From assembly GCA_963651445.1 (NCBI GenBank), contig CAVJPU010000002.1, forward strand, positions 97,489 to 161,488: DNA of 64,000 nucleotides, written 5' to 3'. The stretch comes from a bacterium. GTDB lineage: Bacteria > Bacillota_I > Bacilli_A > RFN20 > CAG-826. The position numbers and the translations under genes are program-made. This document shows, in pieces, positions 1 through 64,000 of this stretch. The notes under the pieces are model-generated. The model saw nothing but the letters and a program-made list of their open reading frames with translations. It did not search any database and had not been told where the DNA came from. Positions within the stretch are counted from its first letter, which is position 1. Every line of letters begins with the position of its first letter.

Positions 1-1
1 T

Positions 2-328
2 AGCCCTGTAGAATATGTTATTGCAGGTGTTAAAGATTATTACGGCGACAATGAATTAGTCGGTTCATTATTCTATGCTCCATATTCGGTTTATGAAGAA
101 GGTGATCCAGAAGAACATATTGGTGCATTTACAGTTATTAATGATTATGAATCATTACAACCACATGTTGCATTAATGGTCCGTTATGCTCTTTCCGTTA
201 ATCCGTACACAATGGGTTTAACTGACGACCAAGCACGTGTAATCGATTCTACAGATCTTGATAATTTTGTAGGCCAATCACAAATGTCTATGTACTTAGG
301 TTTAAAACTACCAGCAACAGTAAATTAA
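2..328 (+). CDS. 3' end of a late structural gene, gp23/gp24-family capsid protein (probably head vertex gp24, by position next to hoc)
   Basis: Frame is open from the window edge to TAA at 326-328 (...HVALMVRYALSVNPYTMGLTDDQARVIDSTDLDNF...LKLPATVN*). A palindromic terminator follows. T4 order is 24-hoc-inh-uvsW. Confidence 0.45.
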   Translation, partial: SPVEYVIAGVKDYYGDNELVGSLFYAPYSVYEEGDPEEHIGAFTVINDYESLQPHVALMVRYALSVNPYTMGLTDDQARVIDSTDLDNFVGQSQMSMYLGLKLPATVN

Positions 329-338
329 TAGATACAAA

Positions 339-362
339 AATGGGACTCAATTGAGTCCCATT
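339..362. terminator. Palindromic bidirectional intrinsic terminator AATGGGACTCAATTGAGTCCCATT flanked by A-run/T-run (copy 1 of 3)
   Basis: Perfect hairpin between convergent genes (capsid gene end on + strand, hoc end on - strand). A-tract lies 5' and T-tract 3', so it can work on both strands. Confidence 0.8.
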
Positions 363-364
363 TT

Positions 365-3300
365 TTATTTCAATTCGGATAACAATAAGATATACCCATT
401 TCTAGATTCTTGAATCTCTATATCTTCCCATGTATTAACATTTTTAGATAACGCTACAAGAACTCTAGGGTATTCAAATCTAGCATTAGTCGGATCAGCG
501 ATCCAATTAAAGCCATCATTTTTAGCACGTTGGATCTCATCAAGAATCCACCACCCCATCCATAAGAATCCTCTATCGCGCCCAGGTCTTAAATCGTGTA
601 TGTACACGTCATCCGACACTGGTGGTTGTGGAGTAGGATTATCACTAACGGTAACAATACACGGGCTAGATACATTTGAATCACCAGAAATAGTGACTTT
701 TAACGTATACGATCCGGTATCGGATGGCTCAGAATTGGCCTTTGTAAAGTTTTTGTTGGTTTGACCTACAACTTCGGCTCCATTTTTATACCATTGATAT
801 GTAGCGCCTTCAGAAGGAGTTACAGTAGAAACAATATTAATAGATGTGCCTGTTTTGTAGATTTGATTTGCGGGTAATTTAACATCTATTGGTGTAACAT
901 CAGCTACAGTAAACACGTGAGCAGGCGAAACTCTACTTATCGTTGGATCGATTTTCGAGAATATCTTATACGTATAAGTACCACCAGCATCTTTAGCGGC
1001 ATAAACACGAATAGAAGCACCGGTTCCTAATATTGTAGTTCCACGATACCATTCATACGTGTAGTTATCAACATCCAAAGTGTTAGAATCACGTGTACTG
1101 TCTGTTAAAGATAAATCAGCATGGAAAGTAACTCTATCTCCTAATTTTGCAGCATTTGGGCCATCTAATGCCAACGTCAAGTCTTCTACTGCGGTAACAC
1201 CCTTAATATTGACAATATTACTTTGGACATAATCATTTATGTATTGTTCATCGGTTGATTTTGCAATAACATAATAAATTGTGTCACCAACATCAACAGG
1301 ATTTATAATTGATGCATTAGATAACCCGTCAAGTTTAACCCCGTTGGCATACCATTCCCATGACAAGTTTATCGGATGGTAATCAGAAACAAATGAAAAG
1401 TATATTGTATTGGCCTTACCATCAGCCACAACAAACGATTCCGGTATTATTTTTAATGACAAATGCGGATTTCGTTTAACCACCAGTGTTTTAGCAATAG
1501 TTTGTTTTGTAGTTGCAGAAAATCCAGTAGCCGATGCGGTAACACTTAATTTATACGATCCACTATCATTTGCATATGATGCATTGGTAATGTATAAATC
1601 TTTATTAGTTGCACCAACAATTCCTGCGCCATCTTTATACCATTGATACTCATATACTATGCCGGATGTAGGATTAGTAGCATTTACAGTTCCTAATAAT
1701 GCGGTAGAACTACCTTCAGCCACAGGAACAATTATTGTACTAACCGTAAATGATATATTAGGATTAGCCGATAACGAAACGGTAACAATCTCCGAGATAT
1801 ATGTTCTTGTTGCAGGACCATCTGTGTACGTTACTTCAAAATGATATGCACCTAAATCCGCTTCAGTAACACTAGCAATGGTGTGAGAATACGTTAATGC
1901 TTTACCCCATTCTTCTACAACGGTCGTTCCATGCATTAATACACATTTAGAAATTGTGTTTGTAGGTATTGTAACAGAACCCATTATTACTACAGAACTT
2001 CCCAATGTTGCAGAAGGATTATCAACTAATACAGACATTGTTAATTCATTTTCTGTTGGGACATCTAGCACAAATGGGTTTGACGTGATTTTTATAAAGG
2101 AATCGGTTGCATGTGGAGTTGCCGGCCACATTGTGTAATCAACGGTATAAGTACCATTATTGTCGGCGGATGCACTATCAATTGTTAGGGTATTGCCTAC
2201 TTGATTAGTTAAAACAACACCATCCTTTTTCCAAACATAGTCCACACTCGCTACTTGCTCAATGATGGCGTTTTCAACATTAGAAATAATTTCTATTTTT
2301 TCTCCTGCTGCAATTTCTGATACCGTAGAAATTGTAATTTTCTCGCCGCCTGTTTTAATCAATGGCGCAACGTAGATTTCACTCATCATTTGAGGTTCAT
2401 AATACGCTTCAACTAAATTTTTGTTAACATACCATTTAGCAGGTGATGAAACATAATATTGAAATGGATTATTTAATACTGTTGATAAGTCTTGGATATA
2501 TCTAACTACGCCATTACCGATATAAACAGGACGGCCCGCTGGACCTTGGAATGTTCCAAATAATATAAAATCATCTGTTATCGTAGCTGGGTCATATAAC
2601 TTTAAGTCGTAATACGGTTTAGAGACATCAAGTGGTGGCATTGATAAAATAGGAAACGTGCTTTTAGGCAATTGATTAATCGTACAATTCACCGCCGTCA
2701 TTGTAGGTAAATCAATTGAATCTACATGCCCATATGGATTACTCAACACAACATTTCGTTTTACTAAATCCCCTGGTTTAACTTCTTCACTAGCAGCCAA
2801 ATTAGAAATGTGTGTTTCGGCATTTGTGCTTTCATCATTTAAGTCAAAAGATAAATTTGATGAGGTGTTTAGTTGATAGTCCGTTGTTCCATTAATATAA
2901 GAAGTATATGCCGTAGGTGCGTTATACGCCGCATCAGCAGGATACCATGAGTACGCAGGATTAGTTTCTGTATAAATCGTATTAATTAATGGTGATGATG
3001 TAATAGTCCCGTAATAGTTCATTTGAGTTTGCAATGTCGAACTAGGATATTTTAACGTAGGATTACCCAATGCGGTAACAAATGGATTATACGAAGTTAT
3101 TTCACTAATGTCATTACCGATGTATCTAATGTCATGTCCTAAATATGATGTTAGCGTATGTACATCAGAAGCATCTAATAAATTTTTAATTTTTAGTTCT
3201 GCCAACACAGTTTTTAATTTGTGGTGGTCAGGCGGAATAGACATATAATTTAATGTTATTTGAGCATTGCCAACTAATTGTTCTTGGCCAATAGTATCAT

Positions 3301-3820
3301 CAAAAAGAACAAATCCGGTTTCTTCCTCGTATATCTTAATAGTCTCTATTGAATAATAATTTGTCAAACTATCCCAGGTTGTTGATCTAGGCATTATTGT
3401 CATAGAATCATAATTAAGATTGATATCACTAGCCGGTACCAATTGGAAAATAGGTGCATCGGTAATAGCGATTATATCCAAGAACTTAACCGTATCTGTG
3501 ACAACCCATTCCGCAGAAGGATTTAGTGTTGGATCTTCTTGATACACTCTAAAGTGACAAGTGTCTTGGTCGGTATAATCCATAAATGCTGAAAGTATAC
3601 CGGAAGTTGTTGATGTTTGCGATGGGCGATACATTTGACCTTTTAGAGGTTTGCCGTATTGCACTCCGTTCTTGTATTGAACGTACCAATATGAATAGTA
3701 CATTGGAACTGGGTCCAAACCGGTGACTGTAAACAGCACCGATAAGTATTGTGTAGAAAATTTTGGATATCTACTAGTTGGTATCCATGGTCGGAATTCT
3801 ACTTTGGTTATATTCATCAA
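365..3820 (-). CDS. hoc: Hoc-like outer capsid decoration protein, greatly expanded (1151 aa)
   Basis: Repeated Ig-like modules carry the Y-x-W-Y/K-x-(D/N)-G motif (DYVWKKDGVVL, YEYQWYKDGAGI, LSWEWYANGVKL, YTYEWYRGTTIL, ATYQWYKNGAEV). The C-terminal WMGWWILDEIQ segment resembles the Hoc capsid-binding end. Position matches T4 hoc. SD AAGGA lies before the ATG. Confidence 0.6.
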   Translation of the reverse strand: MMNITKVEFRPWIPTSRYPKFSTQYLSVLFTVTGLDPVPMYYSYWYVQYKNGVQYGKPLKGQMYRPSQTSTTSGILSAFMDYTDQDTCHFRVYQEDPTLNPSAEWVVTDTVKFLDIIAITDAPIFQLVPASDINLNYDSMTIMPRSTTWDSLTNYYSIETIKIYEEETGFVLFDDTIGQEQLVGNAQITLNYMSIPPDHHKLKTVLAELKIKNLLDASDVHTLTSYLGHDIRYIGNDISEITSYNPFVTALGNPTLKYPSSTLQTQMNYYGTITSSPLINTIYTETNPAYSWYPADAAYNAPTAYTSYINGTTDYQLNTSSNLSFDLNDESTNAETHISNLAASEEVKPGDLVKRNVVLSNPYGHVDSIDLPTMTAVNCTINQLPKSTFPILSMPPLDVSKPYYDLKLYDPATITDDFILFGTFQGPAGRPVYIGNGVVRYIQDLSTVLNNPFQYYVSSPAKWYVNKNLVEAYYEPQMMSEIYVAPLIKTGGEKITISTVSEIAAGEKIEIISNVENAIIEQVASVDYVWKKDGVVLTNQVGNTLTIDSASADNNGTYTVDYTMWPATPHATDSFIKITSNPFVLDVPTENELTMSVLVDNPSATLGSSVVIMGSVTIPTNTISKCVLMHGTTVVEEWGKALTYSHTIASVTEADLGAYHFEVTYTDGPATRTYISEIVTVSLSANPNISFTVSTIIVPVAEGSSTALLGTVNATNPTSGIVYEYQWYKDGAGIVGATNKDLYITNASYANDSGSYKLSVTASATGFSATTKQTIAKTLVVKRNPHLSLKIIPESFVVADGKANTIYFSFVSDYHPINLSWEWYANGVKLDGLSNASIINPVDVGDTIYYVIAKSTDEQYINDYVQSNIVNIKGVTAVEDLTLALDGPNAAKLGDRVTFHADLSLTDSTRDSNTLDVDNYTYEWYRGTTILGTGASIRVYAAKDAGGTYTYKIFSKIDPTISRVSPAHVFTVADVTPIDVKLPANQIYKTGTSINIVSTVTPSEGATYQWYKNGAEVVGQTNKNFTKANSEPSDTGSYTLKVTISGDSNVSSPCIVTVSDNPTPQPPVSDDVYIHDLRPGRDRGFLWMGWWILDEIQRAKNDGFNWIADPTNARFEYPRVLVALSKNVNTWEDIEIQESRNGYILLLSELK

Positions 3821-3841
3821 CTATCCTTTTTAAAAAGGGTT

Positions 3842-4450
3842 TTAGGTCAGTGTAACAAATCGGGAATTTCTTGTTTCTCTAACTACTACGCTTCCATCCC
3901 GTTTAATGTAGTAAATTAGACTTTTAATGACATCAATGTTTGCTTGGCCACGTGGAAAACTTTCTGGGATTTCTTTCCAATTCTCATTTTCTAGAATCCA
4001 TGCGTAAATCCACCACTGAAGTGTATAAAATCCTGGTGTTGGGCCTATCAGCGAAAACACCGGAGAAAATTCTTTAGGCAATTCATATTGTACTTCTTGC
4101 GCAGTATTTTCTTCTATGCCTTCGATCTGATCGACAATTTCTGGTTCTTTTGGTTGTTTGACGACTTCTTCAACTAAGTCTTCTTTTGGTTTTTCGGCTT
4201 CTAGTTTTTCTTCTAACAAATTATCTTGTTCTGCATCCATCAATTCGGAAATTGACATGCCGCCTTGATCTTCAGGTAAAGGCTCATTGGCTAATTCTGT
4301 TAATTTATCAGAAAGGTCTGATACCATATTGTCAAACGATTTTGTTTTCTTTAATTGAATGTCAAATTGTTCTGCATATTTAGCCAGCTTTTCTTTAGAT
4401 TCTCTAATGTCAAGTTGTTTAATCTCTTCGATGTAGTTTGTATCTATCAT
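3842..4450 (-). CDS. Hypothetical acidic protein in the position of T4 inh
   Basis: 202-aa ORF directly upstream of hoc on the same strand, with a late promoter motif upstream. Function is suggested by synteny only. Confidence 0.55.
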   Translation of the reverse strand: MIDTNYIEEIKQLDIRESKEKLAKYAEQFDIQLKKTKSFDNMVSDLSDKLTELANEPLPEDQGGMSISELMDAEQDNLLEEKLEAEKPKEDLVEEVVKQPKEPEIVDQIEGIEENTAQEVQYELPKEFSPVFSLIGPTPGFYTLQWWIYAWILENENWKEIPESFPRGQANIDVIKSLIYYIKRDGSVVVRETRNSRFVTLT

Positions 4451-4481
4451 AATAGTCTCACAAAGGAATGTTGTATTATCT

Positions 4482-4493
4482 TATTTATAAATA
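4482..4493. promoter_or_regulatory. Back-to-back T4-type late promoters, TATTTATAAATA
   Basis: TATAAATA on + strand (4486-4493) lies 30 nt before the uvsW ATG. TATAAATA on - strand (4482-4489) lies upstream of the 4450 ORF/hoc. Confidence 0.65.
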
Positions 4494-4522
4494 ACTATAT
4501 CAAGTTGTTGGTAATTTACGAT

Positions 4523-6028
4523 ATGAGCGATATTAATGTACACTTTTATGATTATAGTTATGTAAAAATTGCCACAAAATCTAAAGGGCTAATTTTTGAA
4601 CTAAGAGACCATTTTGCATTTTATGCAGAAGGATATCAGTTTTCACCAAAATTTATGTATGGCGACTGGGATGGTAAAGTAAAATTACTTAACACAGATG
4701 ATCTTTTACCATTCGGCCTTTTGGATGCATTATGCAAATACGCATCAAGTAATATGTTGTCAATTTCTATCCACAATGATATTGCGCATAAAAATACTAT
4801 AACACGTGACGAATTGACCGCATGGGTCGACTCTAAAAAATATTATTCTGGCGGTAATGAAATTTACCCATATTGGTATCAATTAGATGCGGTATATGAA
4901 TCGTTAACCAATAAACGTCGAATTCTTAATTTGCCGACATCTGCCGGTAAATCAATGATCCAAGCACTATTAACTAAATTTACATTAGAACATTCTGATA
5001 AATCAGTATTAATTTTAGTTCCAACAGTTTCATTAGTGACTCAAATGAAAGACGATTTTGTGGATTATGGTCTTTTTGAGCCTGATGAGATTGCTGAAGT
5101 TATGGCGGGCAAAGCGCAAAAGCACCAACGTGTTGTTGTATCAACATGGCAATCTGCTATCAAAAAATCTAAAGATTGGTTCAATCAATTTGGTATGCTT
5201 TTATGCGACGAAATGCATTTAGCTATTGGTAAATCTATTTCTACCATTATTAATAAACTAACATATTGCGAATACAAAATAGGATTGTCTGGGTCATTGA
5301 GAGATGGTAAAGCCAATTTAATGCAATATGTTGGCTTATTTGGTGGAATTTATAATCCAGTAAAAACCAAAGATTTGATGGAAGAAGGACAAATAGCTAA
5401 GCTAAAAATTAATGTGCTTATGCTAAAATATCCAGAAAAAGTATCCACAGCTATTTCTAACACAGACTATGCAACAGAAATAAAATTTATTACATCTTTG
5501 AACAAAAGAACAGCATGGATATCTCGTTTGGCGGTCACATTAGGCAAACGAAATGAAAACGTCTTTGTTATGTTTAAACACATAGAACACGGCAAACAAA
5601 TTCTCAATAGTATTAAAGAATTGGGATATGAAAAAGTGTATTATGTTTCTGGGGAAATTTCCCCAGAACAACGAACATTTCTTAAGAAAATGGCTGAAGA
5701 ACAATCGGGTGTAATTATCATTGCATCATACGGTGTATTTTCTACAGGTATTTCTGTAAAAAATCTTCACCATGTCATTTTTGCTCACGGCGTAAAATCT
5801 AAAGTTATTGTGCTTCAAACTATTGGACGTGTACTTAGAAAGCATAAAACAAAAAGTACTGCAACAGTATGGGATTTGGTAGACGATATGTCAATAACCA
5901 AAGAATCCCAAGGTATAAAACGACGAGTAAATGTCAATTACTGTTTAAAGCATGGAATTGATAGACTTGAACGATATGGCCAAGAGCAATTTGATTATGT
6001 AATAAAAGACGTTGACTTTTTAAAATAA
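4523..6028 (+). CDS. uvsW: UvsW RNA-DNA/DNA-DNA helicase (SF2, DExH)
   Basis: Walker A LNLPTSAGKS, DEMH box, C-terminal helicase motifs. Start moved to ATG 4523 (MSDINVHFYDY...) because the upstream 56 codons of the track ORF overlap the divergent gene and promoter region. Confidence 0.9.
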   Translation: MSDINVHFYDYSYVKIATKSKGLIFELRDHFAFYAEGYQFSPKFMYGDWDGKVKLLNTDDLLPFGLLDALCKYASSNMLSISIHNDIAHKNTITRDELTAWVDSKKYYSGGNEIYPYWYQLDAVYESLTNKRRILNLPTSAGKSMIQALLTKFTLEHSDKSVLILVPTVSLVTQMKDDFVDYGLFEPDEIAEVMAGKAQKHQRVVVSTWQSAIKKSKDWFNQFGMLLCDEMHLAIGKSISTIINKLTYCEYKIGLSGSLRDGKANLMQYVGLFGGIYNPVKTKDLMEEGQIAKLKINVLMLKYPEKVSTAISNTDYATEIKFITSLNKRTAWISRLAVTLGKRNENVFVMFKHIEHGKQILNSIKELGYEKVYYVSGEISPEQRTFLKKMAEEQSGVIIIASYGVFSTGISVKNLHHVIFAHGVKSKVIVLQTIGRVLRKHKTKSTATVWDLVDDMSITKESQGIKRRVNVNYCLKHGIDRLERYGQEQFDYVIKDVDFLK

Positions 6029-6031
6029 AAA

Positions 6032-6055
6032 AATGGGACTCAATTGAGTCCCATT
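6032..6055. terminator. Palindromic bidirectional terminator AATGGGACTCAATTGAGTCCCATT (copy 2 of 3)
   Basis: Identical 24-nt palindrome to 339-362, between convergent uvsW and the 6066 ORF. Confidence 0.8.
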
Positions 6056-6065
6056 TTAGTATCTA

Positions 6066-6347
6066 CTACATAAGCAGTTCATCACAGTCTTCACAAACTG
6101 TCATAGAAGCAATTTGATTATGGATTCTAACATAAGGATCCTTCCAAATGTCGCAGTTCTCACAAAGAAATGCATATTGTTCTAAAGCATCAGTAAAATT
6201 CTGCGATTCTACAATATCTGTATCAAATCCTAGTTCTTCAACAATAGATCGAAGAGCGCCCTTTTTGCCATGTGCACCATAAGATTCTTGGCAATCTTGA
6301 AGCTCATTTGCAATTTCACGATATTGGTCGTCTGTAGGAAAGATCAT
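6066..6347 (-). CDS. Hypothetical small protein with C-terminal Cys cluster (CENC...CEDC)
   Basis: 93-aa ORF whose start overlaps the stop of the upstream ORF (ATGA-type coupling at 6347). Confidence 0.6.
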   Translation of the reverse strand: MIFPTDDQYREIANELQDCQESYGAHGKKGALRSIVEELGFDTDIVESQNFTDALEQYAFLCENCDIWKDPYVRIHNQIASMTVCEDCDELLM

Positions 6348-6676
6348 TATTTGTACTCCTTTGTGTCTACGTAAAACTCAATGTATGATTCTACGTCTTT
6401 TGAAATTGCATATACGGTAACAACACCACGATCAAAATCAAATGATTTAACTAATAGGCGCTCGCGCCATGGGTCTACGCCCCAACCCCAATCAAATTTA
6501 CGATATGGGCAAACATAATGAACATTACGTTCTTCTATACCATTAAAAATAAAACCAGGTGACCCAACAAATTGAACAACCCATCGTTCAGATGCATTGA
6601 GTACTGTACGCACATCGCAAGTCAATGTCACTTTAGTTGAATCGAAAGAAGTTACTTTAGGCATTTTAATTACCAT
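6347..6676 (-). CDS. Hypothetical protein
   Basis: 109-aa ORF with an early-type promoter upstream. No recognisable motif, and it does not resemble UvsY. Confidence 0.6.
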   Translation of the reverse strand: MVIKMPKVTSFDSTKVTLTCDVRTVLNASERWVVQFVGSPGFIFNGIEERNVHYVCPYRKFDWGWGVDPWRERLLVKSFDFDRGVVTVYAISKDVESYIEFYVDTKEYK

Positions 6677-6695
6677 TTGATTGTTGATAAAAGCT

Positions 6696-6724
6696 ATTCT
6701 ATCATGTTAGAAATTTAATGTAAA
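6696..6724 (-). promoter_or_regulatory. Early (sigma70-type) promoter TTTACA-N17-TAGAAT
   Basis: Minus-strand -35 TTTACA (6719-6724) and -10 TAGAAT (6696-6701) with a 17-nt spacer, upstream of the 6676 ORF. Confidence 0.55.
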
Positions 6725-6730
6725 TAGTTT

Positions 6731-6898
6731 TTAAAGCAATAATTCCGTCTCTGTAATAATATCATTGCTATTTTCGACTACTGGCAATTGTTCAATATGC
6801 TGTAGACATGGCCCAGGATGAACAGGACCTTTTTCTGTTTTAACTACTAATGCTGAATCTATAGGTTGTTTACAAACAACACAAATTGTATTTTCCAT
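6731..6898 (-). CDS. Hypothetical small Cys-containing protein (MENTICVVCKQP...)
   Basis: Start placed at internal ATG 6898, preceded by AAGGA. The 15 upstream codons of the track ORF are two GC-rich hairpins (GTGGCTTCGCCAC, TGGTGCGAAGCACCA) and so are probably leader RNA. Confidence 0.55.
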   Translation of the reverse strand: MENTICVVCKQPIDSALVVKTEKGPVHPGPCLQHIEQLPVVENSNDIITETELLL

Positions 6899-7004
6899 AC
6901 GGATATCCTTTATTATGGTGCTTCGCACCAGTGGCGAAGCCACATATTACTATTATTTAAATTTACTATATTATACATTCAATATATCTAATACATTTAA
7001 AACC

Positions 7005-7067
7005 TCTTCTATCCCTTAGCTTAGGTATTGAATGGAACTAAGGGGTGAACCCATTATATGTATAATA
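7005..7067. repeat. 63-nt exact direct repeat, copy A (partner at 34084-34146)
   Basis: TCTTCTATCCCTTAGCTTAGGTATTGAATGGAACTAAGGGGTGAACCCATTATATGTATAATA is identical at both loci. It contains a 7-bp stem CCCTTAG/CTAAGGG and the palindrome ATTATATGTATAAT. On the minus strand it reads TATAAT followed by a conserved ~50-nt segment. Confidence 0.9.
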
Positions 7068-7096
7068 CATCATTATTTTTGAAAGCACGGGTGCTG

Positions 7097-7104
7097 TATA
7101 AATA
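7097..7104 (+). promoter_or_regulatory. Orphan TATAAATA late-promoter motif pointing antisense into gene 25
   Basis: Exact TATAAATA on + strand. No + strand gene follows for about 1.1 kb. Confidence 0.3.
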
Positions 7105-7130
7105 TACACGTTTAGACGTCTATTTTTTGA

Positions 7131-7526
7131 TCAAGTAACGGATCCATTAAGCTCTAATTTAAGCTGTTCTAATGTATCTGGATTATCTAAAATGCTAAAC
7201 GTAATTGTTACTATGACAGAGTTTCTATCATAGTCTGCATTAACATCGACATTAAGTCTAACAATTCTAGGCTCATATGTTCTAACAGCAGATGTTATGC
7301 TTTTTTCTACTGTACTTGCAGTCAATGGCGTCATATTTTCAAACAAGCTGTCTGTAATATTGCAACCAAAATCAGGATCAAAAGGTCGAGTCCCCTTTTT
7401 AGTCATAATAATTCCTATCAATGAGTTTTTGACCGCTCGTGACCCAACAGCTGAAGCAACATCTTTATTCCAAGCCATGGTTAATTCTGGCGAAATGTCT
7501 TTATACATTTCGTTAATAGTTTGCAT
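7131..7526 (-). CDS. 25: Baseplate wedge subunit gp25 (GPW/gp25 family)
   Basis: Near-colinear match to remembered T4 gp25 (KDVASAVGSRAVKNSLIGIIMTKKGTRPFDPDFGCNITDSLFENMTPLTASTVEKSITSAVRTYEPRI). Confidence 0.95.
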   Translation of the reverse strand: MQTINEMYKDISPELTMAWNKDVASAVGSRAVKNSLIGIIMTKKGTRPFDPDFGCNITDSLFENMTPLTASTVEKSITSAVRTYEPRIVRLNVDVNADYDRNSVIVTITFSILDNPDTLEQLKLELNGSVT

Positions 7527-8170
7527 TATAAAACCTCTAAAAACTCTTTAAACCCAGATATTACATGCACATGTGATTTACCACAGTGTGGGCAGTTAAT
7601 GGCCACCGGTAATATAGGTTTAGGTGCTAATAGTATTTTTTTGATATTATTAATATCATCTTCACTTATAGCCGAGTATAAGTCAGTAATTTCTACATCC
7701 GATAAATCGTCAATAGTAAGGCGCTCGGTACCTACATAAATTGCTTTAATAGACTTTGCAATCATTCCAGGGATATCATCGTCATCCCATAATTTTGGCC
7801 ATTGTAGCTCTATTTTAAATTTTTTAAATGGATAAAATTTAGCTAAATTCGAGTCACCGTAATCAACATATGCATTTTTAACATTGATTTTAACTTTATG
7901 TGACTCACCACAAGTACATGTAAATTCTTGGGTTGGCGTATCTTCGTTCTCACTATTAGCCAATAAATTAATCAAAATTAGCTCTGCATCATGCTTAGCA
8001 AAATCTTTACCATTTGTACTATTTTTAATCAAATTAGAATATGCTTCTTTTAATGGTGATGACGAAGCATTGGTTTTGGCTATTGAAATCGCCAGATACT
8101 CTCTTAATGAGTATGTTTTGCAATCAACAAATCCGTCATTTAATTTGACTTTAAATTTTTTCTCAAACAT
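7526..8170 (-). CDS. 26: Baseplate hub subunit gp26
   Basis: 214 aa, divergent from gene 51 and upstream of 25 as in T4. A late promoter lies upstream. Confidence 0.8.
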   Translation of the reverse strand: MFEKKFKVKLNDGFVDCKTYSLREYLAISIAKTNASSSPLKEAYSNLIKNSTNGKDFAKHDAELILINLLANSENEDTPTQEFTCTCGESHKVKINVKNAYVDYGDSNLAKFYPFKKFKIELQWPKLWDDDDIPGMIAKSIKAIYVGTERLTIDDLSDVEITDLYSAISEDDINNIKKILLAPKPILPVAINCPHCGKSHVHVISGFKEFLEVL

Positions 8171-8197
8171 TTGTCTATCCTTAAAAGGAGTTTAATT

Positions 8198-8209
8198 TAT
8201 TTATAAATA
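8198..8209. promoter_or_regulatory. Back-to-back late promoters TATTTATAAATA (genes 26/25 leftward, 51-54 operon rightward)
   Basis: TATAAATA on + strand at 8202-8209 and on - strand at 8198-8205, in the 26/51 divergent intergenic region. Confidence 0.7.
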
Positions 8210-8238
8210 AATTAAAAATAGATAAGAGTACAAACTGT

Positions 8239-8994
8239 ATGGCAAATATCATTAGATGCAAATTGCCTGATGGACTTCATCGATTCTCACCGTTTCTTGT
8301 AAAAGACTATAGAGATTTTTTACTCATACGTAATGACATGGAAACTAAAGATGAAGATGAACAGGCGGATATAGTCAATGAATTGGCTGAAGAATACTTT
8401 CCTAGTTTTCCTAAAACTTGGCAACAATATATATTCCTAAATGTCTTTACCGGGTCCATCGGTAAAACAAAAATACCTATTGTGTTTAAATGCCCTATTT
8501 GTGGCAAATCACAAAAACGATTATTTAATATATCCCAGCCCCCATTAAAAGCTCCAGAAATAAAACTTTCGGATTCCGTTACACTAAGATTCAAATTCCC
8601 GGAAATTGATCAGAAATCGTTTGAACAATTAATTTTGGACAATATAGAAACGGTAGTCCACGAAAATGAAGAATACGCTTGGGAAACATTGGACCAATCT
8701 ACAAAAGATAGCATTATTGATTTGATAGATATTAATAAATTTGAAACTATTGTTAAGTCTTTAAAGCCAATTCATTTTGAATTAACCGTAAAATGCTGTG
8801 ACACACAAAAATTAGTATATGATAATCTATTTTCTATTTTCAAACTTCTAATAAACCCGGATGAAGTATTTCCATTTTATGAGATCAATAGTATTTTAAT
8901 TAAAAATGGCTATGATCAAAGAGCAATTATGGAAATGCTGCCGGCAGAAAGAAGTATTGCATTATCTCTAATTGAAAAGGATTCTAAAAAATGA
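8239..8994 (+). CDS. 51: Baseplate hub assembly catalyst gp51
   Basis: 251 aa (T4 about 249), position between 26 and 27, CPICGK zinc-type motif. Confidence 0.8.
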   Translation: MANIIRCKLPDGLHRFSPFLVKDYRDFLLIRNDMETKDEDEQADIVNELAEEYFPSFPKTWQQYIFLNVFTGSIGKTKIPIVFKCPICGKSQKRLFNISQPPLKAPEIKLSDSVTLRFKFPEIDQKSFEQLILDNIETVVHENEEYAWETLDQSTKDSIIDLIDINKFETIVKSLKPIHFELTVKCCDTQKLVYDNLFSIFKLLINPDEVFPFYEINSILIKNGYDQRAIMEMLPAERSIALSLIEKDSKK

Positions 8995-10577
8995 CAACCC
9001 AACAACGCCCTGGATTTCCTAATATCGATATTAGGCTTTATGAAGATTATGATGCGTGGACAGAAAATAGACATCTTGACCTTTCGGTAACATTTACCAC
9101 ATTGACTCTGCGTGACGGGCTATATGGTAGAAATGAAGGTATTTTACAATTTTATGATTCTAAAAATCTCCATGCAAAGTTAAGTGGTGAGCAAATTGTC
9201 CAAATATCAATGGCAAACGCCAATACTAAAAATGTAGTAAGCCGGTTTTATGGCTGTAAAGATACTTCTGTTTCGGTGGATGAAAAAGGTGACAACATCC
9301 TTGCCTTTAACCTTGCGCCGTTGCATGAAGTGGAAAATGTTAAATTCTCAAGAGCATTCTTTGCAAATGGCACAGAAACTATTCAAACAATGGTAAAATC
9401 ATTATACTCTAACAGAACAGAAATCATGCCAGCGGTTGATGGCATTAATGTGTATTGCCCTCGCGTTGCTTGGATCGGAACATTGACTGACTACATGGAA
9501 TATATTCGCGAAGTTGGTTTAGCTGTTGAATCAGAAACTCATGCTTTTGTTTGGGAAGATGTTAACGGGATTAACATATCTGATTATAAATCTATTATTG
9601 ACAAAGACCCAAAAGTAATGGTGGTAGGTGATCCTGCACAAATTGGCTCATACGTCCAAGATATGAAATATCCATTAGTATGGGATTTCGTTTGGGAAGC
9701 TAAAACAAATCGAAATGTTCGTAATCCTTTAGAAAATGTTACTGTATATGCCCATTCGTTTAACGATAAAGAAATCCAAAGAATTTCTGTAGGTGAAGGT
9801 ACAAATACTATTGTGGTCAGTAGATCCGGCGGCTATTCTGAAATGACATACCGAAATGGTTATGAAGAAGCATTTAGATTGTTGACAATGGCTCAATATG
9901 ACGGATACGCTACTTGTAAAACCTCTGGTGATTTTACAATAACCCCAGGTACAAAAATTAATTTTGGTGATACTAAAGGTCAATTTAGAACTGATTTTTA
10001 TGTAGACGAAGTCATCCATGTTATTTCTAATAATGCATCAGAAACTCACCTTTACATGTTTACAAATGGTAAAGACATTGTTCCGGTAGAAATCGAAAAA
10101 ATCAAAAACGAAATTGAGAACATTACACCACCTTCTGATACAACTGTCCCGGAAGCATCCGGCGATAGAAAAGGCGCCCAATGGGATTTAGATATAATGG
10201 CAACTGTTGTTACGCGCAATGCACAAGGTCGTAAAGCAACAGGTAAATGTGCGTTATATGTTCGTAAAGCATTACAAGCAGCCCAGTTGAATAATTATTT
10301 TGCCGGCGGCTTAGGCAATGCTAATGAAATGGCCCCTAAGTTAGTTAATATGGGATGGTTGGCTGTAGGACAAAATGTAACAAATGTACGAAAAGGCGAC
10401 ATTGCAATATTCCAGCGTACTAATACTCCATTGGGATCTAAATACGGGCATATTGCAATTTATAATGGATCACAATGGGTATCCGATTTTATCCAAAAGA
10501 GTGTACAACCAAATAGCAAAGATAATTTAACATATACATTATATCGTACTCGTTACGGGTACAGTGCCGGAGCATAA
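8991..10577 (+). CDS. 27: Baseplate hub subunit gp27 with C-terminal CHAP/NlpC-P60-like extension
   Basis: The N-terminal ~375 aa is colinear with remembered T4 gp27 (QRPGFPNIDIRLYEDYDAWTENR..., SRSGGYSEMTYRNGYEEAFRLLTMAQYDGYA..., FYVDEVIHVISNNASETHLYMFTNG). About 140 extra aa carry GKCALYVRKAL ... GDIAIFQ ... GHIAIYNG (Cys/His papain-like pattern). Confidence 0.9.
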   Translation: MTTQQRPGFPNIDIRLYEDYDAWTENRHLDLSVTFTTLTLRDGLYGRNEGILQFYDSKNLHAKLSGEQIVQISMANANTKNVVSRFYGCKDTSVSVDEKGDNILAFNLAPLHEVENVKFSRAFFANGTETIQTMVKSLYSNRTEIMPAVDGINVYCPRVAWIGTLTDYMEYIREVGLAVESETHAFVWEDVNGINISDYKSIIDKDPKVMVVGDPAQIGSYVQDMKYPLVWDFVWEAKTNRNVRNPLENVTVYAHSFNDKEIQRISVGEGTNTIVVSRSGGYSEMTYRNGYEEAFRLLTMAQYDGYATCKTSGDFTITPGTKINFGDTKGQFRTDFYVDEVIHVISNNASETHLYMFTNGKDIVPVEIEKIKNEIENITPPSDTTVPEASGDRKGAQWDLDIMATVVTRNAQGRKATGKCALYVRKALQAAQLNNYFAGGLGNANEMAPKLVNMGWLAVGQNVTNVRKGDIAIFQRTNTPLGSKYGHIAIYNGSQWVSDFIQKSVQPNSKDNLTYTLYRTRYGYSAGA

Positions 10578-10578
10578 T

Positions 10579-11127
10579 ATGGACACAATTCATTTAGACA
10601 TTAAGCCAATTGTTAAAAAAGTAACAATTAATAATAAAGAAGTAAGCGTTCCTATGCTTGGGCTAAAGCACAAAATGTTATTTGATGAAAATTTATCACC
10701 AAGTGCTAATTTAAAGAAACTTTTAAATTTTGTGCAGCCTAACTTATCTGTCGCTGAGCGTGATTTGCTTTGTTTACACATATTAGCTTTTAATGGGCGT
10801 TCTAAAGATAAAGTTATTGTGGATAACGTTACATATACATTAGATGATGTGTATATTAGCCAAAAACTTAAATTTAATATTGGTGATTACGAGTTTAAAT
10901 TTAAATCTCCGGATGTCGAAACTATTGACGGATCAGTGGATTTAATGCTTAAAAACTGCTGTGTATACGTTAAACACCTAGACGAAAAAATCAAAATTCC
11001 TGATTTTTTAGATTTGCCACCATTTGTTATTAATTGGGCAAATGATATTACAAATACAATTTCAATTAAAACTCATAACGGTATTATTGCCGGTATAAAT
11101 GATGTTTTGGAGTTCTTTAATGGATAA
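10579..11127 (+). CDS. 28: Baseplate hub distal subunit gp28
   Basis: Position and size (182 aa; T4 177). ATG 10579 preceded by GGAG is preferred over the GTG at 10564. Confidence 0.75.
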   Translation: MDTIHLDIKPIVKKVTINNKEVSVPMLGLKHKMLFDENLSPSANLKKLLNFVQPNLSVAERDLLCLHILAFNGRSKDKVIVDNVTYTLDDVYISQKLKFNIGDYEFKFKSPDVETIDGSVDLMLKNCCVYVKHLDEKIKIPDFLDLPPFVINWANDITNTISIKTHNGIIAGINDVLEFFNG

Positions 11128-12850
11128 GTTACAACGTATTCCGGCAACGTTGAGACGTCAGGCGCCAACTCAACCGGCCGCCAATGATAGTCAAGATGTG
11201 CCGCAAAATACAAAGGTTTCACAAATGGTAGAAGCTCTAGAAAAAACTAGAACTTCTCCACCGCCTGTGCCTAAAGATGACCCAAAGACATTTGATATTC
11301 CTTTGAATGGTGCAAATGATGCCGAAATAGGTAATCAAGAAACATTAATACAACAAGGCGAAGCTGCTAACGATAGTGCATTTGCAACAGCGACTAACAC
11401 CAAAGAAATTTCTTCTAAATTGACAACATTGTCTAATCAATTAAAAGAGAAATACACAGCGGCAAATGATTCTACAATAGAAAAACCTGATGTTGCAAAA
11501 GATACAACATCGGAAATTTTACAAAAACGTAAAATGGGCGAAGTAGAAACACCTAAATCAGCTGCAGTTGAAGTGGTTAAACAAGAACCAAAACCTTCTG
11601 AAGGATTGTTAGATCAGCCGAACCAAGTTAAAGGCGCCCCATCAGGAACTAATCCAGTGATTACTGCAGTCGATGCGGTAACAACTGCTGTTAAAACTGG
11701 CTTTGGCAAAATCACCGGCTTCGCAGATAAAATATCTTCATTTTTATTCAAAACTTCTATAACAGAAGCTGCTAAAGGCGCCATGATTGCAGCAGCAATA
11801 CTAGGTATTATTATTGCTCTTGATGTTCTTCAAGCGTTATGGCAAAAGTATGGCGACTTGATTTTAGCAAAAATCGAAGACTTAAAAACCGTTTTAGTTC
11901 AATGGTGGACCGAATTAAAAGATTGGGCCGCTTCATGGGTAGATATGAAAAACTCATTTGATATAATGGAAGGGTCATTAGATGAAATGAAGAAAATGTG
12001 GAAAGAAGGCAATTTAGCCGGATTGGCCGGTGCAGTGGGTAGAAGTCTCAAAGACGGAATCATGGCATTAGACGGTGTTTTTAGTAGATCTGTTGCAAAA
12101 TTGTTATCAACTGTCCTTGGTGCACTTGGCTTCAAAGATATGGCTAAGCGCATTGAAGCTTCTGGGCTACAAGATTGGTCAAATGGTACTAAAGGATCTA
12201 TGTCAAAAGATAATCAAACCAAATTAGCTAAGCAGCAAATTGAAGATGAAAAAGGAAGTGGTCGGACACCTACATCTTGGAAAACTAAATCATGGCTTCC
12301 TGATAAAGCAAATTACGAAATGGGATATATTTCCAAAGACGAATATGGTCAAATTGAAGCAGAAAAGAAAGATAAAGCACAACGCCAAGCTTTGCCTTAT
12401 GACCAACAAGTTCAAGTTGTTGCTGCAGGTAATGAAGCAAGAAATGCAATCGATAGATATAAAACTATTACTGCCCGTTTAGATCCAAAAGATCCGGCAT
12501 CGGCTAAGCGTATAAATGACTTAAAGCAAGAAGCGGTTACCGCAGTCAATAACCCTGCTCTTGATAATGCACCTAATGTTAAAGCAGAGCTTCAAAATCA
12601 AATAAATAATGTAGGAAAACAGGCTAGTGTGAGTCCAGAGACATCTGGTTCTAGTTTAGACACAATAAAAGCAAAAGCAATCAAAGCCGTAGATGCCGTT
12701 AAAGGTGCTGCTGCCACAGCTGGAGCGATTTTGACTACACCTGCTGCCATAACAACTAATATTATCAAAAACAGCAGAAGTGTAAATGTCCAAACTCCTG
12801 TTACAAATACTAGAGCACCTGGTGTGTATAAAGCAACTGGTGTAAATTAA
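11120..12850 (+). CDS. 29: Baseplate hub subunit / tail length determinator gp29
   Basis: About 576 aa (T4 590), low-complexity N-terminal half, hydrophobic central segment. Position is 28-29-48. ATG 11120 has GGAG 7 nt upstream. Confidence 0.8.
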   Translation: MDKLQRIPATLRRQAPTQPAANDSQDVPQNTKVSQMVEALEKTRTSPPPVPKDDPKTFDIPLNGANDAEIGNQETLIQQGEAANDSAFATATNTKEISSKLTTLSNQLKEKYTAANDSTIEKPDVAKDTTSEILQKRKMGEVETPKSAAVEVVKQEPKPSEGLLDQPNQVKGAPSGTNPVITAVDAVTTAVKTGFGKITGFADKISSFLFKTSITEAAKGAMIAAAILGIIIALDVLQALWQKYGDLILAKIEDLKTVLVQWWTELKDWAASWVDMKNSFDIMEGSLDEMKKMWKEGNLAGLAGAVGRSLKDGIMALDGVFSRSVAKLLSTVLGALGFKDMAKRIEASGLQDWSNGTKGSMSKDNQTKLAKQQIEDEKGSGRTPTSWKTKSWLPDKANYEMGYISKDEYGQIEAEKKDKAQRQALPYDQQVQVVAAGNEARNAIDRYKTITARLDPKDPASAKRINDLKQEAVTAVNNPALDNAPNVKAELQNQINNVGKQASVSPETSGSSLDTIKAKAIKAVDAVKGAAATAGAILTTPAAITTNIIKNSRSVNVQTPVTNTRAPGVYKATGVN

Positions 12851-12859
12851 GGAATTATT

Positions 12860-13954
12860 ATGCAAGTTAAAGAACTCACATCTTCTGGTGGATTTCTTGA
12901 ACAAGCCGGCAGTATTATTGCTGCCGGCCAAAGTCAGCAATCGAAAGAAGTGAAAACAAAGGTAATGACGGCCCAGTATCCTGCCGAGCGAGCGGCCTCG
13001 GTGGATACTGCTGATAATGTAGAAGTTGGCCAAACATATCAAAATGGATTATTATTTACTGCATACGAATACGCTTCTAGAACTACACCGGATTTACGTG
13101 CTATGAGAACCGCTCAACAATCGGCATCAAAAATCTTAAAAACGGTTCAAAAGGCAAAAACGGCCCTTCAAACAGTAACGAACAACGCAAAAAATAGTAC
13201 GAATACCACTACTAAAGAACCAGTGGCCAATATTTTGATGCCACGTTCAAAATCGGATAATGATACAACATCTCACAAATTTAACGATGTTGGTGAATCG
13301 TTGATCACACGTGGTAATGGTACAGCAACAGGTATTTTATCAAATATCGCATCTACGGCTGTGTTTGGTGCAATTGATGCAGCAACAAAAGGTGTAATGG
13401 CGGATTATGGTGAACAGATCTACAACACATCCCGATCAATGTATGCGGGTGCAGACAATAGAACTAAAACTTATACATGGGACTTGACACCTCGTTCAGC
13501 TGAAGATCTTATGCAAATTTTAAAAATCTATGAGATCTTTAATTTTTATTCTTATGGTATGACCGGCAATTCACAATTCGCTAAAAGCATTAAAGACCAA
13601 ATTGACAAAGCATATAGAACTAAAATCATAAAACCTATTAATGATGCTACGGGTACAACTACACAAAAGACTGTAATGGAATCAGTTACATCATTCTTGT
13701 CTAATGTTATTGTTGTATCTAACCCAACTGTATGGTTTATTCAAAATTTTGGTACTACATCTAATTTTGACGGCCTTTCAGATATATTTGGCCCGGCACA
13801 AATATCTAATATTCGTTTTGATAAAGCATCTGATGGTAATTTTAATGGCCTTGCGATTGCACCAAATATGCCGTCGTCATTTGTATTAGAGATTACATTT
13901 AGAGAAATTCTTACACTCAATAGAGCGTCAGTTTATGGAGAAGACATACTATGA
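12860..13954 (+). CDS. 48: Baseplate tail tube cap gp48
   Basis: 364 aa (same as T4 gp48); position. Confidence 0.8.
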   Translation: MQVKELTSSGGFLEQAGSIIAAGQSQQSKEVKTKVMTAQYPAERAASVDTADNVEVGQTYQNGLLFTAYEYASRTTPDLRAMRTAQQSASKILKTVQKAKTALQTVTNNAKNSTNTTTKEPVANILMPRSKSDNDTTSHKFNDVGESLITRGNGTATGILSNIASTAVFGAIDAATKGVMADYGEQIYNTSRSMYAGADNRTKTYTWDLTPRSAEDLMQILKIYEIFNFYSYGMTGNSQFAKSIKDQIDKAYRTKIIKPINDATGTTTQKTVMESVTSFLSNVIVVSNPTVWFIQNFGTTSNFDGLSDIFGPAQISNIRFDKASDGNFNGLAIAPNMPSSFVLEITFREILTLNRASVYGEDIL

Positions 13955-14829
13955 CAAATACTGCATTGGCGTTGACATTAGAAGAGTTCAATAGCCAAGT
14001 GGCAAATATGGATTTCCAAAGAACAAATATGTTTTCTATGCATTTTGCCACAAAACCATCGTCAAAATCACAAACATATCTAAGCACATTATCTTCTAGC
14101 AATTCGGATACAATTAAATCAACACTTAATTCATTGGGTGTAACAAACGAAAATATCCAAAATGCTTTAGTTTCTGTAATTACAATTGGTACTCAGAAAA
14201 TTGTAAGAAAGGCAGGAGTAAGCACGGTGCTTTTAGGTGCAATGACAAGCCGAGTAGTACAATCACTACTCGGCGCTTTGCCGGTAGGTACATTTTTATT
14301 AGATTATTTTAATTCGGCATTTCCTACTTCGGGACTAATGGTCCAATCATGTAAAATTCCAGACAATCATATTAATTTTGAAATGGACAGATTACATAAT
14401 GCTCCTAACATTAAGTTGATGGGAAGAGACTTTGAACCATTGGTTATTACGTTTAGGATGGATTCAGAAGCAGCTAATTGGCGAGCTATGAACGATTGGG
14501 TAAATGCAGTAGAAAATCCAATTAACGGTCTTAGAGCACTTCCTGTCGATGTAGAAGCAGATATTCAAATAAATTTGCACAATCGTAATGGATATCCTCA
14601 TACCGCATACGTTTTTACTGGGTGTGTTCCTGTGATTATAGGAGGTCCACAGATTTCTTATGAAGATAATAATCAAATTTCTGTGTTTGATATGACATTT
14701 GCATATAGAAGCGTATCTGTTGGTGCTGTGAGTGAAGCAGCTGCAAAAGAATGGATGGAAGATACAACAGTTGATATTATTAAAAGTACAACTAATCCAA
14801 ATATGAATGTTGCGAGTAGATTAGTATAA
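13951..14829 (+). CDS. 54: Baseplate tail tube initiator gp54
   Basis: 292 aa, overlaps the gene 48 stop (ATGA), last gene of the hub operon as in T4. Confidence 0.8.
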   Translation: MTNTALALTLEEFNSQVANMDFQRTNMFSMHFATKPSSKSQTYLSTLSSSNSDTIKSTLNSLGVTNENIQNALVSVITIGTQKIVRKAGVSTVLLGAMTSRVVQSLLGALPVGTFLLDYFNSAFPTSGLMVQSCKIPDNHINFEMDRLHNAPNIKLMGRDFEPLVITFRMDSEAANWRAMNDWVNAVENPINGLRALPVDVEADIQINLHNRNGYPHTAYVFTGCVPVIIGGPQISYEDNNQISVFDMTFAYRSVSVGAVSEAAAKEWMEDTTVDIIKSTTNPNMNVASRLV

Positions 14830-14836
14830 ACACCAA

Positions 14837-14860
14837 AATGGGACTCAATCGAGTCCCATT
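14837..14860. terminator. Palindromic bidirectional terminator AATGGGACTCAATCGAGTCCCATT (copy 3 of 3, one loop change)
   Basis: Same hairpin as 339-362 and 6032-6055, between convergent gene 54 and the 14865 ORF. Confidence 0.8.
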
Positions 14861-14864
14861 TTTA

Positions 14865-15053
14865 TTATCCTGGAAGTAATTTGGCTCGTCGATATACTTT
14901 GACGTCACCCAAATTTTCTTCATTAATAATAGATTCAATAAATCGTTCAGCCACCCTTTCTGATGGGAATTCGACTTGTTCTGTAGAAATAGATACACCT
15001 TGAGTTGATGCATTCGGCGAGTATGCAATTGTTTCATATAATACTGTTGTCAT
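14865..15053 (-). CDS. Hypothetical small protein
   Basis: 62-aa ORF immediately downstream of the ligase gene (stop/start adjacency at 15053/15054). Confidence 0.5.
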   Translation of the reverse strand: MTTVLYETIAYSPNASTQGVSISTEQVEFPSERVAERFIESIINEENLGDVKVYRRAKLLPG

Positions 15054-16565
15054 TTAAACCTCTAATTCATTTAATGCTGCTGGGAAAATATCTGCTAATG
15101 CATTCGTATCTGTTTTATCATAACGGATGCTTGTAATTACCGGTAAAAATAAACTTACGGAATCTTTACGACCAGCTGCCGTGATGTATCCATTACATTT
15201 AATTTCTACGATTGAACCAATAAGCTCATCCGCATTTAACCATAATTTTTCTCGGTTCAACTCATCGCGTTCTGACATTGGAATGTTGACAAGTATTTTA
15301 CCATCTTTTCGGGTATTGGTATCAGTAAACCCAGACCCACAACGAACTTTAATTAAGTTATCATCACTTGCTAGGTGAACTGCACCAAGTTTGCCCATAT
15401 CTTTACTATGTTCTTGGATATCTACAATTCGAAGATCTACTGTAATCTCTTCTTTGAATTTGACTTGATTTTTAGAACGTTTATTTTCCCATAACCCAAA
15501 AGTATTTTTAAGAATAATACCCTCAAGCCCTTGACTCACATACGATTTATAAATCGCTTTGGCTTCGTCAATATCTTCAACAAGCTCATTTTCAATTACG
15601 ATAATTCGTTTAGATTTATTGGCCATTTCTGTCAATTGTTCAAACCGTTTACTATACGTTAACGATTGTTCATTATCGTAAATCACTTTAAGCGGAACAA
15701 CATCCCAAACTTGGAAACTCATTGCAGAAGATTCTTGTTTAGTAATAGTTCCTTTAAGTGATTTATTCGCGATGCCGTTTGATTCAGAACGCAAGGCCAC
15801 TACAGGTTTGGTTTCTTTATCAGAAGTAACAATTGCGGTACCTGTAACTTCTTCATTATTCATCATCCATTCGATACCAACTGCTTGATTGCCGGTAGCT
15901 TTAGATGCAAAGTAAACCAGTTCACCATCAACCATACATGGTCCATGGACACCACGGTATGCAGCGGTCATTGAAATGAGCTCAGATTTTACCATATCTA
16001 AGTTCAAATATTCATTGCCGGCTCGGGAAAGCAATTTGACGTCGTCTAAAGTATCACCTCGGATTTCTGCAAAACATCGAGCGCCATCCGCTTTTAACTG
16101 GGCCATTGCCGGGAATGTAATGTTAGCTATTGCCTGTTCGCTCATAGATGATGCTAGCATTTGCGGTTGTTTTGGAATTAAATTTTTCCAAACTTTATTA
16201 GCTAATGTGCTAGAAGCACCACAGTTAAGATCACGTTTAATAATTAATTTTAGAACTTCTGCGTCATCGCTAGATAAACGCTCTAGAATTTCAACTAATT
16301 TGGAAATAGCTGCTCGACCAGTCAATTTCCGTGGCGATAACGTGAATTCTAAATAATCTAATGCATCTTCTAATGTTCCAGAACTATCAACTTGATCATA
16401 ATGCGGAATTTTCTTGATTCCGTATTGCAATCGTGGGTGATATGCCATTTTATATACACGTTTTAACAAATCATTATCTTCATATGTTTTCAAAATTGCC
16501 AATTTAGCATTTGTTGAATCATCCTTGCCGATAAGATTTAAAACAGTAAAAATAATACTACTCAT
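15054..16565 (-). CDS. 30: ATP-dependent DNA ligase gp30
   Basis: Adenylation motif AQLKADGARCF, EGIILK motif IV region, 503 aa (T4 487), position after gene 54. Confidence 0.9.
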   Translation of the reverse strand: MSSIIFTVLNLIGKDDSTNAKLAILKTYEDNDLLKRVYKMAYHPRLQYGIKKIPHYDQVDSSGTLEDALDYLEFTLSPRKLTGRAAISKLVEILERLSSDDAEVLKLIIKRDLNCGASSTLANKVWKNLIPKQPQMLASSMSEQAIANITFPAMAQLKADGARCFAEIRGDTLDDVKLLSRAGNEYLNLDMVKSELISMTAAYRGVHGPCMVDGELVYFASKATGNQAVGIEWMMNNEEVTGTAIVTSDKETKPVVALRSESNGIANKSLKGTITKQESSAMSFQVWDVVPLKVIYDNEQSLTYSKRFEQLTEMANKSKRIIVIENELVEDIDEAKAIYKSYVSQGLEGIILKNTFGLWENKRSKNQVKFKEEITVDLRIVDIQEHSKDMGKLGAVHLASDDNLIKVRCGSGFTDTNTRKDGKILVNIPMSERDELNREKLWLNADELIGSIVEIKCNGYITAAGRKDSVSLFLPVITSIRYDKTDTNALADIFPAALNELEV

Positions 16566-16819
16566 TTAAAGTCACCAATATCCGAATGTGATAGTGTAAT
16601 TGTACCAACATTTTCTAAAAAATGTTGATATGCTTTCATTTGGGTAATAGACTGTTCAAGACATGTTAGTAACAACTTATCATAAGTATTTGTTTCTGCG
16701 CGTCGTTCAATAATATCTTTAATAGAACATTTTGTGACGACATTCTTTGCATGAAAGTACTCAATAATCAAATCGCATGTTGATGTTTTAGGGCCTTTAG
16801 TCTTCACTATGCTCACCAT
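16562..16819 (-). CDS. Hypothetical protein
   Basis: 85-aa ORF overlapping the ligase start by 4 nt. Confidence 0.55.
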   Translation of the reverse strand: MVSIVKTKGPKTSTCDLIIEYFHAKNVVTKCSIKDIIERRAETNTYDKLLLTCLEQSITQMKAYQHFLENVGTITLSHSDIGDFK

Positions 16820-17285
16820 ATAAAAGTTCCAATGAAAGTGCGTGGTCTTTACGTAAATTGTCCAATTGAGTAATAAACTCTTTTTCGGTTAAAATAGTGT
16901 CAAATGGATCCGATTTGCCGATTTTATGAGTCAGAGTCATATGGCGTGTTTGATACAAATATTCTTGCATTTTCTCATTTTGAGAAAAACAAGTTGTATA
17001 TGCAGTCCGTAAAAGATTCTGATAAAATTCGCTATGTCTATTAAATGGCTTACCGATATAATATAATGTATCATTTTTAACAGAATATAGACGTCCAACT
17101 TGCTTTGCAAAAGGACCGTGCATTTCAAAAATTTGAGCTTGCTCTTCGATGTCCTGCGCTTTTAAGCCTTGCAGAAATCCTTCAATAGAAGCAAAAAAGT
17201 GCCCATCCATTAAGAAAGGCTTTTTAGTTAAATTACTTAAATATCCTGCTGCGCCTGGCCTATTGCTATTAATATCTAATTCCAT
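16797..17285 (-). CDS. NADAR (DUF1768/YbiA)-like protein, putative
   Basis: GYLSNLTKKPFLMDGHFFASIEGFLQGLKA resembles the YbiA N-terminal motif (FSNF...P...G..[FW].[ST].EH.FQA.K). It has its own early promoter and sits after a terminator. Confidence 0.4.
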   Translation of the reverse strand: MELDINSNRPGAAGYLSNLTKKPFLMDGHFFASIEGFLQGLKAQDIEEQAQIFEMHGPFAKQVGRLYSVKNDTLYYIGKPFNRHSEFYQNLLRTAYTTCFSQNEKMQEYLYQTRHMTLTHKIGKSDPFDTILTEKEFITQLDNLRKDHALSLELLYGEHSED

Positions 17286-17316
17286 ATTAAATCCATCGTA
17301 TTTTGATATTAGAAGT

Positions 17317-17345
17317 ATTATACTACAGATTTCTACCGTTGTAAA
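17317..17345 (-). promoter_or_regulatory. Early promoter TTTACA-N17-TATAAT
   Basis: -35 at 17340-17345 and -10 at 17317-17322 on the minus strand, directly after terminator 17357-17382. Confidence 0.65.
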
Positions 17346-17356
17346 TAATTAAATGC

Positions 17357-17382
17357 AAAAAGGAGCCAAAAGGCTCCTTTTT
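17357..17382. terminator. Intrinsic terminator AAAAAGGAGCC-AAAA-GGCTCCTTTTT
   Basis: 11-bp stem including A/T runs, overlapping the stop of the 17381 ORF. Confidence 0.75.
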
Positions 17383-17683
17383 ATTTGAAATATTTTAAAT
17401 CAGATTCATTGATCAGTACACTCTGACACCCATCACCAAATGCAGAGTACTCATTTACAAAAAACCCAGACTCGGACATTTTAATAAGTTTGAGATGGGT
17501 ATTCGATGCTTCTAAAATGATAAAGTCTTTAAGCTCTTTACCAGATTCGCTAATACAACTCATACCCGGTTCACGTTGTGAATTGGCTGCAATTAACTCG
17601 CGGCTCAATTGTTTAGGTGTTGCCGAGCGACCTTTGTTTAATGCGACTTTTGATTCTTCAAGAATTTGATTAAATGTTTTCAT
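17381..17683 (-). CDS. Hypothetical protein
   Basis: 100-aa ORF in the early gene array. Confidence 0.6.
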   Translation of the reverse strand: MKTFNQILEESKVALNKGRSATPKQLSRELIAANSQREPGMSCISESGKELKDFIILEASNTHLKLIKMSESGFFVNEYSAFGDGCQSVLINESDLKYFK

Positions 17684-17691
17684 TTACTTTC

Positions 17692-18003
17692 CTAACTCTG
17701 TGCATTATTTATAGGAATATGTATAGAATTCCATAAATCTCTATACATTTCCACTGATTCGAAATGATATTCGCTTTCTTCTTTTTCTATATGCGTATAT
17801 TGAAAAACTTGGTCCGTGTTTTGAAGGATGACACTTCCTTTAATAGGAGTACCGTCAAACTTAAGAACTTCAGATCCGACTTCACGGCCAGAATTTATCT
17901 TTACAAATCGATAATCTTTTTCGCCTAAACTCCTAGGAGTATACAACTCATGCGGATATCCGGCATCTCTAGCATCTTCGAAAAGAGATTTAAATGTAAT
18001 CAT
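17692..18003 (-). CDS. Hypothetical protein
   Basis: 103-aa ORF; its start overlaps the upstream ORF stop. Confidence 0.6.
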   Translation of the reverse strand: MITFKSLFEDARDAGYPHELYTPRSLGEKDYRFVKINSGREVGSEVLKFDGTPIKGSVILQNTDQVFQYTHIEKEESEYHFESVEMYRDLWNSIHIPINNAQS

Positions 18004-18251
18004 TTTAATGTCACTATGAAATGTCTAATTGATTTGTTTGCTTTTGAACATAACCGTTTAGCATATTTGGTTTCGTCCATTGCTTCTACTTTTGTTAGCA
18101 AATTCTTTTGGGCAGGGTTCAAATGTTTAAAACTCTGCAAGAAATGGATTGCTGAGGCCCAGATATCAATTTCAGCGCCATAGTTATCATGGCCTTTTGA
18201 CCATGCTTGGCGCTGGATATTTAAAATTGATTGTATTTTTGATTGGTCCAT
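18000..18251 (-). CDS. Hypothetical protein
   Basis: 83-aa ORF. Confidence 0.55.
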   Translation of the reverse strand: MDQSKIQSILNIQRQAWSKGHDNYGAEIDIWASAIHFLQSFKHLNPAQKNLLTKVEAMDETKYAKRLCSKANKSIRHFIVTLK

Positions 18252-18304
18252 TTTATAGATCCTTATGTTAGTTATAAGGATATTTATAAAATGTTTAAAA
18301 TTGA

Positions 18305-18628
18305 TTATTTATAGACACATGCAATATTACGATAATGGCACGTAATATATTTTTCATCTAAATCTTTTTCTTTAGCTGTTCCGTATGCTACATCGGGGTG
18401 TGGCACATTTAATTTTTCGCCTAGTGGAAATGGGCAGCTATCACCAATTTCGAATAAACCTTTTGGTACATTAGGCCCTAAAGCAAAGATTTCGCAAATT
18501 TTAGGAATTTCGCCTTGTTCACGAATCCCGATCACAATACCTGACGGAGAAGTGATTTCTGTACCTGCAGAACGCGCTACTGCCTTTAATACTACATATT
18601 CACCTAATGCAACGATTTCTTTTGACAT
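18305..18628 (-). CDS. 31: Head assembly co-chaperonin gp31 (GroES-like)
   Basis: Colinear with remembered T4 gp31 (GEYVVLK..., QGEIPKICEIFALGPNVPKG..., NVPHPDVAYG..., YITCHYRNIACVYK vs FVTCHYKAIPCLYK). Confidence 0.9.
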   Translation of the reverse strand: MSKEIVALGEYVVLKAVARSAGTEITSPSGIVIGIREQGEIPKICEIFALGPNVPKGLFEIGDSCPFPLGEKLNVPHPDVAYGTAKEKDLDEKYITCHYRNIACVYK

Positions 18629-18631
18629 GAT

Positions 18632-18964
18632 TTATCCTTCAATAATAATTTGAGCTTTTGTTAATAATGTATTGATATTTATACCATCTACACCAATAAG
18701 CCCACTAAATGAAAAGGACTTCCATGATTTGCTAGTAGTATCATACACACTAAGTTTATCTGTGCTTTCGGCAATTTGGCGAGTACCAGAAGTGTATTCT
18801 GTTAAAATTGAACGAGGATCGCGTGTTGCCTTTAGCACTCGAATTTCGCCATTTTTCTTTTCGAAAACTACTTCATGGACACCGGCCGAAAGAACGACTT
18901 TAAGGTATTCACGAAATTTAATTTTATCGGTTTCTGTTAATAAAACGTTCATTTTACTCTCCAC
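18632..18964 (-). CDS. Hypothetical protein (possible small SH3-like beta-barrel, VVFEKKNGEIRVLKATRDP)
   Basis: 110-aa ORF between cd and 31. The motif is reminiscent of DUF2693-type phage proteins, which is a weak basis. Confidence 0.5.
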   Translation of the reverse strand: MESKMNVLLTETDKIKFREYLKVVLSAGVHEVVFEKKNGEIRVLKATRDPRSILTEYTSGTRQIAESTDKLSVYDTTSKSWKSFSFSGLIGVDGININTLLTKAQIIIEG

Positions 18965-19502
18965 AATAATTGTTGATATACGTCCAGTCGAGATTCTTTA
19001 AATTCATTTTGTTTATTGAATATACAGTAATCCCAGCACTCAATAAGATTTCCTGCCATCCTGGTTCATTTTTGTCGTATAACTCAGAATACACTAATTG
19101 CTTTATTCCGGAATTGGCAATAGCTTTTGCACATTCCGAGCACGGGCTAAGAGTGACGTACATTGTTGCACCATCAATAGATGTGCCGTTTTTAGCTGCG
19201 TATAAAATGGCATTAAGCTCAGCATGAATTTCATTTAATTTACTCCAAGATGAATGGTCTGCTCTGCACTCGGATTTTAAAACCATACGGTTATTATGCG
19301 GTGGAACTGAAGTGTATCTTGGTGATAACCAATTTTCGTCTTTAGCGTGATCACAACAATTAATACCACCGCTTGGCGATCCATTATATCCAGTAGAAAT
19401 AATTCTACCGTTTTTTGCAATAACTGCGCCAACTTTCCAAGATACACATTTTGATTCTTGAGATACGAGATATGCAATTTGCATTAACGTGCTTGATTTC
19501 AT
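18954..19502 (-). CDS. cd: dCMP deaminase
   Basis: Zinc motifs HAELNAI and PCSECAKAI; T4 position between pseT and 31. Confidence 0.9.
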   Translation of the reverse strand: MKSSTLMQIAYLVSQESKCVSWKVGAVIAKNGRIISTGYNGSPSGGINCCDHAKDENWLSPRYTSVPPHNNRMVLKSECRADHSSWSKLNEIHAELNAILYAAKNGTSIDGATMYVTLSPCSECAKAIANSGIKQLVYSELYDKNEPGWQEILLSAGITVYSINKMNLKNLDWTYINNYCGE

Positions 19503-19762
19503 ATTTTTACACCTAAAGCATTTTCAATATTTGCAATAACTAGCGATGCCGCTTTAATCGTTTGCCATTGCACCTCGGATAAAGTGGTTTGACTACGTTC
19601 TTCCCATTTATACGTTCGACGATATTCGACTCGTTCATAAAGAATTCCATCAATGGCACGATATTCACCTAAAATATCATTCATAGCGCGAATAGTAATT
19701 TCTGCAAGTTTTGTGGATGGCAACTCAATTGTTTGTGGTATTGTTACAAAATGATTTGGCAT
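19499..19762 (-). CDS. Hypothetical protein
   Basis: 87-aa ORF with 4-nt overlap with cd. Confidence 0.55.
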   Translation of the reverse strand: MPNHFVTIPQTIELPSTKLAEITIRAMNDILGEYRAIDGILYERVEYRRTYKWEERSQTTLSEVQWQTIKAASLVIANIENALGVKI

Positions 19763-19790
19763 AGATAACCCTGGTTTACTTGGTATGACT

Positions 19791-19819
19791 ATTATATACC
19801 ATAATCATACCAAAGTTAA
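19791..19819 (-). promoter_or_regulatory. Early-type promoter TTAACT-N17-TATAAT
   Basis: -10 at 19791-19796 and -35 at 19814-19819 on the minus strand. Confidence 0.4.
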
Positions 19820-19824
19820 TTTAT

Positions 19825-20154
19825 TTAACAAATTATAATGAGTAAATATCTGGAGTTTGCAGTATCAACCACAGCGAGATCTGAGTCAATAGGTTCATAT
19901 GAAGTTATACGTGAAGTTGTGATAAAATCGGCATCCTCAAATCGTTCCGTTGAATCACTAAAAATGAATCCTGTCAAATAACTACCTAAACGTCTGCCGA
20001 TAACGACTGCATCACTGCCGGTATCACTTACGAGTTGTTCTATATCTAATTCGCTTCTGACAGTCTCCATAACTTCGGCAGAGTTATGATAAATGTTTCG
20101 ATTGTCATTGAAATCGTATGCGGTTATTAATGATTTTACTAATAATGTTGTCAT
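19825..20154 (-). CDS. Hypothetical protein
   Basis: 109-aa ORF. Confidence 0.55.
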   Translation of the reverse strand: MTTLLVKSLITAYDFNDNRNIYHNSAEVMETVRSELDIEQLVSDTGSDAVVIGRRLGSYLTGFIFSDSTERFEDADFITTSRITSYEPIDSDLAVVDTANSRYLLIIIC

Positions 20155-20155
20155 A

Positions 20156-20371
20156 TTAAACTCCTGTTAATAATTTGTAGGCTAATGCTACTGGTACAAA
20201 AATCAATACAATAGGCACTAGTACACACACAACTGCGAATCCGCCGTCTTGTAATGCCTCTATTGCGCGAGGCTTTAATTCTTCAAACGGGTTTGAAGCA
20301 AAGCTTATTGTAGTTATAGTAACAAATGTGGCCCATACTACTATAACAATTGCCGCGGCTAATCCTAACAT
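20156..20371 (-). CDS. Small membrane protein (two hydrophobic helices)
   Basis: 71 aa, LGLAAAIVIVVWATFVTITTI and FAVVCVLVPIVLIFVPVALAY. Confidence 0.55.
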   Translation of the reverse strand: MLGLAAAIVIVVWATFVTITTISFASNPFEELKPRAIEALQDGGFAVVCVLVPIVLIFVPVALAYKLLTGV

Positions 20372-21297
20372 TAAAATTCTCCAAAGTTACATTGTAAACA
20401 ATTTACGCCGATTCGTCTCCACATTTCCACTACTTGGTCACGATCATCTACAGCTACTTCAACGTTATATTTAGGTGCAATATGTTCCCAAAAGATTTCT
20501 TCCTTAACAATATCGTCTTTTCGAAAATCATTATGGGCTCGCATATATAACCCATGGAATGGGATATTATTACCAATTAACCATTGACTTGTTAGTTCCC
20601 GGAACTTGTTATTAGCTTGTTCATTTCCAGAATTTCTGCCACTTACACAAATGATTCGATAGCCTTGTTTATGATACATCACTGCTAGATTTTTAACGAA
20701 TTCAATTGGAGTATCATTTACCAATTTTTCATATTCGAATGCGCCTCGATGGTTATTATCAGCCAAGGTCCCATCTAAATCAAAAATGACGGCCTTCGGC
20801 AGTTGATCATCCGGTTCGTATTGTACATGCGATTCTGTATACTTACGCATTTTCAAATACATAGATCGCAAAACGTCTTTTGGAACAGCTTTGTCACCAC
20901 GTTTTTGGTTACGTTTTTCTAGCTCAATCCATGGTACTTCAAATGTTTTAGTTACAAGTGATACACCCATCATTTTAACACCGGATGCTCTGATGCGGGC
21001 ATTCTTTGCGTCAACAATCGTTTTGTAACCATTGCGAGTTGTTTCATTTAGGTTGGTATCTGCGATAATCATTGTTTCAAAATGATCTTGTTCCAAGAAT
21101 TGTTCGAGTGCCTGTTTGACATGAGCGGTAACCGCTTGTTCTTTTGCTCTCGAATATTTGTACTCTCCACCGAACATCATTTGGCGCAAATTATCGCGAC
21201 AAACAATAAACGTTTTAGGGTCTTTAGCTTGTTGCTCGGCCCATGTGGATTTTCCTGATCCAGGAGCACCAATTGTTAAAATTACAGTCTTTTTCAT
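20371..21297 (-). CDS. pseT: Polynucleotide 5'-kinase / 3'-phosphatase
   Basis: P-loop GAPGSGKST and HAD phosphatase motif IFDLDGTLA. 308 aa (T4 301). Confidence 0.9.
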   Translation of the reverse strand: MKKTVILTIGAPGSGKSTWAEQQAKDPKTFIVCRDNLRQMMFGGEYKYSRAKEQAVTAHVKQALEQFLEQDHFETMIIADTNLNETTRNGYKTIVDAKNARIRASGVKMMGVSLVTKTFEVPWIELEKRNQKRGDKAVPKDVLRSMYLKMRKYTESHVQYEPDDQLPKAVIFDLDGTLADNNHRGAFEYEKLVNDTPIEFVKNLAVMYHKQGYRIICVSGRNSGNEQANNKFRELTSQWLIGNNIPFHGLYMRAHNDFRKDDIVKEEIFWEHIAPKYNVEVAVDDRDQVVEMWRRIGVNCLQCNFGEF

Positions 21298-21306
21298 GTG
21301 TGGTCC

Positions 21307-21621
21307 TTAATACACTTCATGGTGTAATAACTCTTTATAGTGTTCAATAGTATTATATACCAAATCACAAGGAGCTTTTAAATCCGATACCCATACCTTA
21401 AATATAGTCGGCAATTCGCTATATCCATTGATTTTAAACGGAATATATTCTTTAGTAAAATCAATAGTGCCATCTATTGAGATGTGTCCGTCGCAAAATG
21501 AGCCATGCCATAATCCATTGATTGTATAAAACTTAAACTCGTCTTCATTATAATCAAATCCAGAAGAAGTAACCAATAAATGATGGTGGTCATCTAAGCA
21601 AGCTAGAACTAATACACTCAT
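21307..21621 (-). CDS. Hypothetical protein
   Basis: 104-aa ORF. Confidence 0.55.
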   Translation of the reverse strand: MSVLVLACLDDHHHLLVTSSGFDYNEDEFKFYTINGLWHGSFCDGHISIDGTIDFTKEYIPFKINGYSELPTIFKVWVSDLKAPCDLVYNTIEHYKELLHHEVY

Positions 21622-21836
21622 AATTTTAAGATGCCATCTTCAATATGCTTGATGACGTATGCATACGCATCTTCAGAAGTCCCGTTAATGATGCCAATAG
21701 GAAGTTTTTCTACTTTATCACCGAACTTCGCTACCATAACTTGGCCGAATGATCTAGGATTGTCAATATCTTCATCAAACAGATAGTTTGCATAAAGGTC
21801 AGCAATATCAAATAGTGTAATCATATTATTTTCCAC
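21618..21836 (-). CDS. Hypothetical protein
   Basis: 72-aa ORF with overlapping stop/start on both sides. Confidence 0.5.
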   Translation of the reverse strand: MENNMITLFDIADLYANYLFDEDIDNPRSFGQVMVAKFGDKVEKLPIGIINGTSEDAYAYVIKHIEDGILKL

Positions 21837-22311
21837 AAAGTAAGTTAATTAGGTCACGCGCTTGATCATATTTTAATGCATCAAACAAGATATGGCGTTT
21901 AGACGTAGAAGGACGTCCTTCAATGCCGGCAATTTGCTGCATTTCATCAAAAGTTAATTCAGAATGCATAATCCCCAATTGGATATATTCCGTTGGGCCA
22001 CAAATAATGTAACATTTACATCCATTTATATGAACATTTGGCTGTGTTCGGTTAATAAACACTTCGCCATTTTTAATATTTTCTTCAAAATATTTTTTGG
22101 CATCTTTGATACTATCATTTTTTAATAAGTCAGCGTGGAATTTCTGCTTTTCCTTTTTGTCGCAAAGCGCTTGAGTTTTCAAATATTCTTTACGAAGATC
22201 AGCAAAATAGCCAACGCGTTTACCATTTTTAAAAACGCTACACCAATCAGCCGAGTCGCCATAAATTTCTGTTAAAACTTCTGCTGTTAGAGTATATGCC
22301 GTGTGTTTCAT
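21826..22311 (-). CDS. Hypothetical protein (occupies the T4 alc position between pseT and rnlA)
   Basis: 161 aa. Position only; no motif recognised. Confidence 0.5.
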   Translation of the reverse strand: MKHTAYTLTAEVLTEIYGDSADWCSVFKNGKRVGYFADLRKEYLKTQALCDKKEKQKFHADLLKNDSIKDAKKYFEENIKNGEVFINRTQPNVHINGCKCYIICGPTEYIQLGIMHSELTFDEMQQIAGIEGRPSTSKRHILFDALKYDQARDLINLLCGK

Positions 22312-22344
22312 AATAATTCCTTCATTTCAATTTAGTATGAGGCT

Positions 22345-22373
22345 ATTATAAACAATAATGCGAATAAAGTAAA
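22345..22373 (-). promoter_or_regulatory. Early promoter TTTACT-N17-TATAAT
   Basis: -10 at 22345-22350; -35 at 22368-22373, lying in the loop/arm of the 17-bp hairpin. Confidence 0.5.
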
Positions 22374-22391
22374 CACTTTATTCGCATTATT
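22354..22391 (-). terminator. 17-bp perfect inverted repeat (AATAATGCGAATAAAGT-aaac-ACTTTATTCGCATTATT), likely terminator
   Basis: Immediately downstream of the 22392 ORF stop on the minus strand. Confidence 0.55.
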
Positions 22392-22604
22392 TTACAATTT
22401 AAATTTATCGAACCCACGTAATGTGCACGGTTCAACATTAATGTATACTATCTTAGGCTCACCACTATTTTTTAAATCAGTCCTAAGGCCAATTATTGTA
22501 CTCTTAGCTACAAATAACTCTATTTTAGCATTATCTACTACAGATTGCAATAGGACTATCTTTCGTAGCATTAAGCATATTATCACAACCAAGAGTACCA
22601 TCAT
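22392..22604 (-). CDS. Small membrane protein
   Basis: 70 aa with N-terminal hydrophobic helix MMVLLVVIICLML. Start overlaps the rnlA stop. Confidence 0.5.
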   Translation of the reverse strand: MMVLLVVIICLMLRKIVLLQSVVDNAKIELFVAKSTIIGLRTDLKNSGEPKIVYINVEPCTLRGFDKFKL

Positions 22605-23761
22605 TAAATTTCGCTCACTACAACATTAATGTATTCACTAGGGACATATTTTGAAGAATTCTTTAAGAATACTTCATTAATAGCTCCGACGATGTCATCC
22701 GCATCCAACGCTCCGGTGAATTGCTGCATAGAAATACCAAATAGCTCGAAGCGGCCCATTAGTTTAAATCGTTCTTGTGAATTTATTGCAAATGTTTTTC
22801 TATCTTTGCCTCTAAATTCTGCATAAAATTTATTCAACTCTAATAATGAATCGGTCAAGTATTTAAAGAATACTCGTTCGAATGCATCGATTTTAGTTAT
22901 TGATGCTTCATCATTAAACATGGTTTTTAAATCATCTGATGCACCGCCAACAACAGTCATGAATAAAGCTTCATTATTGTTTAGTGTATCCTTGACAGCG
23001 TGGAGAGATTTATACCAATCTGTTTTTAATTTGAATACCGTATCGTCTTCCATAACGAATACGTAGCCTTCAATACCTTCTGTGGCAATAATATCATTGA
23101 TTGTTTCTTCTGGGTTTTCGGAATTGAAAACAAATCGACCGACAAGATATTTTCTTAGGACCGGGTCTTTTCGTAATTCTTCATAAGAAACATATTCGCC
23201 AGTATTATTTTCTCGAACGTTTAAAAGAACTAAGTCCTTTTGAGAGTATTCGATAACAATTCGATTGTTTGGCGCAACGTATTCAAAGTTACAAGTGAAT
23301 CCATCTTTTGCTAGTTCAAGACATCGGTCATATAACTCTTTGTTATTGTAATCCAATAACACTTGATGAGATTCTACTGCTTGAGTCGAAAAAATAGAAG
23401 ATTTTGATTTGGTTCGAAGAGTCCCATTATCTTCATATGTAGAAATCAATGAGCCATCTTCTTTGGTTGTACCATACAAAATTTTAGAAAGATCAAGATC
23501 AATAGTAAATGGATTCTCATTTAAGTTAAAGAACTTTTGCATAGGGCGACTCATGATACGAACAGGTTCTTCGCCATCCATTTCAAACATGATGCCGCGA
23601 GATTCTAATGCGTTTGGCTTTAACCAATCTTCATATGAAGCATAGTTATATGTAAAAATACGAACATTAGTGCCAAACGGAGTAACAAAGTCTTTGTAGA
23701 AAAATTTAGTGTATGAACCTTTTTCTACAAGTGCAATTAAGTCATTATACAGTTCGTTCAT
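22604..23761 (-). CDS. rnlA: RNA ligase 1 (gp63 / RnlA)
   Basis: Colinear with remembered T4 RnlA (RIFTYNYASYEDWLKPNALESRGIMFEMDGEEPVRIMSRPMQKFFNLNENPFT, KEDGSLIS with lysine nucleotidyl-transfer motif, GFTCNFEYVAPNNRIV). Confidence 0.92.
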   Translation of the reverse strand: MNELYNDLIALVEKGSYTKFFYKDFVTPFGTNVRIFTYNYASYEDWLKPNALESRGIMFEMDGEEPVRIMSRPMQKFFNLNENPFTIDLDLSKILYGTTKEDGSLISTYEDNGTLRTKSKSSIFSTQAVESHQVLLDYNNKELYDRCLELAKDGFTCNFEYVAPNNRIVIEYSQKDLVLLNVRENNTGEYVSYEELRKDPVLRKYLVGRFVFNSENPEETINDIIATEGIEGYVFVMEDDTVFKLKTDWYKSLHAVKDTLNNNEALFMTVVGGASDDLKTMFNDEASITKIDAFERVFFKYLTDSLLELNKFYAEFRGKDRKTFAINSQERFKLMGRFELFGISMQQFTGALDADDIVGAINEVFLKNSSKYVPSEYINVVVSEI

Positions 23762-23773
23762 TGTGCCTCCTAA

Positions 23774-23792
23774 AAGAGGGCTAAGCCCTCTT
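23774..23792 (-). other. Stem-loop AAGAGGGC-tta-GCCCTCTT just 5' of the rnlA RBS
   Basis: 8-bp GC-rich hairpin between the glutaredoxin-like gene and rnlA. Could be a weak terminator or a processing/stability element. Confidence 0.4.
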
Positions 23793-23806
23793 GGTTTTAA
23801 TCAAGA

Positions 23807-24031
23807 TTAAACAGTTTTCAAAAGATTTGTCAATTGTGGTAAACTTCCTACCAGTACGCCGTCATTAAAAACTACAGGAAAACTTCGAACATTTGGAACT
23901 AATTCTTTTAATTCCGCTAATGTGAAGTCTTCTTCCTCCATCTTAACTTCGAATTCTTGATTTTTTAGCTCTAAAAGAACTTTAGCTTTGACGCAGTTTG
24001 CACAATCTTGACGGCTATATACTGTAAACAT
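23807..24031 (-). CDS. Glutaredoxin/NrdH-like redoxin
   Basis: 74 aa, N-terminal CANC (CxxC) after a beta-strand (FTVYSRQDCANCVKAK), adjacent to nrdB. Confidence 0.7.
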   Translation of the reverse strand: MFTVYSRQDCANCVKAKVLLELKNQEFEVKMEEEDFTLAELKELVPNVRSFPVVFNDGVLVGSLPQLTNLLKTV

Positions 24032-24041
24032 TTTATTTTCC

Positions 24042-25151
24042 TTAAAAGTTATAAATTACTGTTGCATCGTTATAATCAATAACGTTGACTTTGTACGCTG
24101 TGTTATTTGTTTCTTGGTTTGCTTGTTGAGATTTATTTATGTCAATCCAGTTGTCCATATGTGGTAATGGATTGTCTTTCGGCAATTCAAATCCAATCTC
24201 GTCTTCTGTAAAGCCAAAGTTTGTAGCAATAGGGCCCGCATTGTATAATGCCCATTTGAACAATAGATCAGAATTTAAACCAGTAATAGAACGAGTTCCA
24301 TTGCGGAAAATGTCATTTGAGAATTTTTGTTGGGCATTAATTACATCAACTAAAACTTCAATCATTAAAGGACGTAAGTTTTCAAATGCAAGTTTTCCTT
24401 CAGGAGTCGATAAAATTTGTTTAATGACTTCCAAACGATACTCACAATGAACTTCAAATTCATCTTGGCAAATCTTTTTGATAGCATTACCGATTGATTG
24501 GAAAACACCAGATTGGCAAATAGTAAATGTTACGCCGAATGATGACATGAACTGAAGTCGTTCAATAATATACATAACAAAATAAAATAACAGCATGTGT
24601 TCAACTTTTTCTAGATCAGTAAAATGATCAGGACCAAAGTAATTTAATGCTGCTGATTTTTTCTGTAAGTCAGCTAAAACTCGTCCAACAACACCTAAAA
24701 GTTCATGTGTATGGCGAAGATTCGTCATAGTCTTAAGGACTTCTTTTGGATCCTCAAAAGACATTTTAACAATTTCTGAATATGTGGCACTATGAATCGT
24801 TTCATTGTCATTGATACGAAGTTCTGCTGCAATAATTTCCGAACAAGGTTTATATGGACTAATTAGTGCAAATGGAACCTGTGTTGCAACCGAATCGGTT
24901 TCCCATTGGAATGCCAACTGTTCAATCATGATATCAGAAACATCACTATGAACTTTCTTAAAATCAATCAACGTTTGAGAATGATCGAATTCATCTTCTG
25001 ACCAATCCAAAACCTTCATTTCTTTATACAAATCCCAGATTTTATCGAATCGGCGATTAATTGTATCTACAAGTGCAACACCTTCATCGGAATTTCCAAA
25101 AAGGGTTACATTTGAATACTCTTCAACTGTTTTGTTAATATTAAAAATCAT
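24042..25151 (-). CDS. nrdB: Ribonucleotide reductase class Ia beta subunit
   Basis: 369 aa, iron-ligand-type helices (ETIHSATYSEIV, EFEVHCEY), position next to nrdA. Confidence 0.88.
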   Translation of the reverse strand: MIFNINKTVEEYSNVTLFGNSDEGVALVDTINRRFDKIWDLYKEMKVLDWSEDEFDHSQTLIDFKKVHSDVSDIMIEQLAFQWETDSVATQVPFALISPYKPCSEIIAAELRINDNETIHSATYSEIVKMSFEDPKEVLKTMTNLRHTHELLGVVGRVLADLQKKSAALNYFGPDHFTDLEKVEHMLLFYFVMYIIERLQFMSSFGVTFTICQSGVFQSIGNAIKKICQDEFEVHCEYRLEVIKQILSTPEGKLAFENLRPLMIEVLVDVINAQQKFSNDIFRNGTRSITGLNSDLLFKWALYNAGPIATNFGFTEDEIGFELPKDNPLPHMDNWIDINKSQQANQETNNTAYKVNVIDYNDATVIYNF

Positions 25152-25194
25152 ATGTTATACCTCTAAAATTATTATAATATGTTAAACTGAAAGC

Positions 25195-25214
25195 AATTGG
25201 GCCGAAGCCCAATT
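25195..25214 (-). other. Intercistronic stem-loop AATTGGGC-UUCG-GCCCAATT (nrdA-nrdB)
   Basis: 8-bp stem with a UUCG tetraloop on the mRNA strand. Confidence 0.5.
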
Positions 25215-25216
25215 TA

Positions 25217-27505
25217 TCATAACTTACATCCAGCACATTCACCATCACTAACTCCGTACTCATCGTTGACCAATACTTCCGTATCGGACAATGATTTTCC
25301 TTTACCAGTGAGGCTATTTAGATAATAACGTGTAGGTACACCATACTTAACCATTCCAAAGAATCCACGTAATAAATCATGAGACTTAACTTTGGTTGTT
25401 CCTTGAACGGCATAGTACAAATCAGCAGAGATTGTTTGATCTGTCCATTTTTGAATGATTGCATAGTCTTTAATAAGATCTTCTACATCAATGCTAAAGG
25501 CCATTTCGTAATCATCTCGCAATGTATCAGAATCTGGTACAACGTATGCATACGATAATGTATCATTGCCTTTCTTCAAATCGATATCACGTACTGGATA
25601 TACACCATTGGTTGTACCTGATTTGATAGATGAGCTTTCGGCTGGCATATGAGCTGCTAATACCGAGAATGCATGACCGCCATTAGCTTTAATTCTAGCT
25701 CTCATTTCTTCCCAATCAAATTGATTGGGGACAGTAACCAATTCATCTACTGATTTGCGATAAGTATCAATAGGTAACCAACCATCAGGCCAAGCGGTTT
25801 TGTGCATCCACGGTGCATTACCAAATTCTTTAGATAATTCTAGAGAAGCTTCTAATAAGTACCAATAGTGGCGTTCAGCAACTTGGTGAATAAAGTCTCT
25901 GCCTTCTTGAGTAGAATATTTTTTACCTTCTTTAGCCATAAGATGGGCCAAGTCTACAATACCAACTCCGGCTGACATACGAGCTTTAGAAGTAAATTCT
26001 ACTTGTTTGAATGGATAGCTTGTTTCTGTGATTGCTGTGTGGATCATATCCAAAGCAACCCATGCAGCTTCTTTGTTCTCTTCGAGAGAATTGATTTTAC
26101 CGTAAGAAATTCCGGCAATTGCACATGTTGCAACTTCACCATCGCCTTCGTCATAAGTATCTTTATACAATTCGATCACTGACTTATATGGTTTAGTAAC
26201 CAATGCAATTTCTTGGCATAAATTTGATTGACGAATAGGTTCTAAAAATGGCGTATGGCGATTTAACTCAGTCAAATTGGTCGTATACATTTGACCAACT
26301 TCTAGACTTTGAGTTAATGTTCTATTAAGAAGCGTACGGGCATTAATCGAAAGACGACTTGAAGGTCCATCAACTGCGGCTTTATACATTGCTTCGTATT
26401 TTGTAGGGTCTTTATCGCATAGGCCATCAAATAACTCTGGGTGGTCTTTAAATGAAAACAGGCAATATTCTAGACTTTTTGCTGCATAATTAGCAAAAAA
26501 CTCATTAAAACAGAATGAATAATCAAGACCACGCACTTGACGAGCAAGAGGCGTCATAGGATTTTTCATAGGAATAATAACAAGTGATTCTTTGTCAATA
26601 CAGTCAAAAAACTGATTTTCGGATCCACCACGTCCATTTTGCATGTTTGCATTAATCATTGCAACTTCTGCACGGTTGTAATTGATACGTCCTGCATGTG
26701 TGATAGTACCACCACGAACTTTATCACCGGATGCTCGTGTATAACTCTTAGAACCAATACCAGCGGATGCGGCAGTCATCATGTACGAAATATGATTGGC
26801 GGCAGCAAGTGATCCTAATGTATCAGTATTTGTATGTAAACAACATGATAAAAATCCTGATGAAGATGTTCCAGAATTCGTATAATATGGTGTTGGCACA
26901 TTGTTACGATCACTAGAATATCCATCATAATGACGTTTGATACGAGCAATACGAGAAGCACCTTTACCTTTATTCATACACATGCGCATAGCAACTCGCA
27001 TCATAGAAAATTGTGGAGTCTCGTAATAAATCTCATCTACACGATCCTTCAATGAATATTTTTCCATTGACTGTTTGATTTGGTAATGTGCAAGACCTAA
27101 ATCTCGGCTATGATCAATAATTTTGTTTAATTCTTCGTAATCTTTATATGAAAATGCATTAAAAAATGCTTTATCCATAATTCCGGCTTTAACAAGTTTT
27201 TTGAACACTGTTCTAATAGTAGGAATTTGGTCATTGTAAATCTGTTTGTACAATAAGCTAATATATAATCGCCCGGCCATTTGGTTGTATGCCCATGACG
27301 GCTTAGATAAACAATAATTGATTAATGTATTTTGTAACTCGGTTGTAGTTGTTTCTTCAGGAGATGTCGAAACGACATGAAGAACCGCATCAATCCAATC
27401 AACATTTGAATGGAGATTCTGCGAAGCCCAAATACCCCATCCGTTTAGTTTACTTGCATCAAATGCTTGTTTTTCACCGTTTCGCTTAATAATCGTCTTA
27501 ATCAC
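25217..27505 (-). CDS. nrdA: Ribonucleotide reductase class Ia alpha subunit
   Basis: ATP-cone start (IKTIIKRNGEKQAFDASKL), catalytic-region motifs, C-terminal CAGCKL redox pair. The track ORF begins at ATG 27571, but its first 22 codons look non-coding. GTG 27505 after AGGA is the likely start (uncertain). Confidence 0.9.
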   Translation of the reverse strand: MIKTIIKRNGEKQAFDASKLNGWGIWASQNLHSNVDWIDAVLHVVSTSPEETTTTELQNTLINYCLSKPSWAYNQMAGRLYISLLYKQIYNDQIPTIRTVFKKLVKAGIMDKAFFNAFSYKDYEELNKIIDHSRDLGLAHYQIKQSMEKYSLKDRVDEIYYETPQFSMMRVAMRMCMNKGKGASRIARIKRHYDGYSSDRNNVPTPYYTNSGTSSSGFLSCCLHTNTDTLGSLAAANHISYMMTAASAGIGSKSYTRASGDKVRGGTITHAGRINYNRAEVAMINANMQNGRGGSENQFFDCIDKESLVIIPMKNPMTPLARQVRGLDYSFCFNEFFANYAAKSLEYCLFSFKDHPELFDGLCDKDPTKYEAMYKAAVDGPSSRLSINARTLLNRTLTQSLEVGQMYTTNLTELNRHTPFLEPIRQSNLCQEIALVTKPYKSVIELYKDTYDEGDGEVATCAIAGISYGKINSLEENKEAAWVALDMIHTAITETSYPFKQVEFTSKARMSAGVGIVDLAHLMAKEGKKYSTQEGRDFIHQVAERHYWYLLEASLELSKEFGNAPWMHKTAWPDGWLPIDTYRKSVDELVTVPNQFDWEEMRARIKANGGHAFSVLAAHMPAESSSIKSGTTNGVYPVRDIDLKKGNDTLSYAYVVPDSDTLRDDYEMAFSIDVEDLIKDYAIIQKWTDQTISADLYYAVQGTTKVKSHDLLRGFFGMVKYGVPTRYYLNSLTGKGKSLSDTEVLVNDEYGVSDGECAGCKL

Positions 27506-27575
27506 TTTGTATAAATTCCTGCTTAAATTAATTAGTACTAAAAATAATTGGAAGTTAACAACTTCGATCAATTAT

Positions 27576-27616
27576 TTTATCGAGTAAAATTATTTATAGA
27601 TATTTTACTCGATAAA
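27576..27616 (-). other. Perfect 15-bp inverted repeat TTTATCGAGTAAAAT / ATTTTACTCGATAAA with 11-nt loop
   Basis: Lies in the td-nrdA intergenic region. On the minus strand the loop reads TATAAATA (27591-27598). Confidence 0.6.
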
Positions 27617-27674
27617 GGATTTTAAGTCATTTTAACATAAATTTCTTTTAAAAATATGCTTTAATAACAATACG

Positions 27675-28619
27675 TTATACCGCCATTTCTGCCTTAATTG
27701 TACTGTGCGAAATATAGTCAATTAATTTAAAATCATCTACACATGCATTTTCGAAATCTTCTAGAGTCTTTAATTTAGGATTAATCCATACTGTTGGCAA
27801 TTCGAATTCGTCTCGACTTAGTTGTTCTGTAACTTGGTCAACATGATTTTTGTATACATGAGCATCGCCAAGAGACCCAATTAATTTTCTAGGTTTTAAT
27901 CCAAGAATTCTGGCAAAGATATGAAGTAATAATGCGTATGAAGCAATGTTAAACGGCAAGCCTAAGAATGAATCTACACTTCGTTGGAACCAGAGTAAGT
28001 CAAGATGACCATTAGTTATTCGCAATTGATACAACATATGGCACGGCGGCAATGCTGCTGGGTTGACCGTGATGTTTGAATCTGAATATGTCCAAACTAC
28101 TTTAGGATTCCATGCCGAAACGATTAATCGTCGAGAACTAGGATTATTTTTTGCTTCTGTTAATACCATTCTAACTTGGTCAACGCCACTAATAGGATAT
28201 TCGTCATTATAAGCAACCTTAGAATTTTCTCGTTCAACTAGTAAGGTTTCTTTGCCGAAGTTACGCCATTGAACACCATAGATGTCGCCCATTTCGCCAT
28301 CGGTGTACCCTAAACCTTTTGCTTGGTTTTCGTAATTTGCATCCCAAATGGTTTTCTTTTCATAGTTTATTCGGTTAGTCTCACCATGAAGAATTGCACG
28401 AAGATCATTTACATTAGAAGAGCCTCGCAAGAACCAAATAAGTTCTGATACAACTCCTTTCCATGCTAATTTCTTAGTAGTAACGGCAGGAAACTTTTCG
28501 CTAATATCAAATGACAACTGTTCACCAAATAAAGAAATTGTACCTGTACCTGTACGTTCTGTATCTACTACGTCACCTTCGGTAATAATGCGTTTTAACA
28601 AATCATGATATTGCTGCAT
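27675..28619 (-). CDS. td: Thymidylate synthase
   Basis: LPPCHMLYQ active-site Cys motif, DAHVYKNH, 314 aa. Uninterrupted, with no intron evident. Confidence 0.93.
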   Translation of the reverse strand: MQQYHDLLKRIITEGDVVDTERTGTGTISLFGEQLSFDISEKFPAVTTKKLAWKGVVSELIWFLRGSSNVNDLRAILHGETNRINYEKKTIWDANYENQAKGLGYTDGEMGDIYGVQWRNFGKETLLVERENSKVAYNDEYPISGVDQVRMVLTEAKNNPSSRRLIVSAWNPKVVWTYSDSNITVNPAALPPCHMLYQLRITNGHLDLLWFQRSVDSFLGLPFNIASYALLLHIFARILGLKPRKLIGSLGDAHVYKNHVDQVTEQLSRDEFELPTVWINPKLKTLEDFENACVDDFKLIDYISHSTIKAEMAV

Positions 28620-28831
28620 TAAATAGCTCCTTTTAAATCGTATACCTTGTTTGCAATAAGCCCAATTGCGGTGGTAAGATTTTCATCGGTTTCAGAATAA
28701 ATCGACGTGCCATTTTCGTTTTTAAATGATAACTGCACAGTAAATTCATTATCTACAGAACAATATTGGATATTAATATTAGCCAATTCTTCATTTTTAA
28801 ATGCACGTAAGATATTTTTAGCGATGTTCAT
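28619..28831 (-). CDS. Hypothetical small protein (possible paralogue of 28878-29102)
   Basis: 70 aa, MNIAKNIL... Overlaps the td start by 1 nt. Confidence 0.5.
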   Translation of the reverse strand: MNIAKNILRAFKNEELANINIQYCSVDNEFTVQLSFKNENGTSIYSETDENLTTAIGLIANKVYDLKGAI

Positions 28832-28877
28832 TAACTTTATTTCCTAAAACTTTAACAATATTATAACTCAATTTAAA

Positions 28878-29102
28878 TTAAGCTCTAATAATTTTATCAA
28901 TTAAATTTCTAACTTCACGGTATGCAAGTTGATTACACAATCCTAAAAGGCCTTCTTCTACTGTTTCACAGCTAGTAATAGAACTTATAGGGCAGTCATT
29001 GATATATAACCCAACAACAAATTTGCCGTCTGGATCTAAATTCACTTTAATTTCGGCATTCTTAGTGCCCAATTGCTTTAAAATCTTATCGATAATATTC
29101 AT
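28878..29102 (-). CDS. Hypothetical small protein
   Basis: Start moved to ATG 29102 (MNIIDKILKQLG...). The longer track ORF would overlap frd by 230 nt. Confidence 0.5.
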   Translation of the reverse strand: MNIIDKILKQLGTKNAEIKVNLDPDGKFVVGLYINDCPISSITSCETVEEGLLGLCNQLAYREVRNLIDKIIRA

Positions 29103-29628
29103 ACTTGTCCTTAACCGTTTGTAGAATTGAACAATTTTCATCAATTCGGTAATAGTGCTCTTCAGTAGTATTTGAGAAAGTATCAATTTTATACAAAAAC
29201 CCTGAAGAGAGTTCAGCCGTAACGTCAAATTCATTTTTTGTACCCTTATACATGATGGATGTATACACAATACGATCTGCAAAATCAATGGCTTGTTCAA
29301 GAAGATTAACTCCACCGATAACAGAGTACATTGTTGGGGATTCTTGAATCGTCAACAAATACGTTTTTAGCCAATCCGTTGGAATGTAATGATCGGCTAC
29401 TTCGCCATTTTTTGTGACTGGCTTTTCTCTTGATGGATCATACACTACATAATGTAGGCGACCAGACAATTTGCGATCAAATGAAGCAAATGTTTTAGCT
29501 CCCATCACCATTACAGTATCTTTGGTGGTTTTAGCGAATTCTTGCATATCCTTTTTGATATGTGGCCAAGGCATGCCGGATTCGGTTCCAAACGCGCCTT
29601 TATTGTGAGCGAATACTAATTGAATCAT
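29086..29628 (-). CDS. frd: Dihydrofolate reductase
   Basis: MIQLVFAHNKGAFGTESGMPW...VMVMGAKTF pattern, 180 aa, adjacent to td. Confidence 0.88.
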   Translation of the reverse strand: MIQLVFAHNKGAFGTESGMPWPHIKKDMQEFAKTTKDTVMVMGAKTFASFDRKLSGRLHYVVYDPSREKPVTKNGEVADHYIPTDWLKTYLLTIQESPTMYSVIGGVNLLEQAIDFADRIVYTSIMYKGTKNEFDVTAELSSGFLYKIDTFSNTTEEHYYRIDENCSILQTVKDKYEYYR

Positions 29629-29693
29629 TTCAGTTCCATTAATCTTGAGTTGATACGGCTATTATATACTATTCATAATGAATAGTATACCGA

Positions 29694-30191
29694 TTATTCC
29701 AAATATTTCGTGGTTTTAAAGAAGTCTTTAGATAATTTAATAATATCTCGCCAGGTCTGTCTAGGGTCATGATCCTCACTAAGATGATCCGTTATTGCTC
29801 TAGTGGCTTGTCTAAAGTCATCATAAAAATACGAATCATCTTCGCAATACTTAGTGTATTCTCGTACTAGGTATAAAAATGATAATAAGCCATTAGGTGT
29901 TTTCCATTTTGTACAAAATGAGCAAGAGTCTGTTTTTATACTAATTATGTTTTCATTAAAATCTATATCAACATAGTGGGTTGACTTCAAAAATATAGCT
30001 AATGTCAAAATCATATGCGATTCGACCTTGAACATATTATAATTTGAATCCAATTTGCATACATACCAAATCAATCCAGCAAATTGATCATCGGCGTCCA
30101 TAGAATTCAATACGGACTCATCGAATTTACGTTCAACAATTCCGCTTTTTAGTGCCGTCACTATATCATGTCGCGATTCTAAAGTATCCAT
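29694..30191 (-). CDS. Hypothetical protein
   Basis: 165-aa ORF with its own early promoter. Confidence 0.6.
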   Translation of the reverse strand: MDTLESRHDIVTALKSGIVERKFDESVLNSMDADDQFAGLIWYVCKLDSNYNMFKVESHMILTLAIFLKSTHYVDIDFNENIISIKTDSCSFCTKWKTPNGLLSFLYLVREYTKYCEDDSYFYDDFRQATRAITDHLSEDHDPRQTWRDIIKLSKDFFKTTKYLE

Positions 30192-30219
30192 AATAATCTC
30201 TTTTTATAAATTAATATCT

Positions 30220-30248
30220 ATTATACCACAGATTTGGGTAGTTGTAAA
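30220..30248 (-). promoter_or_regulatory. Early promoter TTTACA-N17-TATAAT (with TGg upstream of -10)
   Basis: -35 at 30243-30248 and -10 at 30220-30225, directly after the gene 32 terminator. Confidence 0.65.
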
Positions 30249-30251
30249 TGC

Positions 30252-30279
30252 AAAAGAGAGGACCGAAGTCCTCTCTTTT
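30252..30279 (-). terminator. Gene 32 terminator AAAAGAGAGGAC-UUCG-GUCCUCUCUUUU
   Basis: 12-bp stem with UUCG tetraloop, 18 nt after the gene 32 stop. Confidence 0.8.
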
Positions 30280-30296
30280 TAAAAATTTATTTTAGA

Positions 30297-31214
30297 TTAT
30301 AGATCGTCTAAAAGCGATTTTAAGTCATCGGCTGCTTGTGACGGCGCTTGTTCAATTTTTACCGATTCATTTGTTTCTGTAGGCTCAGCACTAAACTCTG
30401 CCATACTTGCACTAAATTCATCTAATTGACTAGCAATTTCGTCGGCTTGACGTGATGCTTGAGCAGCAGTTCCACCTAAAGCAGCTGTACCCATAACTCG
30501 TTTAAATGATTCTTCATTTTTAGCGAAGTCATTAAATTGGTCTGGAGCAGCAATAGCGGCGATATCAGACATTTCCGATGCAAGTTTTTCTTGGAATGCC
30601 GGATCATCAATACCTGCGATTTTAGTTTGTTTTTGGAATTTAGATTCATCATAGTTACTGAATCCACCAACTTGTTTAACTTTTAAACTAAAATTAGCAC
30701 CAGTGAAAACACATGTTACATCAACTGGTTCTTCACCCATCGCTGGATCCACTTCAATCATAGATAAGATTTTATCCATAACTTTTTGGCCGAAGCGATA
30801 TTTAAACACTTTACCTTCATTGTCTGGATTAGCCGGGTCTTTAACAACTAAGATATTAGCCCAGTATGAAGTTTTACGTTTAAGTTTTTGATACAATGCA
30901 TTGTCTGTGTTAAACAAATCATTTTCTTTAATATATTTACAAACAGGGCAGTCATCGAAATGATCATTACCAAGTGTTGACGGGCAATTTTCGATATACC
31001 ATTTTGGACCAATTTGAGCGCCGTGGTTAATCAATTTAATAAACGGTAAATCATTTTCGGTTTTACCAGGTAAGAAACGAATAACAGCGGTACCATTTTT
31101 GGCGTTATCTAATGCCAACTTCCATTCTTTTGAATCAGATTCAGAGAAAGAATTGCCACCTTTGATTTTTTCTAATTGAGCGGCTAATTGAGCAGGGTCT
31201 TTACGTTGAAACAT
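30297..31214 (-). CDS. 32: Single-stranded DNA-binding protein gp32
   Basis: Colinear with remembered T4 gp32 ([19 protein letters not shown]...CPVCKY zinc motif, [46 protein letters not shown], acidic C-terminus ...DLKSLLDDL). Confidence 0.97.
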
Positions 31215-31277
31215 AATTTATTTCCTTTACAGTTTTTAACAGTTGTTTACAGATTTTAAAAGTTTTTAACAGTTGTT
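31215..31277 (-). promoter_or_regulatory. Gene 32 5' leader with two 17-nt direct repeats (putative translational operator)
   Basis: mRNA sense AACAACUGUUAAAAACU occurs twice (31231-31247, 31261-31277) in an A/U-rich leader just before the RBS. Confidence 0.45.
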
Positions 31278-31298
31278 GATGAGAGTTTCGAAGAATGA

Positions 31299-31442
31299 AT
31301 AAAGCTACATTCTTGATGACTTTTGTGTTTTGGCAATTTGAGCATTACTAATGATACGAGCAACTAATAAATCAGCACGATCTAACAATTCATTAGCTTT
31401 ATTAATTAAATGTTGACGATGAATTTCATTAAAACTTTGCAT
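31299..31442 (-). CDS. Small ORF (47 aa, MQSFNEIHRQHLINKANELLDRADLLVARIISNAQIAKTQKSSRM)
   Basis: Not in the ORF track (below 60 aa). Strong SD GAGGA 6 nt before the ATG. Lies between 59 and 32. Confidence 0.4.
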
Positions 31443-31486
31443 AATCATTCCTCTAAAAAGTTAATTTATTGCCATGGTTTACAGCT

Positions 31487-31520
31487 CTTATGTTAATTTG
31501 TACATCTAAATTAACATAAG
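31487..31520 (-). other. 13-bp perfect inverted repeat CTTATGTTAATTT / AAATTAACATAAG
   Basis: Downstream of gene 59. No U-run follows, so it is more likely an RNA stability/processing or protein-binding site than a terminator. Confidence 0.4.
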
Positions 31521-31576
31521 TTATACAATTATTATATATCAATGATTTCAAAGCAATGATACACTTTATTTATAAC

Positions 31577-32227
31577 TTAAAACTTGGCGGCCTTAATCGA
31601 AGCATTAAAACGAGTTATGGCTATTTCTTTATCTACGATAAATATTTTTCGATAGGCTTTCAATCTAGTAGAATAACTAGACCAGATAATACTATCGTAT
31701 TTATCATGATCTTCAATAATGCCAAGAAAACTATCGAGCATAATAAAAGTTTCAAATGATATAATTCCACTTTGAAGCAATTTGAAAATATATGAAGAAC
31801 CTTTAGATGAGTCATAATAAAACACATCTCGTAAAGCACTTATATCAATTTTCTTAGAAAAGTAATAAATGTTTTTGACGTCATCGTCATAACGAGTCAT
31901 TACTTGTTTAAGTCTAGCCAAATAAGTTTGATAAAAATTGACAGGGTCAGAATCGGATATTTCGCCGATCCATGCATCTTGGTTAGCCAATAGATTACTT
32001 ATAAAAATTAAACTCAATTCCTTTAAAGTGAACTTATCGGCAAGACGCTCAAAGAACATCTTGTCTTTACGCTTGGAATATGCGGCATCAGATACCGACA
32101 TATTCCAATTGGATTTAATTACATCTCGTCTACCGTTAAAATGATTTTTTAACTGGAGATATAAATTATAAACACTTTTACCATTAATTTTAATGCTATT
32201 ATTAGGCGGCAACAATAGCCTAACCAT
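31577..32227 (-). CDS. 59: gp59 loader of the gp41 helicase
   Basis: Colinear with remembered T4 gp59 (INGKSVYNLYLQLKNHFNGRRDVIKSNWNMSVSDAAYSKRKDK, LIFISNLLANQDAWIGEISD, IFKLLQSGIISFETFIMLDSFLGII). Confidence 0.95.
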   Translation of the reverse strand: MVRLLLPPNNSIKINGKSVYNLYLQLKNHFNGRRDVIKSNWNMSVSDAAYSKRKDKMFFERLADKFTLKELSLIFISNLLANQDAWIGEISDSDPVNFYQTYLARLKQVMTRYDDDVKNIYYFSKKIDISALRDVFYYDSSKGSSYIFKLLQSGIISFETFIMLDSFLGIIEDHDKYDSIIWSSYSTRLKAYRKIFIVDKEIAITRFNASIKAAKF

Positions 32228-32510
32228 ATAAAAAGTCCAATGACGAATGGGTGTTTTCTTTAGTTATTGAAGGTTTAAGAACTCGATCTTCAATAACTTC
32301 AGCTTTGAGTTGTTCAATTACAGGTTCCGGAATAAATCTAGAAAACTGTGATTCTGGGATACTGCGTTCTTCCATCCACCATGTTACCGCTTCTAAAACT
32401 GATAGATGATGTTCTTCTATCAGTTGTTCAATCTCGACAGCAATTTCTTGCTTAGATAAGGAAACGGTAGGTTGTTTTTCGGCTTCTTTATTTTCCAAAG
32501 ATTGCATCAT
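32220..32510 (-). CDS. 33: gp33 late transcription co-activator
   Basis: HHLSVLEAVTWWMEERSIPESQFSRFIPEPVIEQLKAEVIEDRVLKPS matches the remembered T4 gp33 core. Start set at ATG 32510 (MMQSLEN...); the longer track ORF overlaps dsbA. Confidence 0.85.
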   Translation of the reverse strand: MMQSLENKEAEKQPTVSLSKQEIAVEIEQLIEEHHLSVLEAVTWWMEERSIPESQFSRFIPEPVIEQLKAEVIEDRVLKPSITKENTHSSLDFLYG

Positions 32511-32754
32511 ATTTTTCCAAAATCTCTTCTGATTCGTTTTCGAATTTTTCACGTTGGTCTTTGTGATAAATTTGAAGAATTTTGTTAAATTCTTTACCAT
32601 CTACACCTAATTCTTCGTGAGCAGCTTTACGAATTTCTCGAATAGCTTCTTGAGCACCGGTGATGATTGCTAGATGATCCGAACATTCTTTTACGCTATG
32701 CTCTAATTGATCGCCATGAAGTTGTACATTAAATTCAACGTTTGATTTAGCCAT
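32488..32754 (-). CDS. dsbA: dsDNA-binding protein DsbA
   Basis: Colinear with remembered T4 DsbA (ELGVDGKEFNKILQIYHKDQREKFE...). Confidence 0.85.
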   Translation of the reverse strand: MAKSNVEFNVQLHGDQLEHSVKECSDHLAIITGAQEAIREIRKAAHEELGVDGKEFNKILQIYHKDQREKFENESEEILEKYDAIFGK

Positions 32755-32784
32755 TTCATTAACCTCTTTAATTTGGTATGATTT

Positions 32785-32809
32785 ATTATAACATTTTAAA
32801 TGTTAAGCA
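32785..32809 (-). promoter_or_regulatory. Possible MotA-dependent middle promoter (TTGCTTAA-N12-TATAAT)
   Basis: Near-consensus MotA box at 32803-32809 and -10 at 32785-32790, upstream of dsbA. Confidence 0.4.
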
Positions 32810-32810
32810 A

Positions 32811-33980
32811 TTAAAAGTTTGCAATTTCTGGAATTAATTTAGTTAGCCCAGATTTAACAAAGTATGGATACATTTTACCACGTGGTGCTGGTACAACAGT
32901 TCTATATGCTTCTAAAATATTTTCTCGAATATCTGTTCGAATATAATCAAAGTCAATTAAAACACGATTTTCGATGAATCGTTTCATTCGAATTTTTGCC
33001 AATAGCTCGCCAAGAGTTTCAATAGTATTCCGTTCAATAATACCAGAAACTTTGTCCTCATCCATACCATATAATGTAATAAGATTATATTTTATACGTT
33101 GTTTTATAACCATATCAGCCAAAGCTTCGGTAGATTCATTTTCTAATAACTCTTCTACACCTTCGGTTAAAAATGTTTTTAGTTCTGTTTCGATCCATTT
33201 CTTACCGGGCTTTTTGGCCAGAAGTTTTGTCATTACATCATCTTTAAAGACTTCAAAAATTTCGTCGTCTGACTTACCTACCATATCATTAATAAATGAT
33301 GCTGATGTTGATGGTGTTCGCACACCTAAATCGCAAAGATAAAAATCTCCACGAACTTTAATAGAAGCAACATTATCTTTTCTGTCGCCCTTTAAAACTT
33401 TAGTAAGGCAATCTTCCGCAGGTGAACCTGTTTTGATACTGACAAATTTTTTCTGTACAGGAGAATATTGGTCAACATTTTTATACTTATGGAGTTGTGT
33501 AAAGTCGCCATCCGACGAAATAATTCTAACTTTCCAATCCATTTCACTAAGATGTTTTGTTAAAACAGCAATAACGTCATCGGCTTCACAATGTTTAACA
33601 TTAATTAATGTATAGGGCATGTTTTGTTCTAATTCAGTGACAACTTCATTTAGACCGTTGAAGTATCCTTCCCAATCAAATTGATTAGCATTTTCTTCAC
33701 GAGAAATTGCACGATTGCGCTTATAATAATCTTGTTCCTGGCGACGCCAGTACCCGTACCGGGCATTATCTACTGCAATAATAACTTTTTCATATCCTTC
33801 ACTTTTAAATTTTAAAGCATTATGTTTTAATGTCGATAAAATCAGTTGTCTAACCAATGGAACCGTAAATTTCTTACCAGGCTCATCACCGTATGCTACC
33901 GCAGCTGTTGCTAGCGCAATTTGTGACAAATCGATAATAACTGCACCATTAGTATCACCATAAAAATGATCTAAACTCAT
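32811..33980 (-). CDS. rnh: RNase H / 5'-3' exonuclease (FEN family) with ~85-aa internal insertion
   Basis: Colinear with remembered T4 RNase H (IDLSQIALATA, GYWRRQ..YYKRNR, SSDGDFTQLHKY, KGDRKDNVASIKVR, LIDFDYI, YPYFVKSGLTKL). 389 aa vs 305 in T4. Confidence 0.92.
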   Translation of the reverse strand: MSLDHFYGDTNGAVIIDLSQIALATAAVAYGDEPGKKFTVPLVRQLILSTLKHNALKFKSEGYEKVIIAVDNARYGYWRRQEQDYYKRNRAISREENANQFDWEGYFNGLNEVVTELEQNMPYTLINVKHCEADDVIAVLTKHLSEMDWKVRIISSDGDFTQLHKYKNVDQYSPVQKKFVSIKTGSPAEDCLTKVLKGDRKDNVASIKVRGDFYLCDLGVRTPSTSASFINDMVGKSDDEIFEVFKDDVMTKLLAKKPGKKWIETELKTFLTEGVEELLENESTEALADMVIKQRIKYNLITLYGMDEDKVSGIIERNTIETLGELLAKIRMKRFIENRVLIDFDYIRTDIRENILEAYRTVVPAPRGKMYPYFVKSGLTKLIPEIANF

Positions 33981-34043
33981 ATACTTTAACTCCGTAAGTA
34001 AAACTCAATAAATATATCATATACTAAAATATTTTATAGCATC

Positions 34044-34079
34044 AAAAACGGGTCTAACGACCCGCGTGACTGCGTCACG
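34044..34079 (-). terminator. Twin GC-rich hairpins (CGTGAC-tgc-GTCACG; CGGGTC-taac-GACCCG) followed by a U-run on the minus strand
   Basis: On the minus strand the second hairpin is followed by UUUUU. They lie between repeat copy B and the rnh start. Confidence 0.5.
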
Positions 34080-34083
34080 TATA

Positions 34084-34146
34084 TCTTCTATCCCTTAGCT
34101 TAGGTATTGAATGGAACTAAGGGGTGAACCCATTATATGTATAATA
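34084..34146. repeat. 63-nt exact direct repeat, copy B (partner at 7005-7067)
   Basis: Identical to copy A. A second short conserved block, ACGTCTATTTTTT, follows at 34196-34208 (copy A: 7116-7128). Confidence 0.9.
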
Positions 34147-34236
34147 AACCAAAAAATTAAAAAGCATTGAATTTGCTTTATATTTTAGTGTTTGAACGTC
34201 TATTTTTTAACCAATTTCTATAATTTGGAATGCTTA

Positions 34237-34244
34237 ATATAAAT
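34237..34244 (+). promoter_or_regulatory. Late promoter TATAAATA for gene 34
   Basis: Exact motif 27 nt before the gene 34 ATG, followed by SD AAGGA. Confidence 0.75.
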
Positions 34245-34270
34245 AAAGAATATAATATAAAGGAACTCAC

Positions 34271-37200
34271 ATGTCTGAAATAAAAACAAGTTTCCGTGCT
34301 TCATACGGGCTAGATGCAGCCGGTGAAAAGGTCATCAATATGGCGATGGCCAATAAAGCTGTTCTTACGGATGGCGTTAACGTTGGGTATCTCATTCAAG
34401 AAAATACAACTCAAATCTATGATCCAACCCGTGGTTATGCTGAAGGGTTCATTGTCATGTATAATGATAGATTATGGATTTCTAGATCAGTTGTACCATC
34501 ACCATCCGGCACATTCAATGAAGGATATTGGCGCCCTGTTCGTACAGACCCAAAATGGTATCCTGTTGATGCCGGCGCAGCACAATTAAAAGTTGGTGAT
34601 TATATTACTGTAGATACTGCTCAAGGTAATGCGGTAACATTAACTTTACCGTCAAATGCGCAAGAAGGTGACAACATTATTGTAAAAGATATTGGTGGCC
34701 AAACAGGTTACGTTGATGTAATTGTTAAAGCCGGTCTTCAATCTATTTTTGATAAAGGTAACCGCTTAACCCAAGCCCAAATGACTATTCCGTATTCAGA
34801 ATGGGTTTTTGTATATGTAAACAAATTATGGAATCTATATAATGGTTCTGAAGCGGATTTAGGGCGATACATTAAAGGTGGCGCGACTGCACAAATCCAA
34901 GCCGGTGAAACTATTGTTCGCCAATACGATCAGCAAAAGCCTATTACTTTGACATTCCCTAAAAATGCAAATAATGGAGACATTATCCATTTTGTAGGTA
35001 TGGATGCAGTAACGACCCCGTATTATAATCTAGTTTTGAATTCATTTGATAATAATACCAGCATTATGACCCAAGGTCAGCATACAAAAACAATCCAACG
35101 CTCATTGTCTGGGTACTTTTTGTATAATTCTACAATTGCTACTTGGGTATTATATGACTCGGATGTTACAGATCGACTTCGTACAGTAAATTCGGATTCA
35201 TTGTTATTCCCTAATGAGACCGTTTCTGTTGTAGGCACAGATAATACCACAGTGTCTACGATTAAATTGACACTTCCGCAAAATGTTGAACCCGGTGATC
35301 AGATTACTATTGCATTAAATTATATGCGCCTTAATCAAACTGTAAATATCGTTCCATCTGGAACTGATAAAATTCTTACAGATAAGAACTTGCTGCAATT
35401 CCCTAAACGCTCAAGTTATCCGCCATCTTCTTCATGGGTAACTAGTACACAATTAACATTTAACGGTACTAGTGATTATCCACCTATCATTACATTTGCC
35501 TATGTTGATATGGGTTCTATTAAACAATGGATGGTCGTTCATAACGCTCCGATGTTAGAACGTGTTGACCCTACTTCAGATGCCACCAGAGCCCGTTTAG
35601 GTGTAGCGGCATTAGCAACTCAAACTCAGGCGAATTTGAACTGGGAAAATATAGATGCTCCGTCAAAAGAGGCTGTTATTACTGCAGAAACATTAGCAAA
35701 TAAAACTGCTACAGAAACACGTCGTGGTATCGCTAGAATTTCTACTAAAGCAGAAAATCAGTTAACATCTGACAATGCAGCATATTTAGATGATGTATTT
35801 GTAACTCCTAAAAAGCTAGATCAAAAACAAGCTACAGAAGTTATGCGTGGACTAGCAGAAATTGCTACCCAAGCAGAAACAAATAGCAATACCGATGATT
35901 CTAGAATTATCACATCACTTAAATTAGATGCACGTCGAGCTACTCCGACTCTTGCTGGTGTTGCACCGGTAGTTACAAGTGGTGGTGTTGCACCAGTACC
36001 AGATGGTGTTAATAATCCACGTGACTTAGCTGGTACATACATCTATAATTTTGCTGATTATTCTAATATTGTTACTCCAAAAACTTTACGTGAGTTCAAA
36101 TCAACAGTTAACGGTTTAGGTGTAGTATACTTAGCAACATCTGCAGAAACTATTGCAGGGACTGATGCCGGAGCATTATATCCATTAGCAGTTACACCTG
36201 CGGCATTACACACCAAAACTGCAACAGAAGATCGTATAGGATTTACTGAAATCGCTACACAAGCAGAAACAAATGCCGGCACAGACGATTTTAGATTTAT
36301 TACTCCTAAAAAATTATCTGGGCGTGCATCTAGTGAAACATTAACAGGTTTAGCAAGATATGCAACCCAAACAGAGTTTGATGCAGGTACCGCTAGCTTA
36401 ATTTCAGAACCGGCAAAAATTAAAACATTCTTTAGTCGAGTGGCTCGTACAACTGTTACTGCAGCAGCCGGGTTAACACAAACAGGTAACCTTTGGGATG
36501 GTATAACATTTAATATTTTAGATGCTACAACTACTCAAAGGGGTACAACTACCCTTGCGACTCAGGCCGAAGTCGATGCTGGTACAGTAACTACAAAAAT
36601 TGTTACACCGGCAACTTTACAAGCCAAAAAGGCAACTACAACTGCTGAAGGTATTATTGCTGTAGCAACAAATGCAGAAGTTGTAGCGGGCACAGTTACA
36701 AATAAAGCAGTAGTTCCAAGTTCATTAATCAATGCTATCCAAGTTGATACAACATGGCAAGGTACAACTACTTTACGTGGCACATTGCGAACATCTTCTG
36801 GCACTATTACATTTGTTGGTAATGATACATCTGGATCTACACAAGATCTTTCGTTGTACACCCAAGTTGGTTATGCAGTATCGCCATACGAATTAAACCG
36901 TGTATTAGCAAACTATTTGCCATTGAAAGCAAAAGCGGTTGATTCCGATCTTTTAGATGGATTAGATAGTTTACAATTTATTCGTAGAGATATCGCGCAA
37001 ACGGTTAATGGAGCTTTAACGTTAACTCAACCAACTATTGCTACCACAATTACTGCAAGTGGTAATATCGCATCTTCTACATATATTACTGGTACTAGCG
37101 GCATTGCGATAACATCAACTGCAGGAGATGGTCGTGGTATTTCTCTATTTGGTGCCGCTTACGATCAATCGGGTATTGGTCTGCCAACATACGGTATGGC

Positions 37201-38173
37201 AATGGGAACTACTGCTAAGTTTGGGACACATGGATATGTAACTGGTTCTCACGCTACATATTTTACAACTAATTCTGATTCATTACGTGGTTGGGTATTC
37301 AAGTATCCTACAGATTCGACCGCGTCAAATGGCAATGTTGCTTCTATTAATGCTGCTGGTGCAGCATGGTTTAATAGTTTTGTTAACTCGGCTTCAGGAT
37401 TCAAATTAAATGATATTAACGCTGTAGCATTAGAAAGTTTTGGCAACAATATTGCTGTAGGTAACACTACTAAACAATTGGTATTAAAATCTGCTGCGGC
37501 TGATACAGTTTTAGTTACAGAAGCAAGCGGTTCATCATACACAATGATAACTACTAAAAATCTTGTAACAGAATCTAACAAAACTTATGTTAGAAAAGAC
37601 GGCGATACTATGACCGGTCGTTTAACTAGTTCTGCGCCAATGGTAGCAAATATTAGTGAAACAGTCGCAGCACCATCAAATATCCCTACATCTACTAACT
37701 TTGGTTCATGGACTTCTAGTATTGTATCTTCAAGCATTTATAACTTACTTCCTGGTTACGTTGTAGGTGTTGCAGAAATTAATGCAGAAACAGGTTTGCC
37801 TACAGGATACATCGATCACTACGATGAATTTAAAGGCCCTGGTACATTAACCCAAACTGGTTGCTCGGCTACTGACGGAACAGGTACATATCAAATTTGG
37901 GCTCCACGCCCAACCGCAGCAAATTCATCTGTTGCCGGACATATGGCCCAAACATTCTGGACTCGCCAATGGAATCCTAGCACATCTAAATGGGATGGAT
38001 GGGGTCGTATGTACACATCAAACAATCCGCCAACCGCTAGAGATATTGGTGCAATGTCTGATAACGGATCAGTATTTTCTTCTCTTAGAATTCGTGACTG
38101 GATTCAAGTAGGACCATTGAGAATTTATGCTGACACGGTTAACAAAACTGTACGATTTGACTGGGTAGAATAA
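34271..38173 (+). CDS. 34: Long tail fibre proximal subunit gp34
   Basis: 1300 aa (T4 1289), first gene of the 34-37 cluster. Contains repeated fibre motifs (G.A.IATQAE...GTDD..IITP.KL). Confidence 0.9.
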   Translation: MSEIKTSFRASYGLDAAGEKVINMAMANKAVLTDGVNVGYLIQENTTQIYDPTRGYAEGFIVMYNDRLWISRSVVPSPSGTFNEGYWRPVRTDPKWYPVDAGAAQLKVGDYITVDTAQGNAVTLTLPSNAQEGDNIIVKDIGGQTGYVDVIVKAGLQSIFDKGNRLTQAQMTIPYSEWVFVYVNKLWNLYNGSEADLGRYIKGGATAQIQAGETIVRQYDQQKPITLTFPKNANNGDIIHFVGMDAVTTPYYNLVLNSFDNNTSIMTQGQHTKTIQRSLSGYFLYNSTIATWVLYDSDVTDRLRTVNSDSLLFPNETVSVVGTDNTTVSTIKLTLPQNVEPGDQITIALNYMRLNQTVNIVPSGTDKILTDKNLLQFPKRSSYPPSSSWVTSTQLTFNGTSDYPPIITFAYVDMGSIKQWMVVHNAPMLERVDPTSDATRARLGVAALATQTQANLNWENIDAPSKEAVITAETLANKTATETRRGIARISTKAENQLTSDNAAYLDDVFVTPKKLDQKQATEVMRGLAEIATQAETNSNTDDSRIITSLKLDARRATPTLAGVAPVVTSGGVAPVPDGVNNPRDLAGTYIYNFADYSNIVTPKTLREFKSTVNGLGVVYLATSAETIAGTDAGALYPLAVTPAALHTKTATEDRIGFTEIATQAETNAGTDDFRFITPKKLSGRASSETLTGLARYATQTEFDAGTASLISEPAKIKTFFSRVARTTVTAAAGLTQTGNLWDGITFNILDATTTQRGTTTLATQAEVDAGTVTTKIVTPATLQAKKATTTAEGIIAVATNAEVVAGTVTNKAVVPSSLINAIQVDTTWQGTTTLRGTLRTSSGTITFVGNDTSGSTQDLSLYTQVGYAVSPYELNRVLANYLPLKAKAVDSDLLDGLDSLQFIRRDIAQTVNGALTLTQPTIATTITASGNIASSTYITGTSGIAITSTAGDGRGISLFGAAYDQSGIGLPTYGMAMGTTAKFGTHGYVTGSHATYFTTNSDSLRGWVFKYPTDSTASNGNVASINAAGAAWFNSFVNSASGFKLNDINAVALESFGNNIAVGNTTKQLVLKSAAADTVLVTEASGSSYTMITTKNLVTESNKTYVRKDGDTMTGRLTSSAPMVANISETVAAPSNIPTSTNFGSWTSSIVSSSIYNLLPGYVVGVAEINAETGLPTGYIDHYDEFKGPGTLTQTGCSATDGTGTYQIWAPRPTAANSSVAGHMAQTFWTRQWNPSTSKWDGWGRMYTSNNPPTARDIGAMSDNGSVFSSLRIRDWIQVGPLRIYADTVNKTVRFDWVE

Positions 38174-38182
38174 GGAGTTACA

Positions 38183-39316
38183 ATGTCAACCGAAACATTT
38201 ATGGCTGGATTTAAACAGACGACTATTGAAGCTGATGTTTATTCCGAAGCTGATTCGGTTTCGTGGAAATATGAACTCGCTGGCGGTACATTGTACTCAC
38301 CAGCCGGGTACTTTAAACGAAACGGAGTTGCAGTAGGAAATCCTGCAAATAATGCGATAAATGTACGAAGTTTAGCTAGTATTGGTGCAACACCTGTAAT
38401 AACTTCGTATGTTTTATCATCAGACAATTCTTCGTCAATTAACACAGGATTCGTTAATGCTATGAATGCCCAAACGAATAAGTTAATTGTTTTATACACA
38501 ACAAACGGTATCAAATCATCCCAGGTTGTAGATGATTGGTTCGCTGCCGCCGGATCGGTAAATTGGCCAGGCGCATTTATGTGTAACAATTATTCTTGCG
38601 GATACGTGGGCTTTTATATGCCATCTAGAAAGAAAATTATTGCAGAAGCTGCAATTTTTTCCGATGGAAACGAACTTGGTACAGCTAATTACGTAGCAAT
38701 AGCGGACGAAGTTAATGATATTGGTGTTCTTGGGTTCCCAAAAAGAGTTGTTTATGATCTTACGGAATATTCTACAACTACAGGATATGAATACAAACGA
38801 TACTTATCTGATTCTGCTATATTAAAAACGGCTGATTACGGATTAACCGATGGCGCAACAGTCATGCTTGCCGGTGACTTGCTTCAATCGCAAAGTATGC
38901 TTGATGCCAGCATGAAAACAAGAATTAACCTTAGATGGTATTCCGGGACTACTCTTCTTGATGCTACAACAGTTCTAGAAGTAACAGGTACATCATACAA
39001 AAATGCTATCGGGTATTCTACAATGCCTGCCAACACAGACGGATTCACAATTGTGGTTTCAAGATATCCTAGAAATGACGCCATAACTGGTCTTTCTTCA
39101 GTTAAAAATGTTGTTTTTACCGAAGTTTCTAGAAATCCTAATAAAGCGAATTCTAGGGCTATTATTGGCGTAAATGGTATTAAATCTGGTGGCTTCATTG
39201 AAAGTCAAACTGATAATCACTTAATGGAATTAAAAATTAATTCTACTTCTGCTACAAATATTGTAAATATTGTAGGTATAACAGAAGGCGATTCCGGTAC
39301 ACCACCTAAAACATAA
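38183..39316 (+). CDS. 35: Long tail fibre hinge connector gp35
   Basis: 377 aa (T4 372); position. Confidence 0.8.
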   Translation: MSTETFMAGFKQTTIEADVYSEADSVSWKYELAGGTLYSPAGYFKRNGVAVGNPANNAINVRSLASIGATPVITSYVLSSDNSSSINTGFVNAMNAQTNKLIVLYTTNGIKSSQVVDDWFAAAGSVNWPGAFMCNNYSCGYVGFYMPSRKKIIAEAAIFSDGNELGTANYVAIADEVNDIGVLGFPKRVVYDLTEYSTTTGYEYKRYLSDSAILKTADYGLTDGATVMLAGDLLQSQSMLDASMKTRINLRWYSGTTLLDATTVLEVTGTSYKNAIGYSTMPANTDGFTIVVSRYPRNDAITGLSSVKNVVFTEVSRNPNKANSRAIIGVNGIKSGGFIESQTDNHLMELKINSTSATNIVNIVGITEGDSGTPPKT

Positions 39317-39321
39317 TAATT

Positions 39322-39345
39322 GGGCTCATTCGAGCCCTTTTGTTG
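39322..39345 (+). terminator. Terminator GGGCTC-attc-GAGCCC-TTTT after gene 35
   Basis: 6-bp GC stem plus T-run. Confidence 0.65.
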
Positions 39346-39353
39346 TATAAATA
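39346..39353 (+). promoter_or_regulatory. Late promoter TATAAATA for genes 36-37
   Basis: Exact motif 25 nt before the gene 36 ATG. T4 also has a separate late promoter before 36. Confidence 0.75.
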
Positions 39354-39377
39354 ATTTTAATAATTGGAGTTTTAATC

Positions 39378-40043
39378 ATGGCAGACTTAAAAGCCGGCAC
39401 AACAATAGGTGGTACACTTGTATGGACCCAAGGTAATTTCCCGTTATATCCTACCGGAAATACCCTTTTATATAAAACATTTAAAGTATATTCTGAAAAC
39501 GATAAGCCACAAGCAACGGACAACGACTTCGTTTCTAAAGCAAGCGGTGGAACATATAATGGCAATGTTATTTTCAATAAAGGCATTAATTTAATATCGT
39601 ATGCCGGAACATCTTCTGTTGCCGGCGGTGGTATAGCTACAGGTAACGGAGATAGTGCGACGTTATCGACAGCAAATATTGATATTACATCTTGGTATGG
39701 CGTAGGGTTTTATTGCACAAATACAAATACAAGAACAGTTGTTATTAATACAAGAACCGGTGACATCCAAAATACAGGTTCGATAACAGTTGCAAGTAAT
39801 GTTTTAGTTGGATTGACGCCAACGCAGCCATCACATGCGACTCGTAAAGATTATGTTGATGGCGCAGTAACATCTGCTAACTCTAATGCAAATACACGTG
39901 TTCTTAGAGCCGGCGATACTATGACCGGTAATTTAACTGCACCAAACTTTATTTCTTCTAATTTAGCCACAAGTTCTACGCAAGTTCCTCAATTGGGTCA
40001 AGTAGTTCAACGCGGTGTTATTTTAGATTATGGCACTTATTAA
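39378..40043 (+). CDS. 36: Long tail fibre distal connector gp36
   Basis: 221 aa (same as T4 gp36). MADLKAGTTIGGTLVWTQGNFPL start is typical of fibre subunits. Confidence 0.85.
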   Translation: MADLKAGTTIGGTLVWTQGNFPLYPTGNTLLYKTFKVYSENDKPQATDNDFVSKASGGTYNGNVIFNKGINLISYAGTSSVAGGGIATGNGDSATLSTANIDITSWYGVGFYCTNTNTRTVVINTRTGDIQNTGSITVASNVLVGLTPTQPSHATRKDYVDGAVTSANSNANTRVLRAGDTMTGNLTAPNFISSNLATSSTQVPQLGQVVQRGVILDYGTY

Positions 40044-40052
40044 GGAAAGATC

Positions 40053-43000
40053 ATGGCTATAGATGCTAATATCAACAGAATAAAATTTTTAAGATCGGGT
40101 ACGGCCGGTGCTAAGCCAACTACATCCCTTATTACTGCCGGCGAAATCGCTATCAACTACACCGATAGAACGATTTATACAACTGATGGTACTAATATTA
40201 TTGACTTAGGTTTTGGACTTGGCGGAACAGTAAATGGCAACATTATTACTAACGGATCTCTAAGCACAACTGGTAATATTTTATCGACAGGTACAACTGC
40301 CGCTACCGGGGGTTTAGGTGTTAATCATAATGCTGGCGCAGGCGTAGGCTTATCACTTTACGGTGGATATATTACACAAGTAGGTATCCCATCTTATGGT
40401 ATGGCATTTGCGTTAACTAGTACTTTTGGTAATCATGGCGATGTATCCGGCGATTATGCAACATACTTTACAACTACAAGTGGATCTAAGCGTGGATGGA
40501 TTTTCAAATATCTTAACGGTAGCGCTACCGCTACCAACGTTGCATCAATTTCTGCCGACGGCGTAGCAACATTTGCACGAGTAGTAGGACCATTAACCGG
40601 TAATGCGGATACAACAACTCGTTTACAGACTGCTCGTACAATCAATACAGTTTCATTCGATGGTACCAGTAATATTTCTACACCTGCTACACAAGATGTA
40701 CTATCAAGTGATTTACGTGTTTTAAAACCTAACAATGTAACAAACAAAGCATTAGGTGTATATTTTACAACTTCTGGTGGATTAGTTTCAACTGCTAACA
40801 CAACATACGGTGACTTCCTTTCGTTAAATACCTACGGTGATGCAACAGGCGGTCGTGTTAATGGGTTGTTCTTTAACAAAGGATCAATGAGTATCCAGCA
40901 TTACTTGGCAGATTTCGGTGCTAGTACGTGGGGAACTCCTAAAACTATTGCATATATTGATTCTGACAGTACTGGTAACTCTGCAACTGCAACTAAACTT
41001 CAAACTGCAAGAACTATCAATAACGTTGCATTTGATGGTACAGCTAATATTAGCGTAAACGCTAATTATTCTGAAGTTATACCTGCTAGTGCGGATTTGA
41101 ATAACTACAGAACTCCTGGTTTATATTATTGCCCTAGTGATGCGGACGCAAAAACTCAGTCAAATTTACCGTATGCGAGTGCATACTCTTTGTTTATCGA
41201 ACGAAGCGCAGGTTGGAAACAAACATTCACTGCTTACGATTCTAATCGTACATGGATCCGAAGATTTTATAATACCGCTTGGACCGCTTGGCGAGAATTA
41301 GCATTCTTAAATCCTAGTGATCAGACATTTACCGAAAATATTAATTTGGCAAAAACCAGCGGTGTTGCACAGGTAGTTGTCCAAACGGCAGATGCATCAA
41401 CAGCTCAATTAACTCTAGGAAATTCTGCTAGAACAATTGCATTAGCCGTTAATGCCACTAGTGGTGACTTGACTATTTGGGATGCAAAAAATTCAAAAAC
41501 TATTGTTAATTTTGCCACAGACGGTAATACTTCTACATTAAATCAATATTTGAATATTGTTACGCCTTTAGGTGTTAATAATGTTCAAGGAACTACTACA
41601 TTCTCTGTTACTGGTGGAGAAAGTTCTCCATTACGGTTTAAAATCAACAAAGCCGGCTCCATTACTACAAATTCACCAACATCTGGTACCGGTGCTATCA
41701 TGCATGCACTATCATTTAACTGGTATGCAACAGAATGGCAAATTGGTAATATTCGTGGTGGTTCTACTGATACTCAAGGCTTTGGTATTACTAAAGATGC
41801 TACAAATTTGGTTTGGAGACATGATGGAACTACACAATATAACTATGCCAATTACTACGGGACTGGCTATTTAATTACCACTGGTAATATCCAAGGTGCA
41901 AATTTAATCACAACTACCGGTATGATTTCTGCTCCAACAAGTACTGCTCACTACATTGATATCGGTAAAGACGGATCAGATAGAACTATTTTTGGCCAAT
42001 ATGGTGGTGTTTATAGATTTTATAACACAAGTTCTAATACGGATATAATGGTTATTAACCCATCTACGGTTAGTTTAGCTTCATCACAGTTCCAAACTAG
42101 ACAAGGTACATATACGGATACATTAGCTAATTTAGGAACTGGTTCAACCGCAGCTATTTTAGTACCAAGCATTGCAGCCCCACTAAATGCAACCGGGTAT
42201 GTCCCGTTCATTCACGGTTCTGTATCAACGGTTTCAAGTGGTTACGTGACACAAGTTTCAATTGGTGCATGGCGTGGATCTAATACTTGGTCGAGTTCCG
42301 GTGCGTATATTGCCATCGGTGGTAGTGATTCTCGTCCGGTAGAAGACTTTAGATTTATGTCTGGCGGATGGCTTGGTACATCAGGTGGTCAATTAAATAT
42401 CCTAGGAACATTGTATTCTCCAACATTTAGCGCAGGTTCAATGTCAGCATCTACGTTGACAACCACAAATGGTATTGCCGTTGGGACTACGTTGAGCGTG
42501 ACGGGTGTAACTTACCTGGCCGGCACATCAGTAAGCGGTACTTTAAGTGTTAATAATGCCGCAACATTCTCCTCGACTGTTAGTATTTCTGGAAGTTTGA
42601 CAATAACCAATGGCCAGTTGTTTACATCAAATCCGCAAATGCAGATATTGACCGGTTCTGGTTCGGCTAGAGGTTTGGCTGCAGGTGGTTTATTATCTTC
42701 AGATTCATATTCTGATTGGTCAAAAGTCCCAACAAATGGAATATATTCAAAGGGTGATATTACTAGCGCAACTTGGATGTACGCACAACGTTATATGATC
42801 AACGGTGAAGATGGGCTACAAATAAATGCTAGTGGGTATATGACACTTAGTAATACCAATAGAGCTCTCTCGTTGAGATGTAGTGATGCTAGTGCTGCCT
42901 TGTTGACTGATCCTAACGGGACTTATAATATTCTAAGCACTAAAAATGCCGTATCAACTTTAGATGCAACGTATCTAAGAAATTCCGGTAATAACACGTA

Positions 43001-43406
43001 CAACGGACAATTAACTGCTGTTAGCGGGTTTGTTACAACATATGGAATGTGGACTAGTTCACTTGCTGCTACAGGCTCTATTACTTGTCAATCATTGACC
43101 GCTAGTGGTGATGTAACCGCGTTTTCCGATAAACGCCTAAAAGAAAATATTAAAGCCATTGATAATCCTATTACTCGTTTAAATAAACTTAATGGTGTTA
43201 CATATACCCGTAATGATGTAGATGATAAAGAAACTAGACATGTGGGTCTAATTGCGCAAGATGTATTTGCCGCAATGCCTGAAGCAGTTAAAATAGCTGA
43301 TGATGAAATGAATACCATGAGTGTAAATTACCAAGGATTGGTAGGTTTACTTGTTGAGACTATTAAAGATCTTAATAATAGATTAGAAAAATTGGAGAAC
43401 AAATAA
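40053..43406 (+). CDS. 37: Long tail fibre distal subunit gp37 with C-terminal intramolecular chaperone (peptidase S74-like) domain
   Basis: 1117 aa. Shares a segment with gp34 (YGMA...FG.HG.V.G..ATYFTT.S...RGW.FKY). C-terminus SDKRLKENIKAI...GVTYTRND...HVGLIAQDV...VNYQGLVGLLVETIKDLNNRLEKLE is the auto-cleaving chaperone signature. Confidence 0.88.
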   Translation: MAIDANINRIKFLRSGTAGAKPTTSLITAGEIAINYTDRTIYTTDGTNIIDLGFGLGGTVNGNIITNGSLSTTGNILSTGTTAATGGLGVNHNAGAGVGLSLYGGYITQVGIPSYGMAFALTSTFGNHGDVSGDYATYFTTTSGSKRGWIFKYLNGSATATNVASISADGVATFARVVGPLTGNADTTTRLQTARTINTVSFDGTSNISTPATQDVLSSDLRVLKPNNVTNKALGVYFTTSGGLVSTANTTYGDFLSLNTYGDATGGRVNGLFFNKGSMSIQHYLADFGASTWGTPKTIAYIDSDSTGNSATATKLQTARTINNVAFDGTANISVNANYSEVIPASADLNNYRTPGLYYCPSDADAKTQSNLPYASAYSLFIERSAGWKQTFTAYDSNRTWIRRFYNTAWTAWRELAFLNPSDQTFTENINLAKTSGVAQVVVQTADASTAQLTLGNSARTIALAVNATSGDLTIWDAKNSKTIVNFATDGNTSTLNQYLNIVTPLGVNNVQGTTTFSVTGGESSPLRFKINKAGSITTNSPTSGTGAIMHALSFNWYATEWQIGNIRGGSTDTQGFGITKDATNLVWRHDGTTQYNYANYYGTGYLITTGNIQGANLITTTGMISAPTSTAHYIDIGKDGSDRTIFGQYGGVYRFYNTSSNTDIMVINPSTVSLASSQFQTRQGTYTDTLANLGTGSTAAILVPSIAAPLNATGYVPFIHGSVSTVSSGYVTQVSIGAWRGSNTWSSSGAYIAIGGSDSRPVEDFRFMSGGWLGTSGGQLNILGTLYSPTFSAGSMSASTLTTTNGIAVGTTLSVTGVTYLAGTSVSGTLSVNNAATFSSTVSISGSLTITNGQLFTSNPQMQILTGSGSARGLAAGGLLSSDSYSDWSKVPTNGIYSKGDITSATWMYAQRYMINGEDGLQINASGYMTLSNTNRALSLRCSDASAALLTDPNGTYNILSTKNAVSTLDATYLRNSGNNTYNGQLTAVSGFVTTYGMWTSSLAATGSITCQSLTASGDVTAFSDKRLKENIKAIDNPITRLNKLNGVTYTRNDVDDKETRHVGLIAQDVFAAMPEAVKIADDEMNTMSVNYQGLVGLLVETIKDLNNRLEKLENK

Positions 43407-43939
43407 TGACGCTTCCGTCAACTGGCATCCTGTCTATGGATATGATTAGACAGGAGATCCAAGAGCCAAATGCCACCAACATGACGCTAGAACACCCAAA
43501 AGTTCTAGCTATGGCAAATAAACAAGCAGGCCAAATGATAAGCTATTCTGATTTACGTGGCAAAAGTTATGCTTATGTATATTTCAGCTTCGTAAGTTAT
43601 GTCGCAAGTCAGCAAAACCAGCTAAGATTTAAGTTTTTGTGTAATATACCTAGTTTTTATTGGACTGTTCACGCAGTGGCTGCTGCCGATATGCCATTCT
43701 CTAGACAGCAAATAATATCCGGGGTTGAGCAAACATATAGCGCATCCACTATGATTACAACCGTTACACCTACTTGTACAGGTAATGCCGGTAATTTAAA
43801 TGAAAATTACTTGTATGACGGGTCAGGTGCTGGACGAAATTCTTGGTTTGACTATCTAATAAAAACGTATTCGGACTCAGCGCTAACCAACCTTGTAAAC
43901 ACGCAAACTATACGTATTTACAATAGACAAACACAATAA
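43406..43939 (+). CDS. Hypothetical protein in the gp38 position (not gp38-like by eye)
   Basis: 177 aa; start overlaps the gene 37 stop (TAATG). No glycine-rich adhesin motifs. Confidence 0.55.
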   Translation: MTLPSTGILSMDMIRQEIQEPNATNMTLEHPKVLAMANKQAGQMISYSDLRGKSYAYVYFSFVSYVASQQNQLRFKFLCNIPSFYWTVHAVAAADMPFSRQQIISGVEQTYSASTMITTVTPTCTGNAGNLNENYLYDGSGAGRNSWFDYLIKTYSDSALTNLVNTQTIRIYNRQTQ

Positions 43940-43943
43940 ATTA

Positions 43944-43968
43944 AAGGACACTTCGGTGTCCTTTCTTT
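43944..43968 (+). terminator. Terminator AAGGACAC-TTCG-GTGTCCTT-TCTTT
   Basis: 8-bp stem, UUCG loop, T-rich tail after the tail-fibre operon. Confidence 0.75.
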
Positions 43969-43969
43969 G

Positions 43970-43977
43970 TATAAATA
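43970..43977 (+). promoter_or_regulatory. Late promoter TATAAATA for holin t
   Basis: Exact motif 30 nt before the ATG at 44007. Confidence 0.7.
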
Positions 43978-44006
43978 CTGTTATTATATTAATAAATTGA
44001 CAACTC

Positions 44007-44696
44007 ATGACTACCGAAAAACCTAAATCCGATAGTCCAGAAAAAGAACAAAAGGCCTCATTACCTATATTTGACTTACTTTTTGGGCTCCTTGACAGAC
44101 TTTTCAAAGATAATGCCACAGGTAAGGTTTTGGCCTCACGTGTAATGGTGTTAATAGTACTATTCATAATGCTTATGATTTGGGTAAAAGGCGATGCAAT
44201 ATCCCAAGCATATAAAGAAGCATCATATGAAAATTACGCACAAGCACTTCAACTTGAACGAGATAAAAAATTCGATTCAACTATACAAGAACAACTTCAA
44301 TTCGTTCATATTGCATCAGGTGCAGATTTTTCTGCCGTATACGTTTTTAGACCTAAAAATTTAAACTATTTTGTTGATTTAGAAGTTTATGAAGGAAAGA
44401 TTCCTGATTCAGTAGATCCAAAAAATTTAGGTGGATATCCTATTGATAAAACATCAAATGAATACCAATCACATTTGGCTGGCCAATCATTTGATTCTAA
44501 TAGCGAGTTTGCGTATCTCCCAACAACGGATGATAATAAAAAAGTTTCGTATATGTACTCGTGTCCGTACTATAACTTAGATAACATCTATTCTGGAACC
44601 GTAACTATGTATTGGATCAATAAACCCCCTAAAGCCCGAAAACAACTTGATTCTATTTGCAACCAAGCTGCTCGGGCTATAGGACGTGCTAGATAA
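44007..44696 (+). CDS. t: Holin T (lysis inhibition-type holin)
   Basis: DLLFGLLDRLFKDNATGKVLASRVMVLIVLFIM and FSAVYVFRPKNLNYFVD, YMYSCPYYNLDNIYSGTVTMYW match remembered T4 gpT. Confidence 0.95.
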   Translation: MTTEKPKSDSPEKEQKASLPIFDLLFGLLDRLFKDNATGKVLASRVMVLIVLFIMLMIWVKGDAISQAYKEASYENYAQALQLERDKKFDSTIQEQLQFVHIASGADFSAVYVFRPKNLNYFVDLEVYEGKIPDSVDPKNLGGYPIDKTSNEYQSHLAGQSFDSNSEFAYLPTTDDNKKVSYMYSCPYYNLDNIYSGTVTMYWINKPPKARKQLDSICNQAARAIGRAR

Positions 44697-44999
44697 TTAA
44701 ACCAATCGTGGATTATTTAAAACCATTGTTAATTTACGATTGATTGGCTCATGGCCAACTAAAAATTCTTGGATGATTTCTTTCTTTTCGCGAGTGGTCA
44801 CATCAAGAGTTAAATCATTAAGTGACGCAAGCGTCACTTTTTTGTTATTAATAGTAATGCCAAGTTCGTTTAAGAACGCAATAAATAATGGACGGTTTTC
44901 TAAAATATCATCAGATCCGAATTTAATAAGAAGTGAGACCACTGCACAAATATCGCCTAGTGTATCTTTTAAGTTAGTGTTAGTCATAGTGTTCTCCAA
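44697..44999 (-). CDS. asiA: Anti-sigma70 factor AsiA
   Basis: VVSLLIKFGSDDILENRPLFIAFLNELGIT matches T4 AsiA VASILIKFSREDIVENRANFIAFLNEIGVT. Confidence 0.88.
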   Translation of the reverse strand: MENTMTNTNLKDTLGDICAVVSLLIKFGSDDILENRPLFIAFLNELGITINNKKVTLASLNDLTLDVTTREKKEIIQEFLVGHEPINRKLTMVLNNPRLV

Positions 45000-45695
45000 T
45001 TAACCTTTATAATATTCAGAAATAATGTCAACAATTAATTTAACATTATCGGTAGTTCTCGGCATATCGAAATATGTCTGAGAAGGGCCTTCCCGGTATT
45101 TCATTCCTATATTAACCAAGCTATCCAACAAGTCTTTAGATGGTTTTCGAATTACAAGTCGAATTTCCATTGCGTTTTTAATTTCAATAGTTTTTATACC
45201 ATTGAACCGTTTTGTAAATGCAATAATATAATTGCTTCGATCTTCGGTAACATTTTTAATTTCAATATTATATTCTTGTAGACATTCTAGTGTATAATCT
45301 TTAACACTATCCATTTCTGAAGAAATATCACGTTTCTTTGCGCCTTTATAATTAGTTTTAAATAACTCTTCGTTATCTTCAACATAAAATTTGACTGCTG
45401 TGTCTACAATGTCTAATCCTAAAATCGATATACAATATTTGTCATATGATTCATCTATCAATGATAGTTCAAACATAGTATTATATGCATTTGGTCTTTC
45501 GTTCGGGATTTCCAAAAATCCAAGTTTATACAGCCGTTCTAATTCTGTGATAACATCGGTATTAGCTTTTACAAAAACATCAGAACTTTCTTCCGTACAA
45601 AGGCCTAAAGCCACAAATGCTTTAGCATAGTAAAATAATTTATTCATCATTAGTTCCAATATTTCAATAAAAGCATTATATACCAAGTTATCCAA
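45000..45695 (-). CDS. motA: Middle-transcription activator MotA
   Basis: C-terminal half (RSNYIIAFTKRFNGIKTIEIKN...) resembles the T4 MotA DNA-binding domain. Position between asiA and 52. The true start may be ATG 45650. Confidence 0.75.
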   Translation of the reverse strand: MDNLVYNAFIEILELMMNKLFYYAKAFVALGLCTEESSDVFVKANTDVITELERLYKLGFLEIPNERPNAYNTMFELSLIDESYDKYCISILGLDIVDTAVKFYVEDNEELFKTNYKGAKKRDISSEMDSVKDYTLECLQEYNIEIKNVTEDRSNYIIAFTKRFNGIKTIEIKNAMEIRLVIRKPSKDLLDSLVNIGMKYREGPSQTYFDMPRTTDNVKLIVDIISEYYKG

Positions 45696-45734
45696 AAATA
45701 AACAGTATCAACCGTCTAATAGATTTTTAAATGA

Positions 45735-47072
45735 TCAAATAGACGCTAATTCTTTAAGATCGTTTAAATACTCAACTTCTGCCGTAGTACCCATCCAATA
45801 ATCTAATTGAGCCTTAGCCTCTTTAGCTCGCGTTTTTAAAGTTTCTACTTCATCATCGGTCATATGATAAATGTTCATTGACACAAGTTGATCTTCAAAT
45901 CCTACGAAAACTGAAGTTGATGACAATTCTTCTTTTAGTGCCGCCTTGGTCTTGCCTTTAATCACAATATTGTTTGCATTAACTTCTTTAATAAAAATAG
46001 CTTTTGCAATTGCCAATTTAAATGCAGCATCATATTTTTTGACCATAAAGCCAATTCGTTGATTAATAAACTCTAATCTAACTTTGACAAATTGTTCAAT
46101 TAACGGTGCGCAAGAATCAAATTCTCGTAGTTTGCCTGCTTCATCAATGACAACAATATTTTGAGACACTCGTTCGATTAATTTAAAATCGCGTTTAATC
46201 TTTTCGTCGGCTTCAAATGGATCAGCAGGAAGTTTATAGTCCTTCCGAAACTTGACTTTAAAGCCAAAACCAGTTTTAGAACAATCGTCATCATATGAAA
46301 TTAAACCAGCATCTTCCAACGGATCTAAAACCTTTTCAACATATTTCGCACGATCAAATTGTGGAGGAACATCACTGATATAAATCTGTGCTGGCGTTTT
46401 GACTTCATATACACCATGAAGTTCATATTTGCCTTTTTCTACTAAACGGATTTCACCAGAAAACTCAGGAAATTTAACTTCCGGTTCATTAATTTCTTCT
46501 TTTGCTAATGCAGCCATAGTGGATGCAATTACACTTTGCATACAATGCGGAAGAATTTTTGTAGAATAACCAGTAGCAATACCGCTAACGCCATTCAATA
46601 GAACAGTAGGAATAACAGGCAAATAAAACTTAGGCGGCAAATGTTCAACATCTTCATGTGCAGGTGCAATTTCGGCATCTTTATACACTTTTCGAAAATT
46701 ATCAGAAATTCGACAGAAAATATAACGCGATGCCGCTGCTTGCTGTACTAATCGAGTTCCAAAGTTACCTTGGCCATCTAAAAATGGAAAGTTATTATTC
46801 CATGTGTTAGCCATTAATGCGCCGGCTTCTTGGGCTGAGTTTTCGCCGTGATGATACCCGGCATCCGCTACACCACCGGCAACCGATGCTAATTTATGAA
46901 ATTTATCTTTATTGCCTTTTGACATTTCCAATGCTCGATAAATCATAAATCGATGCACCGGTTTAAATCCATCAATCATATTAGGAATTGCCCGGTTTTC
47001 GATTGTATACATGGCATAAGCCAATGCTTCATTGTCGATAATGTCGGTCAATTCACGGTTTACGTTATTCAT
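45735..47072 (-). CDS. 52: DNA topoisomerase II medium subunit gp52 (GyrA-like cleavage-religation subunit)
   Basis: AIPNMIDGFKPVHRFMIY, active-site region AASRYIFCR, 445 aa (T4 442). Confidence 0.92.
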   Translation of the reverse strand: MNNVNRELTDIIDNEALAYAMYTIENRAIPNMIDGFKPVHRFMIYRALEMSKGNKDKFHKLASVAGGVADAGYHHGENSAQEAGALMANTWNNNFPFLDGQGNFGTRLVQQAAASRYIFCRISDNFRKVYKDAEIAPAHEDVEHLPPKFYLPVIPTVLLNGVSGIATGYSTKILPHCMQSVIASTMAALAKEEINEPEVKFPEFSGEIRLVEKGKYELHGVYEVKTPAQIYISDVPPQFDRAKYVEKVLDPLEDAGLISYDDDCSKTGFGFKVKFRKDYKLPADPFEADEKIKRDFKLIERVSQNIVVIDEAGKLREFDSCAPLIEQFVKVRLEFINQRIGFMVKKYDAAFKLAIAKAIFIKEVNANNIVIKGKTKAALKEELSSTSVFVGFEDQLVSMNIYHMTDDEVETLKTRAKEAKAQLDYWMGTTAEVEYLNDLKELASI

Positions 47073-47133
47073 TTAAACTCCTAATAAGTCATTTGATTTT
47101 AAAATTACAATCTATCATTTAATGCAATACGCA

Positions 47134-47595
47134 TTAATATTTTTGAGCTAAAAACTTAAAGTTGTCATTTAGCATACGGTTCATTTCTTCTAGGTTTTGG
47201 AATTCTGCAGCATGTTGGCGAGTAAATTTCAATGCAAACTTACCTTTGCCAAAGCCATTTGTTAATGCCTTCATTTTATCTAAACTTACAAAATAAATAT
47301 CAAAGGCTTCTAATGTTTCGACAAGGATTTCGCCAGTAGTCGAACGCTTAAGTTGGATTTGCGAAACAATATTTTTAAGACCAGATTTAGAACGTTGGCG
47401 CCCAACGTAATATCTGGCATAGGTTGTTGCACGCTTAGCATGGACAAAGAAATAAAATCCAATTGCCGCTAAGTCTGATACCGGCGGCTCAGTAGTATGT
47501 GGTTCAAATAACTTTCCTGTTGCTGTCATTCGAGCGATATGTTGCGCCTTGCACAATTTCAAATCAGAAAGATTCAATGTTGATTTTTTATTCAT
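47134..47595 (-). CDS. ndd: Probable nucleoid disruption protein Ndd
   Basis: 153 aa from ATG 47595 (GGAG upstream); T4 Ndd is 151 aa and sits in the same position. The C-terminal GFGKGKFALKFTRQHAAEFQNLEEMNRMLNDNFKF agrees with my recollection of T4 Ndd, which is unverified. Confidence 0.5.
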   Translation of the reverse strand: MNKKSTLNLSDLKLCKAQHIARMTATGKLFEPHTTEPPVSDLAAIGFYFFVHAKRATTYARYYVGRQRSKSGLKNIVSQIQLKRSTTGEILVETLEAFDIYFVSLDKMKALTNGFGKGKFALKFTRQHAAEFQNLEEMNRMLNDNFKFLAQKY

Positions 47596-47621
47596 TTCAT
47601 TACTCCGTTTAAGATATACCA

Positions 47622-47650
47622 ATTATACCATAAAAATATTGACATGTAAA
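47622..47650 (-). promoter_or_regulatory. Early promoter TTTACA-N17-TATAAT
   Basis: -35 at 47645-47650 and -10 at 47622-47627, upstream of the ndd-like gene. This is why the track start 47622 is rejected. Confidence 0.65.
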
Positions 47651-48244
47651 CTAATTATAGCAAAAAATATTAAAATTTTCTTTTACATATGGTTTAAGAT
47701 ATGTATTAAGATAATGCCCAGAAAAATTAGATTTGGTTATAATTTGCTGTATACCTAGTTGATCAGCTATAACACGTGCTGTAAATAGCCATTTATGACG
47801 CTCAATTTCTGTTGTATCAAATATGATAATCAGATCCGCTATGTTCGATTCTAAAAATGGCACTAAATTAATACCGGATTCTGAAGTCGTCATAGTTTTA
47901 ACAGTAATGTATTTAGAATCTGACTGATGCGTTTTGACCTCTATTCGTTGTCCATAATACTCTGGGCCAGAAACTACATCAAATGCATATGTCCACGGAT
48001 CATCCGGAGTTTCTTCGCCATGCATAACGGCCCCGTTCATATGTTCCGCAACATATTGCTCTGCTAAAATTGCAATAATACATCTGGATAAAACTAGTTT
48101 GACATCGGTCTCATCGTTGTGTTCCATTGCATACATTGTTGTTTCTTGGACTTTGGCTTTCGTCTTAACAGTCAAATCAGAAACTGATAAAATTTTTGGT
48201 GGAATGCTAGCAAGGTGTTGTATAGCTTTATTTTTAATCATCAC
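47651..48244 (-). CDS. Hypothetical protein with PD-(D/E)xK-like motif, in the T4 denB position
   Basis: 197 aa. AFDVVSGPEYYGQRIEVKTHQ gives a D...E-x-K arrangement. T4 denB (endonuclease IV, 185 aa) lies between rIIB and ndd. Confidence 0.4.
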   Translation of the reverse strand: MMIKNKAIQHLASIPPKILSVSDLTVKTKAKVQETTMYAMEHNDETDVKLVLSRCIIAILAEQYVAEHMNGAVMHGEETPDDPWTYAFDVVSGPEYYGQRIEVKTHQSDSKYITVKTMTTSESGINLVPFLESNIADLIIIFDTTEIERHKWLFTARVIADQLGIQQIITKSNFSGHYLNTYLKPYVKENFNIFCYN

Positions 48245-48285
48245 ATAATCTCAAATGGACCAAAAGGCCCATTTTTAGTTATAAT

Positions 48286-49512
48286 TTAGTAATCATATAC
48301 TTCATCGAGTACCGTGTATTCACATGTACGCATTTTAGCATTACCGTAATCCAGCGGAATAGAAACTACATTTTTAGGATCTACAAGTACTCTAACTATT
48401 CGAACATCAGACGATCCACCAAAGTATGCCAAATATGATTTAGAACAAACATGGAGTCCGTGTGAACACGTCTGCTCATCATCTTCATCAACCATATTTC
48501 GTGCCATAGACACCGTAGTACCAGGGCTATTGTCAAATGTATTGGTTCTTATATCTCGATAATTTGATCGAATCTTTTTCCATGCAATAAAATTACCTTC
48601 ATCTGTGATTTCGATATCATTAGCTTCTAAGAAATCAAACAAACGGTTAATAGCTTTATTTGATGGATTTTCCATTAATTTTTCTAAGAAATTAGCGTAA
48701 CGGTCATAGCTGACACCGGAATACATTGAATCGACAATACGTGAAGTCAGCCCGTTCTTTAAATGGAGGCCTTTATAGTATAATTCATAATCTTTGACTT
48801 CAATATTTCCGTGAGTGTATTGGATAATACCTTGTTCTGGATTAATTAAGCCAATTGCAGTATCGAAATCCGATTCGATAAGAGCATTAAGGGCTTGTTT
48901 AAAATTAGAATGGCTTGAATCCGCATTGTATGTTTTACGACCTACGGTAATTGAAATAAAACGGTTCGAAGCATTCCAAATTGGTACTGGTGCTTCTTTT
49001 TTCTCGGCAATACCATTTAAAGCAGGTGGTACATCCGCAGGCTTAAGCTCAATGGTATACACAAATCCAGAGCCAGGTTCGCCAGAATATTCCGCACCGT
49101 ATCGTGTTTCGCGTTTGATCACCTTTCCTACAATTAGTGTTTTTAATGCCCCGATGTCACCGTCGCAAAAAGCCCAAGCTTCCGTTTCCGCTGCTTCTTT
49201 AGCACCCAATGGGCTATTGCCTGTATATTTGTAGGCGCTCTCACAATAAATAATACCATCTTTTGGATCACCGGTTTCAATAATGTCAAATGTGATTAAA
49301 TCGTTCTCAATTTCCAATTTTACACTAGGATTTCGTAAAGCCATTTTGCCGTCATCTAACATAGTAAACATATCTAGACGGCCTTGGTTCTTTTTGATAT
49401 GATATCTAACCGTATCAGAAGAACAGCCAAATGTTCTAGCAATGCTGGCATATGACACCCCGCTTAAGTGTAAAATAATTGCCTTATTTATTTCGTTGTG
49501 ACTTAATTTCAT
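48286..49512 (-). CDS. rIIB: rIIB membrane-associated protector from prophage-induced early lysis
   Basis: N-terminal HTH (SYASIARTFGCSSDTVRYHIKK) and colinear C-terminal two-thirds (IWNASNRFISITV...YNADSSHSNFKQALN..., NPSNKAINRLFDFLEANDIEITDEGNFIAWKK, TCSHGLHVCSKSY, AKMRTCEY). 408 aa vs 312 in T4. Confidence 0.9.
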   Translation of the reverse strand: MKLSHNEINKAIILHLSGVSYASIARTFGCSSDTVRYHIKKNQGRLDMFTMLDDGKMALRNPSVKLEIENDLITFDIIETGDPKDGIIYCESAYKYTGNSPLGAKEAAETEAWAFCDGDIGALKTLIVGKVIKRETRYGAEYSGEPGSGFVYTIELKPADVPPALNGIAEKKEAPVPIWNASNRFISITVGRKTYNADSSHSNFKQALNALIESDFDTAIGLINPEQGIIQYTHGNIEVKDYELYYKGLHLKNGLTSRIVDSMYSGVSYDRYANFLEKLMENPSNKAINRLFDFLEANDIEITDEGNFIAWKKIRSNYRDIRTNTFDNSPGTTVSMARNMVDEDDEQTCSHGLHVCSKSYLAYFGGSSDVRIVRVLVDPKNVVSIPLDYGNAKMRTCEYTVLDEVYDY

Positions 49513-49536
49513 ATTAATCTCCTTAAGATTTAACTT

Positions 49537-49565
49537 ATTATACCACTATTCGTATTTGATGTAAA
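49537..49565 (-). promoter_or_regulatory. Early promoter TTTACA-N17-TATAAT before rIIB
   Basis: -35 at 49560-49565 and -10 at 49537-49542. Confidence 0.65.
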
Positions 49566-49571
49566 CTACCA

Positions 49572-51725
49572 TTAAGGTAGTTTAATGCCATTTTTAATAT
49601 CAGAAAGCATAGGTTCTTCCAATGTACGGATACGGTATAAAACGAAATTTGCCATAGGATTTGTTGTTTCAAATTCTCGCAATCGTTCACCATGAAGATT
49701 CGTAGCTTCTAGGCGTTTACCGTCATATTTTTGTATAGTTTTTACTAATGTATGGTCACCTGGTAGCCCGGATACAATAGCTATCGTATCTATCAACGAA
49801 CTCAACATTCGTTCTTTTGGCGTCCATCCAAGATTTAGATATTCTTTTAATTTAGTAAATTCTTCATGAGCTAAAATATTTTTAACAAATACTTCGTCGT
49901 ATTCGACTTTAAACGTGTCAATAGAATTTACTAAATCTTCAATTATTTGAGAAAACTTTTCAAAAGCACATTTAACATTTTTGTTTTTAACAATTCGGTT
50001 AAATGTTGTCTTTTTGACTTGGTGGATTGGCTCTTTAGTGTACTTTGACAACACAGAAGAGATAGTAGAAAATTGAATATTAAAAACATTAGAAAAACCT
50101 AATGATGGGACCATATTAATGCCCGAGTTTACACCCATTACATAACCGGTCAATTCGGCTATCTCATCGGTAGAGCAACGTCGGCTTTGAGAAATATACA
50201 TATTTCTATTAGCATCCCAGGTATGCGTAATTACATTAGGAGTCGACGGTCTTGCACTATTACGTGCAACCTTCACTTTAATATAACCTGGTACAAGTTT
50301 TCGAATATCTTCCATTTCTGATGTCTTATACACCACTACTTCATCGCCTGCCATTACAGCTTGAATTTCTGGCAAAGCATCATCGATAACCGTTTCTGAT
50401 ACAACTGTAACAAGTGTACGTTCTTGCCATAACCCACTATGTACTAGCCCTTTCATAGAATAATGAAGCTTAGATTGATTATCTAAATCATTGATAATCA
50501 CAATAGCCTTTTTAACATTATACCCAAATAAGCTAATTAATTCTACTTGTGATGCTTTCGTATAGGAATACCGAGATGCCGTTACAACCGTTTTTAATCT
50601 GTTGGCACTCTCACCAATTTGATATACGCGACAGCCAAATCCTCTATAATATGGCTCTATGTGCTGCAGATTTAAGGTTTTGTTAATTTGACTTAACGTT
50701 TTGCCGTTAAATTCTACATTAGACCGTTCGAGAATATGATATTGATTAGAATGCATCGAATGGATTTTTCGAAGAAGTTCACGAATATTAGTAATAGATT
50801 TTAGATGTTTGATATCATCCGTCATCATTTTGTTGTTAACACTATTAACTCGATCACAAATATTTTTAATAGTGAATTCATCCATTTGGAGTTCTTCACG
50901 GCTAGGCTGTGGCAAAAGAGTTCCTAACGGAAAATGGAACATTAATGCATTATGCTTACCTCTGAGCCATTCGGCCTTTAATCCCGGAGTTCCATCAAGT
51001 GGATATACAATATTTCCATAGATGGCAAAGATGCCGTTCTTATAATGTGAATTAGAAGATGCACTATACCAGTCCGTAGAATAATTTGGGTCATCTGCCA
51101 ATGAACCTACTGCTGTCGAAAGATTCTTTAATTCGTATTTAGATTTATCAAATGGCAACAGCATTGTAGAAATTTCTTGCTGCCATTTAGCGACATCTGT
51201 TTCTTTTACCGGTACAGTAACTTCAATACCACTGCGGTCGCCGTCTTCAAACGGCCCACTGTATATTTTGACCAATGACGGTTGGCCATTAGCTACCATA
51301 GCATTATAAATTGTACATTGGCCTTCATAGTATGACGCAACTGTAAATGTGTCTGTATAAGCAAATGGCGATTTAGCGCCTAAGCCAAAAGCTCCGGTCT
51401 GTTCATTACAGTCAGCTTTAGTAGACTCGAAATAACGAGTGTACACTTCTGTCATATCTTCGTGAGAAAGCCCGGGACCAAAATCTCTAACAATAAACTG
51501 TAAATTTAATACTGTCGGTGACGTGATGATAAACTTTTCAGAAGTTTTTCCAAAAATATGAGCATCATTAGCATTACAAATAACTTCTCGCACAATAGCA
51601 CGGATTTTGTGTTTATAGATACCGCTAGATAAAATTTGAAACGCTTTAGCTGATGCAGAAATCGTAAATGATTTTGATTCGCCGGTATTTCCAAGAATAA
51701 CTTCATTCTCAATATGCATTTTCAT
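49572..51725 (-). CDS. rIIA: rIIA protector from prophage-induced early lysis (GHKL ATPase-like N-terminus)
   Basis: 717 aa (T4 725). N-terminal IRAIVREVICNANDAH Bergerat-fold motif and GAFGLGAKSPF. Confidence 0.9.
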   Translation of the reverse strand: MKMHIENEVILGNTGESKSFTISASAKAFQILSSGIYKHKIRAIVREVICNANDAHIFGKTSEKFIITSPTVLNLQFIVRDFGPGLSHEDMTEVYTRYFESTKADCNEQTGAFGLGAKSPFAYTDTFTVASYYEGQCTIYNAMVANGQPSLVKIYSGPFEDGDRSGIEVTVPVKETDVAKWQQEISTMLLPFDKSKYELKNLSTAVGSLADDPNYSTDWYSASSNSHYKNGIFAIYGNIVYPLDGTPGLKAEWLRGKHNALMFHFPLGTLLPQPSREELQMDEFTIKNICDRVNSVNNKMMTDDIKHLKSITNIRELLRKIHSMHSNQYHILERSNVEFNGKTLSQINKTLNLQHIEPYYRGFGCRVYQIGESANRLKTVVTASRYSYTKASQVELISLFGYNVKKAIVIINDLDNQSKLHYSMKGLVHSGLWQERTLVTVVSETVIDDALPEIQAVMAGDEVVVYKTSEMEDIRKLVPGYIKVKVARNSARPSTPNVITHTWDANRNMYISQSRRCSTDEIAELTGYVMGVNSGINMVPSLGFSNVFNIQFSTISSVLSKYTKEPIHQVKKTTFNRIVKNKNVKCAFEKFSQIIEDLVNSIDTFKVEYDEVFVKNILAHEEFTKLKEYLNLGWTPKERMLSSLIDTIAIVSGLPGDHTLVKTIQKYDGKRLEATNLHGERLREFETTNPMANFVLYRIRTLEEPMLSDIKNGIKLP

Positions 51726-51787
51726 GATTGTACACCTTCTTTACTAATAATATCTATTGCTGTATAAACACCAGTTTCACAAATCAT
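51722..51787 (-). CDS. 21-codon upstream ORF (MICETGVYTAIDIISKEGVQS) coupled to rIIA
   Basis: Strong SD GAGGA 7 nt before its ATG. Its stop overlaps the rIIA ATG (tcATGa). Not in the ORF track. Confidence 0.35.
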   Translation of the reverse strand: MICETGVYTAIDIISKEGVQS

Positions 51788-51826
51788 TTTAATTTCCTCA
51801 AGTCATTGTTCATTTGGTATGTGATT

Positions 51827-51854
51827 ATTATACCACGCCTTTTGCGGATGTAAA
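51827..51854 (-). promoter_or_regulatory. Early promoter TTTACA-N16-(TGg)TATAAT before rIIA
   Basis: -35 at 51849-51854 and -10 at 51827-51832 with a TG extension. Confidence 0.65.
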
Positions 51855-51857
51855 TAA

Positions 51858-52220
51858 TTAATTTACACTATTTTGGGCTTTGATACGCTTCTTTAAAATC
51901 TTTCTGATAGCCTTTGCGTGTTCAATCCAAATTTTGCCTTTAATAAACTGCCCGTTATATGTACCAAATAACTCAATGACGGTCGATCCTAATCCATTGC
52001 CATGGTCTTCAGAGGCTTTAATTTTAAATAACTCGTAAAACGTGTTAGACCATAAAATACTGTTAGGCATTCTGTGTCGAGTATAACTAATGTATTGTCC
52101 TAGAACATCATATTTGTATAATTGCATATCAAATATATGGTCCAACATATCTTGGTCTTTGATAAAGTTAATAATAGTTTTTAACGATTTTCTAATTAGA
52201 ATCATATCCGATGTAGTCAT
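51858..52220 (-). CDS. Hypothetical protein, tandem paralogue 2
   Basis: Start at ATG 52220 (GGAGGA upstream, ATGA overlap with the previous stop). Shares (K/R)K(T/S)(I/L)K.II..IK..DML.H.F.M and ...G...KG..WI..AK..RK.LK with the 52217-52585 product. Confidence 0.55.
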   Translation of the reverse strand: MTTSDMILIRKSLKTIINFIKDQDMLDHIFDMQLYKYDVLGQYISYTRHRMPNSILWSNTFYELFKIKASEDHGNGLGSTVIELFGTYNGQFIKGKIWIEHAKAIRKILKKRIKAQNSVN

Positions 52221-52585
52221 TTCAATTCCTCCAAATACTCTTTTAACAGTTTTCTGACAATTTTTGCACGTTTGATCCAAAGCGATCCTTTTACTGTGCC
52301 ACCGTCAACAGTACTAAACAAGATTTCTACAACTCGTTTATATTTCTCATTACTTAAATCTTCTTCCAATAACATACTTCTAAACCCAAAGTATTCTTCT
52401 GTATACTCTTTACAATTGAATCCGTTTACCGAAGATGATTTAGTGTCACGTATATACTTCCCGAACACACAGGCGGTATAAGAAAACATATTGAACTCAT
52501 GATTTAGCATATCATATTCTTTAATATGTTTGATAATATCCTTTATCGTTTTTCTAGATAATTTTATACTTGACTTAGCTGACAT
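52217..52585 (-). CDS. Hypothetical protein, tandem paralogue 1
   Basis: 122-aa ORF; see paralogue 2. Confidence 0.55.
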   Translation of the reverse strand: MSAKSSIKLSRKTIKDIIKHIKEYDMLNHEFNMFSYTACVFGKYIRDTKSSSVNGFNCKEYTEEYFGFRSMLLEEDLSNEKYKRVVEILFSTVDGGTVKGSLWIKRAKIVRKLLKEYLEELK

Positions 52586-52662
52586 GTTAATTTACTCGTT
52601 GTATTCGATGATTCATTATACTATCGGACAATTTAAATGTACATCATTATTTTAAATAAAAA

Positions 52663-52791
52663 CTAAAAAAGGACCCGTAGGTCCTTTTTAAATTTGTCTT
52701 TTCGTTTGTATTGTGTTTTATCTTCAACAACTTGAAGTTTGAATGCCGGAGTTCTAACGGCTTTTGCAACAGGATTACGTTTACCTTTCAT
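52663..52791 (-). CDS. ArfA-like (alternative ribosome-rescue factor A) mini-protein, putative
   Basis: 42 codons, MKGKRNPVAKAVRTPAFKLQVVEDKTQYKRKDKFKKDLRVLF. Own promoter and SD. The terminator hairpin lies inside the last 7 codons. Resembles the ArfA core ...NA[IV]xAL[LV]xxPxF[RK]x[RQ]VExxKKGKGSYxRKxK. Not in the ORF track. Confidence 0.45.
   Translation of the reverse strand: MKGKRNPVAKAVRTPAFKLQVVEDKTQYKRKDKFKKDLRVLF
52666..52689. terminator. Bidirectional intrinsic terminator AAAAAGGACC-cgta-GGTCCTTTTT
   Basis: 10-bp stem with flanking A/T runs. On the minus strand the U-run coincides with the last codons and stop of the ArfA-like ORF. Confidence 0.75.
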
Positions 52792-52826
52792 ATAATTTCC
52801 TTAAACAGTAATTGAAGTGATGAAGC

Positions 52827-52855
52827 TATTATATAATAACTTCATCACCATGTAA
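52827..52855 (-). promoter_or_regulatory. Early promoter TTTACA-N17-TATAAT for the ArfA-like ORF
   Basis: -35 at 52850-52855 and -10 at 52827-52832. The -10 sits in the loop of a 9-bp inverted repeat GTGATGAAG/CTTCATCAC (52816-52847). Confidence 0.65.
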
Positions 52856-52860
52856 ATATT

Positions 52861-53877
52861 TTATGAAATAACTTCTAACCATTTAGTGCGAATTTCTGCT
52901 TGGACCAATTTCTGCAATTCTGCTTTAAACTTACTAGGTTGTTGGGCATTATTGAGTACAATACCTTCACGTTCGGCTTCAACAAAAATATCTCGCATAG
53001 TAAGCCCAAGAACTTTGCCGAAGTCCTTTGAAGTCACTTCACCAATATGAGAAATAACATTTGATACTCGGTTCCATGTAACAAATTCGTTGAATTGCTC
53101 TAAAAGAGCTAAATCTTCTGGAGGAAGAGGTGTAGGAATTTTTGGAAGCTTACCTTTACTCTTTTCTTTAAATGCATCGGTTTTGTATTTAATAGCTAAA
53201 CGGCTTCCACCATGTAAGAACATCGGTTGATTTGGTTTAATAACTAAACCTTCTGCCGGGTTGCCTGCAGACGGAAGTTGTTTATGTTCAAAGTACATAT
53301 TTTGCCAAGTCAAAGTAGGCACTACAGATTCGAATTCCACAGGAAGTTTTAATAACTGTGTCAAAGGGCCTCGAGCAATTAATGGAGCGATTTTTAATCC
53401 ATAACGAGAACAAAATGTTTGTACATCACTATCAGGCCACCAGCCATGAGAAATCCCAGCGGATTCGCAGTCAAAGTAAACATCAAATACGTATAATGAT
53501 TTAATGTCGCCATAATTAACTTCTTTTTGGATTCCTGGGCCGGCATATTCACCAAAGATCTGAAGTGATTTAAACTCTGGTAGATTTTCGTTTAAATCTT
53601 TTTGGACCTTTTTTAATACAAAATCAAGGTCAGCCATTAAATCTTCATAACCAAAGAATTTTTCTGCTGGTTTAATTTCACCAGATCGTTTTGCCGGAGT
53701 AATAGCGTCTTTTGTAATGATAATAGAAAAATTAGTACCGTGGATTTTTTCTCGTGCAACAAACTCTACGGCATCACTGATTTGCGGACCAACGTTAATG
53801 ATATGCTCAAAACATTTTTCAATAAATTTGGCGTTAGTGTGGTTTTCTAGGCTAGGGTATTTTTTGAAGTTAGACAT
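52861..53877 (-). CDS. rnlB: RNA ligase 2 (RnlB)
   Basis: FKKYPSLENHTNAKFIEK, VAREKIHGTNFSII (KxHGxN adenylation motif), FGEYAGPGIQK, RVSNVISHIGEV..KDFGKVLGLTMRDI are colinear with remembered T4 Rnl2. Confidence 0.93.
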   Translation of the reverse strand: MSNFKKYPSLENHTNAKFIEKCFEHIINVGPQISDAVEFVAREKIHGTNFSIIITKDAITPAKRSGEIKPAEKFFGYEDLMADLDFVLKKVQKDLNENLPEFKSLQIFGEYAGPGIQKEVNYGDIKSLYVFDVYFDCESAGISHGWWPDSDVQTFCSRYGLKIAPLIARGPLTQLLKLPVEFESVVPTLTWQNMYFEHKQLPSAGNPAEGLVIKPNQPMFLHGGSRLAIKYKTDAFKEKSKGKLPKIPTPLPPEDLALLEQFNEFVTWNRVSNVISHIGEVTSKDFGKVLGLTMRDIFVEAEREGIVLNNAQQPSKFKAELQKLVQAEIRTKWLEVIS

Positions 53878-53935
53878 GATGAATTTCCATTTTAGATAAA
53901 AAGGACTCGGTGCAGGTTATGCACCGGATATTAAT

Positions 53936-54133
53936 TTACTTAATACAAATAATATTTCTAATAATTAAAATATCACCGTACTTTTTAGGTTTAAAGCTTT
54001 CCGAAGTTTTAAGTTCATTGACTAGATTAATATATTGTGTTTCGTCGATAAGATCGATTTTAACATGTTGTTGACTAGTTGAAATATGACCAGAAGCTAA
54101 ATTTGTTGCTACAACTTCAATAATAATATTCAT
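53936..54133 (-). CDS. Hypothetical small protein
   Basis: 65 aa; AAGGAG 6 nt before the ATG, directly after the gene 60 stop. Confidence 0.55.
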   Translation of the reverse strand: MNIIIEVVATNLASGHISTSQQHVKIDLIDETQYINLVNELKTSESFKPKKYGDILIIRNIICIK

Positions 54134-54143
54134 ATTTGGCTCC

Positions 54144-54662
54144 TTAAGCTGTCATCCAATCTTTACGTAATTGTGGATCGTTACCCATCAACATTTCGAA
54201 TTTATCTTTCCACAATTCTGGTAATTTGACTACATCAAAATGCGGATCATTAATAACTCGCTCATACTCATTCATTTCCAGACTTCCTAGCCCTTTGATA
54301 TATCGGGCACTCCAGCCTTTGAGATCATCTTTAACTTCTTCATATTCTTCTGAAGTATAGAACCATTTTTGATCTTTACCTTTCTGACAAATCCAAACCG
54401 GTGTTTTAACGAATTTAACTCGACCTTGCTCGAATAATTCTGGCCAATTTGAAAAGAATGCTAATAAAGATGGATAGATAGAACCTGTGCCTAAATTCTC
54501 TAATTAAATGATAGTAGGCTTTCGCCTACCATCTACGTCGGCGTCAGTCATAATAGCGATATTACGATAATTTGTAGAGCCGGTGAATACACGACGAACG
54601 TGTGTTTGAGCTGAGTATGTGTCCATATCGATATCAGTTTTTGCGATTGGAGTTAATTTCAT
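54144..54662 (-). CDS. 60: DNA topoisomerase II large subunit, C-terminal part (gp60-like), interrupted by an internal stop-containing gap (putative translational bypass)
   Basis: ATG 54662 (GAGGT upstream): MKLTPIAKTDIDMDTYSAQTHVRRVFTGSTNYRNIAIMTDADVDG. Then comes a 12-14 codon gap with TAA (54504-54506). The same frame then resumes (T)GSIYPSLLAFFSNWPELFEQGRVKFVKTP...GSLEMNEYERVI...MGNDPQLRKDWMTA*. Both halves are colinear with remembered T4 gp60 (46 + 114 aa; here 45 + 114). Confidence 0.8.
54489..54527 (-). other. Putative coding gap / bypass element (take-off GGU 54530-54528; landing GGC 54491-54489, or GGU 54485-54483)
   Basis: The gap is AGG CGA AAG CCU ACU AUC AUU UAA UUA GAG AAU UUA (GGC). 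A 10-bp stem GAUGGUAGGC/GCCUACUAUC (54533-54510) with a GAAA tetraloop includes the take-off codon. Confidence 0.6.
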
Positions 54663-55476
54663 TGTATACCTCATAAAAGTCATCGTCAGGGCACCAGCCC
54701 GATTTAAATTTAATAAAACATTTTCCAAATAATTTGGATTTGTTACTAATGTTATTATACCTCATCCATTTTGAAATACCCGTTGCTTTAGGACGGTCTT
54801 CATCGTAGTTGTTACAATACCAATCATATAGGCTAGGTATTAATAGAACAATTTGTTTAGAATGTTCCGAATTGTTTTTATAATACCAAGGTCGGGCCCT
54901 TTTGCGTTCTGCTGCTATTGCAGTTGCAGTCTCAAAATTACCAACGCCTTTAAGTCCGAGAGACTTGATTATAGGGTCATTACAGTCTAAAAAATATGTT
55001 TTACCAGTAGAATCTTTAAAGCATGTATGTCGCTTTTTTTATTGATCTTGGTATTTTCTTTGCATAGTTTACACCTTTCCATAAAGATGTATCCACTGTA
55101 TCAACTTTTAGAAGCTTGCAGTGTCCAGTGCTAACATTTCTAAACACTGTTTTGCCTGCCATAAATTCACTAGACCAATCGGAAACTATACTTGAATGTA
55201 TATTTCTTGCAATATCATATGTTCTAGAGCTAATAAACCCCATATGTTTAGAGTTTTCATTCTACCCAATGCAAAGGCCATTTGGCGGTTTTTGTGAATT
55301 TTATACAACAATATATGAGCAATAAAATGCTCTCTATACGTTAGTTTAACTAGATTAGATTTGTCATCCGATCCTCCCATAGAACGCGGCAAAATATGAT
55401 GCCATTCTCCACGTTCTACTTCTAATCGGCCCTGAGACCGTTTAATTAAGTTATTGTATACTACAGCATAATTCAT
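54634..55476 (-). pseudogene. mobA-like HNH homing endonuclease gene, disrupted into three reading frames
   Basis: Frame a (55476-55186) carries the HNH core EWHHILPRSMGGSDDKSNLVKLTYREHFIAH. Frame b is 55243-55016. Frame c (~55030-54634) starts after an A7 run (55034-55040) and ends overlapping the gene 60 start. Its ATG overlaps the stop of the gene 39 middle part (ATGA). Confidence 0.7.
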
Positions 55477-55910
55477 AATAGATCTTTAACTTTCTTCCAT
55501 TGCCCGTCAACTAAAATTTCGTCATTTTCGTTAACAATAGTCCCATCTTCCAGTGTAAAGAATTTACCTTCGCTAGAGTATTCACCGGCAGATCCACCAA
55601 TTGATAAGCCCATGATAGCGCAAATATCAAAAATCTCTTTATTTTTGAGCATATCAGCAGCACTCATACCCCAGGTATTCATTACTTTACCACGCAGCGG
55701 ATAACCACCATGGAGTTCACGATCACGTGTAGAAATCAAATAACCGATCGCACTATTATGAGAAACAGTACCATCAGCAAAACAAAAGCTTTCATCGTCT
55801 TCAACCTGGATGTCTACCATATTGTGATGCTGGCCAGTAGGTTCGTATTCGGTAATATCTTCAAGAATAAATGTAGCTTTGTCGATAAGATTAAAATTAG
55901 TAATATTCAT
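55473..55910 (-). CDS. 39: Split-intein C-fragment (52 aa) fused to the C-terminal 93 aa of gp39 (Toprim region)
   Basis: MNITNF...HHNMVDIQVEDDESFCFADGTVSHN|SAIGYLISTRDRELHGGYPLRGKVMNTWGMSAADMLKNKEIFDICAIMGL. Intein blocks F/G end in HN followed by Ser. The extein continues the GyrB-type EGD-SA.G...R...GYPLRGK motif. Own SD AGAGG. Confidence 0.85.
   Translation of the reverse strand: MNITNFNLIDKATFILEDITEYEPTGQHHNMVDIQVEDDESFCFADGTVSHNSAIGYLISTRDRELHGGYPLRGKVMNTWGMSAADMLKNKEIFDICAIMGLSIGGSAGEYSSEGKFFTLEDGTIVNENDEILVDGQWKKVKDLL
55755..55910 (-). other. IntC (C-terminal split-intein half)
   Basis: Blocks F (VDIQVEDDESFCFADG) and G (TVSHN/S). Confidence 0.8.
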
Positions 55911-57207
55911 TTGATACCTCTTTACCTTGTTTCAAATCATTTATGAATTTATTGACATTATACACCAATACACAATTGCGGAACTTAAGTGCTTTATATT
56001 CTACGTTGTTACAGTATTCCAAATTTTCGGCCTTTGAATTAAAACTGCACAACTCGATATAATATTCTTCACCGTGATACCGTATTTTGATGTCATAAAA
56101 TTTTCTTAACTTACCAGGGTATTTTTTATTGGTGTCTATAACAACCACATCTTCGATGGCCTTTAAAGATGTATACATATCCAATTCTAATGCCGATCTA
56201 AAGAAATGCCCATCAACTGATGATGAATAACTGTAAGAATTTTTAGCTACAAAATTTTTATATCTAATTCGGACTTCTTGAGGTATATCAAAATATTCGA
56301 ATAAATTTAATATTTTGAACGTGTGTTTAAATGCCACTACCCTAGAAACTTTTTTGTCGATTGCCGGATTCTTTGATATGTATGCATCTTCGGCCCTTTG
56401 TAATACTAGACAAAAGCCAATAATTGACATATTTTTACCAATTAAATCTAAACAGTAGCCCTTAAATTTATTTTCGTCATTGACAAATGATGCGTAATTT
56501 GATTGAATCCATGTCTCATTTATTTCGCCATTAACAAACTTCGGTTTAGGTTTAACTCTAGATTTTCTTTTACAAATCTCTTCTTTAGAAAATCTAGAAG
56601 GGTCAAAAATTGACCGTTGTGACCGTTGCAATTCGTTCCATTTGCCAATACCGTTTTTGGAAATAAATTTATTTTTATTTCTATAATATGATAGCTTCCA
56701 ATTAGCAGTTATCTCATTTTGACGACAAGCAGAACGCCCACTATGCGACTGGAATGTAGAATACGATGACACATCCTTATGATTTTTTCTATAAAACGGC
56801 GAGTTATTCCTGTCTAGTATCAATTTTGATGCGTCATCTTCGTTAAGATTATATGCAAATTTTACATACTCTACCGAGTTCGGATTTAATTTTTTAAGGA
56901 AACATCCAGGCTTCCCGCATGCAAAATATTTGCCATATGATTTGTCTCTGGCATGGGTAATATTAGTGCAATCAATTAATATCCCATTAGGAGTTTCTAC
57001 AAGTTCCATAGAATCTTTAAATCCTATGTAGTCCTGTAAATTGCCGCATGCGCATTTTCTAGAATGTTTGGCCTCAAACAACTCAATTAATTCCGGATAC
57101 CGTTTATAAATCATAGTAAACAAGTATTTCTTTAACCGTGGACCAGAATAATTTTTATCAGGTATGGACACCGAAGTGTCCATAAACTTAACGTTTAAAT
57201 GTTTCAT
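55897..57207 (-). CDS. Free-standing endonuclease-like ORF between the intein halves (putative homing endonuclease; Cys-rich N-terminus, PD-(D/E)xK- or Vsr-like C-terminus)
   Basis: 436 aa. ATG overlaps the IntN stop (gtATGA) and the 3' end overlaps the IntC start by 14 nt. N-terminal Cys motifs HSRKCACGN and FACGKPGC. C-terminal GHFFRSALELDMYTSL...FYDIKI...YYIELC gives an E...D...E-x-(K/C) layout. No LAGLIDADG, GIY-YIG or HNH motif seen. Confidence 0.5.
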   Translation of the reverse strand: MKHLNVKFMDTSVSIPDKNYSGPRLKKYLFTMIYKRYPELIELFEAKHSRKCACGNLQDYIGFKDSMELVETPNGILIDCTNITHARDKSYGKYFACGKPGCFLKKLNPNSVEYVKFAYNLNEDDASKLILDRNNSPFYRKNHKDVSSYSTFQSHSGRSACRQNEITANWKLSYYRNKNKFISKNGIGKWNELQRSQRSIFDPSRFSKEEICKRKSRVKPKPKFVNGEINETWIQSNYASFVNDENKFKGYCLDLIGKNMSIIGFCLVLQRAEDAYISKNPAIDKKVSRVVAFKHTFKILNLFEYFDIPQEVRIRYKNFVAKNSYSYSSSVDGHFFRSALELDMYTSLKAIEDVVVIDTNKKYPGKLRKFYDIKIRYHGEEYYIELCSFNSKAENLEYCNNVEYKALKFRNCVLVYNVNKFINDLKQGKEVSNEYY

Positions 57208-58931
57208 ACAATAATTACATCATTTAATGTAATATCTTTAAACTGTTTGAGTTTTAAACCATCGGTATCCATTACAATCATTTCATGAGTAGGACTTGAG
57301 TTAATTCTATGGGTTGTGCCTATAACAGATTTCACAACCATTGATGACTCCGTCAACTCAACAATTTGTCTAGATCTGTTAATAGGACCGCCTAATTCAA
57401 CTAATCGATTTTTTATGAGCTTATGACGGCCCTTTACTAACGAATCTACTCGAATATATTCTACTGTATCCAATACCGTATCATACGCATACAATTTATG
57501 CTCATTTGAATAAATCTTACCGTTAATCTTAATCCCTGGTTTAAGACGAATAGTTTTAGACACTACTTGTTTAAAGTTGTGTTTTGCGGTCATGACTGTA
57601 TCACCAACTTGGATATCTTTGGCCCGGATATTACCATCTAATGTAAAGATTTCGGTATTCTCATCAAAACAGTCACCTTCCGTAAGGAACAAAGTAGTTT
57701 CTAATTCAGAATTACCATATTTGTTTGCTTTGATGTGTTTAGATACTTTAGCTTTTTGAGCAGCTTTGTTGGCTTTAGTTTCGGCGGCTTTTTCGGCAGC
57801 AAGTTTACGAGCAAGTACAGCTTCAATGATTGGCATCAAAATTGATTCAGTATTCATAAATTGTTTGACAATTTTCTTAAAATCTAAATCAATGTGAGAT
57901 TTAATTTCTCCCCATGGCGATGTAAGCCGCTCTTTGGTTTGTGAGTCAAATCGAAGATTGGACATATCTTTTACGAATAATAAAAGTGTCACACATTCTT
58001 TAATTCTGGCTTTGTTTACATCGATTTTAAACTTACGTTTAATTAAAGGAATCAATTCGTTTGAAAGCTCGTCCATAACGTAATCAATATGAGAACCACC
58101 AACTTTAGTATGGATTGCATTTACATATGATAAATGCCTAAACCCATCTTCAGATGTCCCAATTGCTAATTGGACTTTATCACTTTCGTAGCATAAAGCA
58201 TTTTCGTCGTATTGCTTGGCATATTTTTTAAAGTTACCAATGATTCTGCTGCCGTTAAATTTAAACTGAATTTCTGGATAAACCACGGCTAGTGTTTGCA
58301 TTTGGTCTTCAATAATACTAACAATAACATCATCAATTGAATTGCATTCAAAATGACTAAAGTCAGGAATAAATTCTACTTTAGTTCCATGTTTACCACC
58401 GGCTTTAGATTTCCAGTCAATAGTGTCAATATTATTTGTACATTTTACTACAAGAGTATTAGTGCCGTCGCATGTGGTACCGATAAATGAAGTAGAAAAA
58501 ATATTTGTTAATGATGACCCTACACCATTCATACCTGATGTTTTTCGCTCAGAATCTTCACCGAAATTGCCGCCGGCTTTTGTCTTTGTCCATGCAGCCA
58601 CCGGACCGGGAATACTATCGCCTTCCGGGGTTGTAATCATTGCTTGCGGAATACCACGACCGTTATCTTCAACCGTGACAAGATTTTTTTCCGTATCGAT
58701 AGTTACAGAAATTTTATTCGCGAATTCGAAATTGGTTCTAACGGCTTCGTCAATGGAATTATCTCGAATTTCTTCAATTAATTTTACAATTGCTGGCACA
58801 TATTTTAATTTAACGTATTTGCCAAATTGGAACCGTTCATATTCTTCAGATGATGTACTACCAACGTACATCCCAGGACGCTTAATAACATGTTCTTTAT
58901 CACTAAGCATTTTAATTTCATTTTTAATCAA
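57204..58931 (-). CDS. 39: DNA topoisomerase II large subunit gp39, N-terminal 420 aa (GHKL ATPase + transducer), fused to split-intein N-fragment (155 aa)
   Basis: TTG start after GGAG: MIKNEIKMLSDKEHVIKRPGMYVGS, DEAVRTNF, VEDNGRGIP, GMNGVGSS, ...TLFLTEGD|CFDENTEIFTLDGNIRAKDIQVGD... The Toprim EGD is followed by Cys1 and Hint block A. A block B-like SSPTHEMIV lies near the end, then a stop. Confidence 0.88.
   Translation of the reverse strand: MIKNEIKMLSDKEHVIKRPGMYVGSTSSEEYERFQFGKYVKLKYVPAIVKLIEEIRDNSIDEAVRTNFEFANKISVTIDTEKNLVTVEDNGRGIPQAMITTPEGDSIPGPVAAWTKTKAGGNFGEDSERKTSGMNGVGSSLTNIFSTSFIGTTCDGTNTLVVKCTNNIDTIDWKSKAGGKHGTKVEFIPDFSHFECNSIDDVIVSIIEDQMQTLAVVYPEIQFKFNGSRIIGNFKKYAKQYDENALCYESDKVQLAIGTSEDGFRHLSYVNAIHTKVGGSHIDYVMDELSNELIPLIKRKFKIDVNKARIKECVTLLLFVKDMSNLRFDSQTKERLTSPWGEIKSHIDLDFKKIVKQFMNTESILMPIIEAVLARKLAAEKAAETKANKAAQKAKVSKHIKANKYGNSELETTLFLTEGDCFDENTEIFTLDGNIRAKDIQVGDTVMTAKHNFKQVVSKTIRLKPGIKINGKIYSNEHKLYAYDTVLDTVEYIRVDSLVKGRHKLIKNRLVELGGPINRSRQIVELTESSMVVKSVIGTTHRINSSPTHEMIVMDTDGLKLKQFKDITLNDVIIV
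57207..57671 (-). other. IntN (N-terminal split-intein half)
   Basis: Begins at Cys codon 57671-57669, immediately after the ...LTEGD extein residue. Ends at stop 57206-57204. Confidence 0.8.
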
Positions 58932-58963
58932 TTTACGACTCCAATAGTAATTAGGATAATGAT

Positions 58964-58988
58964 ATTATATTCAATAATCTATAAAGCA
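58964..58988 (-). promoter_or_regulatory. MotA-dependent middle promoter (TTTGCTTTA-N12-TATAAT) for gene 39
   Basis: MotA box at 58982-58988 and -10 at 58964-58969 on the minus strand. motA and asiA are encoded in this window. Confidence 0.6.
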
Positions 58989-59011
58989 AATGGAACCGAA
59001 GTCCCATTTAA

Positions 59012-59572
59012 TTATTGCTCGAAGTATTTGCGTTCTTTTGCGCGTCTATTAGTAAGACCAGCAATAACTTTGCCGCCAGCTTTATTCCAAACATCAAATT
59101 GTGCAGCTGCACCTGCATAGTCCTTGGCGTTAAGTTTCTTTAACAGTGTAGAATTAGAGAATGCAGAAGAACCAATATTGTATGTCAACGACACTAATGC
59201 ATCGAATTGGGTTTGCTTCAATGGAACTTTAACAGAAGATTTAACAGTATTAACGAATTCTATTAAGTCGTATTGCATATATGATACAGCTTGTTCTTTT
59301 GTGCAAGTGTCGCCTTTTTTAACTCGGACGCCATTAGGGTATTTGATAGTCCCATAGCCTATTGTCCAAATACCTACACTATCTTGGTATGCCGCAAGTC
59401 TCAAGCCTTCGAATCCACCAATGAGATCAATACCGGCTGTAGAAACACTTGTTGCTGATAACTGTTCTGGGCTAAGATACGAAACAACCTTATTAAGATT
59501 ATCGACTTGTTCTTGGGTTAACTTGCCGCCAGCTAAAACACGTGCAGCATCAAAAAAGTCTTTGGTTTCCAT
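59012..59572 (-). CDS. e: Endolysin, T4 lysozyme (GH24) family with ~45-aa N-terminal extension
   Basis: IDLIGGFEGLRLAAYQDSVGIWTIGYGT (catalytic E...D...T pattern), FDALVSLTYNIG, AGLTNRRAKE. Confidence 0.88.
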   Translation of the reverse strand: METKDFFDAARVLAGGKLTQEQVDNLNKVVSYLSPEQLSATSVSTAGIDLIGGFEGLRLAAYQDSVGIWTIGYGTIKYPNGVRVKKGDTCTKEQAVSYMQYDLIEFVNTVKSSVKVPLKQTQFDALVSLTYNIGSSAFSNSTLLKKLNAKDYAGAAAQFDVWNKAGGKVIAGLTNRRAKERKYFEQ

Positions 59573-59603
59573 AATACTTTCCTTAAAAGAAAGTATTTAT
59601 GAA

Positions 59604-60002
59604 TTATGCACAAATAGAAATTTGTTTAGAAGTTGATCTATATTGGATGCCGTCGAAGACATTTAACACTTGCTTAGATTTAGGTTTAGGAAACTGGATA
59701 ATACTATCAATTTCAGATTTTAATGGAGATGGGCCAGGGATGCTTAACGCTGCATCAACACCTAAAGGATACACTGGTGAAAAGTATTCTCGACATTGAG
59801 CATAAATATAACAATTTATTAATCTATCACCAAGTCTTATCCTTAGAACACTCCCGAGTTCATTTATATTTGTCACTGTCATCTCGCCGAAATTTGATAC
59901 GATTAGGTCAGCTAACTCGTTCTTATTTGGCGAAGTGAACCATGCGGAATTTCTAAATCCAGCTTCATCTATCAGTCGATATGTCATTGTTTCGAATTTC
60001 AT
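59604..60002 (-). CDS. Hypothetical protein
   Basis: 132-aa ORF. Confidence 0.55.
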   Translation of the reverse strand: MKFETMTYRLIDEAGFRNSAWFTSPNKNELADLIVSNFGEMTVTNINELGSVLRIRLGDRLINCYIYAQCREYFSPVYPLGVDAALSIPGPSPLKSEIDSIIQFPKPKSKQVLNVFDGIQYRSTSKQISICA

Positions 60003-60011
60003 AATAATTCC

Positions 60012-60263
60012 TTAAATTTCTTTAAAAATTTTAGTACCTTCAGAAGTAATTTCTTTTACGAAAACTGTATCGATTTCGCCATTTTTGATCACAAATAAAA
60101 CTTGATTAGTTTCTAATTGAGAATGGAAATGTTTTTCTACTACCATCAATTCTGGATTCATAAGAACTGAATCAAACTCTTCTTGAGAAACCGCAATTTT
60201 ATTAGAAACTTCAGGCATTTTAGAAGTTTTTGATTTAAGAGTAGTTAAAGTGCGAATATCCAT
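60012..60263 (-). CDS. Hypothetical protein
   Basis: 83-aa ORF with an early promoter upstream. Confidence 0.55.
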   Translation of the reverse strand: MDIRTLTTLKSKTSKMPEVSNKIAVSQEEFDSVLMNPELMVVEKHFHSQLETNQVLFVIKNGEIDTVFVKEITSEGTKIFKEI

Positions 60264-60301
60264 GGCAATTTCCTCATTTGGATGTTTGATTTGATAAAGC
60301 T

Positions 60302-60330
60302 ATTATACATCGTAAATGATCGGATGTAAA
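60302..60330 (-). promoter_or_regulatory. Early promoter TTTACA-N17-TATAAT
   Basis: -35 at 60325-60330 and -10 at 60302-60307. Confidence 0.65.
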
Positions 60331-60346
60331 CCAATTCCGATCATTT
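60314..60346 (-). terminator. 11-bp inverted repeat AAATGATCGGA / TCCGATCATTT downstream of dexA, with the next promoter's -35 in its loop
   Basis: Perfect stem; the loop tgtaaaccaat contains TTTACA (minus strand). Confidence 0.5.
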
Positions 60347-60359
60347 ATTTCAAATTAAT

Positions 60360-61016
60360 TTATGATTTAATTGTTTGCGGATCAATATCTTCATCACTAG
60401 GCATATCTTCAAGACCATATGCATAACGTTGAGCTGTTTTAAGCATAATAACATCTTTAGCGCAATCATGTACGGAGTCATGTGCAACAAATCCGTCAAG
60501 AATACCTTTACGCAATGGTGTCATTGCTAGCCCGCGAACCAACGAATACGCTTCGATAGCTGTTCGGATATCTCGTTGAGCCCAGAATTTAACAGGTTCT
60601 AGTTTATCGGTATCAATTGTGTTGTACGTTTCTGAAATCATATTTACAAAAATAGGAAAGTCAAAAGACATACCACGACACCAACCTTGAGATTTCCAAG
60701 CATCAACACCGTTATCTTTTAGAAACTTTAATACTTCAGGAATGGCATCTTTAATTAAATAATCGCCGGCAGCTGGCTTGAGATTAATTTTAGCTTCATC
60801 GGACTGGCTCTTCCACCAATCAACAGTTTTCGGGTTAACCGTTCGAATACCTTTTTGCGAATTAAGATCTAATTTAAACCGTTTACCGGCTTTGATTAAT
60901 TCATCAAATGGCTGGACAACCGTTGGGTCCGGATCAAATACCAAAACCGAGATATCCACAACAATAGAATCAGGACGAGAACCTAATGTTTCTAAATCAA
61001 TAATAAAATCTTTCAT
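60360..61016 (-). CDS. dexA: Exonuclease A (DEDD 3'-5' exonuclease)
   Basis: FIIDLETLG Exo I motif, HDSVHDCAKD Exo III-like motif, 218 aa (T4 227), adjacent to dda. Confidence 0.8.
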   Translation of the reverse strand: MKDFIIDLETLGSRPDSIVVDISVLVFDPDPTVVQPFDELIKAGKRFKLDLNSQKGIRTVNPKTVDWWKSQSDEAKINLKPAAGDYLIKDAIPEVLKFLKDNGVDAWKSQGWCRGMSFDFPIFVNMISETYNTIDTDKLEPVKFWAQRDIRTAIEAYSLVRGLAMTPLRKGILDGFVAHDSVHDCAKDVIMLKTAQRYAYGLEDMPSDEDIDPQTIKS

Positions 61017-61028
61017 TTCGCATCCTCT

Positions 61029-61298
61029 TTAGATGGTTTTGTTTACCATATCGCAAAATTGTTTGTGGCGTTTAAGAATTCGCACTATATCAAGATATAT
61101 ACCTTCTGGTATAGTAATCTTAATTTCATTAGTAAAAATTACAGAATTTACCATTTCGGCGGAATCGATAAGATCATTCAAAAATATCAATACCGGATCA
61201 ATGAGATGAGACGGCATTGATGGCGAAGATTTAATTTCTTCAAGCTTTAATGACAGCACCGAAGCCGACTTAACACTTAATGTTTGTGCTTGAGACAT
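61029..61298 (-). CDS. Hypothetical protein
   Basis: 89-aa ORF. Confidence 0.5.
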   Translation of the reverse strand: MSQAQTLSVKSASVLSLKLEEIKSSPSMPSHLIDPVLIFLNDLIDSAEMVNSVIFTNEIKITIPEGIYLDIVRILKRHKQFCDMVNKTI

Positions 61299-61333
61299 TT
61301 TACTCTCTTTAATTAATAAATTAAGATAATGTG

Positions 61334-61362
61334 ATTATACTATTTTTTATAGCTAAAGTAAA
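61334..61362 (-). promoter_or_regulatory. Early promoter TTTACT-N17-TATAAT
   Basis: -35 at 61357-61362 and -10 at 61334-61339. Confidence 0.55.
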
Positions 61363-61366
61363 TAAA

Positions 61367-61612
61367 TTAATTCAACTGTTTAATAATATTTGCTAATGTC
61401 TCTAAATCATCCGGCAATACCACGCCAAATTGATATAAATCCTGAAGGTCAACAAAAGAATTTATACACTCTACACTTTTGATTTGCGATGACAAAAATG
61501 TTTTAATGTTTTCTAATTCTTCGGCTGGCTCTGTACAAAGAGTAGAACTATCTAAACAATTTAACTTGCTGAGTAAAACTTTAGCAACTATATCAGGAAC
61601 TATTCTAGACAT
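61367..61612 (-). CDS. Hypothetical protein
   Basis: 81-aa ORF downstream of dda. Confidence 0.5.
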   Translation of the reverse strand: MSRIVPDIVAKVLLSKLNCLDSSTLCTEPAEELENIKTFLSSQIKSVECINSFVDLQDLYQFGVVLPDDLETLANIIKQLN

Positions 61613-61621
61613 ACTAAATCC

Positions 61622-62977
61622 TCAAATAAAATAAACATCGTTTTTGGCACGTGTGGCTGCCACATACAATAATTGTTGTGCTAAATCCGGATCTGCTTTG
61701 TGAATACAAGCCGTAAACAAAAACGAGCTGTCAACCGTACTGCCCTGTGACTTATGGATTGTCCCACAAGGCAAAGCTTTTACCTTTTGGAATTGACCTT
61801 TTAATTTCCACCAGCCTTTCCAATTTGGTCGTGGTCCCGTTTTAGAACTTTTAAATTCTTCTGCCGCCTTTGCCATGTAGAATTGGAAAATATTTTGTTG
61901 ACGCTCATCATAGATAACTTGCAATTCGGCAATAACTGGGCTATCGACACCTTGGACTTGAAGATGCCAAACTTTAATTTGTTCTTTAGCATCAATGCCT
62001 TTAATAAACAAAGGAACCGTAGTTTCTACACAATCTAAAATTCGGACCAATTCGCCATTATTAAAAAGAATTTCGGAGAACGATTTTCCATTCATCGAGT
62101 ACGTCTTGATTAATGGCTCTTGCATAACCAAGACTTCATGTTTAATAAATGGAGCTTGTGTATCATATAATCGTTGACGAATAACTTTGTTAAGATTGTC
62201 TACAGATTTATTTGTATATGCCAGCATTCTATTATCAAAAAGCATATCGGCATCTTTTACAATGCTAAAATATTTACTCATGAAATTAGATACGGATTTA
62301 CCTACTTCCGAAAGATCATGGACCCCATGCCCATCAATAATATTTTCTCGGATCCATCCGCCATTTCGAATTTCTGTTGCAACTTCAATAATTGGAGCAT
62401 TAGATCGCATAACCTCGGTTAATGAAACCTGTTTAAACTTTTTGTTAAAGAAAAAAGCGGAAAGTTCTGGACGAGATGAACCAGGAGCTACAGGTCGAAT
62501 TTGTGCGATATCGCCTAGACCAATAATTGTACACCAACTTGGGACAGAAGCCATTAGAATTTTAAATAATTCGCGATCATACATTGATACTTCATCGCAA
62601 ATTAAAATTCGGCATTCCGAAAAATCCGGTGCATCTGATTGCTCAAACGCTGTAGAATCTTCATAAGTTGTTGGGTTAATTTTAAGCAATGAATGAATAG
62701 TTACTGCATCCATACCAGAAAGTTTAGATAATACTTTCTTTGCTTGGTGCGTTGGTGCAGCTAACATTACACCATTTTCACCTTTAGAAATTAAGTGATC
62801 AATCAAAAACTTTGTTAACGTTGTTTTACCAGTTCCGGCAGGGCCATTCACTGTGATATGTTCCGGTTCATTTGCCATTAATGCAGATTTAGTACCGGTT
62901 TTTATTGTAGAAATAATAGATTCAAATGCATGACGTTGGCCTTCATTCAAATCATCAATTGTCAAATCAGTCATCAT
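61622..62977 (-). CDS. dda: Dda DNA helicase (SF1B)
   Basis: LNEGQRHAF, GPAGTGKTTL Walker A, ILCDEVSM Walker B, TIHKSQGST, YVAATRAKNDV. 451 aa (T4 439). Confidence 0.92.
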   Translation of the reverse strand: MMTDLTIDDLNEGQRHAFESIISTIKTGTKSALMANEPEHITVNGPAGTGKTTLTKFLIDHLISKGENGVMLAAPTHQAKKVLSKLSGMDAVTIHSLLKINPTTYEDSTAFEQSDAPDFSECRILICDEVSMYDRELFKILMASVPSWCTIIGLGDIAQIRPVAPGSSRPELSAFFFNKKFKQVSLTEVMRSNAPIIEVATEIRNGGWIRENIIDGHGVHDLSEVGKSVSNFMSKYFSIVKDADMLFDNRMLAYTNKSVDNLNKVIRQRLYDTQAPFIKHEVLVMQEPLIKTYSMNGKSFSEILFNNGELVRILDCVETTVPLFIKGIDAKEQIKVWHLQVQGVDSPVIAELQVIYDERQQNIFQFYMAKAAEEFKSSKTGPRPNWKGWWKLKGQFQKVKALPCGTIHKSQGSTVDSSFLFTACIHKADPDLAQQLLYVAATRAKNDVYFI

Positions 62978-63001
62978 TTTGCCTTACATATGGTTTAATA
63001 A

Positions 63002-63025
63002 ATTATATTACAAATAATTAAAGCA
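63002..63025 (-). promoter_or_regulatory. MotA-dependent middle promoter (AATGCTTTA-N11-TATAAT) for dda
   Basis: MotA box at 63019-63025 and -10 at 63002-63007. Confidence 0.55.
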
Positions 63026-63323
63026 TTTGGACGCGTTTAACAAAAACGGTCTTTAGCTGTCGATTAATTAATTCGACTCTAACTGGATCCAGAGTATATA
63101 CTGGCGGTTCTTTTTTGATTTGGGGATAAAGCCAATGCATAATAGGCCGACGGGTATTTTGCTCTATTTTTGGATTTAATAAATCAGTTAAATCCTTTTT
63201 AACATCTTCTAAATGCTTATTTGCTCTAGATTCGTTAAAGAAAACAGATGCAATACCGAATTCTGTAATGGGCATTTCAAAGCCGTCTTTATCTTTATAA
63301 TATACTGCAAATCCTATATTCAT
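63018..63323 (-). CDS. Hypothetical protein
   Basis: 101-aa ORF. Confidence 0.55.
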   Translation of the reverse strand: MNIGFAVYYKDKDGFEMPITEFGIASVFFNESRANKHLEDVKKDLTDLLNPKIEQNTRRPIMHWLYPQIKKEPPVYTLDPVRVELINRQLKTVFVKRVQML

Positions 63324-63330
63324 AATAACC

Positions 63331-63681
63331 TCATTTAATCAAATCATTTACTTTACGCCAAAGTTCTGTAGTTTTGCCATTTGTTTTATCTGGGTGTATT
63401 GCAAAACGAATACGTTTCAATTCATCATTGGTAAATGTATTGGGCTGTCCACCAGAATTGGTTTGGATACTCAATAATTTAGAAATTGTTTCTTGGTGTT
63501 GAAGTAAACGCACTTTTGCTTCAAAAATCCAACGAGTACTATTGTCCAAGTCACGTTTGAGTGAGTTGATCTCTGCTTCTAGAGAAGCCTTAGTTTTTCT
63601 CTCAAACTTTTTTCTGGTTACATTATCTAACGATACTAGACTACCTAGTACAATACATGTCAACACTATAACTGTAAGCAT
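63331..63681 (-). CDS. Membrane-anchored protein with J-domain-like HPD segment
   Basis: N-terminal TM helix (LTVIVLTCIVLGSLV), a coiled-coil-like middle, and C-terminal ELKRIRFAIHPDKTNGKTTELWRKVNDLIK. Confidence 0.45.
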   Translation of the reverse strand: MLTVIVLTCIVLGSLVSLDNVTRKKFERKTKASLEAEINSLKRDLDNSTRWIFEAKVRLLQHQETISKLLSIQTNSGGQPNTFTNDELKRIRFAIHPDKTNGKTTELWRKVNDLIK

Positions 63682-63691
63682 AATTTACTCC

Positions 63692-63997
63692 TTATAATTT
63701 AACACTAATTAAATTATAACCAATTTTGTTTTTAAGCAATGTAAATAAAGAAGCATTTAAAGGCAATCCTAATTTTAACTTTTGTTTATCCATTGCACTC
63801 AAGTTTTCAAATTTGCGTAAGCCTTCCATAACCAATTTAAGGTTTTCGATGTTTATAACTGCATTTTCTAAACTTTTGACTGTGTTAGAATAAAGCTTTT
63901 GCTTTTTAGCAATCTCGGCGCTTATTTGGCGGATTTTAGGGTTTTCTACACTTACAGGTCTTGTTCTAGTCTCAAGGCCTTTAAATGCTTTAAACAT
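63692..63997 (-). CDS. Hypothetical protein
   Basis: 101-aa ORF whose start lies 3 nt from the window end. Confidence 0.45.
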   Translation of the reverse strand: MFKAFKGLETRTRPVSVENPKIRQISAEIAKKQKLYSNTVKSLENAVINIENLKLVMEGLRKFENLSAMDKQKLKLGLPLNASLFTLLKNKIGYNLISVKL

Positions 63998-64000
63998 AAC

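Follow-up and report, generated by a model that had tools for sequence, protein, structure and literature searches.

Topoisomerase large-subunit gene of a T4-like phage, very likely divided by a naturally split intein that flanks a stand-alone nuclease gene

We analysed a 64,000-nucleotide stretch of DNA (hereafter the window), which belongs to a T4 relative resembling Acinetobacter phages. On its minus strand, the gene for the topoisomerase II large subunit (gp39) is distributed over several reading frames, as follows.

58931..57204, minus strand: ORF1, N-extein plus IntN, 575 amino acids (aa), TTG start; reads ...ELETTLFLTEGD|CFDENTEIF..., with 155 residues past EGD
57672..58931, minus strand: N-extein, gp39 residues 1-420, ATPase and transducer domains up to ...TTLFLTEGD, the start of the Toprim EGDSA motif
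57207..57671, minus strand: IntN, 155 codons in the N-extein frame; Cys1 codon TGT at 57671-57669, stop codon TGA at 57206-57204
55897..57207, minus strand: ORF2, free-standing 436-aa ORF in another frame, putative homing endonuclease
56728..57075, minus strand: N-terminal module of ORF2, residues ~45-160
55918..56220, minus strand: C-terminal nuclease-type domain of ORF2, residues ~330-430
55910..55473, minus strand: ORF3, IntC plus C-extein, 145 aa, with a GAGG Shine-Dalgarno sequence 6 nt upstream
55755..55910, minus strand: IntC, 52 codons; ATG at 55910-55908, GAGG at 55920-55917, block F MVDIQVEDDESFCFADG, block G TVSHN, terminal Asn codon AAT at 55757-55755
55473..55754, minus strand: C-extein, gp39 residues 421-513; Ser+1 codon AGT at 55754-55752, then the Toprim continuation SAIGYLISTRDRELHGGYPLRGK... 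and a stop
54637..55476, minus strand: mobA-like HNH homing-endonuclease pseudogene between gp39 and the gene-60-like part (PHROG 655, E 1e-36)
54144..54662, minus strand: gene-60-like remainder of the large subunit, with the IAIMTDADVDG Toprim DxD motif and the C-terminal part (PHROG 19082 over positions 1-45 of 45)

The ATG of ORF2 overlaps the stop codon of ORF1 by 4 nt (gtATGA), and the start of ORF3 is overlapped by the last 14 nt of ORF2. ORF3 encodes 52 residues up to ...TVSHN, followed by SAIGYLISTRDRELHGGYPLRG. An earlier note on this DNA had described a gp39 ATPase ORF that passes from EGD into 155 intein-like residues beginning with Cys1 and stops at 57204, which is correct to the base. 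Its ORF from 55910, with its own Shine-Dalgarno sequence and 52 residues before those expected after EGD, was confirmed, as was its 436-codon ORF in a different frame that overlaps both the IntN stop and the IntC start. The interval it gave is exact at both ends: 55755 is where the Asn codon finishes, and 57671 is where the Cys1 codon begins.

The N-extein matches Pfam HATPase_c and DNA_gyraseB. In a comparison with PHROG 543 (topoisomerase II large subunit), ORF1 residues 1-420 aligned to profile positions 23-445 (E 8e-174), and positions 445-502 were covered by ORF3 residues 52-112. Since the profile continues at position 445 from ORF1 to ORF3, the insert is a point insertion. When gp39 of Acinetobacter phage AB-Navy-v2 was searched against the window with tblastn, two pieces abutting the insert were found, residues 1-417 at 58928..57672 and residues 417-510 at 55757..55476, the latter with 83% identity. 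Without interruption, AB-Navy-v2 has TTLFLTEGDSAIGYLISTRDRELHGGYPLRG, which is identical to what splicing is predicted to yield and reads TTLFLTEGD-SAIGYL... across the junction. The predicted spliced gp39 has 420 + 93 = 513 aa, the length that the earlier note had given. The relatives that are nearest in their exteins (80% aa identity) do not carry the element, which is the presence/absence pattern of a mobile element. The intein-free AB-Navy-v2 gp39 reads ...GAAGGTGATTCTGCGATTGG... at the site. A spliced window protein would be of about 58 kDa and carry the junction peptide TTLFLTEGDSAIGYLISTR. The end of the C-extein is a C-terminal extension typical of mobA-split topoisomerases.

Next, we considered the two intein halves. 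An AlphaFold model of fused IntN and IntC reached a pLDDT of 76.5 and a pTM of 0.68, built on a shallow alignment of five rows and with two of the five models below a pLDDT of 50. In a fold search of the PDB with this model, the best 50 matches were all HINT domains (inteins or their relatives), 30 of them at E <= 1e-3; the gp41-1 split intein was among the matches with a TM of 0.69. Inteins also made up 10 of the 11 matches in a profile search of the PDB, in which IntC matched Npu DnaE IntC chains. The intein profile aligned with the IMPDH-1 split intein, whose sequence was verified, at E 5e-8 and end to end in both halves: profile positions 1-86 correspond to the entire IMPDH-1 IntN and positions 168-207 to its entire IntC. 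Pfam searches of the kind proposed in the earlier note placed Hint_2 (ORF1 residues 421-458), Hom_end_hint and Intein_splicing at the right residues, all with scores below the gathering cut-offs.

IntN (155 aa) and IntC (52 aa) exceed the customary sizes of ~100 and ~40 aa, and IntN residues ~90-155 form an additional beta-rich tail that typical ~100-aa IntN fragments do not have. The net charges of the halves are opposite (IntN +4, IntC -10). Cys1, His58, the block-F Asp, the terminal His-Asn and Ser+1 were kept in all lineages seen. Block B had initially been assigned to SSPTHEMIV, which is probably wrong, as two lineages, L009 and L001, do not have the His of this motif. The more likely candidate from the alignments is S55-N-E-H58, in general form S55-x-x-H58: its His is invariant in eight aligned IntN sequences and also in L013, L014 and P0159, and its counterpart in the IMPDH-1 split intein is TKNH. 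This assignment is less certain because the ~65-aa IntN tail holds a second TxxH-like motif, which in HMMER alignments pairs with block B of TFIIB and RadA inteins.

The same split intein was found at the same site in at least 10 other metagenomic phage lineages, a 462-kb jumbo phage among them. The borders of the ORFs are identical 4-nt and 14-nt overlaps in close relatives, while distant ones have spacers of 3-47 nt and separate start codons. In IntN, pN was 0.20-0.32 and pS 0.66-0.70; in IntC, which is 80-90% identical between lineages at the aa level, pN was 0.07-0.14. All frames are open, and pN is far below the saturated pS in the exteins, in both intein halves and in every part of ORF2, which indicates that ORF1, ORF2 and ORF3 are under purifying selection. 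In L009/L010, the endonuclease, of Vsr type, is frameshifted.

ORF2 belongs to a family of 194 clusters at 50% identity, whose members combine a common zinc-finger N-terminal module with a PD-(D/E)xK-type, Vsr-like or HNH nuclease domain. All ten members whose genomic context was examined lie between intein halves in the topoisomerase site. An alignment of 110 sequences revealed four family-invariant cysteines in the N-terminal module (C52, C54, C97 and C102, probably a zinc finger) and the motif LNPNS...A..LI..RNKSPFY..N..Y..Q. Residues 1-130 were modelled at a pLDDT of about 90, and the Met-Lys start is conserved. The module had no match in Pfam or PHROGs, unlike Vsr-like and I-Bth0305I-type homing endonucleases (PMC2677866, PMC3239194); we infer that it is the DNA-targeting part.

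The C-terminal domain has an alpha-beta-beta-beta-alpha-beta topology with conserved S338, E341, D372, E385 and K405. PD-(D/E)xK nucleases dominated the Foldseek lists, with archaeal Bax1 at a probability of 0.93 and every match at E >= 0.005. The Bax1 nuclease domain was the best PDB match in both sequence and fold; with hmmsearch, the profile of the domain aligned to it motif for motif at E 0.07. HHalign related the domain to the Vsr-like subtype of the same family (92%, E 5e-7). Like the Vsr-like and I-Bth0305I-type enzymes, ORF2 is bipartite, with a DNA-binding and a catalytic part, and it shares with them and with Bax1 an S..E / (Y)DF / IE..G core. In contrast to the Vsr-like enzymes, the domain lacks the catalytic His ('WH' motif). 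An ExK lysine was not obvious in the canonical place. Each single match being statistically weak, these comparisons suggest a Vsr-related PD-(D/E)xK-like variant without the Vsr histidine. The description of the locus as a fractured gene with an endonuclease-like ORF holds for the layout and for the nuclease-type domain, which is neither the GIY-YIG nor the Vsr-like type of the original paper.

The mobA-like insertion is a second, independent break in the ancestral topoisomerase gene. The pseudogene is 57% identical to an intact 282-aa endonuclease of AB-Navy-v2, contains four in-frame stops and can be read in its middle third solely in another frame. Furthermore, the gene-60-like part holds a 39-nt translational-bypass cassette with take-off codon GGT (54530-54528), landing codon GGC (54491-54489), a rare AGG codon instead of a stop and an AGGC-GAAA-GCCU hairpin. 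According to a preprint (bioRxiv 10.1101/2022.08.31.505936), this GGU/GGC cassette type with a 'hungry' AGG occurs in Acinetobacter phages Stupor and Abraxas and in MGS1.

The intein halves might merely dock the gp39 fragments non-covalently, much like NrdA of phage Aeh1, whose fragments come together by way of interaction domains that a mobile element left behind. T4-like phages do have split genes that function without ligation (PMC3045599); gene 39 itself tolerates such a split at the mobA site downstream, and the charge complementarity of the halves would also suit simple association. However, plain docking would need no invariant splicing residues, and Cys1, the block-B His, the block-F Asp, His-Asn and Ser+1 do not vary among lineages with saturated synonymous sites. 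Judging from what is known of GyrB and Toprim, a 207-aa appendage at a break inside the catalytic loop (EGD|SA) is also unlikely to be tolerated. We therefore consider docking without ligation improbable.

A slightly smaller chance is left to a dead insertion, in which gene 39 is a non-functional remnant and the phage does not depend on a topoisomerase of its own. In T4, mutants in the topoisomerase are viable and of the 'DNA-delay' type, and decay does occur in such elements, since the adjoining mobA-like gene is clearly a pseudogene and the L009/L010 endonuclease is frameshifted. Against this, all three ORFs are intact both in the window and in homologues of 50-70% identity, their start/stop overlaps are conserved, and the low pN extends to exteins, intein halves and ORF2 alike. 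An assembly or sequencing artefact, in which the true sequence would be an unbroken intein that includes the endonuclease domain in frame, or a group I intron with the ORF inside it, is highly unlikely. In metagenome assemblies, an ORF can be broken up by an error in a single base, a general concern to which nothing specific at this locus adds. The three-ORF arrangement, with ORF2 out of frame, recurs across different samples, in over 10 assemblies independent of each other, with identical overlaps or 3-47-nt spacers, and the Met-Lys N-terminus of ORF2 is conserved. Moreover, an Rfam search of 54000-59200 (E <= 1) found no family, group I introns included, and returned only two chance matches to eukaryotic snoRNA/miRNA families. 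The split-intein reading of the earlier note was instead supported by what could be established directly, namely the layout, the exact junction, the modelled HINT fold of both halves combined, all canonical catalytic residues and purifying selection, together with the homology to IMPDH-1 and gp41-1.

The arrangement is real and of a known kind. 'Fractured genes' with the split inteins gp41-1, gp41-8, NrdJ-1, NrdA-2 and IMPDH-1 and free-standing endonuclease genes were described by Dassa et al. 2009 (PMC2677866). The window shares with them the order of host N-part with IntN, endonuclease ORF and IntC with host C-part on a single strand, a phage DNA-metabolism enzyme as host, a class-1 intein with Cys1/Ser+1, homology to IMPDH-1 and structural similarity to gp41-1. 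It differs in its longer intein halves, in its nuclease type, in a host that is not among the eight enzymes listed there, and in lacking the 27-51-nt spacer because the ORFs overlap.

The earlier note knew of no such case in the T4-family topoisomerase gene, which is not quite true. The 2022 preprint reports a metagenomic sequence, MGS5, with Topo2L ORF1 split by HINT/VSR/HINTC, and further cases in its Table S2, treating these splits in one sentence and table notes. These cases have the same host gene, at least one ORF1b with the same junction (...GIISHN|SAAKS...), and a mobA/bypass cassette downstream in the same gene. In contrast to the window, with its His-less PD-(D/E)xK-type endonuclease in an Acinetobacter-phage-like T4 relative, they are Campylobacter-clade-like or other metagenomic sequences, and between their halves is a VSR endonuclease or no ORF at all. 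A site-dedicated endonuclease family with three nuclease types was not found in the consulted text of that preprint.

The PolB1 split intein of Aes123, from T4-like Aeromonas phages (PMC11923092; PDB 9hth), is likewise naturally split and sits in an essential replication gene, there of a cultured T4-like phage. It has a similar HINT fold (rank 10 among the PDB fold matches), whereas its host is a DNA polymerase and it is cysteine-less (Ser1), with fragments of 120 and 39 aa. The Ssp GyrB intein of Synechocystis sp. PCC 6803 is likewise located in the Toprim EGDSAGG motif, in a protein of GyrB type, and its +1 residue is also Ser. However, it is bacterial and contiguous, has its own endonuclease domain, and its junction (AGG/SAK) lies four residues downstream of EGD/SA in the window.

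Taken together, the data make it very likely that, in this T4-like phage, the gene for the topoisomerase large subunit is cut in two by a selfish element, namely a naturally split intein whose halves flank a stand-alone nuclease gene. The mobile element, a class-1 intein with a homing-endonuclease gene, would have invaded the Toprim EGD|SA codons. Contiguous inteins hold their endonuclease domain where the endonuclease gene is here a separate ORF, so that intein and host gene would each be in two pieces. ORF1 and ORF3 would be translated apart, ORF3 from its own Shine-Dalgarno sequence, and ORF2 would probably start by ATGA stop-start coupling. The oppositely charged IntN and IntC may associate and fold into a HINT domain, in which Cys1, His58, the block-F Asp, the terminal His-Asn and Ser+1 would perform the trans-splicing predicted from the sequences, restoring the Toprim loop ...LTEGDSAIGYL.... 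The putative homing endonuclease would recognise the uninterrupted topoisomerase allele with its zinc-finger/LNPNS module and cut it with its PD-(D/E)xK-type domain, so that repair during co-infection would copy the element in. The gene-60-like product, for its part made by translational bypass, would then be the partner with which spliced gp39 has to assemble.

The locus of the topoisomerase II large subunit gene (gp39) consists of three open reading frames that tile 58931..55473 on the minus strand:

58931..57204, minus strand: ORF1, TTG start, 575 aa, with Pfam matches to HATPase_c and DNA_gyraseB
57207..55897, minus strand: ORF2, 436 aa, in a frame that differs from those of its neighbours
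55910..55473, minus strand: ORF3, 145 aa, with a GAGG Shine-Dalgarno sequence 6 nt upstream

The topoisomerase II large subunit profile PHROG 543 matched residues 1-420 of ORF1 (E 8e-174), after which ORF1 goes on for 155 further residues beginning CFDENTEIF..., the candidate N-terminal intein half (IntN). The match picks up in ORF3 at profile position 445, the exact point where the ORF1 match ended. ORF3 itself starts with 52 residues running to ...FCFADGTVSHN, the candidate C-terminal half (IntC), followed by SAIGYLISTRDRELHGGYPLRGK... The ATG of ORF2 overlaps the ORF1 stop codon (ATGA) and the end of ORF2 shares 14 nt with ORF3. On the minus strand, the Cys1 codon (TGT) was found at 57671-57669, the codon of the terminal Asn (AAT) at 55757-55755 and that of Ser+1 (AGT) at 55754-55752. 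An earlier note, made from the sequence alone, had placed a fractured gene 39 at 55755-57671. These coordinates delimit the insert to the base, and the layout that it described (gene-IntN, separate ORF, IntC-gene, with a Shine-Dalgarno sequence of its own on ORF3) agrees with both the ORF positions and the profile matches. The observation as a whole was confirmed, and its interpretation is supported once block B, the type of endonuclease and the prior art are corrected.

In related Acinetobacter T4-like phages (~76% nucleotide identity, megablast), the match stops at both insert borders. Removal of the insert gives back the conserved host sequence in frame: the uninterrupted gp39 of the intein-less Acinetobacter phage AB-Navy-v2, TTLFLTEGDSAIGYLISTRDRELHGGYPLRG, equals the predicted spliced product and is identical across the junction, the region spanning its empty site being ...TTAACAGAAGGTGATTCTGCGATTGGTTAT... 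The spliced gp39 of the window is predicted to yield the tryptic junction peptide TTLFLTEGDSAIGYLISTR. The composition of the insert showed no anomaly (GC 0.32-0.34 vs 0.35 in the flanks). A scan of 55400-59100 for the T4 late promoter (TATAAATA) gave no match, and MotA-box-like and -10-like strings are present in the element region. The codons flanking the junction (window 55752-55754 and 57672-57674) differ from those of the AB-Navy-v2 empty site: Asp-1 is GAC vs GAT, Ser+1 is AGT vs TCT, and ATC stands for ATT. All these differences are synonymous, that of Ser+1 being a change of serine codon family. The occupied allele could thereby resist the endonuclease; alternatively, the changes may just mirror how far the two phages have diverged (~24% at the nucleotide level).

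The arrangement is that of the fractured genes of Dassa et al. 2009 (PMC2677866). The enzyme gene is in two pieces on one strand, each in frame with an intein half (the junction is marked here by a slash), and a free-standing ORF with a putative endonuclease domain lies between the halves in another frame. The set of Dassa et al. comprises gp41, IMPDH, DnaE, NrdA, NrdJ, DNA ligase, terminase and an unknown protein, with no topoisomerase in the list; its endonucleases are GIY-YIG or Vsr-like and have a 27-51-nt spacer in front (PMC2677866). Such a spacer before the endonuclease gene is absent in the window and in two related loci from T4-like metagenome contigs (L002 and L003), where a 4-nt ATGA overlap is found instead; loci more distant than these have spacers of 3-47 nt. 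The short spacer is a descriptive, not an essential, feature of fractured genes. The contiguous Ssp GyrB intein occupies the same motif at AGG/SAK, four residues downstream of the window junction. A natural split intein is also known from the PolB1 of a cultured T4-like phage, Aes123 (PMC11923092). When searching the full-text literature for a split intein in a topoisomerase or gene 39, we obtained no direct match; prior mention came via the gene-60 bypass literature. In a preprint on bypassing (bioRxiv 10.1101/2022.08.31.505936), Table S2 holds further split topoisomerase cases, and one ORF1b (...GIISHN/SAAKS...) has the same junction as the window with no intervening ORF. The earlier note was not aware of a description for the T4-family topoisomerase gene; both the host gene and the site were thus already on record, in brief and without analysis.

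Several lines of evidence identify the two halves as a split intein. Cys1 directly follows ...TEGD and is invariant in 8 aligned IntN sequences and in 3 others read by eye. Blocks F and G of the window read MVDIQVEDDESFCFADGTVSHN/S, and all 8 IntC sequences seen have the form xxDIxV ... SHN/S; the block-F Asp, the terminal His-Asn, Ser+1, Cys1 and His58 are conserved in every lineage read. The Pfam intein profiles matched the right residues with all scores below the gathering cut-offs (Hint_2 24.9 vs 28.4 bits, Hom_end_hint 18.3 vs 32.1, Intein_splicing 16.4 vs 35.8), and since the domain is split, each model sees a single intein half. The fused intein as a single sequence gave no significant match in the PDB, and a word-indexed homologue search with it returned only IntC-bearing ORFs. 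With a profile of four fused IntN and IntC sequences, 10 of the 11 PDB matches were inteins, including 36-aa Npu DnaE IntC chains. This profile matched the IMPDH-1 split intein of the fractured-gene set (sequence as in the supplement of PMC7090010) with an E value of 5e-8, positions 1-86 covering the entire IMPDH-1 IntN and positions 168-207 the entire IMPDH-1 IntC. AlphaFold modelled the fused halves with pLDDT 76.5 and pTM 0.68, from a shallow alignment; confidence is low around the artificial fusion point and in residues 90-98, and nowhere else. In a Foldseek search of the PDB with this model, the 50 best matches were all HINT domains, 30 of them with E <= 1e-3 (best E 2.7e-5), and TM scores, normalised to the target, reached 0.73. 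The matches included the split inteins gp41-1 (TM 0.69) and Aes123 PolB1. Opposite charges on the two halves are usual for split inteins, and here IntN carries a net charge of +4 and IntC of -10.

The segment first taken for block B (SSPTHEMIV) is doubtful, its His being missing in locus L009 and in the jumbo phage L001. In S55-N-E-H58, the His is invariant and aligned to TKNH of IMPDH-1, and in most lineages Ser or Gly stands in for the Thr. HMMER places the second motif, SSPTH (IntN ~125-129), on block B of the TFIIB and RadA inteins. From the alignments, S55-N-E-H58 is the more likely block B. Relative to IMPDH-1, the intein has extra residues at the split point, ~65 in IntN (~90-155, window 57207-57404) and 13 in IntC (1-13, 55872-55910), which are beta-rich in the AlphaFold model and are missing from the split inteins IMPDH-1, gp41-1 and Npu DnaE. 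Natural split-intein fragments are typically ~100 and 40 aa long (PMC11923092). The block-B-like motif within the extra segment (SSPTHEMIVMDTDGLKLKQFKDITLNDVIIV) is conserved in T4-like lineages and has lost its His in L009 and L001. An origin of the IntN tail by internal duplication found no support in HHalign (residues 89-155 vs 1-88, probability only 3.6%). The long tail could be a remnant of a history of nuclease swapping or an added docking element.

The element is not confined to the window. Both L002 and L003 carry three-ORF loci, with ORFs of 573/572, 439 and 238 aa. Between these loci and the window, synonymous sites are saturated (pS 0.57-0.86), pN is 0.20-0.32 for IntN, 0.07-0.14 for IntC and 0.22-0.45, depending on the region, for ORF2, and all frames are open in the three loci. 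ORF1, ORF2 and ORF3 are under purifying selection. This split intein recurs at the same junction (EG followed by D, Q, Y, L or N, then /C ... SHN/SA) in the lineages L008, L009/L010, L011, L012, L013, L014, P0159, P0234 and P0276, and in L001, a 462-kb uncultured phage (LR756500.1). Among the best 120 of 1,255 gp39 clusters, only 5 have IntN, none of these from a named phage, and the closest extein relatives of the window (80% amino acid identity) have no insert. No insert was found in the annotated phages of the INPHARED set. Judged from these sequences, the pattern of presence and absence is as expected of a mobile element.

Further candidate inteins were seen in two of these sequences. In L001, the next gene (6407-7900), for the gp52/GyrA-like subunit, also looks fractured. 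A 179-aa ORF holds the host part to ...AEAFYHHGD followed by the IntN-like CGDYDTPILLEDGSYIKIGEW, and the 300-aa ORF after it has a Vsr-like motif (FFYDLTIK..LIIEFNGCRWHPD). By their sequence, the two topoisomerase subunit genes of L001 thus appear to carry split inteins. In L002, the product of the RNA ligase 2 gene (8671-10722) has 683 aa, with precomputed matches to Intein_splicing and LAGLIDADG_2. This would be a contiguous intein; the window relatives have an Rnl2 of 336-338 aa (window 52861..53877).

The middle ORF proved harder to place. A single-sequence PDB search with ORF2 gave nothing significant, and Pfam and PHROGs gave no match. With a profile of 6 ORF2 sequences, an exhaustive HMMER search collected 194 clusters at 50% identity, and Pfam matched only 2 DUF559, 1 REase_MTES_1575 and 1 HNH on 110 family members. 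An N-terminal module is found family-wide, with four invariant Cys (C52, C54, C97 and C102; model pLDDT ~90) and the motif LNPNS...A..LI..RNKSPFY..N..Y..Q. It is joined to one of three types of C-terminal domain. The window type has the motifs S..E / YDF / IE.(A/C)G / K...K, in which S338, E341, D372 and E385 are invariant and K405 nearly so. The Vsr-like type has IIEYHGSxWH ... D.D, and its own profile retrieves Vsr itself in the PDB. The HNH type was found in the jumbo phage L001. The first two types are related (HHalign 92%, E 5e-7), with D372 and E385 aligned. ORF2 is a relative of the Vsr-like type rather than a member, the Vsr His motif being missing (IELCSFNSK vs IIEYHGSxWH): the catalytic set of the Vsr-like, I-Bth0305I-type enzymes consists of an Asp (D51), a Glu at the F62 position, a His (H69, of 'WH') and a distal Asp, whereas ORF2 has D372 and E385 and lacks the His.

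The best PDB sequence match of the window type was the Bax1 nuclease domain, motif for motif (E 0.07). The model of the ORF2 C-terminal domain has an alpha-beta-beta-beta-alpha-beta topology, and PD-(D/E)xK nucleases dominate the Foldseek lists (Bax1 probability 0.93); this whole-model search is dominated by the nuclease domain and is uninformative for the N-terminal module. The Foldseek lists also contain N.BspD6I, McrC, RecU, Hjc, VRR-NUC and restriction enzymes. Fold and profile matches, those to Bax1 included, were each weak, with E >= 0.005. The core of the PD-(D/E)xK superfamily combines this topology with acidic residues on strands 2 and 3 and a Lys; the canonical ExK lysine is absent from the C-terminal domain. 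As sequence, profile and fold evidence agree, each weak alone, this is likely a nuclease domain. The free-standing ORF had been called endonuclease-like: its separate frame stands and the evidence points to a PD-(D/E)xK-type fold, the individual matches being weak.

All ten family members whose genomic context we examined (P0001, P0002, P0003, P0005, P0006, P0010, P0023, P0038, P0075 and L001_M), which cover the three types, are flanked by the two intein halves of a topoisomerase gene. They point to a family that is dedicated to one site and combines a constant targeting module with catalytic domains that have been exchanged. We see about an even chance that ORF2 belongs to a large undescribed homing endonuclease family (the 194 clusters) dedicated to the EGD/SA Toprim codons of phage type II topoisomerase genes, in which the zinc-finger/LNPNS module was kept and the nuclease exchanged at least twice (His-less PD-(D/E)xK, Vsr-like and HNH), always together with one homologous split intein, from T4-like to jumbo phages. 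If true, this would be a natural case of nuclease-domain swapping on a fixed DNA-targeting scaffold. The Vsr-type endonuclease that separates the intein halves is interrupted in L009 (3664-4971) and L010 (374-1680): a 314-aa ORF stops and the catalytic part (SKESIKFF...FYDFYIPSLKIIIEYNGSLFHYN...VWDTD) goes on in another frame. Two independent assemblies (ENA and JGI) show this identical break, so a real frameshift is probable, either in a decaying endonuclease or as a programmed shift.

Taken as a working element, ORF1 and ORF3 would be made by separate translation, and the intein halves would associate and then fold. Class-1 splicing would ligate ...LTEGD to SAIGYL..., giving a gp39 of 513 aa; related T4-type split gp39 forms, among the gp39 clusters listed, have 510-518 aa. 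The ORF2 protein would cleave intein-less alleles and so lead to homing. The Glu of the Toprim EGDSA loop is catalytic in GyrB-type enzymes, and because the break sits in this loop, ligation is probably needed for topoisomerase activity.

A non-covalent assembly of the gp39 pieces, with no ligation, is hard to square with the invariance of the catalytic intein residues. That the element is dead is contradicted by the purifying selection on its ORFs, and an assembly artefact by the overlaps or spacers conserved across more than 10 independent assemblies. Against a group I intron stand the coding signal of the insert and an Rfam scan that gave no intron match. Trans-splicing of the two products is the reading that we prefer.

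Downstream of the split intein, the same ancestral topoisomerase gene is broken twice more:

55476..54637, minus strand: mobA-like HNH homing-endonuclease pseudogene with four in-frame stops, its middle third in another frame
54662..54144, minus strand: gene-60-like part with a predicted bypass cassette at 54530-54489

The pseudogene sits between the gp39 and gene-60-like parts, is 57% identical to an intact 282-aa gene of AB-Navy-v2 and parallels T4's own mobA pseudogene. In the gene-60-like part, 45 codons are followed by the take-off codon GGT (54530-54528), a rare AGG in place of the stop, an AGGC-GAAA-GCCU hairpin with a GAAA tetraloop, an in-frame TAA, a GAG(A) Shine-Dalgarno-like element and the landing codon GGC (54491-54489). 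The gap is 39 nt long vs 50 in T4. Translation is predicted to resume after it (TGSIYPSLLAFFSNWPELFEQGR / TGSIYPSLLAFF), with the conserved DG-xGSIYP restored. [quoted passage not shown] The cassette is exactly of the clade-5 type, which the bypass preprint describes from the Acinetobacter phages Stupor and Abraxas and from MGS1 (bioRxiv 10.1101/2022.08.31.505936).

The intein is present with an unbroken C-terminal part in L002 and L003, and together with a 145-aa T4-type C piece in P0008. The split intein and the downstream break therefore assort independently. The last ~32 residues of ORF3 (window 55476-55570, minus strand) form a tail, EGKFFTLEDGTIVNENDEILVDGQWKKVKDLL, without counterpart in the unsplit topoisomerases (L002_C, L003_C). 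It is kept in P0008 and corresponds to the 'CTE' which, in the same preprint, is proposed to help split subunits reassemble (bioRxiv 10.1101/2022.08.31.505936).

Specialists will find the arrangement itself no surprise. What the locus chiefly adds is how widely the element occurs, an endonuclease family that is modular and apparently dedicated to one site, and intein fragments of unusual length; splicing and cleavage are predicted from sequence. On offer are a candidate new Cys1/Ser+1 split-intein pair for the orthogonal toolbox, IMPDH-1-related and of unusual fragment lengths, and a candidate family of endonucleases whose recognition domain is modular. Type II topoisomerase joins the few genes that are naturally broken by a split intein together with a free-standing endonuclease. 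The host is a T4-type phage near cultured Acinetobacter phages, and at this single site the element is widespread, in phages very different from one another. The locus is a compact natural system for the pile-up of selfish elements in an essential gene, one ancestral gene with three predicted fixes: trans-splicing, non-covalent assembly across a decayed mobA and a 39-nt bypass.
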